Assembly: GCA_038231435.1 (NCBI GenBank) | Contig: JBBRLJ010000047.1 | Span: 1 to 39,052 of the forward strand | Direction of reading: 5' to 3' | From: Planctomycetota bacterium | Lineage (GTDB): Bacteria; Planctomycetota; UBA11346 | DNA: 39,052 nt | In this document: positions 1 to 39,052 of the stretch, piece after piece | Layout: every line of letters begins with the position of its first letter | Numbering within the stretch: the first letter of the stretch is position 1 | Notes under the pieces: model-generated | Seen by the model: the letters and a program-made list of their open reading frames with translations, nothing else | Databases searched by the model: none | Told to the model about the DNA's origin: nothing | Made by a program: the position numbers and the translations under genes

Positions 1-55
1 CGCACCACGGTGGAATCAGCCCGAGGGCCATCGTGAACAGGGGGTTGGTGTCCAT
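1..55 (-). CDS. ISL3-family transposase, N-terminal fragment (partial, not in ORF track)
   Basis: ATG at 55 reads MDTNPLFTMALGLIPPWC..., matching the LFxxALGLxPPW N-terminus typical of one ISL3 transposase clade. Only 18 codons are visible. Confidence 0.7.
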   Translation of the reverse strand, partial: MDTNPLFTMALGLIPPWC

Positions 56-115
56 GCCGGACAACCTGGGCCTTCATGTGCGCCTGCAAGGACCCACGGG
101 AAACGACGCAGAGCC
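1..115 (-). mobile_element. Left end of a probable ISL3-family insertion sequence (runs off the window)
   Basis: The minus strand starts GGCTCTGCGTCGTTTCCCGTGGGT (115-92), resembling ISL3 terminal inverted repeats (GGCTCT...). An AT-rich 8-mer TTATTTTA (116-123) flanks it, as expected for an ISL3 target duplication. A transposase-like N-terminus begins 60 nt inside. Confidence 0.75.
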
Positions 116-216
116 TTATTTTACAGGACGGGCTGCGGAGGCACCGGATGAAAAGAGAGAATCCATGCCTACCAGGGTTTCCCCTAGCGGACACGGATTC
201 GCTCATCGTTCCGTAA

Positions 217-580
217 TGGTGGAGGCGCGGGGAATCGAACCCCGGTCCGAGCTAGTACGCGCGACGCGTCTACATGCGTAGGCAGTCATTGTTTCTCGTC
301 ACCAGCCAAGGCGTCTGCCAACCCGAGCTGATGACCAGCCTGATATCTCTCGCCGCCGGTAGTCAGACAGCTCCGTCAGCCAGCCCATGAGTATTATGGA
401 GGCCCGCATCAGCATAGGCACTGATGCGGCTCCGCTCGTCGCTTAGTTTTTAATTAAGCAGCGAGAGCGTACTCGACGTGATCGTCGGCACTTATTTTTT
501 TTGCTGGTTATTAGCGTGGCCTCCAGCACCACGGCACGCGGCAATCGCCGTTGCACACTCGTCGAAACCTGTTCGCCCCC
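217..580 (-). ncRNA. ssrA: tmRNA (SsrA), 364 nt, tag peptide (A)ADDHVEYALAA
   Basis: The 5' end GGGGGCGAACAGGTTTCGAC pairs with the 3' end ...GGTTCGATTCCCCGCGCCTCCACCA (G-U alanine identity pair, T-loop, encoded CCA). The tag ORF at 489-454 follows ATAAGT and ends YALAA-TAA. Confidence 0.97.
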
Positions 581-620
581 GTATGGAATGTCAAAGATGA
601 GAGGAAGGCGGGAAGCGGGA

Positions 621-718
621 GAAGACTGAAGACTGAAGACTGAAGACTGAAGACTGAAGACTGAAGACTGACAGCGGAAAGCGGAAAGCGGAAAGCGGAA
701 AGCGGAAAGCGGAAAGCG
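621..718. repeat. Compound heptamer tandem repeat (GAAGACT)x7-GACAGCG-(GAAAGCG)x6
   Basis: Read directly: 14 consecutive 7-bp units in one unbroken register, 40 bp upstream of the tmRNA 5' end. Confidence 0.97.
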
Positions 719-868
719 GAGCATACCCGCCGAGCGGCTGAACATTCATTATGCGACGGCGGGACAGACGAGAAAGGGAAACCCCAGTCGCCTGACATCG
801 ATGAAAAAGCCAGTAATATGGCCACTTGTCGTCAGCTTCCAGACCTCCCTGTAGTCGGCTTCCAAGGC

Positions 869-990
869 GGGGGCAGCGCGGCGTGAGGCCCCGGTCGGTA
901 GGGGCAGCGCGATGATGGGGGGATCGCGAAGCGATCTCAGATGCCCTTTGAGGCATCTGCCGTCCGCAGGAAGTAGCCCCCAACTGACAG
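869..990 (-). repeat. Dispersed REP/MITE-like hairpin element, copy 1 (related to 36227-36277)
   Basis: Shares blocks GGGGGCAGCGCGG, AGCGCGATGWTGGGGGG and GTAGCCCCC(C)AACYGACAG with copy 2. It abuts the PhyH stop codon and has an extra internal hairpin CAGATGCC-CTTTGA-GGCATCTG. Confidence 0.75.
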
Positions 991-1815
991 CTAGAGCATC
1001 CTGCCGCCGCAGGGACTGGCGGCGCCGGGGACCAGGCGCTTGGTCACCGGCGTGCCGTCGGTGGCGAACAGTGGCGCGTAGTATTCGCCGACCTCGTCGC
1101 TGCGGTCGCGGCCGATGTAGTGGCAGATGAAGGAGCGACGCCAGCGGGTGGTGGATTCGTTCTTCTGCGAGCCGTGGACCAGGCTGCCGTTGAAGAACAG
1201 GCAGTCGCCGGAGCGCAGCTTCACCTCGACCAGCTTCTTCGGGTCCGGCTGCCATTGGATGGTGCCCCACTCGTTCACGCCGCCGCTTTCCGGGCAGACG
1301 ATGTCGCCGACGTGGCTGCCGGGCAGCACGTACAGTCCGCCATTGCCGGCGTCGGCGTCGTCCACCGCAAGCCACGCGGCCATGCAGGTCGAGGGGCGGG
1401 ACTTGAGGTAGAAGTTGTCTTGATGGAAGCCCTGACCCTCGGAGCCGGGCTGCTTGTAGTAGAACATGCTCTGCACGGCGACCGGCTCGTCCTGCATCAG
1501 GTCGCGCATCACGGAAATCGCGCCGGCATCGAGCATCTGCCGTTTGGCGAGGTCGTCCCAGCGGTGCGGCTGCATCATGCGCGGATACTGCGCAAGCAGG
1601 CGCTCGCTCTCGTCGTAGCGGCCGGGCACCCCGCCGAGCGCGTGCAGGGCCATGAAGTGGGCGCGCAGGGCGTCGATGCGCGCAGGATCCACCAGCCCAC
1701 GAGCGACGTGGAAGCCGTCGCGAGCGTAGGCGGCCATCTCGACCGTGGTCAGGGCGGAGGCGGCGGACGTGGGCAGTGGATTCGGGGCGGAGGCCATCTG
1801 TACGGAAGTTGTCAC
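991..1815 (-). CDS. Phytanoyl-CoA dioxygenase (PhyH) family Fe(II)/2-oxoglutarate dioxygenase
   Basis: DGFHV N-terminal motif, HQD iron-binding motif (GFHQDNFY), NGGLYVLPGSH, distal HGS and RRS. Start chosen at GTG 1815 (GGGAG upstream); the ORF extends to 1866. Confidence 0.9.
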   Translation of the reverse strand: MTTSVQMASAPNPLPTSAASALTTVEMAAYARDGFHVARGLVDPARIDALRAHFMALHALGGVPGRYDESERLLAQYPRMMQPHRWDDLAKRQMLDAGAISVMRDLMQDEPVAVQSMFYYKQPGSEGQGFHQDNFYLKSRPSTCMAAWLAVDDADAGNGGLYVLPGSHVGDIVCPESGGVNEWGTIQWQPDPKKLVEVKLRSGDCLFFNGSLVHGSQKNESTTRWRRSFICHYIGRDRSDEVGEYYAPLFATDGTPVTKRLVPGAASPCGGRML

Positions 1816-1946
1816 TTCTGACTCCCTGGGGATCACGGATTGGGTGATATGGCAGGAATATAGCATATCTTATCATTGAAATGGAATGCACGGGGATGCC
1901 GTATACCTACACTTCCTTGCTATGACGATCGACCAGGGGTGGCGCC

Positions 1947-2900
1947 GTGCCGGCCCGTGACCCCCTCCCCGCCGCTCGCTCGGAGACGCCGTACCGACAG
2001 CACGACGGCGTGGTCGCCCACCGCCTGCGCTTCGACCAGCGTCTGCGCACCTACCGAGCCGCCGGGACACCAGATTGGCTGCTGATGGTCACGGTGGCGG
2101 GAAGCGGCCGGATCGACCACGCGCGCGGCTCGACCATCGTGACCGCCGGCGAGTGCCTGCTGTACGCGCCGCGCACGCCGCACGATTTCGGCAACCTCGT
2201 CGACGTAAGCGACCCGGACATGCCTGGCGGAAATGCCGGCAGCGTTGCCGACCTCCGGTGGGAGGTGCTGTGGTCGCACTTCCTGCCGTCGGCGAACTGG
2301 GCCGAATGGCTGCGTTGGCCCGAGCTCGCGCCAGGACTGCACCATGCGCGCGCTGACGGCGAGCAGCTGCGCGAGATCGTGGTGGTGATGGAGAAGCTGA
2401 TGCGCCGCGCGCAGGATCCGCGCGGCGCTTCCCGTGACGATTCCGGCGACGCTCCTGGATCAGCGCCGCGCGCGCATCCGCGCGCAGCGGCGCTCGCGGC
2501 GAACGCGCTCGAGGAAGCGCTGCTGCTGTGCGACGCGCTGGATCCACGCGGCCCGGGCGCGCGCATCGACGCGCGCGTGCGCGCCGCGATGGCGTTCATG
2601 GCCGAGGAGATCGGCCGCCCCCTGCGCCTGGGCGAGATCGCTCGCGCCAGCGGGCTGTCGGTCTCGCGCCTTGCCCACCTTTTCAGCGACCAGGTCGGTA
2701 CGCCCATCCAGGACTGGCTCGAGACCCAGCGCATCGAGCGCGCCTGCCAGCGCCTGGCGCTGACCACCGAGCCGGTATCGGCGATCGGCGCATCGTTGGG
2801 CTTCCCGAATGCGTTCTATTTCTCGCGCCGTTTCGCCAAGCGCACCGGGCTCAGCCCGCGCGCCTATCGGCAGCAGGGTCGGCAGGGCGGCGCGCCGTGA
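1947..2900 (+). CDS. AraC-family transcriptional regulator
   Basis: N-terminal cupin-like ligand domain. C-terminal double HTH: SGLSVSRLAHLF...RIERACQRL...LGFPNAFYFSRRFAKRTGLSPRAYR. Confidence 0.93.
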   Translation: MPARDPLPAARSETPYRQHDGVVAHRLRFDQRLRTYRAAGTPDWLLMVTVAGSGRIDHARGSTIVTAGECLLYAPRTPHDFGNLVDVSDPDMPGGNAGSVADLRWEVLWSHFLPSANWAEWLRWPELAPGLHHARADGEQLREIVVVMEKLMRRAQDPRGASRDDSGDAPGSAPRAHPRAAALAANALEEALLLCDALDPRGPGARIDARVRAAMAFMAEEIGRPLRLGEIARASGLSVSRLAHLFSDQVGTPIQDWLETQRIERACQRLALTTEPVSAIGASLGFPNAFYFSRRFAKRTGLSPRAYRQQGRQGGAP

Positions 2901-2935
2901 ATCCCAGGGCAGGCCCGTAGGCTTCCCCGCGGAGG

Positions 2936-3550
2936 TCAACGCGGGCGCTTGCCCGTCGCCGGTTTCTTCGCGGAGGGCTTCTGCTTCCGCGCGACCGGCT
3001 TCCTGTGCGGTTTCCGACCGGAGGCGGTCTTCGCGACCGGCTGCTCGAGCCTCTTCGCGACCTTTTTCGCGACGAGGCGTTCGACCTGCGGAAGCGCCGG
3101 CTGATCGGCGAGCGCCACGATGAAGGCGTACTGCTCTGGCGTTACCGGCGAGACCGACAGCCGGCCGTGGGTGAGCAGCACCATGCCGGCGAGCTCGGGC
3201 CGCGCGCGCAGTTCATCCAGCGGCACCAGGCGCGGCAGCACGCGCACGAATTCGACGTCGACCATCATCCAGCGCGGCTTCTCGGGCGTCGACTTGGCGT
3301 CGAAATAATCCGACGACGGATCCCAGGCGGTGTGGTCGGGGTAGGCCGTGCGGATCACGCGAGCGAGACCGGCGACGCCAGGGGGAGCCGCGTTGGAATG
3401 GTAGAACAGCACCTGATCGCCGACCGCCATCGCCATCATGTGGTTGCGCGCCATGTAATTGCGCACGCCGTCCCACGAGTTGGTGCGCTTGTCGCGCAGA
3501 TGCTCGATGCCGAAGACATCGGGCTCCGATTTCATCAGCCAGTGACGCAT
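2936..3550 (-). CDS. EVE domain protein with Lys/Ala/Pro-rich basic C-terminal tail
   Basis: Signature WLMKSEP, WDGVRNYMARN, GDQVLFYHS and RLSVSPV. ATG at 3550 lies 2 nt after the upstream stop. Confidence 0.93.
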   Translation of the reverse strand: MRHWLMKSEPDVFGIEHLRDKRTNSWDGVRNYMARNHMMAMAVGDQVLFYHSNAAPPGVAGLARVIRTAYPDHTAWDPSSDYFDAKSTPEKPRWMMVDVEFVRVLPRLVPLDELRARPELAGMVLLTHGRLSVSPVTPEQYAFIVALADQPALPQVERLVAKKVAKRLEQPVAKTASGRKPHRKPVARKQKPSAKKPATGKRPR

Positions 3551-3552
3551 GG

Positions 3553-4305
3553 TCAGGATCCCGGATCGGTGAGCGCGAGGCGCAGGGGTTGGAATTCGGT
3601 CACGTACCAGTCGGCGCCGGCCTGGACCGGGGCGCGCGCGGCGATGCCACCGTAGCCGATGAAGAGGTCGGCCGGGGGGCGGGCCTCCATGTCGGTGACG
3701 CCGTCGCCGATCATCACCAGCGGCTCGTAGCCGTGCGCGCGCTTGAGCCCGGCCAGCGCCACGCCCTTGCCACCGCTGCGCGCGGTGGGGCACGCGGGGT
3801 CGAAGGTCATGACTCCGCCCACACCTTGCGCGCCCTGCGCGCCCTGCGCGCCCTCCGCTCGATTGACGGGCACGAAGCGGTTGGCGATGACGCGATCGGG
3901 TGGCAGGCGCAGCATCTCGGCCAGCGGCAGCACGAACGGCTCGAAGCCGCCAGAGACCAGATACACCGCGGTTCCCCGGCGTTCCAGCGCCTCGACCAGC
4001 TGGGCGATGCCTGGATTCAGGCGCGGGGGATGCGCGAGCAGGCAGGCCTCGATCATGGCGCGCGTCGGGCGGATCAGTTCGAGTCGCGCGCGCAATGCGT
4101 CCTGGAAGTTCATGCCTCCGCCCATCGCCGATCGCGTCAGCTCGGCGACGCGATCGCCGACCTTTGCGAACGCGGCGAGCACGTCGATGCCTTCGTCGGG
4201 GCTGACGGTGCTATCGACATCGAAGCACACCGCCTGCGCGCGCCGCCATGCCGCCAGCGCCGCCGCCGTCGGCTTGGACGGTGTCGACGGGGACGTCGCG
4301 GCCAT
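3553..4305 (-). CDS. HAD-IB phosphoserine phosphatase, eukaryote-like type
   Basis: AVCFDVDST motif I, EGIDVLA, AMGG, LVSGGF motif II, GGK, MIGDGVTDMEA motif IV and ADWYV. Confidence 0.9.
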   Translation of the reverse strand: MAATSPSTPSKPTAAALAAWRRAQAVCFDVDSTVSPDEGIDVLAAFAKVGDRVAELTRSAMGGGMNFQDALRARLELIRPTRAMIEACLLAHPPRLNPGIAQLVEALERRGTAVYLVSGGFEPFVLPLAEMLRLPPDRVIANRFVPVNRAEGAQGAQGAQGVGGVMTFDPACPTARSGGKGVALAGLKRAHGYEPLVMIGDGVTDMEARPPADLFIGYGGIAARAPVQAGADWYVTEFQPLRLALTDPGS

Positions 4306-4307
4306 GG

Positions 4308-5156
4308 TCAGTGCGGCTGGGCCGCGGTCAGGTAGCCGATGATGCGGCTGATCTCGGCGCGCATGTCCTGCCGCGCGACGATGATGTCGATCTGGCCATG
4401 CTTCATCACGAACTCGCTGGTCTGGAAACCCTCGGGCAGCTCCTGCTTGATGGTCTCCTTGATCACGCGCGCGCCGGTGAAGCCGATCAGCGCCCTCGGC
4501 TCGGCGAGGATGACGTCGCCGAGCGAGGCGTAGCTCGCCATCACGCCGGCCATGGTCGGATTGGTGAGCACCGAGATGTACGGCAGGCGCGCCTCGGCGT
4601 GGCGGCCGAGCGCGGCGCTGGTCTTGGCCATCTGCATCAGCGACAGCGCGCCCTCTTGCATGCGTGCGCCGCCCGAGCTCGAGATGATGACCACTGGCAT
4701 GCGCGCGGCGGTCGAGCGTTCGATCATGCGTGTCAGCTTCTCGCCGACCACCGAACCCATCGAGCCGCCGTGGAAGGCGAACTCCATCACGCCCAGGCCG
4801 ATGGGCCGCTTGTCGATGGCGCCCGTCCCGCACAGCACGGCGTCCTTGAGGCCAGTCTTGGCCTGCGACTGCGCGATGCGATCGGGATAGCCCTTGGTGT
4901 CGACGAAGCCGAGCGGATCCCCGCTGGTCATGCCGAAGTCCCACTCGTGCCAACTGCCCGGGTCGACCAGGATCTCGATGCGCCGCTGCGCGGGCATCGG
5001 GAAGTGGTGGTTGCACTCCGGGCAGGTGTCGAGGCGCTCCTCGACCAGGCGCTTGAACACGGTCTTGGAGCAGCCCGGGCACTTCACCCACAGGCCGTCG
5101 GGGATCTTCTTGGGATCGCGCCCAGCGGCGTTGCGACGCAGACGGTCGAGGACCAT
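4308..5156 (-). CDS. accD: Acetyl-CoA carboxylase carboxyltransferase beta subunit
   Basis: Zn ribbon GLWVKCPGC...CPEC, GGSMGSVVGEK, SGGARMQEG, SLMQMAKTS, LPEGFQTSEF. GGAG RBS before ATG 5156. Confidence 0.97.
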   Translation of the reverse strand: MVLDRLRRNAAGRDPKKIPDGLWVKCPGCSKTVFKRLVEERLDTCPECNHHFPMPAQRRIEILVDPGSWHEWDFGMTSGDPLGFVDTKGYPDRIAQSQAKTGLKDAVLCGTGAIDKRPIGLGVMEFAFHGGSMGSVVGEKLTRMIERSTAARMPVVIISSSGGARMQEGALSLMQMAKTSAALGRHAEARLPYISVLTNPTMAGVMASYASLGDVILAEPRALIGFTGARVIKETIKQELPEGFQTSEFVMKHGQIDIIVARQDMRAEISRIIGYLTAAQPH

Positions 5157-5217
5157 GGGCTCTCCAGACGGGGACTGTAGCGCCTGGTGCGAAGGGGCAA
5201 CCCGGGCGCGCCCTCGC

Positions 5218-5248
5218 CTGCTTCGACTGCCTCGACTGCCTCGACTGC
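5218..5248. repeat. 9-bp tandem repeat (CTGCYTCGA)x3.4 in the divergent accD/SH3 intergenic region
   Basis: CTGCTTCGA-CTGCCTCGA-CTGCCTCGA-CTGC read directly. Confidence 0.85.
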
Positions 5249-5330
5249 ATAACCCGCGAGCATCCCTCCCCCTGGTCCGTGCCTTGGCATTCGCCTCGGC
5301 GGATCTAGGCTGCGCGCTGGAGACCGCTCC

Positions 5331-6656
5331 ATGCCCAGCCGTCTGAACGCCGCCTTCCCTACGTCGATCCTGCCGCTGCGCTGGGCGCTGACCGCGGCCT
5401 TGGTGGTCGCCTGCAGCTCCCCCAGCCTGCTCTCCGTCGCTTGCGCCGCAGATGGCGGCGAGGCTCCGCAAGCCGGCATGTCCGCGACCATGGCGGTGAA
5501 GGGCAATGTGCGCTACGGGCCCAGCACCAAGGCCAAGGCGGTGTGCAGCTTGGACGCTGGCGAACCGCTCGAGGTCATCGGCAAGGCCGAAGTGCCCGAC
5601 TGGTTCGTGGTGCGCTTCCCGCAGAAGGGCCAGGCCTGGGTCCACGGCAAGAACCTGCAGGCGGTCGATGGCGGCAAGCGCTGGAAGGTGATCAGCGATG
5701 GCACCAAGGCGCGCGACGACGCGACGCTCAAGGGCGCGATCGTCGCCGAGCTCAGTGTGGGCGAGGTCATCGACGACCGCAACCGCGCCGTGGGCGACTG
5801 GCACGCGGTCTACATCCCGAGCGCAATCGCCTATGCGCACAAGAGCGTGCTCAACCTGCCGAGCGCCGACGCGATCAAGCAGCAGCAGGACCGCGCCGAC
5901 AAGGCCCAGGCCACCTGGGAGTCCGCGCAGTCGCGCTACCGCCAGCTCTACAAGAAGCTGCAGGACAATCCCGAGGCCGCGCTCGATCTCGATTCGTCGC
6001 TCTTCGACCAGCTCGAGGTGGTGATCAAGGATCACGCCGATGCGGCCGTGCGCCTGTCGGCGCAGCGCATCAAGGACGGCGTCACCAAGGTCATCGAGAC
6101 CTGCAAGGCGCTGCGCGATTCGCGCAATGCCACGCCCCAGCATCCCGCGACCACCAGCGGCGGCACGACCGGAGGCGCGGTAGCGACCACCGGCGGCACC
6201 ACAGGAGGAACCGTCGCCAAGACCACGGGTGGCGCGACCACCGGTGGCACCACCACCACCGCCACGCCAGCGGCCACCACCAGCGGCGGCACGGGTGGAG
6301 GCACCGGCGAGCTCGCGGTGCCCGACGATGCGCACACGCCAGCGGCGACGCCGACCAATCCCACTCCGAAACTACCCACGCCCGTCGCCAATAGCGGCGC
6401 CTTCGCCGCGGTCGGCTTCGTCAGCGAGAACAGCGAATATCCCAAGGTCAGCGCCACCAATCTGCTGCTCGACGGCAACAGCAAGGTGGTCGCCTTCCTC
6501 AGCGTGAAGACCGGCGCCACCGTCAATCTCGCCGAATACTACTGGCGCTGGGTCGGCGTCACCGGCGACGTCCAGGACCTCGACCAGGCTCTGCACGGGA
6601 TGGGCACGAAGATCCCCCTGATCATCGTGGATGGCGTGGCGTTGGTGAAGAAGTGA
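5331..6656 (+). CDS. Exported protein with two SH3b-like domains, helical region, Thr/Gly-rich linker and C-terminal beta domain
   Basis: Hydrophobic N-terminus. NVRYGPST...LDAGEPLEVIG...WFVV...AWVH is SH3b-like, with a second similar unit. TTGG low-complexity linker. Codon usage fits this strand. Confidence 0.75.
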   Translation: MPSRLNAAFPTSILPLRWALTAALVVACSSPSLLSVACAADGGEAPQAGMSATMAVKGNVRYGPSTKAKAVCSLDAGEPLEVIGKAEVPDWFVVRFPQKGQAWVHGKNLQAVDGGKRWKVISDGTKARDDATLKGAIVAELSVGEVIDDRNRAVGDWHAVYIPSAIAYAHKSVLNLPSADAIKQQQDRADKAQATWESAQSRYRQLYKKLQDNPEAALDLDSSLFDQLEVVIKDHADAAVRLSAQRIKDGVTKVIETCKALRDSRNATPQHPATTSGGTTGGAVATTGGTTGGTVAKTTGGATTGGTTTTATPAATTSGGTGGGTGELAVPDDAHTPAATPTNPTPKLPTPVANSGAFAAVGFVSENSEYPKVSATNLLLDGNSKVVAFLSVKTGATVNLAEYYWRWVGVTGDVQDLDQALHGMGTKIPLIIVDGVALVKK

Positions 6657-6670
6657 GATGGGAGAATTGA

Positions 6671-6775
6671 GAAGACCGAAGACCGAAGACCAAAGCGGAG
6701 AAGCCTCAAGCCTCTCCGCTTCTAGCTTCTAGCTTCTAGCTTCGATCTTCCGTCTTCCCGTCTTCCCGTCTTCCC
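6671..6775. repeat. Inverted compound microsatellite: (GAAGACC)x3 - hairpin - (GCTTCTA)x3 - (GTCTTCCC)x3
   Basis: Units at 6671-6691, 6718-6738 and 6752-6775. Central stem AAGCGGAGA (6693-6701) pairs with TCTCCGCTT (6713-6721). The outer GAAGAC and GTCTTC cores are complementary. Confidence 0.9.
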
Positions 6776-6813
6776 CCTTCCCTCCCCCCCTCCCTCCTCA
6801 TCCTGTCCCGCCG

Positions 6814-9552
6814 ATGGCCAAGGCTCCCTCACCGCTCGATACGCCGATGATGCGGCAGTACCTCGAGGTGAAGGCCGAGCGGCCCGATTGCCTGCTGATG
6901 ATGCGCATGGGCGACTTCTTCGAGGCCTTCCTCGACGACGCCGTCGAACTGTCGCGCATCACCGGCGTCGCGCTCACCAGCCGCAACAAGGATTCCGACC
7001 ATCCGATCGCGATGGCGGGCGTGCCGCACTTCAGCTTCCCCGGGCATCTGCCCAAGCTGCTCGCCGCCGGCAAGCGCGTGGCGATCATGGATCAGCTCGA
7101 GGATCCGAAGGAGGCGGCCAAGGATGGGCGCAGCCTGGTGCGGCGCGGGCTGACGCGGGTGATCACCGCGGGCACGCTCATCGACGAGGTTGACGCCGGC
7201 GGCGGCGCCAACCACCTGGTCGCGATCACCGCCAGCGAGGGCGTGATCGGCATCGCCGCGCTCGACGTCTCCACCGGCCGCTTCACCGTCGAGGAAGCGG
7301 GCTCGCCCCCGCAGCTGGCGTTGGCACTGTCGCGCCTGCAGCCATCGGAGGTGGTGGTTCCCGAGGAGCTGCGCGATAGCCCCGAGGCGATGGCCCGCCT
7401 CGCGAACGCCTTCGCCTCGATCGGCGCCAGCGCGCCGATATCCGGCCTGGCGGCGTACGCGTGGAAGGGCGGCGACGCGCGTCGCTTCCTCTGCGAGCGT
7501 CTGAAAGTCGGCTCGCTCGACGGTTTCGGCATCGGCGGCGGCGAGGATCACCTGGCGGCCGCCGCGGCGGCCGCCATGCGCTACGCCGAAGGTGCGCTGC
7601 GCATCGGCGGCGACGGCTCGCTGCGCCTGCACGAGACCATGGACGGCGGCGGCACCGGCGCGCTCGCGCACGTGCGTGCGCTCACCCGCCTGCACCACGC
7701 CGAGCACCTGGTGATCGACGCCAGCTGCCGGCGCAATCTCGACCTGCTGCGCAACAGCCGCGACGGCGGCCGCGACGGCACACTGCTCGGCGCCGTCGAC
7801 CGCACCAAGACCGCGCCGGGCGGACGCCTGCTCGCCGAGTGGCTGTCGCGCCCGCTCGCCCAGGCGGCGGGCATCGGCGCACGCCACGACGCCGTCTCGC
7901 TGCTGGTCGCGGGCGACAGCCTGCGCGCCGATCTGCGCGACCTGCTCGCCGAGGTCTACGATCTTGAGCGCCTGCTGGCGCGCATCGCCACCGCGCGCGG
8001 TAACGCCCGCGACCTGGTGCAGCTCAGGCGCTCGCTCGCCGCCGCCGAACGCGTGCGCGGGAGCATGCGTGGCCAGCCGCTGCCGGCGCTGCTCGCCGAG
8101 GCCGCCGAAGCCCTGGTCCCCGACGCCGCGCTCGCGGTCGAGATTGCGCGCCTGCTGGTCGACGACCCGCCGATCGCGATCGGCGAGGGCGGCATGGTCA
8201 GGGACGGCGCCGACGCCGAGCTCGACGGCCTGCGGGCGATCCGCACCGACGCGGGCGAATGGTTGGCGTCGTACCAGCGCCGCGAGGCCGAGGCCTGCGG
8301 GTTGGCCAAGCTGAAAGTCGGCTACAACAAGGTCTTCGGCTACTACATCGAGATCTCGAAGGCCAATGGCGAGAAGGTGCCGCCGCACTTCGTGCGCAAG
8401 CAGACGCTGGTGGGCGCCGAGCGCTACATCACCCCCGAGCTCAAGGAGTACGAAGACAAGGCGCTCGGCGCCGAGGACCGCATCCGCGCGCGCGAGCTGG
8501 CGCTATTCGGAGCGTTGCGTGACCGCGCCGCCGACGCGGTGGGCGCGCTGCAGCGCTGCGCCACCGCGCTCGCGGTGATCGACGTGGTCGCGGGCCTGGC
8601 CGAGGCCGCGCGCAAGGGCGACTGGTGCCGGCCGGTGGTGGACGACAGCCAGGAGCTGGTGCTCGAGGAATGCCGCCATCCGGTGGTCGAGCAGGTGGTC
8701 GGCCGTGGCTTGTTCGTCGCCAACGATACCGCGCTGCGCGCGGCCTCGAGCGAGCCCCAAGTCCCGCGCCTGGCGGTCATCACCGGGCCCAACATGGCGG
8801 GTAAATCCACCTACATCCGCCAGGTGGCCCTCGCGGTGATCCTCGCCCAGGCGGGCAGCTTCGTGCCAGCGCGCGCCGCGCGCGTCGGCCTGGTTGACCG
8901 CGTCTTCACCCGCGTCGGCGCCGGCGACGAGCTCGCGCGCAACCTCAGCACCTTCATGGTCGAGATGGCCGAGACCGCGGCGATCCTCAACCACGCCACG
9001 CGCCGCAGCTTGGTGGTGCTCGACGAGGTCGGGCGCGGCACCTCGACCTTCGACGGCGTCTCCTTGGCGTGGGCCATCACCGAGCATCTGCACGACCGCA
9101 TCGGCTGCCGCTCGCTGTTCGCGACCCACTACCATGAGCTCGTCGACCTCGCCGCCGACCGTCCCGGCATCGCCAACTTGACTGTCGCCGTCGCCGAGCA
9201 GGACGAGGACGTGGTGTTCCTGCACCGCATCGTCCCCGGCGCCGCGACCAAGAGCTACGGCATCCATGTCGCGCGACTGGCGGGCGTCCCCGCCACGGTG
9301 GTCGCGCGCGCGCGCGAAGTCCTGGCCACGCTCGAACAGCTCAACGTCAGCCTCACCGAGCGCGAACGCCCCGCCGTGCGCACCGACGCCGCCGCCAACG
9401 GCCGGCCCGCGGCGATGCAGTTGACCCTCTTCCAGGCCAACGAGAGCGCGACCCTGCAGCGGCTGAAGGCGCTGGATCTGGATGGTGTCGCGCCGCGGGA
9501 TGCGTTGGCATTGCTGTATGAATTGAAGAAGGCGGCGCAGACGGAGGCCTGA
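6814..9552 (+). CDS. mutS: DNA mismatch repair protein MutS
   Basis: TPMMRQY, MGDFFE (FxE mismatch motif), KVGYNKVFGYYIE, Walker A GPNMAGKST, STFMVEM, DEVGRGT, ATHYHEL, SYGIHVA. Confidence 0.98.
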   Translation: MAKAPSPLDTPMMRQYLEVKAERPDCLLMMRMGDFFEAFLDDAVELSRITGVALTSRNKDSDHPIAMAGVPHFSFPGHLPKLLAAGKRVAIMDQLEDPKEAAKDGRSLVRRGLTRVITAGTLIDEVDAGGGANHLVAITASEGVIGIAALDVSTGRFTVEEAGSPPQLALALSRLQPSEVVVPEELRDSPEAMARLANAFASIGASAPISGLAAYAWKGGDARRFLCERLKVGSLDGFGIGGGEDHLAAAAAAAMRYAEGALRIGGDGSLRLHETMDGGGTGALAHVRALTRLHHAEHLVIDASCRRNLDLLRNSRDGGRDGTLLGAVDRTKTAPGGRLLAEWLSRPLAQAAGIGARHDAVSLLVAGDSLRADLRDLLAEVYDLERLLARIATARGNARDLVQLRRSLAAAERVRGSMRGQPLPALLAEAAEALVPDAALAVEIARLLVDDPPIAIGEGGMVRDGADAELDGLRAIRTDAGEWLASYQRREAEACGLAKLKVGYNKVFGYYIEISKANGEKVPPHFVRKQTLVGAERYITPELKEYEDKALGAEDRIRARELALFGALRDRAADAVGALQRCATALAVIDVVAGLAEAARKGDWCRPVVDDSQELVLEECRHPVVEQVVGRGLFVANDTALRAASSEPQVPRLAVITGPNMAGKSTYIRQVALAVILAQAGSFVPARAARVGLVDRVFTRVGAGDELARNLSTFMVEMAETAAILNHATRRSLVVLDEVGRGTSTFDGVSLAWAITEHLHDRIGCRSLFATHYHELVDLAADRPGIANLTVAVAEQDEDVVFLHRIVPGAATKSYGIHVARLAGVPATVVARAREVLATLEQLNVSLTERERPAVRTDAAANGRPAAMQLTLFQANESATLQRLKALDLDGVAPRDALALLYELKKAAQTEA

Positions 9553-9625
9553 GGGCGGTCGGAATGTTCGGTGTTCGGTCTTCTCTTTCTTCGGGTCTTC
9601 GAGGCTTCTCGCGTCTGGCCTACAC

Positions 9626-9866
9626 GCCTCGTGCTTCTTCGTGTTTGTTCGTTCGGAAGATGACGACGTTGAAGAGGCCGTGACGCTTGGAGGCCCCGAG
9701 GCTGAGAGGCCGACAGCAGAAGACAGGTAGGCACGGTCGTGGTCGGTTTCTCCTGGTAGCGCAATCGTCGCGGACGTGCTCGCAGTCAAGGACGGCGGGC
9801 GGGGCGCCCGCTCGCGGCGGAGCGCCGTTGCCGGGGCGGCCATCCTTGACAGCTGCGCGCGTCCGC
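9626..9866 (+). repeat. Left arm of a long imperfect inverted repeat flanking the four-helix-bundle gene
   Basis: Outer block GCCTCGTGCTTCTTCGTGT...TGACGACG, five GA(G/C)GC-core units at 8-bp period (9674-9710), and an inner palindrome GCGGACG..GTCAAGG..CCTTGAC..CGTCCGC (9770-9866). Confidence 0.85.
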
Positions 9867-9893
9867 GGGCAGAGGCGCAAGGAGAAATCTCAC

Positions 9894-10244
9894 ATGAGGA
9901 CATTCGAGGATCTCGCGATGTAGCAGGTTGCGGCGGAGCTGGTGGAACAGCTATCAAGGGAGCGACAAATACGGCGCTCTGGCGATGGCATTGGGCATCA
10001 GATCCGCGAGGCGGCGGTGTCGATCGCCTCGAATATAGCCGAAGGGCGGGGGCGCGTCGGCGACGCGGAGTTCCACCGCTTCCTCGCCATCGCGCGTGGA
10101 TCGTGCACCGAAGTACAGGCGCAACTGCGACTGGCATTCCGCTGTGGCAACCTCGAACGCGAACGCTTCGAGTCGATGCTCCACCTCGCGCAACGTGTGA
10201 CCTGGATGCTCACCGCCCTGATGAGGCGGCTCGCGCCGCCGTGA
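9894..10244 (+). pseudogene. Four-helix-bundle protein (23S rRNA IVS protein / Avd-like family) with one in-frame TAG
   Basis: AAGGAG RBS, then MRTFEDLAM*QVAAELV...QIREAAVSIASNIAEGRGR...EFHRFLAIARGSCTEVQAQL. The TAG at 9921-9923 sits at the conserved Trp of the family motif FxDLxVWQ; the rest of the frame is intact. Confidence 0.92.
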
Positions 10245-10280
10245 GCGCACCCCTAGTGTGCTCTCCTTCGCCCCCACCCA

Positions 10281-10516
10281 GCGAACGAGCGCAGCGGTCA
10301 AGGTTGGCCGCTTCGGACACCGCGGTTCCTCCGCGGCGGACGGCGCCCCGCCGGCCGACCTTGACGGCGAGCACGTCCGCTACGATCGGCGAATCTCGGA
10401 GAGCATCCCACTTCCGCTCTCTGTCCGAGCTTCTTGCTTCGTGCTTCCAGCTTCCCGCTTCTTCGTCGTCACTACGGATCGGACCGAGACTGAATACTCG
10501 TAGAGGCACTCGAGGC
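10281..10516 (-). repeat. Right arm of the long imperfect inverted repeat
   Basis: The reverse complement reads GCCTCGAGTGCCTCTACGAGT...TGACGACG, then five GAAGC-core units at 7-bp period (10429-10461), then ATCGTAGCGGACGTGCTCGCCGTCAAGG...CCTTGAC, collinear with the left arm. Confidence 0.85.
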
Positions 10517-10578
10517 TCAGAAGCTCAGAAGCTCAGAAGCTCAGAAGCTCAGAAGCTCAGAAGCTCAGAAGCTCAGAA
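10515..10578. repeat. Perfect octamer tandem repeat (GCTCAGAA)x8
   Basis: Read directly; it begins at the outer edge of the right inverted arm. Confidence 0.97.
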
Positions 10579-10599
10579 GAACTTCTCCCCTCCCCCGCA

Positions 10600-11256
10600 C
10601 TACCTGTATTTCCCCACCAACCTCGTCGCCCTCTCCTCCAACCTCTCCAGCTCCTCCGATAATCCCTTCGCCCGCTTCTCCAACTCCGCCGCCGTCGGCT
10701 CCGCCTCCGGATACACGATCGGTTCGCCGTACACCACCGCGAGATGCGCGCGCGGCAGCGGCACGCGGAAGCGGTCCCAGCTCTTCTTCAGGGTCAGCTC
10801 GCGCGTCGCGCGCACCGCGATCGGCACCAAGGGGATGCGGTTGCGTCGGGCCATCTCGAGCGGACCGGTCTTGGCGCGCTTGAAGGGGCCACGGGGGCCA
10901 TCGACGGCGATCGCGAGCTGGTAGCCGTCGCGCAGCGCCTCCATCAATTCCTTGGCCGCGTGCACGCCGCCACGCGCGCTCGAACCGCGCACCGGGCGCA
11001 CGCCGACACGGCGCATGTAATCGGCGATGATCTGGCCGTCGCCGGACAGGCTCGCGAGCGCCGCGACCTTGAAGCCCTGGTGCGGCGCGAGCACGGAGAG
11101 CAGGCTCTGGTGCCAGAGGCAGAACACCGCGGTGCCGGTGGGGCTCAGGCGCGCAGCGCGCATGACATTCGCGGAGCCGTAGAGGTGGAAGCGCAGCGAG
11201 GCGACGAGATTGCTGGCGAGCAGATGGACGAGTTCCGGTGGCGGCCGATAGCCCAT
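10600..11256 (-). CDS. DUF374 / lysophospholipid acyltransferase-family protein
   Basis: FCLWH, ASLSGDG, VRGSSARGG, AVDGPRGP and SWDRFRVPLP are characteristic of DUF374 proteins. Confidence 0.9.
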   Translation of the reverse strand: MGYRPPPELVHLLASNLVASLRFHLYGSANVMRAARLSPTGTAVFCLWHQSLLSVLAPHQGFKVAALASLSGDGQIIADYMRRVGVRPVRGSSARGGVHAAKELMEALRDGYQLAIAVDGPRGPFKRAKTGPLEMARRNRIPLVPIAVRATRELTLKKSWDRFRVPLPRAHLAVVYGEPIVYPEAEPTAAELEKRAKGLSEELERLEERATRLVGKYR

Positions 11257-11437
11257 CAGCGGCCCGACTCTTCCACCATCGGGTCAGCCACCACCGCATC
11301 GACCACCCGCTCGCGCATGCTGGCATTCGACGACCGCCCGGGGCCGCCGGCAACCTGATTCGCGCCCCGAGCCGCCGTCCGACCTCTGCCCAAGCTTGCC
11401 AAAATGGGCGGGCGCCCTAGCCTTCCCCCCGCTTCCC

Positions 11438-11524
11438 GCCCGGGTGGCGGAATTGGCAGACGCACTAGGTTCAGGTCCTAGCGCCCTCAAAAGCGTGCAG
11501 GTTCGAGTCCTGTCCCGGGCACCA
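11438..11524 (+). tRNA. tRNA-Leu (anticodon CAG)
   Basis: GCCCGGG/CCCGGGC acceptor stem, D-arm TGGCGGAATTGGCAGACGC, anticodon arm CTAGG-TTCAGGT-CCTAG, long variable arm, GTTCGAGTC T-loop and encoded CCA. Confidence 0.98.
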
Positions 11525-11527
11525 TAG

Positions 11528-11563
11528 GTCCCCGTAACGACAACGGTTACGGGGACGCTTCTT
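11528..11563 (+). terminator. Probable terminator hairpin after tRNA-Leu
   Basis: Perfect 11-bp stem GTCCCCGTAAC/GTTACGGGGAC followed by a weak T-tract (GCTTCTT). Confidence 0.65.
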
Positions 11564-11651
11564 CCCCACCATACCATGCTTCGACATGTTCGGGCCAACG
11601 GCCTGCGCGGATCGCCGTGCTCCCCTCCAACTGAGTGGACGAGCGGGGAAA

Positions 11652-14600
11652 TCAGGGAGCGGGCAGCAGGTAATCGAGGCGTCCGCCCGCCGAGGCGGCG
11701 ATGGCGCGGATGATCGGCGTCCAGTGCTCGCGGTCCTTCACCAGGCGCTGCGACAGCAGCATGCCCACCGTCTGGCAGATGGCCGGATCGGCGACGCGGC
11801 TCGCGAGCGCCTTGGCGATCTCGTCGTCAGGCGGGCATGCGGGCAGCCAGTTGGTCAGGCAGGCGCGCGTGCCGTCGCGCAGGATGGTGGAGAGGACCGA
11901 CGTCTCGGCGTCGAGCTTGCCGACCAGGTAGCGCTGCGCGACCAGTCCGGCGTCTGATACCGCCGCGGGTGGCAGGGCGTGGACCCTGGCCATGAAATCG
12001 TGTGCCGAGAGGCGATCGTCCTTGAGCGCGCTCGCGGCGCCGACCATCCACAGCATCGGATCCTCGGCCTGCAACGCGTCGCGGTACGGTTGCTCCATCC
12101 CCGCTTCCAACGGCAGGCCGCTGCGCAGCCACGCCGCCTCGATCGCGCCGCCCTTGGCGACGAGGGTGGCGAGCACCGCATCGACCACCGCGGGCGAGGC
12201 CGTGCGCAGACGCCGCACCGATTTGCTGCACGCAAGCACCTGCTCCTGCGTCAACGCGCTCAAGGCGCTCTCGACCGCCGCCGCCTGCTCCGCTCCGTAG
12301 CCCGCCACCGCGTATGGCGCGAGGCGGTCGTCGGCGACCAGCTTGAGCGCCGCGGGCATGGGCAGCGGCCCCAGCTTGCGCAACAGCGTGGTGGTTTCGC
12401 GCATCGAAACGGCCATGGGAAAGGCCAGGATGGCGTCGAGGCGCGGCAGCACCGCGGCGGGCTCGAGGCTGCCGACGTAGGTCATGATCTGCTGGACCTG
12501 CGACCGCTCGGTGCCGGGCTTGAGGAATCCGAGCGCCGTCCCCAGCAGATCGGGATTCGCCGTCTCGGTGAAGCGGATGAATTCGTAGACGTTCAGGTGT
12601 GGCGCGACTGCGACAGCCGTGACGAAGCGCGGGCGAAGGCCAGGACGCAGCGCCGCGAGCGCCCGCCAGAGGACGCCATCGTCGACCCAGGTGTCCTCAG
12701 TGCCTTCCGGCGGATCCGCATCGGCGAGATACGCCGTAAGCAGCGCGATCTGGTGGGGCGTGGCGGCGGCGACGGTGGCGGGAATGGACGGCTGCAGCGA
12801 CGCCAGCAGCGGCGCGAGCCCAGCCACGTCGGCTTCCGACGGGCTATCGACGGGTCCGGTCTTGAGCTTGTACTTGGTGCGGCGTTCGGTGTACGAGCTC
12901 TCGAAGACGATCTTCGTGCCATCCGCCAGGGTGTAGGTGGTCGTCGAGACGTCGTTGCCGAAGGTCGAATCCTGATCCACCGAATCCAGGACCTCGAGCA
13001 GATCCGCGTTCGCGAGCGCCTCCAGGCGGCGATGCTCGAGGCTCGCGAAGCGCATGATCACGGCGAGGAGCGCCTTGTACGCATCGGGTCCGGGAGCAGC
13101 GCCGGCGGCCGCCCGGTCGAGGACGACCTGGACGATGCGGTGCACCGCCTCGGCGTGCATCGGAACGACGTGGATGAGCGCAGCCAGCAGCGGACCCGAC
13201 TCGGCGCCCTGGAGTTGCTCGAGCCGGGCGAGGCCATCGTCGAAGGGCAGCGCGCCCACCATCACCGCGAACGGCAGCGCGTCCGGTAGCGCGCGGGCTC
13301 CCGGCTCGATCAGACGCCCGATGGCGGCGCGCTGATCGGCGTCGGGTTTCTTAGCCTTGCCGCCGTGGCGGCCGGGCATCAGGCCCTTGATGGCTGCGGT
13401 CGCCACCGCCGGGTCGGCATCCTCGATGAGCGACCACAGCACGCCCGACAGCGCGTCGTCGTCCTTGGCGAGATCGACCATCAGCTGCTTGTCGCCGCGT
13501 CCCTTGAGCTTGGCCATGACCGCGTTCTTGCGCTCCGGCTTCTTCGCGACCTTGACCATGGTGCGGGCCGCGGCCCGCGCGACCAGGGCATCGGAATCGT
13601 TCATCAGCGCGTCGATCGCCGCATACACCGACGCATTCAGGATTCCGTCCCCGCCAGAGACCAGCTCAAGCGCCTTGGCACGCCGCTGCGCGGGCTGGCG
13701 CGTATCCTTGGCCAGCTGGACGAGCGCGGGGATGACGGTGCTGATCGCATCGAGATGGCCGAGGGTCTCGATGGCGGCGTCGATGACCATGTCGCTGGGC
13801 GACAGGAGCAGCGCCGCGACATCGTCGGCGAGGACCTTGGCCGAGACGGTCGCGGCGAAGTGCAGCGCCGCGATCTGCTCATCGGGAGACCCCTGGCGGA
13901 TCGAGCGCCGCAGGCGCGTCACCGTTGGCGCCACCGGGAACAGGCTGTGTTGCTCGTCGATGTTCCACTGCGCCGAGAATTCCCGCCGGGAATCGCTCAT
14001 CCGCGTCAGGCGATCCCAGGCCGCCGCGCGCACCACCGGTGCGGCGTCGTCGGCCCAGGTGACGAGATGCTCGATCCCCCGCTCATCCTTCAGCGCCAGC
14101 ACCGCCTCGGCGATCGCGCGCAGCGTCGCCAGACGCGTACGCTCGTCTCCTGCGTCCATGCCGTCGAAGCCGGCGGCGCCGAGCTTGCGGTAGAGCTTCG
14201 GATCGATCGCGCGGGCGAGCAATCGCGCCACGGGAGCGAGCTGTGCGCGACGCGGACGGTCGGCAGCCGCCATGGCCTGTTCGAGCTCCGGGATCGCCGA
14301 CGGGCCGATGCCGAGCAGCGCCTCCAGCGCCTTGTCGTCGGGCAGGTCGGCGACGAAGCCCGCGATCAGCGCCTGGTCTTGGCCCGATGCCGCGGCTGCG
14401 ATCGAGCGCTTGCCCACCTCGTCACGCCAATCCTTCGCCAGCAGCGAGCGATCGCCGGCATAGGCGTCGAGGCTGCGCTGGGTGCGCGTGAGCAGCTCGA
14501 GCGCATGGTGCGCGGCCTCGACGACCGGAGGCTCGGCGCGCTGCACCGCGCCGAGCAGCGGCTCGGACCAGTCGGCGAGCGCGCCGCGGGCGGCGACCAC

Positions 14601-15092
14601 CGCCGCCGCCTCGGCGGCGGTGGTCGGATCGAGCAGGCGCGCGCACAGCCATTCGTGGGTCTCGGGCGCGGCGAGAGCCTTTGGATCGGGGTCGGCCTGG
14701 AGCAGATCGCAGATCAGCGCCGCGTCCTGCAGCATGAGCAGCCGCTTAGCGGTGAGCGTCTTGCCGATCAGCCCCGCCGCGCCGATGCGGCGCGCCTCGT
14801 GGTCGGTGCAGCGCGCGAGCGCCTCGGCGAGCGTATCGGCTGGAATCCCCGCCACTGCGCACAGCCGCGCCGCGCCGCGCCGGCGGTGCTGGTCCGTGTC
14901 GCTCAGCATCTCCATCAGCTCGCCCTGGCGCTCATGCCAGGGCGCGGCCAGCGCCGAGATCTCCGGCGAGCCCGCTGGCAATGCCCACGCCCGTGCGGGA
15001 TCGCTGTCGCCCGCTGCGGCGAGCGCCGCTAGCGTCAACGACAGCGCGGTCCGCAGGCCGACCAGCAGCGATGCTCGCGGCGATATCGTCAC
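11652..15092 (-). CDS. Large exported HEAT/ARM-like helical-repeat protein (~1146 aa)
   Basis: The GTG start overlaps the upstream TGA (GTGA). Signal-peptide-like N-terminus. HEAT-like units such as DDAAPVVRAAAWDRL, DSDALVARAAARTM and DADPAVATAAIKGL. Confidence 0.7.
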   Translation of the reverse strand: MTISPRASLLVGLRTALSLTLAALAAAGDSDPARAWALPAGSPEISALAAPWHERQGELMEMLSDTDQHRRRGAARLCAVAGIPADTLAEALARCTDHEARRIGAAGLIGKTLTAKRLLMLQDAALICDLLQADPDPKALAAPETHEWLCARLLDPTTAAEAAAVVAARGALADWSEPLLGAVQRAEPPVVEAAHHALELLTRTQRSLDAYAGDRSLLAKDWRDEVGKRSIAAAASGQDQALIAGFVADLPDDKALEALLGIGPSAIPELEQAMAAADRPRRAQLAPVARLLARAIDPKLYRKLGAAGFDGMDAGDERTRLATLRAIAEAVLALKDERGIEHLVTWADDAAPVVRAAAWDRLTRMSDSRREFSAQWNIDEQHSLFPVAPTVTRLRRSIRQGSPDEQIAALHFAATVSAKVLADDVAALLLSPSDMVIDAAIETLGHLDAISTVIPALVQLAKDTRQPAQRRAKALELVSGGDGILNASVYAAIDALMNDSDALVARAAARTMVKVAKKPERKNAVMAKLKGRGDKQLMVDLAKDDDALSGVLWSLIEDADPAVATAAIKGLMPGRHGGKAKKPDADQRAAIGRLIEPGARALPDALPFAVMVGALPFDDGLARLEQLQGAESGPLLAALIHVVPMHAEAVHRIVQVVLDRAAAGAAPGPDAYKALLAVIMRFASLEHRRLEALANADLLEVLDSVDQDSTFGNDVSTTTYTLADGTKIVFESSYTERRTKYKLKTGPVDSPSEADVAGLAPLLASLQPSIPATVAAATPHQIALLTAYLADADPPEGTEDTWVDDGVLWRALAALRPGLRPRFVTAVAVAPHLNVYEFIRFTETANPDLLGTALGFLKPGTERSQVQQIMTYVGSLEPAAVLPRLDAILAFPMAVSMRETTTLLRKLGPLPMPAALKLVADDRLAPYAVAGYGAEQAAAVESALSALTQEQVLACSKSVRRLRTASPAVVDAVLATLVAKGGAIEAAWLRSGLPLEAGMEQPYRDALQAEDPMLWMVGAASALKDDRLSAHDFMARVHALPPAAVSDAGLVAQRYLVGKLDAETSVLSTILRDGTRACLTNWLPACPPDDEIAKALASRVADPAICQTVGMLLSQRLVKDREHWTPIIRAIAASAGGRLDYLLPAP

Positions 15093-15931
15093 GGAACCGC
15101 TCCGGTTCCCTGCGTTGCGGAGCGGTGCCACACCGCGGCGGCCTCTGAGCGCTCGGCGGCGGTGGCGAACGGATCGTAGCCGCCATCGCCGCCGAGCTTC
15201 TCGGCCAGCACCGCCGACGCGTCCACGCGGGCGCCGAGCAGCGGGTCCTCGAGCGCCGCCCACAGCTTCTCGTGGATGTCAGGCTTGGCGGCGAGCAGCG
15301 CGCGCACCTCGCGCCGCTGGCGCGGATCGCCGCGTCCGAGCAGCTCGATGAGCTTCTCGGCGCCATCGGCGCGCCGCGCGAGTTCCGCGAGTCGCTCGGT
15401 CGAGGCATGGACAGCGGTGCCCACCTGCTCGTCGCCGTGCAGGATGAGCACGCGCAGCATGGTCACGAAGTCCGTTGCCGGGATGTAGCCCGCGACCGTG
15501 CGCACCACCTGGCGCTTGCGGTTGATGAGCAGGGTGGTGGGGAAACCCTTGATGTCGAACGAGGCGACCATTTCCGGATGCTCGTCGGCGTGCACGCGCA
15601 GGGCGGTGACCTGGCCGAGCGCCTGGCGCACCGCTGCGGTGTCCGCCGATTCGCGCAGCATGCGCTCGCACCACACGCAGCCCGGGCTGGTGAGCAGCAC
15701 CACCACCGGCCGACCGTCGCCATCGGATGCGAGCACCTTCTCCAGGTCCTCGCTCCACGGCGAATTCGCCGCGGCGGGATCCTTGGCCGCGTGCTGCTCG
15801 GGCGCTGGCTGCTGAGGCGCGGGAACGACCGGGGGCGCGGGCTCCTCGGCCGCGCCGAGGACGGGGCCAGCGCCGACGGAGAGCACGGTCAGCACGATGC
15901 ACGCGAGCAGGGACAGATCAGCGCGCGTCAT
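15089..15931 (-). CDS. Exported thioredoxin-fold protein (CVWC) with helical C-terminal extension
   Basis: Signal peptide, RPVVVLLTSPGCVWC, cis-Pro loop GFPTTLL and GYIPATDF. Confidence 0.88.
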   Translation of the reverse strand: MTRADLSLLACIVLTVLSVGAGPVLGAAEEPAPPVVPAPQQPAPEQHAAKDPAAANSPWSEDLEKVLASDGDGRPVVVLLTSPGCVWCERMLRESADTAAVRQALGQVTALRVHADEHPEMVASFDIKGFPTTLLINRKRQVVRTVAGYIPATDFVTMLRVLILHGDEQVGTAVHASTERLAELARRADGAEKLIELLGRGDPRQRREVRALLAAKPDIHEKLWAALEDPLLGARVDASAVLAEKLGGDGGYDPFATAAERSEAAAVWHRSATQGTGAVP

Positions 15932-17351
15932 GACGGATCCTCGGCCAGTAGGTTGCGTAGTCGAAGCTGGGGCTGTTCTCGGGATCGTGGCACCGGGTGC
16001 AGGTGGCCGGAGTCACCGGCTGCAGCGAACCGCTCGCGGGCCGTCCCGCGCCGCGCTCGGCGACATGCACCGAGCCGCGGCCATGGCACGATTCGCAGCC
16101 GACCTGGGCGAGGGCGGCGGTTGGCGCCTTGCGCCGGTAGCCGTCGCTGAGACTGAGCCCGACCACGTGGCAGCGCAGGCAGTCCGGATCGCGCTGGTAG
16201 GATTTCGCCTCGAGCGTGGCGAAGGCGCGCGCGTGGCCACTGGCCACATGGATGGTCGAGGCCTGGGCGTGACAGAAGCGGCAGGTTTGCGAGCCGACGT
16301 AATGCGCATTCGCCGCCGGCCCGCCGCTGATCGAGGTCATGCCGACCAGCCGATCGTCGATCTCGAGATCCATCGCCCCGACCGCCTCCTGGTAGGAGCG
16401 GATCAGCGCGCGCACCTCGGCGCGATCCGGGATGCGGTCGTCCACCAGCTCGAACGCGCAGCGCGCGCCGCCCCACGGCCACCAGCCGAGGGTCTTGCCA
16501 TCGTTGGCGGCGTAGACGACGCGCGCCGGCCCGACGGCGATCGCGTCCAGGCTCGGGTCATGGACATCTCCGCCGACGATCAGGGACACGCCGGGTACCG
16601 CCTTGGCCAGCGCGCGGCAGCCATCCGCGTCAAGATCGGCGATCACCACCAGGCTCGCGCCGGCGAGCTCGGGCAGCAGCGCCGACAGCGCCTCGGCCGG
16701 GTCGGATGCGATCAGGCCGTCGCTCGATGACGCCGGAGCCACCGCGGTGATGGCGAAGTCGCGGCCGCCGCGGCGCACGCGCGCGAGCTTCGCGCCCACC
16801 GGCGCGCCATCCGCCGACGTGACGTTGGCGCTCACCACCTGGATCTTGGCGCGTTCGGCGGAATCCAGCAGCCGGCGCAGTCGCTGCTGCCCGAGCCGGG
16901 TCTCGGCGGCGCCGATGCCGACCGCATCGGTGCCGATCACCGCGAGGCCGCGCAGGAAATAATCACCGCGCACGAGCTGGTAGTCGGCGGCGCCGCCGCT
17001 CCAGCCGCCGCCCTCGAGACGCAGGGTGCGCTCGGCCGGCGCGCGCGCCTGCAGGGACGCGCGCCGCACCAGGCCGCCGTGCATGCCGGCGACGCAGCCG
17101 CACGGCTCGAGCCGCGCTCCGGAATGGCTGCTCCAGCTCACGATCACCGCGTCGGAAGCGGATAGCGCCGTCGCGACCTCGGGCGGCAGCGCGGCCAAGC
17201 CGGACGCGCCTGGCTGAGCGTTTCCGCCAGCGGCGACATTGGCGATGGGAGCGCCGACGGGATCAGGTCGCGGAGCCGGGACGCGCGCGAGCTTCCACCA
17301 CGCCCCGGCGGCGACGAGCGCGACCAGCAGGATGGCGAAGGCCACGCGCAT
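15918..17351 (-). CDS. Membrane-anchored tetraheme cytochrome c (c554-like) fused to an N-terminal 5'-nucleotidase-like domain
   Basis: Four CxxCH motifs (CRFCH, CLRCH, CESCH, CTRCH) after YVGS. N-terminal TM helix. LEPCGC...GGLVRR and VVSANV resemble the UshA-like fold. Confidence 0.88.
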   Translation of the reverse strand: MRVAFAILLVALVAAGAWWKLARVPAPRPDPVGAPIANVAAGGNAQPGASGLAALPPEVATALSASDAVIVSWSSHSGARLEPCGCVAGMHGGLVRRASLQARAPAERTLRLEGGGWSGGAADYQLVRGDYFLRGLAVIGTDAVGIGAAETRLGQQRLRRLLDSAERAKIQVVSANVTSADGAPVGAKLARVRRGGRDFAITAVAPASSSDGLIASDPAEALSALLPELAGASLVVIADLDADGCRALAKAVPGVSLIVGGDVHDPSLDAIAVGPARVVYAANDGKTLGWWPWGGARCAFELVDDRIPDRAEVRALIRSYQEAVGAMDLEIDDRLVGMTSISGGPAANAHYVGSQTCRFCHAQASTIHVASGHARAFATLEAKSYQRDPDCLRCHVVGLSLSDGYRRKAPTAALAQVGCESCHGRGSVHVAERGAGRPASGSLQPVTPATCTRCHDPENSPSFDYATYWPRIRHDAR

Positions 17352-18094
17352 CAGTTGACCAGCGCGTAGACGAGGGCGTCGGCCACGATCTCTTCGGCGC
17401 TGCGGATCTCGTTGCCGCCGCAGCAGCAGCAGCCCTGGGTGTGCTCGGTGTCGTTCAGGCCCTCCTTCGAGAACAGGCAGACCAGTCGCCCATCGACGAA
17501 CACGCCCGAGAATTCGGCGGTTCCGCCGTGGCTGAGCGACGGATCGGAGACCGGGAACAGTGTCGAGAACAGCGGATGGGTCATCGGCACCGGCTGGAAG
17601 CAGTCGGCGCCGAAGATCCCGGTCAGTTCGCTCTTGAAGCTGGCGCTCCAGGCCTCGGACGAGCAGCCCGCGCTGGCGAGCAGGAAGCCCCCGCTCGAGA
17701 GGTAGCGCTTGAGCAGTTCGCGCTCGGCCGGCAGCAGGGCGAAGGCCTCGTTGCCGTTCATCACCACGAACGGCACCGACATCAGCTCGTCCTCGCGACC
17801 CATGCGGATGGCGCGCATGCGCTTCTCAGTGTTGATGCTCGCCTCGGTGGCGACGGTGGTGAGGAATCGGTCCGAGAAGCACACCGAGGTCTTGTCACCG
17901 GCGTAGATCAGGTTGCCGACCGCGACCAGGCGCTCCTCCGCCTTCAGCGCGCAGGTCGCGAACAGCACGAGCATGAGCGACATCGGGACGATCTGGAGCG
18001 CGCATCGCCGCGCCTTCTTCAACGAAAGCATTGGCGATCCGAGCATCGGAGAACCGTGCATCGACGTTCCGTGCATCGACATATCGTTCATCAT
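17351..18094 (-). CDS. DUF4159-like exported protein with CCCC motif
   Basis: ATGA overlap with GAGGAG RBS. PFVVMNG, ERELLKRYLSSGGFLLA, HPLF and DGRLVCLFS are DUF4159-like. C-terminal GCCCCGGNE. Confidence 0.8.
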   Translation of the reverse strand: MMNDMSMHGTSMHGSPMLGSPMLSLKKARRCALQIVPMSLMLVLFATCALKAEERLVAVGNLIYAGDKTSVCFSDRFLTTVATEASINTEKRMRAIRMGREDELMSVPFVVMNGNEAFALLPAERELLKRYLSSGGFLLASAGCSSEAWSASFKSELTGIFGADCFQPVPMTHPLFSTLFPVSDPSLSHGGTAEFSGVFVDGRLVCLFSKEGLNDTEHTQGCCCCGGNEIRSAEEIVADALVYALVN

Positions 18095-20799
18095 CGCTCC
18101 TCCTCGAGACGCTGGAAGTAGTCCGACACCATGCGCTCCTCGTCGGCGCCGAGGGTCGGCCGCGCCACGGCCGTGGTCGAACGCACCGCCTGGCGATGCA
18201 GCGGCCCGGCGCGGTTCTCGACCTCGCCGCCGGCCGCCATGGCCGCGACCGAACCGTTGCCATCGCCTGGGCGCTCGCCGCCCCCGGCGTCGCTCAGCGA
18301 CTCGGGCCCGTAGAGATCCATCGCCGAGCTGGGATCGCTGCTGCCGAAATCGTCGCCGCCATAGCCGAGCGCGAATCCGAGACCAGCGCTGCCGGAGCCC
18401 CCGAGTCCAAAACCGCGGGCCGCCGCCGCCGCCAGACCGTCGAGGCAACTGCCGGAGCTGGAACTGTCGCACCACGACAGGCTCAGGCGCATCCGCCCGC
18501 GCATGGCCCCCTCGCCCTGTCCGGCCTTCTGCAGGAGCGCGAGCAGGCGGTCACGGGCCTCGGCGGCGAGGCGGTGGCTCTGATCTCCCTCGCCGGCGCG
18601 CGCGGCCGCGCCGGCGCGGCGCTTGAGATCGATCGCGCCGGTGTCGGTGACCGCGCTGGCGATGACGTCGAGATCGTCGGCGTCCTGCCCCAGCGGCGAC
18701 TCGTCGCCACTGGGCGAAGCCTTGCGCATGGCGGCGGCGATGTCGAGCTCGAGCGCCAGCCAGCGTTCGATGGTGGAGGCCAGCTCCTCCTCCTGGTCGC
18801 CGAGCTCGCGCAGGCGCACGCGGTCGCTGTCGAGCAGCCGGCGGTGCTCCGCGAGCGGCTCGAGCCGCTGGGTCGTCATCTGCTCGGCGTCGATCAGCTG
18901 GCGCAGGCGTGCGAGCAGGCCCTGGGCGCGCGCCATCTGGGTGAGCTGGGCGAGGTCGGATTCGAGCATCTCGCCGACGCCGCCATCGGGCAGGCGCGAC
19001 GGATCGCCGGCGGCGGCCGCCTCCTCGAGCGCGCGCGCCTGCTCGGACAGGGTCTCCTGGATGGTGGTCTCGATCGCGAACAGCGGCTTGTCGCGGTGCA
19101 GCGAGGCGACGCGCGCGCGTAGCGCCGCGGCCTCGTGTCCGAGCTCGGCGAGGCGCTTGTCGAGCTCATCGCGCGGCATGGCCGCGGCCGTGCGCTTGAG
19201 CTCGGCGGCGCGGCTCTCGAGCTTGGCGAGCTGGCGCGCGATCTCCGCGTACTTGTCGGCGAGCACGCCCGGCTTCAGGCGCTGCATCAGGAAGCGGTTG
19301 TAGTCCTCGTCGGACACCACGCGGATGACGCGCTGCGCGAATGCGGATGACTGTCCAGCTCCGGGCAGGCTGTCGAAGGCGACCGCGCCGAACGCGATCG
19401 CATCGCCGGGATCGACGCCGAGATCCTGGAGGTCGATGGTCGCCGACCAGCGTTGGCGCAGGCCCGCCGCGCGCTGGACCAGGCTCGGGGCGCCCAGCCC
19501 GTTGTGCTCGCGCACCTTCTCGATGCGCGCGAGCCCCAGGTCGTCATCGCATTCGGCGATGAACGGGATGGACATGCCGGCGGTGGCGATGACGTCGTGC
19601 GCGGGATTCACGATCGTCACCCGCGGCGGCTGGTCGACTCGCGCCGTGATCGCGAGCATCGGCAGCGGTTCGCCGATCGCGCCGTCGGCCGCTTCGAGCG
19701 CGATAGCGTAGGCGCCTGGACGCGGATCCGGCAGCAGCGCCGCGCCGTCGACGAGCGGCACGCGCTCGGCCGGCTCGTCGCCGTGTCGCAGCCGCACCGC
19801 CGCCAGGGCGCGGTTGGCGGTAGGCGCGAGCAGCACGCGGCTGCCGGGAAGGACGGCGACGCTGGCCTGTCCGCCCGGCTTCACGCGCATCCGCTCGGGT
19901 TCGAGACGCGCGTAGGTGGGAGCTTCGACACGCACGTCGAGCAGCGACAGCACCGGCACGGGATCCGGGACAAGCGTCTTGAAGGAGGTGCGCGTCCCCC
20001 CCGCCTCGGCCCACACCAGAGTCTCCGCTTCTCCGACGTCGAGGTCCGCGGCCCAGCGGCTCGCGCCGATCTGGAACATCGGCAGCGAGCGCTCGCGGGC
20101 TCCTGCCCGGGTGCGCAGCACCACATCGCGTGGCGCCCGGCCGGAGACCACCACCTCGAAGCGCGCGATGGAGGCCGGACGCGCGCGCCCGGGCGCCGCA
20201 CCCCATGCGATCGCGGTCAGGCTGAACGGTGGATGGTCGCCATGCGGATCGCTGAAGCGGTGCCATTCCAGGCGCCACAGGTCTGGCAGGAGCAGGTGCA
20301 CCGCCACGCCGGAGAGCGCGATCGCAGCTGCGACCGCCAGCAGACCGCGCGCGCGCCCGACAGACAGCGATCCAGGCGGCGAGGCGGGCAGCCCAGACGC
20401 GAAATGGGCCGCGCCGGCTCGCGCCAGCTCGCCGTGCATCGCCGAAAGCTCGAGCGCGGTCGACAGCCGGCGCTCGCTATCACCGGTGGCCTGCTCGGCC
20501 ATGCGGGTCGCGGCGGCGCGCGTCGGTGCCAGGCGCGGGGCAGAGAACGCGATCGCGAGCAGCGACAACGCCCCCAGCGCCAAGGCGCCGGCACCGAGCG
20601 AGCGGCGACTGCCCTCGCCGAGACCCGCGAGCGCGTCGGCGGTCGCGAGACCCAGCGCCAGGCCCAAGGCCAGCACCACGCAAGCCGCGAGCGCGGCGCG
20701 CACGCGGCGCGCACGTACCGCGCGGCGCGTGGCATCCACCAGCGTCAGCGCCGGCGATGTCGCGGATGGATGGTTCGGCGAGGGTTCAGACGACGCCAT
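18091..20799 (-). CDS. Membrane protein with Ig-like and coiled-coil regions (DUF4175-like, typical of MoxR/vWA operons)
   Basis: N-terminal TM helices, RLSTALEL, EAPTYARL, DQPPRV, DDLGL, long helical C-terminus ending VSDYFQRL. Confidence 0.7.
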   Translation of the reverse strand: MASSEPSPNHPSATSPALTLVDATRRAVRARRVRAALAACVVLALGLALGLATADALAGLGEGSRRSLGAGALALGALSLLAIAFSAPRLAPTRAAATRMAEQATGDSERRLSTALELSAMHGELARAGAAHFASGLPASPPGSLSVGRARGLLAVAAAIALSGVAVHLLLPDLWRLEWHRFSDPHGDHPPFSLTAIAWGAAPGRARPASIARFEVVVSGRAPRDVVLRTRAGARERSLPMFQIGASRWAADLDVGEAETLVWAEAGGTRTSFKTLVPDPVPVLSLLDVRVEAPTYARLEPERMRVKPGGQASVAVLPGSRVLLAPTANRALAAVRLRHGDEPAERVPLVDGAALLPDPRPGAYAIALEAADGAIGEPLPMLAITARVDQPPRVTIVNPAHDVIATAGMSIPFIAECDDDLGLARIEKVREHNGLGAPSLVQRAAGLRQRWSATIDLQDLGVDPGDAIAFGAVAFDSLPGAGQSSAFAQRVIRVVSDEDYNRFLMQRLKPGVLADKYAEIARQLAKLESRAAELKRTAAAMPRDELDKRLAELGHEAAALRARVASLHRDKPLFAIETTIQETLSEQARALEEAAAAGDPSRLPDGGVGEMLESDLAQLTQMARAQGLLARLRQLIDAEQMTTQRLEPLAEHRRLLDSDRVRLRELGDQEEELASTIERWLALELDIAAAMRKASPSGDESPLGQDADDLDVIASAVTDTGAIDLKRRAGAAARAGEGDQSHRLAAEARDRLLALLQKAGQGEGAMRGRMRLSLSWCDSSSSGSCLDGLAAAAARGFGLGGSGSAGLGFALGYGGDDFGSSDPSSAMDLYGPESLSDAGGGERPGDGNGSVAAMAAGGEVENRAGPLHRQAVRSTTAVARPTLGADEERMVSDYFQRLEEER

Positions 20800-22870
20800 G
20801 ACGCCTCCTGCGCAGCCACCACTCTGAACACAGGCACGCCGCCAGCACTGGCATCCACCAGGCGTGGGTTATCAGCTGCTCGGTGCGCGGCGCCTCGATC
20901 TGCAGATCCGCGCGACGCGCGAGGCGCGCTCCGAGATCGAGCGCCGCCGCGGCGTCGATCAGCTCGCCGCCAGTCGCCGCCGCCAGGCGCGCGAGTCGGT
21001 CGTCGCGACGCGGCAGATCGGCGATCTCGCGCACGTCCGCATCGACCACCAGGGTGGCGGTCGCGCCACTGCGCGTGAGGCGGTAGAGGCCCGGCTCGGG
21101 CAGCGCGATCAGCGCCACGCCCGCGACTGCTGAAACCGACGATTCCCGGCCATCCGGTCCACGCACCGACACCGCGGCGGTGCCGTTCGCCAACGCCACC
21201 GTCGCCTGCATGCCGGCACGGTAACGGGGACGGTCTGGCCGGAGCGGCTCCTCACCGTTGCGCGCCACCGCCTTGACCAACTGCCGCCAGAAGCGTTCGG
21301 CGACCTCGACCTGTCCCTGCAGGCCCCAACGCCACAGACCTTCGGCGTTCACCGCGACCACGTGACCGGCGCCATGACGGATCGCGGCGACCGCAGGGTG
21401 GAGCTCGTCGCCCAGCAGCACCTCGGCCAGCGGACGCAGGCCATCGGACGCGCCGACCGACACCGGCGCGAGCTTGACGCCCTCGGCCGGCAGCAGCGCG
21501 AGCCGCAGGCCGGCGAGCGCCAGGACCGGCGGCATGGAGGCGGGTTCGCCACGACGATGCAAGACCGGATCCAGCGCCGCGAGCGTCTCGTCGCGCAAGC
21601 CCAGCCCGAGCATCACCAATCCACCGCCGCCAGCGACGTACGAGCGCAATTCGGCCAGCGCGGCCGGGGCCATCAGCCGCTCCACTTCGGCGCCCAGGAT
21701 GATCACGTCGGCCGCGGCGAACATCTTGCCGTCGATGGCTGTTTCCGTCGAGGATGGAGCGTCGGCGGCGGCGGGCCTTGGCTCTCCCGTGTCGCCGGCA
21801 TCGCTCGCATCACCCGAGCGCAGCGTGCGTGCGCCCACCTTCTGCAAGGTCACCGCTCCGAGTTGGCGGTCGCGCCGCAGCGCGCGCACGGCGCAAGCCG
21901 AATCCCAGTATGGCTGGCCTTCGAGCAGCAGCACCCGCAGCTTGCGATCAATCACCCGTACCTCGGCGTACGAGACGTCGTCCTCGACCGTGGCCTCGTC
22001 AGGAAGCGGCGTCAGGCGCGCGCGATAGAGACGCTCGCCCGGAATGTCGCCGACCGCGACCACCGCCTCGACCCTGGTTTCGGCGGCGAGGATCAGCGTG
22101 CGTTGGACGAGCAGCGCACCGCGCGGGCTCTTGCCGGCGGTTCCACCGGTGGGCTTGCCCGCCGACTCGTCCACGGACTCATCCTCCGACTCGATGATCA
22201 GCTGCGCCTGCCTGCCCACCAAGTCGGGACTGGCGGTGACGATGGCGGTCAGGCCCATGTCCTGGCCGGGGAAGGCGCTGGTCGACGCGGCCTCGAGGCG
22301 CACGGCGGCGTTGGTGGCCGCGCGGATGCTGCCGACGCCAACACAGAAGACCGGCACGCGCGCCGCCGCGAGCGCCGCATCGGGCGGCGTCGGGCCGCGA
22401 TCGCCGCCATCGGAAGCGAGCACGATCGCCATCGGCGGATGTTCGGCCGCCGCGAGCGCCGCCATGCCATCGTAGGCGGTGCCATCTCCGGGCTGGGCCG
22501 GACTCGCCGGTCGGCCCGGGACGAGTCCCGCTGAGAGGCCCATCCATTCGACGCGGTAGCGCGGACCAGCCTGCTCGCCGATGCGCGCAAGCGCTGCGGA
22601 TGCGGCCGCGAAACGCGTGGCTGCGCCGTCCGCGTCGGCGGCGCCCATGCTCGCCGACGCGTCGAGCAGCATCACCAGGCGCGCCGGCTCATGTTCGTGG
22701 TCGACCAGCAGGCGCACCGGCTCGAGCAGGAACAGCGCGATCAACGCCAGCGCCAGCACGCGCGGCAGCAGCGGCCAAGCCGGGCGCCGGTAGGCCCACG
22801 CCGTGGATCCCGCCATCGCCAGCACGGCGAGCAGCACCAGCCAACCGGGCAGCAGCGGAGCGAAGCTCAT
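20786..22870 (-). CDS. vWA-domain membrane protein with glutamine amidotransferase-like domain
   Basis: N-terminal TM helices, MIDAS DASASM, SDG, VLLLEGQP, YVAGGGGLVMLG, LWRW/FWRQL, C-terminal EWWLRRR. ATGA overlap at 22867-22870. Confidence 0.82.
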   Translation of the reverse strand: MSFAPLLPGWLVLLAVLAMAGSTAWAYRRPAWPLLPRVLALALIALFLLEPVRLLVDHEHEPARLVMLLDASASMGAADADGAATRFAAASAALARIGEQAGPRYRVEWMGLSAGLVPGRPASPAQPGDGTAYDGMAALAAAEHPPMAIVLASDGGDRGPTPPDAALAAARVPVFCVGVGSIRAATNAAVRLEAASTSAFPGQDMGLTAIVTASPDLVGRQAQLIIESEDESVDESAGKPTGGTAGKSPRGALLVQRTLILAAETRVEAVVAVGDIPGERLYRARLTPLPDEATVEDDVSYAEVRVIDRKLRVLLLEGQPYWDSACAVRALRRDRQLGAVTLQKVGARTLRSGDASDAGDTGEPRPAAADAPSSTETAIDGKMFAAADVIILGAEVERLMAPAALAELRSYVAGGGGLVMLGLGLRDETLAALDPVLHRRGEPASMPPVLALAGLRLALLPAEGVKLAPVSVGASDGLRPLAEVLLGDELHPAVAAIRHGAGHVVAVNAEGLWRWGLQGQVEVAERFWRQLVKAVARNGEEPLRPDRPRYRAGMQATVALANGTAAVSVRGPDGRESSVSAVAGVALIALPEPGLYRLTRSGATATLVVDADVREIADLPRRDDRLARLAAATGGELIDAAAALDLGARLARRADLQIEAPRTEQLITHAWWMPVLAACLCSEWWLRRRRHGVV

Positions 22871-24828
22871 GCGGATCTCCGCGCGCCGCCGGCGAGCCAG
22901 GACTCGCCCACGAGCGCGAGCGCGGCCAGCACCAGCAACCATGGCCAGGCGGGAGATTCGCCGCTCGCGGAAGTTGCGCGATCGACCGACTCGGCGCTCA
23001 GATGCACGAGCGCGGGGTCGAGCCGGCGCAGATCGCTCTCGGGAGCTGGTACCGCGGCCGCGACCAAGCCGCCGCCGGACAACCGGTACAATCCGGGCCT
23101 GGCGAGGCGCGCCTGGCCATCGATCACCGCCACCGGCGCATCCGCGGCGGCGCCGTCAGCGCCGATGTAGGCGATGCCCGCCGCCACCGGCAGCGCCGCG
23201 CCCGCCTCGCGCGCGAGCTCGGCCGCGCGCGCCGGCAAGAGCGCCAGCGGCAGTCGCGCGACCAGCATCGCCAGCACGCTGCTGCGCGACAGGGTGCTGT
23301 CGATCGCGGCGCTCGAGCAGTTCAATTCCAGCCAGCGACCGGATCCCACCGGCCGCTCTGCCAGGGCCAGGGATCCATCGGCGTAGGCGAGCAGCGGCAC
23401 GGCGTCGGCGGCCGGACCTCCGGGCGTCAGGCGGTAGCGGTACGACACGACCTCGCCGAGCAGGCTCTCGCGGCCGACGAATCCCGCGAGCAGTGGATGA
23501 TCGAGGCGCGCCTGCCCGAGCCCCATCGAGCCGCGCTCCTGCTCGCTGACATCGATGCGTGGCCCGCAGGCGAACGGTGGCGCGATCGGAGCGAGCGCCG
23601 TGGCGATGGCCGCGTCGCCATCGCCGACGATGACCTGCACCCAGGCCCCGCCAGCCTGCAGGTGCGCGCGCACCGCGGGCGCGGCCGCCGCAGCGTCAGC
23701 GATCCCCGCGGTGACCAGGATATCCGAGCGGCGCTCTTCGGCGGCGAGGCCGGCGCCATCCGTCGAGCGCACGTCCAATCCGGCCGCACCCAGGGCCGCG
23801 GCGAGCGGGCGTATGGCGCCGGCGGCATCGTTGCGGTCGCCATCCCCGACCACCAGCGCGCGCAGCGACGAGACCACCTCGATGGCACCGCAGCGCCGAT
23901 CATCGTCGGCCAGCGCATCGCCGCTCGGCACCTCGGCCGATACCGCCAGGAAACCGACGGACTCCGGCGTCAGCTGGCAGGAGACCGTGCTCGAACCGCC
24001 GGCCGGCACGTGCACGTCCAGGAGCGTGGCGTGGCTGCCGACCTGCAGGCGCACGCGGGTGTCGATCGCGCTCGGTCCGTAGTCCGCCACCCGCGCCTGC
24101 ACGGTGAGGGGCCTGCCTGCGATGGCCACGCCGGGCTCGCATGACAGGCCGACCACCGCCACGTTCGCGCCGCCCCCTCCCGCATCGACGAGATGGAACG
24201 AGACCGTCTTCGGCAACGCCGCCGGATCGATGCCGCCGAGGCTGCCGCGCGCGAGATCGGTGACGAAATAGAGGTCGCCATCATCGCCGAGCATGGCCAC
24301 GGCCGCGGCGATGGCCTCGCCGGCGCCGCCGTCGCCGGCACCCGGCTCGCTCTCGGCGAGCAGCGCCAGCGCCGCGCCCAATTCCGCCACCGGCCTGGGC
24401 GACGAGCGCCGCGCGGGATTGGCGGCAATCACCACCGCGCGCGGACGCGCGCGCAGGGATTCGAGCAGCCGTCCGGCCGCGGAGCGCGCGCGGCTCCAGG
24501 AGCTGCCGTCGGCGCCGGCCTGACGCATCGAGGCCGAGCCATCGACCACCACCACCGCCGGACGCCCGGCGGTGGACGACCACGAGCCGTGCACCAGCGC
24601 GCCCGCGGCAGCCAACGCGCACGCGGCGATGGCGATGGTGCGCAGCGACAGCACCGCGCGTTCGCGCAACCGCGACAGGCGCGCGCGGCCGGCCTGCACC
24701 CGTGCCAGCAGCGCCAAGGCCGGGAACGGCCTGACCTGCGCCCGCCGCCGGGTCAGCAGATGGACCACCGGCGGGGCCGCGGCGATGGCGAGCAGGCCGA
24801 GCGCGGCCGGAACCAGGAACGTGATCAT
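22867..24828 (-). CDS. BatA-domain / vWA membrane protein
   Basis: BatA N-terminus MITFLVP..L.LLAI..PPVVHLL.RRR...PFPAL.LL, MIDAS DGSASM, TD motif, ESDL and a C-terminal TM helix WPWLL...ESWL. Confidence 0.87.
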   Translation of the reverse strand: MITFLVPAALGLLAIAAAPPVVHLLTRRRAQVRPFPALALLARVQAGRARLSRLRERAVLSLRTIAIAACALAAAGALVHGSWSSTAGRPAVVVVDGSASMRQAGADGSSWSRARSAAGRLLESLRARPRAVVIAANPARRSSPRPVAELGAALALLAESEPGAGDGGAGEAIAAAVAMLGDDGDLYFVTDLARGSLGGIDPAALPKTVSFHLVDAGGGGANVAVVGLSCEPGVAIAGRPLTVQARVADYGPSAIDTRVRLQVGSHATLLDVHVPAGGSSTVSCQLTPESVGFLAVSAEVPSGDALADDDRRCGAIEVVSSLRALVVGDGDRNDAAGAIRPLAAALGAAGLDVRSTDGAGLAAEERRSDILVTAGIADAAAAAPAVRAHLQAGGAWVQVIVGDGDAAIATALAPIAPPFACGPRIDVSEQERGSMGLGQARLDHPLLAGFVGRESLLGEVVSYRYRLTPGGPAADAVPLLAYADGSLALAERPVGSGRWLELNCSSAAIDSTLSRSSVLAMLVARLPLALLPARAAELAREAGAALPVAAGIAYIGADGAAADAPVAVIDGQARLARPGLYRLSGGGLVAAAVPAPESDLRRLDPALVHLSAESVDRATSASGESPAWPWLLVLAALALVGESWLAGGARRSA

Positions 24829-25706
24829 CGCCGCGCCCGGCGATGCAGCCATCGCCCGAGGATCTCGCTCGGTTCCTGGTCGGTGACCACCGCGACGTGC
24901 TCGGCGCGCGCGCCCGCTAGTGCGCGGGCGCAGCGCTCGCGATGCTCGGCCATGGCGCGGTCGTACGCCACCTTGGTCTGCGCGGCGTCGCAGCTGATCG
25001 GCGCGTGCGCGCTCTCGGGATCGGACAGAGAGACCAGGCCCCACGACGCGGGGAGCTCGACCTCGGAACGATCCAGGATGTGCAGGCCCACGAGCTCGTG
25101 GCCACGCGCGGCCAGCACGCCCGCCTGCCGCGCCAGCTCCAGCGGATCGCCAAGCAAGTCGCTCATCAGCACCACCAGCGAGCGGCGCTCGAGCCGGCGC
25201 GCGATCTCTGCGAGCAGGTCGGCGGCGCTCGCGGCGCCAGACCAGCGCAGCTCGGACAGCTCTGCGCACAGTGCGTTGGCGCCGGGCGAACCGGACAGCT
25301 CGGCCGTCCAGCGCGCGGCGCCGTCGCGCGCGGCGCACACGCGCACGCGGTCGCCTTGGTCGATCGCCAGCATGCCGAGCGCGGCGCTGGCGATGGCTGC
25401 CCAGGCGGATTTTTCCGGGGATCCGTACGCCATGCTCGCGGAGGTGTCGATCGCCAGCATCAGCGGCAGATCGCGCTCCTCGCGATAGCGCCGCACCAGC
25501 AGGTGATCGCTGCGCGCGTACGCGCGCCAGTCGATCGAGCGCAGGTCGTCGCCTGGCGCGTAGGGCCGGTGGTCGGCGAACTCGGTGGCGGGACCGAGAT
25601 ACGGCGAGCGATGGCGGCCCGCGTAGAGTCCCTCGACCACGCGGCGCGCGGTCAGCTCCAGGGCACCCGAGCGCGCCAGGCGCGGCACATCGGGGATGCT
25701 GATCAT
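24825..25706 (-). CDS. DUF58 domain protein
   Basis: GRHRSPYLG..EFADHRPYAPGDDLRSIDWRAYAR, DTSASM and VVLMSD. Confidence 0.93.
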   Translation of the reverse strand: MISIPDVPRLARSGALELTARRVVEGLYAGRHRSPYLGPATEFADHRPYAPGDDLRSIDWRAYARSDHLLVRRYREERDLPLMLAIDTSASMAYGSPEKSAWAAIASAALGMLAIDQGDRVRVCAARDGAARWTAELSGSPGANALCAELSELRWSGAASAADLLAEIARRLERRSLVVLMSDLLGDPLELARQAGVLAARGHELVGLHILDRSEVELPASWGLVSLSDPESAHAPISCDAAQTKVAYDRAMAEHRERCARALAGARAEHVAVVTDQEPSEILGRWLHRRARR

Positions 25707-25722
25707 GTCGCGGCGTGGCCGA

Positions 25723-26700
<978 letters not shown>

Positions 26701-26842
26701 ACAGTCTCCTTGACGAGGACGGGAATCGGGCACGGCGACGACATGTTCAACGGCTGAAGGCGAGGATGGTTCCCTGGAGCTTTCCCCTGGAGATACACCG
26801 AGGCTCTCTCGAGCTCTCCCGAGGTTTCTCGAGGATGGTGGA

Positions 26843-29203
26843 TCAGAACAGCGATTTGGGATCTTTCGCTCCCGCGTCGCCGGGCAGGGGCTCGGAGAGC
26901 TTGGCGGCGGCGAGATCGGCGCGGACCTTGTCGGCCATGGTGGCGCGCAGGGCGTCGAGCTGTGTGTCGCGGGCCGCAGCGTCGGCGTGCAGATCGACGC
27001 CCGCCGCGTCCTGTTCGAAACCGAACACCCAGCGCTGCTGCATGATCATCAGCGAGGCGAGATCGCAGATGCGCAGATCCGTGGCAAAGGGTCTCGGATC
27101 GGGCTTCTTCGGCTGGCGCGTCGCTTGGTCGAATTCCATGCTCTCGAGCGGCAGCAGCTGGTTGCCGACCTGGATCATCTTCCCAGCGGTGTTCACCCAG
27201 GCCGCTGGAATCGGACGCTTGTCGACGAGCAATGCGTAGAGGCCATAGCTGCGCACCGCGCGGCCAGCCTGGCCCTGATCCTGATCGCTGGACCACGAGT
27301 TCTCTGAAACCAGCGTCAGCGCGCCGCTCATGTCGTAGTCTCCGCCGCCGAGCGCGCCGATGGCCGCGGGCGCCAGCTGGCCGTCGAGCGTCCCGGAAAC
27401 CAACGCGAGTTCGCGCTGCGCGTGCGCCTGGCTGGGAAGATGCATCAGCAGCGACATCGTCGTCGAGAGCTCGGGCAGCTCGGCGTCCTCGATGTGGGGG
27501 CGCTTGCACACCTCCTCGAGCAGCTCGTCGAATGCCTGCATGTCGCCGCTCTTCGCCCGCCACGCCACCAGCACGACCCGCAGCGGCCCCTTCAAGGGCA
27601 GCGCCTTCATCCGAGCGGCGATGCCCTCGTGCTTGTCGGCGAGGCGCAGGATCGCCACCAGCGCCTGCTGGTCGGCGGCGCCGGGGGGATGCGTCTCCCA
27701 GTGCTTGGCGATGGCGTCCAGGAGCGCCGCCCGCTCATCGGGCTTGGCGTTAGATATGACGGCGGCCGCGGATTGCAGCGGCATGATGGTGAGCAGCTCC
27801 TGCCGCAACACCGGCAGTTTCTTGCCCTTCTGCGCCGCCCACCACGTCTGCAGCGCGCTGGCGTCGGCCTTGCGCTCCTCGTCGGTCCAGACCGCTTCGA
27901 TGTCCCGGCCGATGCACACGCGCGGATCCACTCCCAGCAGCTGCGAGATCGCCCGCAAGGCGTTGTCGCCGACCGAGCGCACCAGTCCGTATTCCATCCA
28001 GCGCGAGGCGTGGTCGTCAGCGAGCAGCGCGAACAGGCCGTCGAGATCCGTATCGCGGATGACCGGCTTGGGCTTGGCATCGGTGGCATCAGTGGCAGCC
28101 GCGGCGGTCGGGTCGGTGGTCGTGACCTGAACCTCGGAAAGCTCGGTGGTCTCGGTGGTCTCGGACATGCCTTCGTCCGGCATCTCGAATTCCTGCTCAT
28201 CCTGTGGGCTCAGGCGCCCGCCAGACCACGAGGCGACGCGCGCGGGGAGATTGGCGGCGGGATCCGGCTTGGGCGGAAGCGCGGCGCGGGTGGCGCGCAT
28301 GGCGATCTGGACCTTGGCCGTGGCCAGGTCGGCGGCATCGACGAGCGCGAGGACTCCATCGCGGAGCTTCTTGATCTCCTCGGGATCCTTGGAGCGGTCG
28401 GCCTGCGCCAGCAGGCGGGAGCTGAAGCCATCACCGAGCCACGCGGTCTCCTTCGGAACCGACACCGGCTCGGGCTTGCCGTCCATCATGCGCCGGCCCC
28501 GCGACATCAGGGGGCGCGGTTTCCACATGCCGCCGAAGGTCGGGATCGCCGCCATGATCAGCGGCAGGGCCCGCTCGACGGACGGCACGCCACCGCGCTC
28601 GAGGACGGCGATCGCCACCCCGGCCGAACCAGCGTCGCCCGCGCCCATGGCCATCAGCAAGGGCAGATAATCGAGTCCCGCGCGCACCCGCGGCCGGTCC
28701 GCCTCCTGCATCATTCCCAGGAATTCCTCCAGATGCCCATCGACCTGGTCTACTTGGGTCGCGAGTTGCGCCTTCACCGCTGCCAGGAGCTCCGCCGCGG
28801 GAACCTCCTTGGCCCCGCTCGGGTCGACGGTGCCATCGGCTGCGGTCACCACCGTGCTCAGGCCGATCATCCAGCGGCCATCGGCGAGCCGGGCGTGGAC
28901 CTGGGAGTACATCGCCAGTTCGGCGGCCTGATTGCGCGAGTTCTCGCCATCCTTGGCCTCGGGCGGTGTGATCTTGAGCGGACCGACGAAGAAGACCGCG
29001 CCCCGTCCGTCGGGTATGCCAAGGGCGACCGCGCGATCGAGGAGCTCGTCGATGGCTTTGATCTGTTCGGCCGGCATCACCCACGTCTCGACCGGTGCCT
29101 TGGCGTGCGCATCGCCGGCCTCGGCGGCTTCCGCGGCCTCGGCGACGAAGGAGAACGGGGCGGGGGCCAGTGCGATGAGCAGCAGCGCGGAGGATAGTCG
29201 CAT
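26843..29203 (-). CDS. Hypothetical exported protein (~786 aa), largely helical
   Basis: Long ORF with typical codon bias and signal peptide MRLSSALLLIALAP...AEA. No family recognised. Confidence 0.75.
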   Translation of the reverse strand: MRLSSALLLIALAPAPFSFVAEAAEAAEAGDAHAKAPVETWVMPAEQIKAIDELLDRAVALGIPDGRGAVFFVGPLKITPPEAKDGENSRNQAAELAMYSQVHARLADGRWMIGLSTVVTAADGTVDPSGAKEVPAAELLAAVKAQLATQVDQVDGHLEEFLGMMQEADRPRVRAGLDYLPLLMAMGAGDAGSAGVAIAVLERGGVPSVERALPLIMAAIPTFGGMWKPRPLMSRGRRMMDGKPEPVSVPKETAWLGDGFSSRLLAQADRSKDPEEIKKLRDGVLALVDAADLATAKVQIAMRATRAALPPKPDPAANLPARVASWSGGRLSPQDEQEFEMPDEGMSETTETTELSEVQVTTTDPTAAAATDATDAKPKPVIRDTDLDGLFALLADDHASRWMEYGLVRSVGDNALRAISQLLGVDPRVCIGRDIEAVWTDEERKADASALQTWWAAQKGKKLPVLRQELLTIMPLQSAAAVISNAKPDERAALLDAIAKHWETHPPGAADQQALVAILRLADKHEGIAARMKALPLKGPLRVVLVAWRAKSGDMQAFDELLEEVCKRPHIEDAELPELSTTMSLLMHLPSQAHAQRELALVSGTLDGQLAPAAIGALGGGDYDMSGALTLVSENSWSSDQDQGQAGRAVRSYGLYALLVDKRPIPAAWVNTAGKMIQVGNQLLPLESMEFDQATRQPKKPDPRPFATDLRICDLASLMIMQQRWVFGFEQDAAGVDLHADAAARDTQLDALRATMADKVRADLAAAKLSEPLPGDAGAKDPKSLF

Positions 29204-29453
29204 GGGTCTACCAATAGCGACTCGCCCCCGGGTATGAAGTCGGGAATGCCGCGCAGGCATTGGCAACGTCATGGCACGATTGGCACGCTCTTTGGCCGGA
29301 GCATTGCGCCGCACCGAGCACCCATGATTCGAGGATCATGAACTAGGTGTCCGTGCGGATCTTGACGATGTCGGCGTTAGTTCCGCGCATGGACACTTCC
29401 GAGGCGATCACCCATGATGGACTCGCCCTCTCTCCCCATGGCGGACACCATCC

Positions 29454-30386
29454 ATGACAGCTACCGCACAACGAGCACGCTTACCAGTGTCGGGAAATCC
29501 GATCATCGACGGCTGGTATGCCGACCCGGAACTGCATCTGTTCGATGGCTGCTTCTGGCTGTATCCGACGTGCTCGAAGCCGTTCGATGAACAGACCACC
29601 TTCGATGCGTTCTCGTCGCCCGACCTGGTGATCTGGACGAGGCACCCGCGCATCCTCGATTTCGCGGACGTGCCATGGTCGACCAACCGCGCGGCTTGGG
29701 CGCCGTCATGCGCGCGGCGCGATGGCCGCTATTATTTCTATTTCTCGGCCGGCGATGGCGCCGGGCTCGGGGTCGCGATCGCGGATTCGCCAGCCGGTCC
29801 GTTCGCCGATGCGCTAGGCAAACCCCTGGTCGGGCAATACCCGCACGGGGCGCAGCCCATCGACGCGCATTGCTTCATCGACGACGATGGCGAGGCCTAT
29901 CTCTACTTCGGCGGGCACCGTCGGGCGGTGGTGGCGCGCCTCGCCGCCGACATGACGTCGTTCGTCGGCGATTTCATCGACATCACGCCGGAGAACTACG
30001 TCGAGGGACCCTTCATGCTCAAGCGCGGGGGACGCTACTACTTCATGTGGTCGGAAGGCAACTGGTCGACCGACACCTATTGCGCGGCATACGCGATCGC
30101 CGACTCGCCGTTCGGGCCATTCGTCCGGGCTGGCACGATCCTGCGCAATGATCCGCTCATCGCCTCCGCGGCGGGTCACCACTCGGTGATCGCGCTCCCC
30201 GACGGTGACGAGCACCTCATCGCCTACCACCGTCGGCCACTCGGCCTGAGCGACGAGAACCAGCGCGTGGTGTGCCTCGATCGCATGCTGTTCAACGACG
30301 ATGGCTCGATCGCGCCGGTGCGCATGACCAACGCCGGAGTCGGCTCTCGACGGATCGGGTCGGCGGGACGCGGCGCGGGCGGGTGA
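29454..30386 (+). CDS. Glycoside hydrolase family 43 protein
   Basis: NPIIDGWYADP, WAP, IDA, VEGP and GHHS catalytic-region motifs. No obvious signal peptide. Confidence 0.92.
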   Translation: MTATAQRARLPVSGNPIIDGWYADPELHLFDGCFWLYPTCSKPFDEQTTFDAFSSPDLVIWTRHPRILDFADVPWSTNRAAWAPSCARRDGRYYFYFSAGDGAGLGVAIADSPAGPFADALGKPLVGQYPHGAQPIDAHCFIDDDGEAYLYFGGHRRAVVARLAADMTSFVGDFIDITPENYVEGPFMLKRGGRYYFMWSEGNWSTDTYCAAYAIADSPFGPFVRAGTILRNDPLIASAAGHHSVIALPDGDEHLIAYHRRPLGLSDENQRVVCLDRMLFNDDGSIAPVRMTNAGVGSRRIGSAGRGAGG

Positions 30387-30428
30387 TGGACGTTCCCGGA
30401 GACGGCGAGCGTCGCGACCGCCCGCGCG

Positions 30429-31190
30429 CTACCGGCTGCGCAGCTTGGACAGCAGGCGCAGGATCTCGAAGTACAGCCAGATCAGCGTCACCAGCAAGCC
30501 GATGGCCGCGACCCATTCCATGTGCTTGGGCAGGCCCTGCTGCGAACCGCGTTCGATGAAGGCGAAATCGACCACCAGGTTCAGGGCCGCGAGGGTGACG
30601 CAGACGACGCTGAAGCCGATCCCGATCGGCCCGTTGCCGTACAGGCTGGCCACCAATCCGCCGCCGATCCCGAACATGCTCAGCAGCCACATGATGCCGA
30701 TCCCGATCACCAGGCCGAAAGTAGCCGCCATCACTCCGCGGATGAATCCGTTCGAGGCCTTGATGATGCCGGTGCGGTAGAGCAGCAGCATCGCGAGCAG
30801 GGTCGCGACGGTGAAGCACGCCGCGATCAGCGGCAGGCCGGGATACTTCGCCTCGACCAGCATGGTCACGCCGCCGAGGACCAGGCCTTCGGCGATCGCA
30901 TAGACGCCGCCGGTGACCATTGCGAAGCGCGGTACGAACGAGTTGATGATCACCGCGAGGAATCCGACGATGCCGCCGCCGATCAGGAACGGGATGAAAC
31001 GCGCCGGCTCGATGTTGCCGCGGTTCCAGAAGGCCATCCACATCCAGCCGATGGTGAGCATCAGCAGGGCGAGCAGCACGCCGGTCTTGGCGATGGTGCC
31101 GTTGACCGTCATGGTGGTGGAGACCGAGGCACCGCGATCGGCGTCGCGCAATTTCGACCAGTAGGTGTCGTTGAGGACCGGGTTGCTCAT
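30429..31190 (-). CDS. Bax inhibitor-1/YccA-like membrane protein
   Basis: SNPVL, MTVNGTIAKT, YAIAEG, about 7 TM helices, LVVDF.FIE and EW..AIGLLVTLIWLYFEILRLL. GGAG RBS before ATG 31190. Confidence 0.9.
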   Translation of the reverse strand: MSNPVLNDTYWSKLRDADRGASVSTTMTVNGTIAKTGVLLALLMLTIGWMWMAFWNRGNIEPARFIPFLIGGGIVGFLAVIINSFVPRFAMVTGGVYAIAEGLVLGGVTMLVEAKYPGLPLIAACFTVATLLAMLLLYRTGIIKASNGFIRGVMAATFGLVIGIGIMWLLSMFGIGGGLVASLYGNGPIGIGFSVVCVTLAALNLVVDFAFIERGSQQGLPKHMEWVAAIGLLVTLIWLYFEILRLLSKLRSR

Positions 31191-31311
31191 CGGCTGACTC
31201 CAGCCCCAAGCATCGGTTCGAGGGCCGCTCGGCAATCGGCGAATGCCGTACCTTTGGCCCGCCCGGAGCGTGGCGACCGCGAGGTTACTTCCCTCCGCCG
31301 AAATCGCGGAA

Positions 31312-32508
31312 CTACTTGATCAGCAGCGCTGAGAGCACCTGGGCATAGAGGCGATGTCCGAAATCGTTCGGATGATTGACGCCATTGCCGGTGACGTCGC
31401 GGTGGCTCTTCACTTTCAGCATATCGTTCCACAGGCTGGTGACGTCGGCCAGGGCGATGCCGGGGCCGCAAAGCTTGGCGAGCTCGTCGCGATAGACTGG
31501 GAAGCGCGTCACGTCCATCAGCGTCCATTCGCCGTTGCCCGGGAACGATGCGACCAGGATGAACTCCGTCTCCGGCAGAGCGGCGCGCACGCCGTCGATC
31601 TGGGCCTTGGTGGCCGCGCTGAAGGCCGGCCCGCTGGCTCCGCCCGCGGCATCGTTCATGCCGAAGGCGATGATCATCAGATCGGGCTTGGCCAGGACCA
31701 TGTCCTTGACCACCGAGGCGCCCCAACTGGCGGTCTGTCCACTGACGGAACGGTTCTCGAACGCGATATCGGTGCCGTATGCCTGACGCAGCGACTCGAT
31801 GAACAGCTCGCCGTATGCGGGCTGGAATGGCGGCAATCCGATCAGCTTCGAGGCGTTGCAGCCGACCGAGATGCTGTCGCCGAGCAGCACCACGTGCAGC
31901 GGTTTGCGAGCCTGCAACCGGGCCATGGTGCGCGGCAGCTGCGCGCCGGCGAAGGCCGGGGTCGAACCCTTCCAGGCATCGGCGGCGTGCGTGTAGGTGA
32001 CGACCACCTGCATGTCCTGCCATTCGAGCTTGCCGCCGTACATGACCTCGCCGCTGCCGTCGCGACGCGTCAACGCGAACTGCTGCGTCCCCGGCTTGAC
32101 GGTCAGCCTGGCCGGATCGATCAGCGGGATCGCAGAGCCCTTGGGGATCGTCAGCGCGGCGACGCCGGCGGTGAAGGCGTAGTCGCGGCCCGCCTTGTAG
32201 ATCTTGTCGCCGGACGAGCTCGAGACGGCGATGATCTTCTCGGGCGTGAACAGCAGCGGCAGCGACAGCTCGTGGCCGTCGGCCGGACGCACTGGCAGCA
32301 CGCTCTCTCCATACATGGTCTTCGAACGCCAGAAGGGTTTCATCATGGTCTGATCGTACTTCCAGGAATCCACCGCCTCGGCCCGCGAGATCCACGGACC
32401 AGCGAGGGTGAGGACGAGGGCGAGGGCGAGGCCCGCCGCGCATGCGAGCGACGATTCCCGTGTCGATGCGCCCGCGTTCCGATCGGAGTGGCTGCGAGCA
32501 GGCATCAT
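31312..32508 (-). CDS. Exported SGNH/GDSL hydrolase
   Basis: LGDSIS block I, SVSG block II, FGMND block III, GVNHPNDFGH block V. Hydrophobic signal segment; start uncertain. Confidence 0.9.
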   Translation of the reverse strand: MMPARSHSDRNAGASTRESSLACAAGLALALVLTLAGPWISRAEAVDSWKYDQTMMKPFWRSKTMYGESVLPVRPADGHELSLPLLFTPEKIIAVSSSSGDKIYKAGRDYAFTAGVAALTIPKGSAIPLIDPARLTVKPGTQQFALTRRDGSGEVMYGGKLEWQDMQVVVTYTHAADAWKGSTPAFAGAQLPRTMARLQARKPLHVVLLGDSISVGCNASKLIGLPPFQPAYGELFIESLRQAYGTDIAFENRSVSGQTASWGASVVKDMVLAKPDLMIIAFGMNDAAGGASGPAFSAATKAQIDGVRAALPETEFILVASFPGNGEWTLMDVTRFPVYRDELAKLCGPGIALADVTSLWNDMLKVKSHRDVTGNGVNHPNDFGHRLYAQVLSALLIK

Positions 32509-32693
32509 GCGGTCATGATGGAGAACGCGGATGATCGCCAAGCCGGAATCGGACCTCCGTGAGCTGGTGCGTGAGAAGGACGCGCACCACCGCGATCGTC
32601 CATGCGGCAGGTTGGAAACATCCATGTCGAGAACCGTTTCGCCGGCACCGAGGTCTCCGATTGCCCAGCCCGGTCGGATCCGAAGCTGCGGAC

Positions 32694-34085
32694 ATGCCCG
32701 CCCTGCGCACGTACTGCAACCCCCTCTCGCTCCCGGGTTCCAAATCGAGATCCCTCGCCGATCCCGCCGTGATCCGCCACGATGGCGCCTGGTACCTGTT
32801 CGTGTCGTGGGATCAGGCCTGGGTGTCGCGCGACCTGGCGAGCTGGGAATACCATCCGGTGGAGATCCCGGTGGAGGTCGTCGGGCCGGCGCTGTTCGAG
32901 CGTGACGGCATGTTCTACCTGTCCGGCAACGGCGGGATCGGCATGTGGCGCGCGCCGCATCCGCTCGGCCCGTGGGTGCATCTCGGGGACATCCTCGACA
33001 GCCGCGGCGAGAAGGCGTGGTGGGCGGACGTGATGTTCTTCGAGGACGACGACCGCACGCTGTATTGCTACCATCACAGCGGCTCGGGCATCGGCACCGA
33101 CGGCGTCTTCGTCACTCCGCTCGACCCGATCTCTGGCTTCACGCGCGCGACCGCGCCCACGCGGCAATGCTTCGGCCACGTGCCGAGCCACCTCTGGGAG
33201 CGCTGGGGTGACCGCAACGAGCATGCGGACGTGGCGTGGATCGAGGCTTCGTGGATGACCAAGCATGCGGGCCGCTACCACCTGCAGTACTCAGGCGCCG
33301 GCACCGAATGGAATTCGTACGCCGTCGGGCTCTACACCGCCGACTCGCCCACCGGACCGTTCACGTACGACGAGCGCAGCCCGCTGCTGAAGAGCCGCGC
33401 GGGCCTGCTGCGCGGGCCGGGTCACCACGCCATCGTCGAGGGGCCAGATGGCGGACTGTGGTGTTTCTATCACGTGCTGATGCGCAACGACGACAAGCTC
33501 GACCGCCGCCTGGCGATGGATCCGGTCGGCTTCGACGCGGCGGGCAACATGCATGTCAGCGGTCCGAGCGCATCTCCGCGGCTGGTGCCCATGGCCCGTG
33601 TCCATGCTGCTGCTGCGGATGCGGATGCGGCCGAGCCCGGATGGCTGGCATTGTCAATCGACAAGGACATCACCGCCACCAGCTCGGCGCCGGGCCGCGA
33701 CGCCGCGTATGCGGTGGACGATCACGCGCGCACCTGGTGGCAGGCTGCAGACCTTCAGCTGCCGCAGAGCCTCGAGGTCGATCTCGCCGGCGCATTCACC
33801 GTGCACGCGGCGCGCATCATCCTGCGTGAACCCGGCCGCACCCGCGCACCCAGCCCGGCAACTGTCCCACGTAGAGCCGAAGGCTGCGTCTTCCGCATCG
33901 AGCTCTCGCACGATGGCACGACCTGGACCGTGGCGCACCAACACCTCGACCGCACCGACGACCGCGACATCCACTACGTCGAGATCGCCCCAACGCGCGC
34001 TCGGCGCGTGCGTCTGACCATCACCTCGACTCCGCCCGGATTGCCCGCCGCCGTCCTGGACCTGACCGTCTTCGGCCGCTCCTGA
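32694..34085 (+). CDS. GH43-family hydrolase with C-terminal F5/8 type C (CBM32-like) domain
   Basis: YCNP..LADP, WIEAS and GPGHHA. C-terminal ATSS..AVDD..RTWWQA..QSLEVDL..IELSHDGTTW..ARRVRLTIT. Confidence 0.87.
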   Translation: MPALRTYCNPLSLPGSKSRSLADPAVIRHDGAWYLFVSWDQAWVSRDLASWEYHPVEIPVEVVGPALFERDGMFYLSGNGGIGMWRAPHPLGPWVHLGDILDSRGEKAWWADVMFFEDDDRTLYCYHHSGSGIGTDGVFVTPLDPISGFTRATAPTRQCFGHVPSHLWERWGDRNEHADVAWIEASWMTKHAGRYHLQYSGAGTEWNSYAVGLYTADSPTGPFTYDERSPLLKSRAGLLRGPGHHAIVEGPDGGLWCFYHVLMRNDDKLDRRLAMDPVGFDAAGNMHVSGPSASPRLVPMARVHAAAADADAAEPGWLALSIDKDITATSSAPGRDAAYAVDDHARTWWQAADLQLPQSLEVDLAGAFTVHAARIILREPGRTRAPSPATVPRRAEGCVFRIELSHDGTTWTVAHQHLDRTDDRDIHYVEIAPTRARRVRLTITSTPPGLPAAVLDLTVFGRS

Positions 34086-34251
34086 CCAATCCCTGCCGAC
34101 AAAGAAATGTGATCAGGTTCCTCGACGAGGACCATGCTCGCGGGCGGCCAAGGCGCAGATGCCGCCGCGTGCCAGCCCGACGCGTAGATCGCGCTGAAGA
34201 CAAGCTAGAAGGAGGCAGCAGGCATCGCCCGCGAGCATGGTCGCAGTGAGA

Positions 34252-35070
34252 TCAGCGGACCCAGGCGCGCGTGGTTGAACCGATGCTCGGCGTGGTCATC
34301 GAGCCGTCCGACCCACCGTCATAGATGTTGTCGGGCGCGCTGCCGTCGGCGTCGGGATTGAGGAACACGTCGTTTGTCGGCGCCACGCCATCGAGGTTGG
34401 CCGTGGCCGGCGCGGTGACAGCGCCCGAGGTGCGCTTGATGTTGCCAACGTGGCCGTCGCCATAGCACGCCATCGCCACCAAGTGATGGCCATGACCAAG
34501 GATGCCGCGGTCAGCGGTGACCACGCGCATGGCCGCCGCCTGCACCGGCACCGACCAGTCGTAAGCGTAGCCCGGAGCGTCCTGGCTCGACAGGCTCGCG
34601 CCCACCGTCTGCGCCCAAACTGAGGTGCCGACATCGAAGCCGAGGTTGGTGGTCGACGCGGTCTTCGGGCGGTAGAGCGGCTCGGATGGACAGGCGAAGA
34701 CCTTCTGCGTCACTTCGCGGCCCGCCTGCGACGAAAGGAAGTCGAAGGTGCCGGTGACCGTGGCCAGATCGGAGGCTGGTGGAATCGCGGTATCAGCCGC
34801 GCCCGCGGTGGTGGTGGGTCGGATCGGCCAGACGCCATCGTTCTCGTGGGCGTACACCAGCATCGCCAGGACGATCTGTCGCTGGTTGTTGCCGCAGCTG
34901 CTCTTGCGCGCGGCCTCACGGACCATGCCGATCGCCGGCAGCAGCATGCCCGCGAGGATGGCGATGATGCTGATCACCACCAGGAGTTCGATGAGCGTAA
35001 ATCCCTGCCTGCCTGGATGACCGGATTGCCGATTGCTGAATGGTGCCATGTGTCGCTGTATGGTGATCAT
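34252..35070 (-). CDS. Prepilin-type N-terminal cleavage/methylation protein with H-X9-DG motif, paralog 2
   Basis: [25 protein letters not shown]-x-[23 protein letters not shown]. Start at 35070 or 35049. Confidence 0.92.
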
Positions 35071-35096
35071 ACACCGCGATCATCCGGCTCGGGGGG

Positions 35097-35133
35097 AAAA
35101 AAATCCAGGCCAGGGGTAACCCCTGGCCTGGAT
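35097..35133 (-). terminator. Intrinsic terminator between the two prepilin-like genes
   Basis: Perfect stem ATCCAGGCCAGGGG-TAA-CCCCTGGCCTGGAT followed on the minus strand by a run of seven T. Confidence 0.88.
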
Positions 35134-35162
35134 CGGAAACCATTCGGGTCTAAAGGATCGGA

Positions 35163-35954
35163 TCAGCGGACCCAAGAGCGGGTTGACGAGCCATTGCCAG
35201 CGCCAGGGGTGGCGTTGTCGTCGTCTTTGCCGTCATAGACATTGTCTGTCGTCGAGCCATTCGCGTCGGGATTGAGGTATGCGAAGCTCGGGGTGGATCC
35301 GTCGATGTTCAGCGTCACCGGGGGGGCCGGAGGAGTGCTCGCCTGCTTAAGATTGCTGACATGTCCATCGCCGAAGCACGCCATTACCACCTTGCGATGT
35401 GCTTTGCTGATCACGCCACGGTCGGCAGTGACGCAACGCATCGAATTCGCGTTGGTCGGAACGCCGGTATCGTAGCAATAGCCGGGCGTAGCCTGGATGT
35501 TGGCCGCCTGGGTGATCGCCCACACCGAGGGTGTCGCTGCGGTGCTGTAATCGAGATTGGCCGTGCAGCCCTGCTGGGGCTTGTAGGTCGGCTCCGATGG
35601 GCAGGAGAAGACCTTGGCGGGCATTTCTTTGCCAGTCTGCGCCGACAGGAAGTCGAAGGTGCCGACGGTCCAGCTGAGCGCCACGGCGACACTGGCAGGG
35701 ATTGATGCGGGATCGGCGAGACCGCTGCTGAGGGTCGGACGCACCGGCCAGAGGCCGTCGTTCTCATTCGCGTAGACCAGCATGGCCAAGACGATCTGGC
35801 GCTGGTTGTTGCCGCAGCTGCTCTTGCGAGCCGCTTCACGGACCATGTTGATGGCTGGCAGGAGCATGCCGGCCAGGATGGCGATGATGGAAATCACCAC
35901 CAGGAGCTCGATCAGGGTGAAACCCTGTCGGCGGATGGATGAAGAAGAATGCAT
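35163..35954 (-). CDS. Prepilin-type N-terminal cleavage/methylation protein with H-X9-DG motif, paralog 1
   Basis: [59 protein letters not shown]. Confidence 0.93.
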
Positions 35955-36165
35955 GGGCGCCTCCGTAAGGAATGGCGTGGATAAATTCGGCCGAATGGAA
36001 TGGATATGGCCGGACCCCACGACTCTAGAGCCGCCACGGTCGAGGCAATTCCGAAGCGACACATGTGGATGAAGGTGCCTCAGTGACCGCAACGGTTGCA
36101 TCACTTTAGGGCTATTCCCCTCCATGGCCACTGCGCTTGAGGCATCCCATGCGTTCATAAACGAC

Positions 36166-36190
36166 GAACCACGGACAAAGTCCGTGGTTC
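36166..36190 (-). terminator. Hairpin downstream of exbD, possible terminator
   Basis: Perfect 11-bp stem GAACCACGGAC-AAA-GTCCGTGGTTC; the T-tract is weak (GTCGTTT). Confidence 0.5.
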
Positions 36191-36226
36191 AGCTCGTTCC
36201 CACCCCACCCTTCCCGTTTCTTCCCA

Positions 36227-36277
36227 GGGGGCAGCGCGGAGCGCGATGTTGGGGGGCCGTAGCCCCCCAACCGACAG
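36227..36277 (-). repeat. Dispersed REP/MITE-like hairpin element, copy 2 (short form)
   Basis: GGGGGCAGCGCGGAGCGCGATGTTGGGGGGCCGTAGCCCCCCAACCGACAG abuts the exbD stop codon. Internal stem GTTGGGGGGC/GCCCCCCAAC. Confidence 0.75.
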
Positions 36278-36973
36278 TCACTTTGCGTTCACGATCTCGA
36301 ACAGCTCCTCGCCCAGCTCCTTCGCGCTGTAGTCGCGGATGCGCGGCGGCGCGAAATCGACTTCGCGCGCATCGTCGAAATCGGTCGGCTTGCCGGTCGA
36401 CTTGCGGCCGGTGATGCCGCCCTCGTAGCCACGGCAGGCGTCGTACGCGACCAGGGCGAACATCCAGGACATGCCGGAGAAGCATTGGATGGTGATCGGC
36501 GCCTGGGCCTTGCGGTCGGCGGCATTGCCGACCTCGAACTTGGCGAGGTTCTCCTTGATGTACTGGTGCACCATGTTGACCGAGGTCTGCATCTGTTCGC
36601 TGTTCTTGGTGTGCAGCATGCTGCCGTCGAGCTCGATCGGGTCGGCGCTGCCGATGCGGATCCACGCCTTCGGGATCACGTTGATGGCGGCGGGCTGCAT
36701 CTCATGCAGCTGCGCGAAATACTGCGAGGGCTGTCCGCCCTTCTGCAGGCCGGCCGGGTAGATGCAGATGCTGACCTGCTGCGGCGGCTCGACGGTCTTC
36801 TGCTTGGTCGCGGCCTGGCCCTTGTCGGTGGGCAGCAGGCTCGAGATGGTCTTCTCCTCGGACGTGAACTTCGTCGTCAGGATGAAGAACAGCAGCAGGA
36901 GCATGATGCAGTCGATCATCGGCACTAGGTCGAGCTTGCCTTCTGCGATACGATCATCTGCTGCTTCGGCCAT
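36278..36973 (-). CDS. exbD: ExbD/TolR-family biopolymer transport protein (long form)
   Basis: LDLVPMIDCIMLLLLFFILTTKF TM helix with the conserved Asp, downstream of exbB. Confidence 0.85.
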   Translation of the reverse strand: MAEAADDRIAEGKLDLVPMIDCIMLLLLFFILTTKFTSEEKTISSLLPTDKGQAATKQKTVEPPQQVSICIYPAGLQKGGQPSQYFAQLHEMQPAAINVIPKAWIRIGSADPIELDGSMLHTKNSEQMQTSVNMVHQYIKENLAKFEVGNAADRKAQAPITIQCFSGMSWMFALVAYDACRGYEGGITGRKSTGKPTDFDDAREVDFAPPRIRDYSAKELGEELFEIVNAK

Positions 36974-37028
36974 GGGATATCCTCGAGCGGTCTGAGTTAC
37001 GGACTGGATGCCGGGAACGGAGCCGGGG

Positions 37029-37613
37029 TCACTTGTCTTCGGGGCGGCGGGTCGTGAAGTCGAGATTGACGAAGCAGCGCGCGGTCTTCGGGTCGAGGCC
37101 CTTCTTTGGCTGCATGTTCGTGAGATCGAGCGTGTCGGTCAGGACCTGCTGGATCTCTTGGACGACGCGGTATTCGGTGTCGGCATCCGCGCGGATCTCG
37201 ATGATCACCTTGGGCAAACGCATGCCGGAAGGTTTCGGGTCATCGTACTTCTCAGCTTTGTCATAGACCGAATCGAGGATGGCCCGCAGTCCTTGGTATC
37301 CCGAGTAGTCGTTCACGCCCTGCGACTTGAAGTCGTGGGTGCCGATACGGATGGTGTTGCGCGGCGGATCGCCGTGCTGGGTCGAGCCGAAGACGTTGAT
37401 GATCTCGCGGCTCCAGCCCTCGGGATCCTTGAACTTCGCGGCGGTCTTGGTCGGCGGCACCGTGATCTGCTCGGTGCGCTGATCCATGGTGATGCGACCG
37501 CAGAGCATGAAGAACAGCAGCATCAGGAAGACGCAGTCGATCATGGGGACGAGATCGATCTCGGCGTCCGCATGGTTCATCGGCCTCTTCGACTTCTTTC
37601 CGAAACCAGCCAT
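37029..37613 (-). CDS. exbD: ExbD/TolR-family biopolymer transport protein
   Basis: IDLVPMIDCVFLMLLFFM TM helix and IEIRADADTEYRVV. Confidence 0.9.
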   Translation of the reverse strand: MAGFGKKSKRPMNHADAEIDLVPMIDCVFLMLLFFMLCGRITMDQRTEQITVPPTKTAAKFKDPEGWSREIINVFGSTQHGDPPRNTIRIGTHDFKSQGVNDYSGYQGLRAILDSVYDKAEKYDDPKPSGMRLPKVIIEIRADADTEYRVVQEIQQVLTDTLDLTNMQPKKGLDPKTARCFVNLDFTTRRPEDK

Positions 37614-37708
37614 GACTCTTCCTCCTCGGATGGACTCAGACGATGAACGCGGTGATACCGGCCCGGTTCACCGCGCGAGGTGGCTCGCGCGGTGAAGATG
37701 GGCCAGGG

Positions 37709-38449
37709 TTACTTGGTGCGGAAGTAGTCGAGGATCTCGTTGGTGATGACCGCGGCGTCGAGGGCCGACTGGTTGACGCGATTGCGCAGCCAGAAGAAGA
37801 AGTACAAGCCGCCGATGGCGATGGTCAGACCGGTCGCGGTGCAGATCAGGGCCTCACCGATCGAGCCGGCGAGCAGGTTGGCGTCGGCGCCGCCCGGATT
37901 CGCGGCCATCGTGAGGAACGAGCTGATGATACCTGACACCGTACCGAGCAGGCCGAGCAGCGTGGCCGAGCTCGAGAACATCGAGAGCCAGCTGACCTTG
38001 CTCATGTACTTGTTGTGCTCGGACAGACCGACGTGCTCGGCGGTCTCCTTCATCACTTCGTAGCCGAGGTCGCGCTTGTCGAGCGCGGCGGCGATGATGT
38101 TGCCGAGCATGCTGTTGTCGCCGGCGACCGCGTTGCGGGCGCTCTCGACGGCTTCCTCGGTGGGGCCTTCCGCGAGGATGTTGTGCAGTTCGTCGGCCAG
38201 GCCTTCGGGGATCAGGGTCTCACGCTTGATGGTGAAGACGTACTGGAGGGCCAGCGAGTAGCACAGCACCGACAGCGCGATCAGGACGAACTCGATGATG
38301 CCCGCCTTGAAGATCAGGTCGAGCAGGCTGAGGGTGCGATGCGCCTTCGGATCGCCGCCTGCGGGAGCTGCGTCCGCCGCGGAGACCGAAGCCACCACGA
38401 TGAGGGACAGGGCGAGGATGGGTAGGGACGCGCGAATGAAACGGCGCAT
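37709..38449 (-). CDS. exbB: MotA/TolQ/ExbB proton-channel family protein
   Basis: Signal peptide, LLGLLGTVSGIISSF and LAGSIGEALICTATGLTIAI. GGAG RBS before ATG 38449. Confidence 0.92.
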   Translation of the reverse strand: MRRFIRASLPILALSLIVVASVSAADAAPAGGDPKAHRTLSLLDLIFKAGIIEFVLIALSVLCYSLALQYVFTIKRETLIPEGLADELHNILAEGPTEEAVESARNAVAGDNSMLGNIIAAALDKRDLGYEVMKETAEHVGLSEHNKYMSKVSWLSMFSSSATLLGLLGTVSGIISSFLTMAANPGGADANLLAGSIGEALICTATGLTIAIGGLYFFFWLRNRVNQSALDAAVITNEILDYFRTK

Positions 38450-39052
38450 GGGTACTCCAAGGAGGGAAAGCTGGGTGATCAGCCGGGACTGGAAAAACCT
38501 ACGGCTGGGGGCGCTGTGATGGGCCGGAGTATGGACAGGTGAGGAGAGAGCGGCAAGGCCGGCAGGTGCAACGATTGTGTCGTATGTGATACAAGCGCGC
38601 TCCTCCGTCATACACCTACCCTCCTGTGGTGCCAACGGTTGGAGTGATCGAAGGTTCATGAAGCGGTGCGGCGGGAGCCCCACGTGAGTGACTCGGCTGG
38701 CACATCTGCTACGTCCCAAGGAGGATTCCGGTCACCCCCTCCTAGCCACGCGTCGGCTGCCCCCAAAGCCCTGGCTCCCATGGTACATGCACCGGTTTCC
38801 ACTACCACGAGACCGCACCGGCGGCGGACCAACGCCAGGTCGTCCGTATTCGCACCCGGTCATGTCGGGACCACGGCCGCAGGATTCCCGTGAACCTTAT
38901 CAACGACCCTTCCGCCCCCTGTACGCGTGCCCATACGCCGATTCACCATATCGCTCGAGACCAGGGCAAAGCCCCCGACCGTCGAGCAGCGGTCCGGCGA
39001 ACCATGGACGAAGCCCATCACCCAAGATTGCTGGCCGCCCTCAGGAAAAAAA

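Follow-up and report, generated by a model that had tools for sequence, protein, structure and literature searches.

We analyzed a 39,052-nucleotide window from a planctomycete genome. Between the mutS gene (6814-9552, plus strand; MutS identity from Pfam/NCBIfam) and a DUF374 gene (10600-11256, minus strand) lies a cassette, the decayed form of a four-helix-bundle (PF05635) element whose arms are 7/8-mer repeats. The left arm region (9553-9760), delimited with TRF and DNA folding, holds a G/T-rich short 7-mer repeat (9565-9583), a pyrimidine arm, and small hairpins. It is followed on the plus strand by a conserved leader (9764-9893), which ends in AAGGAG ahead of the start codon of the four-helix-bundle gene (9894-10244, plus strand). 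The leader has 16 blastn matches in the genome, and relatives in other genera carry the same leader upstream. The gene is a member of the 23S rRNA IVS protein family (PF05635, TIGR02436; PDB 2GSC, 2RLD). It exceeded both curated cut-offs (85.7 versus 33.8 bits for PF05635 and 90.1 versus 24 bits for TIGR02436), and the family alignment matched 2GSC at 3e-35. In contrast to the family, the cassette copy is broken and sits between protein genes inside repeat arms. At codon 10 an in-frame TAG breaks its reading frame; the other 16 family matches in the genome, one of them partial, have no internal stop. An inverted second copy of the leader (10262-10386, minus strand; inverted repeat I1) is 80% identical to the first over 127 nt. 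We infer that this copy, which lacks its four-helix-bundle ORF, is the remnant of a convergent pair; the 17 family genes of this genome include 12 arranged as 6 convergent pairs. The right arm region (10428-10599; TRF) comprises, in order, a 7-mer array (10428-10461), an 8-mer array of eight copies (10515-10579), and a C-rich spacer. Promoter and terminator consensus searches at the cassette returned no matches, and an Rfam scan of the window found only tmRNA and a tRNA, both away from the cassette. A further site of this type, which has no four-helix-bundle gene, occupies positions 6630-6813 between an SH3 gene and mutS and consists of a purine arm followed by a pyrimidine arm.

The gene tails facing the cassette are G-loaded and C-poor (mutS, 9454-9552; DUF374, 10600-10716), as judged from codon counts and from the tails of orthologs. 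A recount reproduced exactly the figures in a preliminary description of this DNA. In mutS 9454-9549, 2 of 32 codons end in C and 23 in G, compared to 7 of the preceding 11 that end in C. In DUF374 10603-10716, only 1 of 38 codons ends in C and 33 end in G, with AGG used four times, TTG three times, and TTA once. Amino-acid composition, which the same description had listed as an alternative, fails to explain these counts: for the encoded residues, the codon usage of the genome predicts 12.6 codons ending in C for mutS and 14.1 for DUF374 (P = 4e-6 and P = 1e-8, respectively, both for window edges picked post hoc). With a fixed 30-codon tail, the mutS and DUF374 genes rank 28 and 16 among 3,528 genes, and 43 tails have z < -4, compared to 3 for an internal control segment. 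The mutS homologues of two congeners have ordinary tails, with 14 (G002) and 19 (G001) third-position cytosines (C3) in the last 30 codons. Both tails can be aligned, one codon to one codon, with orthologs that lack the cassette, which excludes foreign or duplicated DNA from an integrative element. A metagenome scan yielded one usable relative (78%, a frameshifted read), which carries an ordinary tail and no cassette. On the strands leading outward, the picture is reversed. The strand opposite the DUF374 tail is C-rich, G-poor, and unstructured; the C/G ratios of the two outward strands are 8.6 (DUF374) and 2.8, at the 99.99th and 99.84th percentiles, with MFE values of 0 and -8.7 versus -33. 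The same polarity had been claimed for the site at 6630-6813. It is strong there in the noncoding DNA, but the coding effect is weak: the SH3 gene tail has 2 of 10 C-ending codons against 4.5 expected (P = 0.06), and the 5' codons of mutS resemble those of orthologs.

We computed codon usage against array distance across the genome, with other gene ends as controls, and this bore out the proposed tie between C depletion and the repeats. At 129 array-facing gene 3' ends, C3 and G3 were 0.55 and 1.30 of expectation, compared to 0.85 and 1.02 at 1,100 control ends (p = 1e-13, and from 1e-13 to 1e-19 across tests). The shift decayed smoothly with distance from the array, fading over about 90 nt. 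Shifted tails take up rare codons (AGG, 0.27 versus 0.07 of Arg; TTG, 0.22 versus 0.10 of Leu). T is not raised at their fourfold sites, sequence-context preference is not strong (C ratio of 0.43 to 0.68 across contexts), and no clear deaminase-like context or motif was found. Tandem and convergent tails are alike over the last 15 codons, and at codons 16 to 35 convergent tails are the more biased (-4.6 versus -1.1, p = 0.0035). The shift is strongest beside purine arms; where the first arm detected was pyrimidine-rich (n = 41), the ends were not significantly shifted (p = 0.18). Directional G-loading or change of the units along the arrays was absent from 65 + 47 + 35 + 23 arrays. U-tract terminators are rare at array-facing ends (2 of 129, versus 23 of 400). 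Of the 43 most depleted tails, 18 had no detected array or other repeat, and several of these 18 have degenerate purine tracts. The genome also contains a REP-like family whose halo is opposite in sense and longer.

Between orthologs, the shift tracks cassette presence in both directions, and it is missing from orthologous tails that face no array (26 of 37 pairs). The net flux in paired orthologs is mainly C>G (106:43), with a nonsignificant C>T component (32:19); synonymous sites between congeners are near saturation, so that this spectrum describes net flux rather than individual events. Changes fall mainly at silent sites, the protein sequence being kept. Deamination, suggested earlier as the chemistry, finds no support in this flux or in the flat T at fourfold sites. 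The shift is G-loading and not cytosine deamination, because in other phyla G is gained from A and T and C stays the same. In this genome of 67% GC, a drift to G would read as C loss.

Both flanks at the locus are sense-strand 3' ends, and therefore the locus itself cannot show the strand symmetry that the preliminary description ascribed to it. Genome-wide, the mirror is clear in noncoding DNA: spacers at the 5' side are also shifted (skew of 0.40 versus 0.10, n = 34 versus 1,932, p = 5e-7). In codons it is weak. The 5' mirror is about one-third as strong (p = 2e-4 overall), reverses at codons 25 to 60, and is absent in the robust-start subset, in paired orthologs, and in other genomes (p = 0.22). 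Divergent sites show the shift (16 of 21), and the top strand loses C 5' of the site and G 3' of it.

The halo recurs in Patescibacteria, Bacteroidota, and further phyla besides planctomycetes. Patescibacteria, whose genomes are AT-richer, gain G from A and T, and their C is unchanged. Their halo is found both where rho had no match (28 ends, -2.24 versus -0.77, p = 0.02) and where rho is present (12 ends, -2.63 versus -0.23, p = 0.003), and the two groups do not differ (p = 0.59), although the rho-not-found genomes are incomplete and may have lost rho recently. The same cassettes, with G-rich arms, occur in cyanobacteria, which show no halo (50 ends, p = 0.41) and in which rho was not found in 46 of 46. 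The two rho contrasts thus disagree. No significant shift was seen at 34 phylum-level loci (18 versus 19 ends, p = 0.19) or, with a stricter arm filter, at GC-rich loci of other phyla (14 ends, p = 0.40). The occurrence of G-loaded tails in distant bacteria suggests that cassettes leave a mutational mark on their neighbors.

In the roughly 90 nt that flank 7/8-mer hairpin cassettes, G is enriched on the strand running 5' to 3' into the cassette. We infer that this is best read as a local, strand-polar mutational halo that arises as the hairpin is repeatedly opened and recopied with errors, and we assign this reading a probability of about 0.5. According to this model, the hairpin site would be opened repeatedly, being either cut and resected or kept open by stalled replication or transcription, and the inward-pointing strand would be left single-stranded over a short stretch. 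Recopying past damaged bases would mostly insert C on the new strand; C, A, and T of the inward strand would drift to G, with C>T and C>A as lesser changes. Uncatalyzed deamination and the A-rule are not known to give an N>G spectrum, a point against this model. In Caulobacter, G:C>C:G transversions need ImuBC (PMC3901139); the present genome has a second dnaE, which as ImuC is only a candidate. The halo reading is supported by noncoding spacers, which shift as codons do, the 5' side included; by the dependence of the shift on the site, both within the genome and between orthologs, and its smooth decay; by the divergent sites, the uptake of rare codons, the absence of a strong context preference, and the polarity shared with bidirectional 5' resection in yeast (PMC6786661); and by the equality of tandem and convergent tails over the last 15 codons and the presence of the halo in Patescibacteria with or without rho. 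Against it stand the failure of the 5' coding mirror in three tests, the cyanobacteria without a halo, the array units without directional change, and the pyrimidine-first ends without a significant shift. A contribution from transcription running into the site is probable, given that the effect at 3' ends is about three times that at 5' ends; the deeper bias of convergent tails at codons 16 to 35 is not predicted by a pure DNA break.

The main rival is selection on RNA, which we regard as possible but rather unlikely. The strand leaving the hairpin would be kept C-rich, G-poor, and unstructured and would terminate read-through or antisense transcripts just beyond. It would form a rut-like site after a protective stem-loop, two-sided because the cassette is palindromic, and the G-rich tail would be its other strand. 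The outward strands at the locus are indeed extreme rut look-alikes, and the hairpin-then-rut geometry is the one found in E. coli (Dar and Sorek 2018, PMC6061677). Moreover, this genome has Rho, its sites have few U-tract terminators, convergent tails are biased deeper, and the cyanobacteria in which rho was not found have no halo; such selection also accounts for a gain of G from any base and for the weak 5' coding effect. It sits poorly, however, with the equal strength of the Patescibacteria halo where rho was not found, with the likeness of tandem and convergent tails in the last 15 codons, and with the shift at divergent sites, where a rut would harm the genes' own leaders. CC is also not enriched beyond the shifted codon usage, and TC is enriched. 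Rho avoidance, a form of selection named in the preliminary description, and pairing avoidance fail as general causes: the halo is present in Patescibacteria in which rho was not found, and real tails pair no less with the arms than recoded ones do (slightly more among the 44 most depleted tails: 29 more, 15 less). Repeat spill-over is less probable. Slippage or template switching would copy pieces of the G-rich arm into the flank, or else sequence complementary to the opposite arm, with synonymous outcomes retained by selection. Some stop codons are overlapped by arrays, and purine arms have the strongest shift. Tails also resemble their own repeat unit slightly more than other units (0 of 200 and 1 of 200 shuffles), and more of their 5-mers recur in the DNA just downstream of them (2 of 500). 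The resemblance is nevertheless tiny (a median of 0.27 of 14 letters), low-resemblance tails are still shifted (C, 0.72; G, 1.24), the A-versus-T gain is independent of arm type (p = 0.42), and the G-rich cyanobacterial arms have no halo. Left and right flanks at 147 sites are no more complementary than shuffled pairs (-27.5 kcal/mol for both).

It is very unlikely that the order was reversed, with G-rich tails arising first by a lineage-local process and then seeding or attracting arrays. The 18 depleted tails without a detected repeat favor this order, but they may have lost their array; array-less orthologous tails are ordinary, and the cassette leader and gene are conserved and move as a unit. 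Retrohoming of the kind seen in diversity-generating retroelements, in which an Avd-like four-helix-bundle protein would aid an error-prone reverse transcriptase in recopying hairpin RNA and gene tail, is just as improbable. PF05635 does resemble Avd (PMC10053308), and an mRNA template would fit the sense-strand 3'-end bias with A>G. Nevertheless, no reverse transcriptase gene (PF00078) was matched in this genome (88% complete) or in G002, G013, and G032 (10, 15, and 6 four-helix-bundle family genes), the dominant change is at C rather than A, and no adenine-differing template/variable repeat pair involving the tails was found in the window. Least probable of all is a generic gene-end skew, amino-acid composition, or chance. 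Every gene end drops some C3 (0.85 to 0.88 in the last 10 codons), and C-biased 5' and G-biased 3' gene ends, fourfold sites and UTRs included, are described in unicellular fungi (PMC3315797). That skew is genome-wide, whereas ours is confined to ends facing a repeat cassette. At control ends the lost C is replaced by A and T and G3 stays close to 1.0, and the shift at array-facing ends (-0.33 per codon) is about 10 times the plus/minus-gene strand difference on a contig (0.035). For this genome, the generic reading is refuted by the control ends and the ortholog pairs.

The proposed mutational halo has partial counterparts in known systems. At resected double-strand breaks in yeast, 5'C single-switch clusters (PMC6786661) have identical polarity, with C lost on the top strand to the left and G lost to the right, in agreement with the earlier proposal that this polarity is the one expected of an opened site. 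Those clusters are APOBEC-driven single events over long tracts, whereas the changes here span about 90 nt, accumulate in evolution, and run mainly to G. Nor are they the C-specific changes with prominent C>T of kataegis. Rho-dependent 3' ends (PMC6061677) share with our sites a hairpin without a U-tract followed by a C-rich, G-poor, unstructured outgoing strand. The C>G enrichment of their rut regions is mild; here it is extreme, two-sided, and found also where rho was not. G-rich heptamers in Xanthomonas and Nostoc place the G-rich strand just after stops (sense) and just before starts (antisense), an orientation rule that holds here together with the convergent pairs (Rehm et al. 2015, PMC4692102). 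The passages available from that paper treat the repeats themselves and not a shift in neighboring codons, and the cyanobacteria sampled here have no halo. A term search of MacGregor 2015 (PMC4679880) found no mention of helix-bundle genes, and we found no literature link between the PF05635 family and altered flanking codons.

It is conceivable, if doubtful, that the cassettes, which occur in many bacterial phyla, are programmed opening-and-recopying sites that act through an unrecognized G-biased (dC-inserting) error-prone synthesis, possibly with the Avd-like protein in trans. The halo would then be a fossil footprint of cassette movement or maintenance, and the opposite halo of the REP-like family would reflect a different chemistry. 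If selection were the cause instead, the sites would represent a termination signal functioning without Rho. The halo has a defined strand, extends for about 90 nt, runs to G, and has a particular host range; these properties limit the mechanisms by which heptamers and IVS/Avd-like genes spread, and the halo provides a measurable read-out. Repeats can rewrite the ends of core genes, mutS among them, a point relevant to analyses of codon usage and selection.

The cassette between mutS (6814-9552, forward strand) and the DUF374 gene (10600-11256, reverse strand) spans positions 9553-10599. It holds a four-helix-bundle gene with a stop at codon 10 (profile matches PF05635 and TIGR02436), flanked by two conserved, inverted leader copies (9736-9897 and 10262-10386); 7/8-mer arrays bound leader and gene. 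The host genome, G000, carries 17 four-helix-bundle genes, 12 of them in convergent pairs. In these tail-to-tail pairs (contigs C13, C25, C28, C34, C50 and C62), the cassette forms one large imperfect palindrome. The leader, which lies upstream of four-helix-bundle genes and measures about 130 nt, consists of a fixed inverted repeat that closes a variable GC-rich hairpin; it had zero Rfam matches at gathering score and is common to several genera of the family (loci L036, L040, L042, L045, L047, L052 and L058). We counted 221 arrays in G000, of which 192 are degenerate and mostly intergenic. A third array site in the window (621-720) comprises two perfect 7-mer runs directly upstream of the tmRNA gene (217-580). 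At the outer edge of one purine arm (G000:C4:101799-101981) is a run of 14 G, suggesting runaway G-loading without coding constraint. In G026:C1, a complete genome of the same phylum, 52 matches to the four-helix-bundle family were detected, many with stops at the identical place, as if one broken copy had been amplified. At locus L032 (genome G040), the repeat arms around the four-helix-bundle gene carry a telomere-like G4T2A unit.

The preliminary description reported few C-ending codons in the mutS and DUF374 tails, and its counts were exact on recount. The mutS tail has 2 such codons where its amino acids and the codon usage of the genome predict 12.6, and the DUF374 tail has 1 where they predict 14.1. 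By a fixed 30-codon tail, DUF374 ranked 16 and mutS 28 among the 3,528 genes called by a self-trained gene finder. Gene order here is identical in the congeners G001 and G002, where the mutS-DUF374 gap contains a REP-like repeat and is empty, respectively. Since the tails of both congeners align codon for codon with those of G000 and show ordinary C use, the G000 tails were rewritten in place. The same polarity had been claimed at 6630-6813; it was present in the non-coding DNA, weak in the SH3 tail (P = 0.06) and absent at the mutS start.

A comparison of C-ending codons with distance to arrays, using repeat-free ends as controls, extended this result to the genome. In the last 10 codons of the 129 of 3,528 3' ends with an array within 80 nt, C- and G-ending codons stood at 0.55 and 1.30 of expectation, compared to 0.85 and 1.02 at 1,100 ends whose gap holds no repeat (p = 1e-13). 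With distance from the array the shift decayed, reaching baseline at about 90 nt. It was strong at arms that are purine-rich (0.39, n = 48) or G/T-rich (0.63, n = 23); with a pyrimidine-rich arm as the first one detected, it did not reach significance (0.82, n = 41). These arm classes, and the terms inward and outward for strands running 5' to 3' into or out of an array, were coined in the present analysis. The 43 most depleted tails comprise 22 that face an array, 3 that face a REP-like repeat and 18 with neither. Orthologs, drawn from fetched loci only, agreed: with an array in one partner only, 26 of 37 genes shifted to G in that partner and 10 the opposite way (p = 7e-4), or 19 and 10 of 30 after removal of REP-bearing partners (p = 0.005). 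In 53 array-free pairs, 20 shifted one way and 27 the other.

Deamination had been offered as one possible chemistry. At fourfold sites of array-facing 3' ends, C fell from 0.44 to 0.31, G rose from 0.40 to 0.55 and T did not rise; at C/T-only sites, T went from 0.21 to 0.33. AGG was up about fourfold. Paired third-position flux was 106:43 for C>G, 32:19 for C>T, 14:8 for C>A and 27:18 for A>G. In array-facing versus control ends of Patescibacteria, fourfold G was 0.39 versus 0.24, A 0.17 versus 0.25, T 0.20 versus 0.28 and C 0.23 versus 0.23. As a general rule G is gained, and only where the genome is GC-rich does this resemble a loss of C. Such a spectrum argues against simple deamination.

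Because both flanks at the mutS-DUF374 locus are 3' ends, that locus cannot separate a DNA-strand from a sense-strand rule. The mirror expected from the proposed strand symmetry was clear in non-coding spacers on the 5' side (34 versus 1,932, p = 5e-7) and was also seen at 16 of 21 divergent sites. At 80 array-facing 5' ends, G-ending codons stood at 0.63 versus 0.80 (p = 0.002) and A-ending Lys/Glu/Gln codons at 0.43 versus 0.26, an effect about one-third of that in 3' coding sequence. This coding mirror was gone in 27 genes with unambiguous starts (a filter that strips GTG codons from both groups), was not seen in 20 ortholog pairs and was not significant in other genomes (65 versus 475 ends, p = 0.22). 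At codons 25 to 60 of array-facing 5' ends, the sense strand was G-rich, the reverse of the state in codons 1 to 10 (p = 0.001 within the genome, p = 0.009 in ortholog pairs). Our reading is that the process acts on both sides and is much stronger where genes are transcribed into the site.

A REP-like family of 394 segments in G000 (e.g., G000:C61:24911-25116) bears a halo whose polarity is reversed: C is gained over G on the inward strand, with a peak at 90 to 180 nt and a reach of about 450 nt (369 3' ends, p = 2e-31; mirrored at 80 5' ends, p = 0.002). This halo held against each gene's own core and was not significant in ortholog pairs, which were too few (10 and 7 genes). G000 has one weak match to a Y1 transposase. 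Two repeat families with opposite marks in one genome argue against a generic gene-end effect.

In other genomes, a shift at 3' ends facing G-rich arms was seen within the family of G000 (37 ends versus 90; p = 0.03), across mixed phyla (25 versus 142; p = 0.001) and among Patescibacteria (38 versus 190; p = 1e-4). Cyanobacteria (62 of 66 loci used) were unshifted (50 versus 226, p = 0.41). Because kin are not independent, these p-values overstate the significance. These counts rest on loci that offer at least 250 reference codons and on unique ends lying more than 150 nt from a locus edge, where the array extends no more than 45 nt into the frame; four-helix-bundle genes were set aside.

For the halo, the analysis established dependence on the site, the length, the polarity, the net flux and the host range. 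The A-rule and the Ripley-type template switch are general ideas on mutation. We put at about 0.5 the probability that the halo arises by mutation, through opening and recopying at the hairpin, and rank this above selection on RNA. The hairpin would be opened again and again, exposing the inward strand, much as resection exposes a strand in yeast (PMC6786661), and recopying would fix mostly G. An ImuC-like polymerase is a candidate source of C>G (PMC3901139); G000 has a second dnaE, which may be of this type. Several observations made selection for a termination signal a strong rival: the outward strands at the locus are extreme rut look-alikes, they share the hairpin-then-rut layout of Rho-dependent ends in Escherichia coli (PMC6061677), Rho is present in G000, and none of 46 cyanobacteria, the group without the halo, gave a rho match. 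In Patescibacteria (90 loci, 41 genomes), however, the halo occurred both in genomes that have rho (12 ends) and in those lacking a rho match (28 ends), and the two sets did not differ (p = 0.59), so Rho is not required, subject to genome incompleteness and recent rho loss. We consider selection on RNA rather unlikely as the cause. Convergent tails are biased deeper than tandem ones, which points to a role for transcription. Retrohoming could involve the Avd-like four-helix-bundle protein (PMC10053308), but a reverse transcriptase was not found in G000 (88% complete). Spill-over from the repeat arms into the flank contributes little.

An orientation rule for G-rich heptamers has already been described (PMC4692102). 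A literature search that covered the main text of mostly non-subscription papers turned up no account of a codon halo next to such repeats. Of the 151 genomes in the Patescibacteria sample (G150-G301), 75 carry four-helix-bundle genes and 31 have a rho match, and this patchiness is of use for termination studies.

Follow-up and report, generated by a model that had tools for sequence, protein, structure and literature searches.

What occupies the 1047 nucleotides between two convergent host genes, mutS and a gene for a DUF374 protein, in a Planctomycetota bacterium? In the window, by which we mean the whole stretch of 39,052 nucleotides that was analysed (contig JBBRLJ010000047.1), this gap holds a gene of the TIGR02436/PF05635 four-helix-bundle family enclosed by two inverted arms. 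A preliminary description, made from the letters alone, took it for a one-gene mobile cassette or an RNA/protein module. The locus is real: it is likely a decayed copy of an undescribed cassette that would be built on a known kind of promoter. Neither the cassette nor its promoter family was found described in the literature. The promoter-like anatomy of the arms, the pseudogene state of the gene and the recoding of the host flanks were missed by the preliminary description.

The locus and its place in a gene family

The two host genes, mutS (6814–9552, plus strand) and the DUF374 gene (10600–11256, minus strand), converge on the locus, as confirmed by Pfam. The enclosed gene (9894–10244, plus strand, 116 codons) belongs to the four-helix-bundle family as first thought, with scores of 90.1 bits against a cut-off of 24 and 85.7 against 33.8 (TIGR02436/PF05635), and its nearest solved structure is 2GSC (E 4.5e-14, five chains). 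Codon 10 (9921–9923) is an in-frame TAG, where 15 of 15 paralogs have W. The letters of this TAG are identical in contigs of runs X1 and X3, which belong to one study and of which X1 may be the source of the window. Judged by its sequence, the gene is likely a pseudogene.

Each arm is divided into an outer zone and a leader. The left outer zone (9553–9730) is a degenerate inverted short-repeat hairpin that includes an outer block (9626–9678) and period-8 GAGGC units (9674–9710; four exact and one GACGC), and it is followed by the left leader (9745–9893, plus strand). On the other side, the right leader (10258–10410, minus strand) adjoins an outer zone (10411–10599), also an inverted short-repeat hairpin, with five period-7 GAAGC units, an outer block (10455–10516) and (GCTCAGAA)x8 at 10515–10579, the last of these being among the further simple repeats that had been noted outside the arms. 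Period-7/8 arrays number about 100 genome-wide, and gene-less patches of 7-mer repeats are seen in the window at 590–720, after the tmRNA, and at 6657–6800, before mutS.

The likeness of the two inverted, diverged arms held up well. The whole-arm local score is 145 against a shuffled mean of 27 (0 of 1000 shuffles), the inner part scores 141 (0 of 1000), and an inverted repeat of 45 nt at 91% joins 9764–9808 to 10342–10386. The palindromes bounded by GTCAAGG and CCTTGAC are present at 9785–9850 and 10297–10365, with 66–69 nt between motifs and about 150 nt when the outer stem is included. The outer blocks, whose limits were chosen after the fact, are alike beyond chance with a score of 31 against a shuffle maximum of 27 (0 of 1000 shuffles). 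This score is reached by only 2 of 5000 random windows and by none of 99 other repeat neighbourhoods, and the match is therefore locus-specific. Two elements of the proposed common layout fell away: the likeness of the repeat units from arm to arm is weak, its score being reached by 31 of 1000 shuffles, and TGACGACG, taken for a shared module, is hardly commoner beside repeats than expected (2 against 1.9). The common outer block, together with a partner-type stem in the left leader, suggests from sequence that one of the arms originated as a copy of its counterpart.

The genome contains 17 matches to TIGR02436, which are dispersed paralogs, and a leader of about 150 nt precedes all 16 of the genes with an assembled 5' end. 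Twelve genes form six convergent pairs (C13, C25, C34, C50, C28 and C62, of which C62 extends past the end of its contig), three are solo genes with one leader each (C17, C23, C30), and at C6 one gene is kept beside a stub of its partner. Gene-less leader remnants are found at C28:36.4k, C14 and C25:46.4k, and two more leaders lie at contig ends. That is, leader matches are gene-linked, deletion remnants or at contig ends, and the palindromes belong with the four-helix family instead of being generic REPs. The cassette is dispersed and apparently non-autonomous, and it lies outside the rRNA and DGR contexts, as had been proposed; Rfam searches of the window at gathering and E-value thresholds gave nothing relevant, only the tmRNA and a tRNA, and no rRNA.

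These copies bear on the reading offered first, in which a one-gene element has the arms as its terminal inverted repeats or as an excised stem (IVS-like or a HUH-transposase substrate). As predicted, the global fold of 9626–10516 joins arm to arm (160–191 pairs), and arm–arm pairing wins at this locus; the outer blocks look like locus-specific inverted copies. Gene-less remnants with fused leaders (C14, C28) fit hairpin-driven deletion, and 25 of the 31 genomes encode Y1 transposases. Set against this, every leader in an intact pair comes with a gene and an SD of its own, a solo gene is accompanied by a single leader, and the arms are nearer to other copies than to each other: the left arm scores 160 with a leader on another contig and 141 with its own right arm, and the right arm scores higher with six other leaders than with the left arm. 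In addition, the presence of Y1 does not follow the cassette. The arms are 5' leaders, of which there is one to a gene, and the one-gene reading is quite improbable.

With arms closer to other leaders than to each other, the locus makes most sense as a pair that has decayed. The right leader is of the type found before the partner gene elsewhere, and the right arm aligns with partner-type leaders down to the SD, where the alignment ends. In the junction that follows (10245–10257), comparison with the intact pairs C13, C25 and C34 shows that the convergent partner gene is absent and that no start codon comes after the SD. The mutS–DUF374 locus is thus likely a copy of a convergent two-gene pair in which the left gene has acquired a stop and the right gene is missing.

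Promoter-like anatomy of the leader

The leaders share one order of parts: an anti-SD, a six-base bulge, 14 nt, GTCAA or GTAAA, a branched top, TTGAC, 14–16 nt, a G-rich run, the SD and ATG. In the left leader of the window these include the anti-SD (9747–9754), the complement of the -10 (9764–9769; GACGAT on the minus strand), the complement of the -35 (9784–9789; TTGACT), the branched hairpins (9792–9843), CCTTGAC (9844–9850) and the SD (9879–9884). The right leader holds the complement of the SD (10261–10268), GTCAAGG (10297–10303) and, on the plus strand, the -35 TTGACG (10361–10366) and the -10 TACGAT (10381–10386). On the template strand the hairpin immediately precedes the gene, and the arm opposite the template bears the -35 and -10 boxes. 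Along the template strand this far arm reads TTGAC/TTTAC-N-14-(T/G)ANNNT, and its -10 is unpaired.

The leader survey parsed 63 of 74 upstream regions, the 11 unparsed ones being dropped, and removal of four more rows and of duplicates left 58 distinct leaders. The letters of the -35 are partly imposed by the parse and the pattern scan; those of the -10 are not constrained by the parse. Here, A at -11 and T at -7 are each present in 61 of 63, and the middle letters are free. Position -12 is paired in all 58 leaders (32 G:C and 26 T:A), and -11 to -7 are never fully paired. The template arm is 15 nt long in 42 of the 58, 14 in 11 and 16 in 5, and 11 leaders have 14/14 on both arms. In 53 of the 58, the SD starts 10–14 nt past the partner of -12, and the predicted +1 of the window's left leader is the first A of its SD (9879).

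The stems are conserved as stems. Nine of 18 pairs are changed on both sides (0 of 500 shuffles), and a second test gives five columns (0 of 1000), where related leaders are non-independent samples and kin inflate covariation tests. The helix between anti-SD and SD covaries too, with a mean of 7.8 bp for a leader's own partners and 5.8 across genomes. GNA triloops are extra-stable in DNA, and they favour the template over the coding strand by 25 to 3, and by 65 to 5 and 43 to 0 in further sets. When folded as DNA, the left leader has z scores of -5.98 on the minus (template) strand, which folds as the predicted promoter, and -5.07 on the plus strand; for the right leader these are -6.00 on the plus (template) strand and -3.90 on the minus strand. 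Folding energy is uninformative as to strand, the coding strand being the more stable as RNA in 42 of 60 leaders and the DNA folds dividing evenly, 30 to 30. In global folds the arms pair with each other at the window's locus and, on both strands, in 4 of 10 intact pairs; several other pairs give mixed folds. Such arm–arm pairing would close the promoter bubble.

The spacer was compared with that of host promoter-like sites. With leaders masked, TT[GT]ACN..TANNNT sites number 8 at spacer 14, which is within the background of 5–12, and 29, 21, 19 and 17 at spacers 15, 16, 17 and 18. A few plausible host promoters do have a 14-nt spacer, and this length is short even for this host (15–18). Leaders and host sites use the same -10 words. 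The host sites peak at spacers 15–18, with 15–16 seen before tRNA-like genes; the norm in E. coli is about one base longer than the host's.

The reading that we favour, with reasonable though far from full confidence, is that the leader acts as a single-strand promoter with a second lock on the SD, and that a facing pair would make expression independent of which strand is exposed. In duplex DNA the boxes would point outward, set apart by a 14-nt spacer that is shorter than the host's range, and in read-through RNA the SD would be locked by the anti-SD; therefore, the gene should be silent in the duplex. Exposure of the template strand by transformation, conjugation or excision would let the hairpin fold. 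RNA polymerase would then start at about the SD, giving an mRNA that lacks the anti-SD, and with two genes facing each other either strand would allow one of them to be expressed.

Several of these observations could also be accommodated by a folded 5' RNA. Here, the leader would sit on read-through mRNA and hide the SD, it would be bound by the four-helix protein for autoregulation or as a cis signal for RNA-based copying, and the promoter-like letters would be protein contacts. The covarying anti-SD:SD helix and the better RNA fold of the coding strand are what such a leader predicts, a conserved U.G pair suits RNA on that strand, cassettes lie directly after host stop codons, and the family resembles Avd, which is RNA-binding according to the part of the source available (PMC10053308). 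This model is at odds with GNA loops that lie on the opposite strand, with invariant letters that agree with A-11/T-7 and TTGAC, and with the same core standing before unrelated leading-region genes. Furthermore, 3 of 6 cassette-rich genomes searched, all of them incomplete, gave no RT match. We consider the RNA leader unlikely.

Kin of the leader beside conjugation genes

The single-strand promoter reading has precedents in conjugation. Frpo promoters are single-stranded-DNA promoters of conjugative leading regions (PMC11541004, PMC9849209, in the text available of each). The F hairpin region before the ArdB gene is the ssp2/class 2 promoter according to the accessible parts of PMC13478746, PMC12672017 and bioRxiv 10.64898/2026.01.09.698686, and starts of this class were mapped by 5' RACE in pESBL (PMC12672017, same part). 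On the F sequence, the template strand of this hairpin has TTGCAT-15-TAAGAT in its far arm. The window's leaders are similar to Frpo1/2 (class 1) and to ssp2/class 2 before klcA/ardB and ardA, insofar as these are covered by the portions of the sources available (PMC9849209, PMC11541004, PMC12672017, PMC13478746, bioRxiv 10.64898/2026.01.09.698686): a long template-strand hairpin stands just before the gene, with -35 and -10 on the far arm and a short spacer, which is 14 in the window and 15 at the F ssp2 region. Unlike the F promoters, the window's leader has a branched, T-shaped top and lacks a sequence match; its profile showed no likeness to F plasmid 54.0–66.5 kb (E>=2). The cassette also differs from Frpo/ssp in being chromosomal and multicopy, in lying between core genes without an oriT, and in having a leader that precedes a four-helix-bundle gene, in facing pairs, with a promoter activity that is predicted. 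Proximity to relaxases is confined to kin in other phyla.

These kin came from a search with the core pattern over one genome per species, which gave at least 130 stretches; 128 were classified and 2 were without upstream DNA, some loci being duplicated. Among the 128 matches listed, 57 precede four-helix-type genes, 56 of them with a -10 at spacer 14. The others listed comprise 29 with a -10 at spacer 15, 8 at 13–14 and 34 with none. The 38 downstream ORFs tested encode DUF932 (11), RadC (7), ArdB/KlcA (3), ArdC (3), ParB (1) and other proteins (3), and 10 had no match. Like leading-region promoters, then, sequence kin of the leader precede DUF932, RadC, ArdB, ArdC and ParB genes next to relaxases. 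At gammaproteobacterial-type loci, a MobA/VirD2 relaxase lies downstream in 3 of 3 and a VirB/VirD4 set upstream in 2 of 3. One kin leader matches 268 plasmid records, 243 of which are typed conjugative, and stands just before radC in both of the two inspected. The core pattern has no match in viral contigs, and searches with the window's own leader gave chance matches only among plasmids and no real viral match.

Two groups of these kin are worth recording in their own right. Candidate hairpin promoters with spacer 15 before radC, DUF932, ArdB, ArdC and ParB beside MOBP-type relaxases (L101, L104, L110, L117, L118, L127, L128, L137, L156, L157 and L231-L236; NZ_CP012942.1 and NZ_CP026208.1) form a family that was not found described in the literature. 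The 34 listed hairpin-core copies of Alphaproteobacteria and Acidobacteria that have no -10 match or clear gene include L105, L120, L122, L133, L134, L138, L144, L146, L149, L153, L161, L165, L167, L173 and L176. GNA loops favour the same strand in these copies too (45 to 1), and some resemble back-to-back repeats.

The enclosed gene calls for comparison with other carriers of its family. ORF-bearing 23S rRNA intervening sequences (Coxiella S23p, in the part available of PMC4990558) have the same protein family, and the region can form a predicted closing stem. Unlike them, the window's gene is outside rRNA, has a promoter-like leader and SD for each gene, and is one of 17 dispersed paralogs. 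The DGR accessory protein Avd (PMC10053308, as above) shares the fold family and the 2GSC match, and the differences are that no RT was found in the genome and no template or variable repeat nearby. Four-helix genes in inverted 7-8-mer repeat arrays (L001, L004, L006, L007, L011, L017, L024, L028) agree with the window's gene in family, in arrays of short repeats, in patchy presence and in being inserted directly behind host stop codons. Their arms consist of repeats only, and the window's variant adds a non-repeat leader and the convergent pair. By likeness to Avd (PMC10053308, in the part available), the protein may bind single-stranded nucleic acid, and it would then help its own cassette to establish.

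Recoded host flanks and likely spread of the cassette

The host genes next to the leaders are altered at their ends. Among 2574 genes called by a simple rule, 17 end toward a leader, and at the fourfold sites of their last 15 codons C is 0.10 and G 0.75, compared with 0.44 and 0.40 elsewhere. The skew fades by 45–60 codons, leaves A and T unchanged, and places all 17 genes below the 5th percentile. In the last 30 codons of mutS, C3 is 2/30 as opposed to 14/30 in the empty-site ortholog, and in the DUF374 gene it is 1/30 as opposed to 18/30; that is, empty-site orthologs retain C. A weaker skew (0.24/0.65) was found in 15 genes of three genomes from two other genera, and 16 of 49 genes beside repeat-only patches are skewed. 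That the skew is a general trait of convergent gene ends was rejected, 584 ordinary ends being normal. GATACC is enriched in the flanks (6 of 17), which is probably a by-product of the skew. The end of the DUF374 gene (10600–10620) comes about 15–18 codons earlier than in two same-genus orthologs, and a family-level ortholog is also short; the gene was possibly trimmed at insertion.

Candidate explanations of the skew are a template strand poor in G that would let the hairpin fold freely, sites at which Rho loads onto outward RNA, and strand-specific mutation. The second of these belongs to another account of the leader, in which the boxes are an ordinary outward duplex promoter, antisense RNA runs through the repeats into the end of the host gene, and the recoded flank is where Rho loads to stop it. 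The boxes are indeed contiguous on one strand with host -10 words, the few plausible host promoters with 14-nt spacers can be counted in its favour, and along the outward strand the flanks of all 17 genes are rich in C and poor in G, in a genome where Rho is present. The account nevertheless leaves unexplained the covarying stems, the unpaired -10 and the position of the SD, which coincides with the +1 predicted for the folded form. Host sites with spacer 14 do not rise above background, and in 4 of 6 genomes the same skew also affects the opening 45 codons of the four-helix genes. An outward duplex promoter is, in our judgement, very doubtful.

Relatives show that the site can be empty. Of 29 DUF374 loci compared, mutS is convergent in this genome and three others, and an empty mutS–DUF374 site, sought since the preliminary description, is present in 2 of the 3 syntenic relatives. 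The gaps are 6 (same genus) and 20 (same family) in these, 358 in another member of the genus with an unrelated inverted element, and 1047 here. The 358-nt gap (L033, G001) contains GCGAAGC-type hairpins and TG-ATAAAAT/ATACAAT boxes, and the junction may be an insertion hotspot. No target duplication was seen at the empty sites, whose alleles are too diverged, and four runs of one study yielded no contig with an empty or inverted allele, contigs being known to drop rare variants.

Across 31 genomes the TIGR02436 copy number ranges from 0 to 53, and of 48 genomes from the family, 22 contain the leader pattern. In another genus, two four-helix genes lie between the facing leaders in all 10 of the pairs fetched, and copies fetched from five other genomes are mostly single genes. 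Paralogs form genome-specific clades (supports 96–100) in a quick, midpoint-rooted tree of 117 columns, used for this point only, and their dN/dS of 0.01–0.43 indicates purifying selection. The cassette is flanked by core chromosomal genes, follows directly on host stop codons and adjoins no oriT. RT (RVT_1) and GxxExxY gave no match in the genome itself, which is 87.6% complete and has one weak Y1 and a weak VirD4 fragment; ComEC is present. The suggested co-occurrence with RT or Y1 was not borne out: RT is found in 3 of 5 cassette-rich relatives, giving no signal, and a genome without a four-helix gene has 13 Y1 matches. Searches of these incomplete genomes, own and related, for RT, GxxExxY and Y1 found no mobiliser. 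A single Y1/RAYT-like transposase gene beside an integrase fragment (G000:C28:22.5-23.5 kb) is unlinked to leaders.

MITEs and REP-RAYT modules are multicopy, non-autonomous and palindromic, with filled and empty sites. The cassette resembles MITEs in being multicopy with filled and empty orthologous sites. It is unlike both in carrying a conserved protein under purifying selection, in having palindromes that are gene leaders, and in that neither a partner transposase nor a target duplication was detected in the searches made. As regards element-specific terminal repeats of the MITE type, its leaders are nearer to other copies than to each other, but its outer blocks are locus-specific. The enclosed gene is TIGR02436 where REP/RAYT has a Y1 transposase, and the leaders are gene-linked, remnants or at contig ends. 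The pair likely spreads as a non-autonomous cassette, for which the moving enzyme would be supplied in trans.

Put together, these observations would describe a new class of selfish chromosomal cassette that is awake only as ssDNA: a captured promoter of leading-region type, facing genes, an Avd-like protein that secures either incoming strand, and, in the host genes that the cassette travels with, some 150 bases marked by C-to-G change. We offer this combined picture tentatively, as one that may well fail in some of its parts. If true, genes of a host genome would sense their own single-stranded state. Single-stranded-DNA promoters have so far been described from conjugative leading regions, and here one would serve a chromosomal, multicopy gene family. 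The long-orphan TIGR02436 family would gain a testable condition of expression and a role, and through the shared sequence core it would be linked with anti-defence operons that neighbour relaxases. Sharp and cheap predictions follow from the recoding of the flanks and from the facing arrangement of the pairs.

Two related genomes show other arrangements. G026 (L014, L026) has 53 four-helix matches, many with stops, which share a promoter, imperfect terminal repeats and a T-run; the two copies read both adjoin transposase-like fragments, which we take to be IS982-like. At L060 (G001:C117), a convergent four-helix pair encloses a low-GC passenger gene of about 620 aa with leucine-rich-repeat-like stretches, a possible case of cargo capture.
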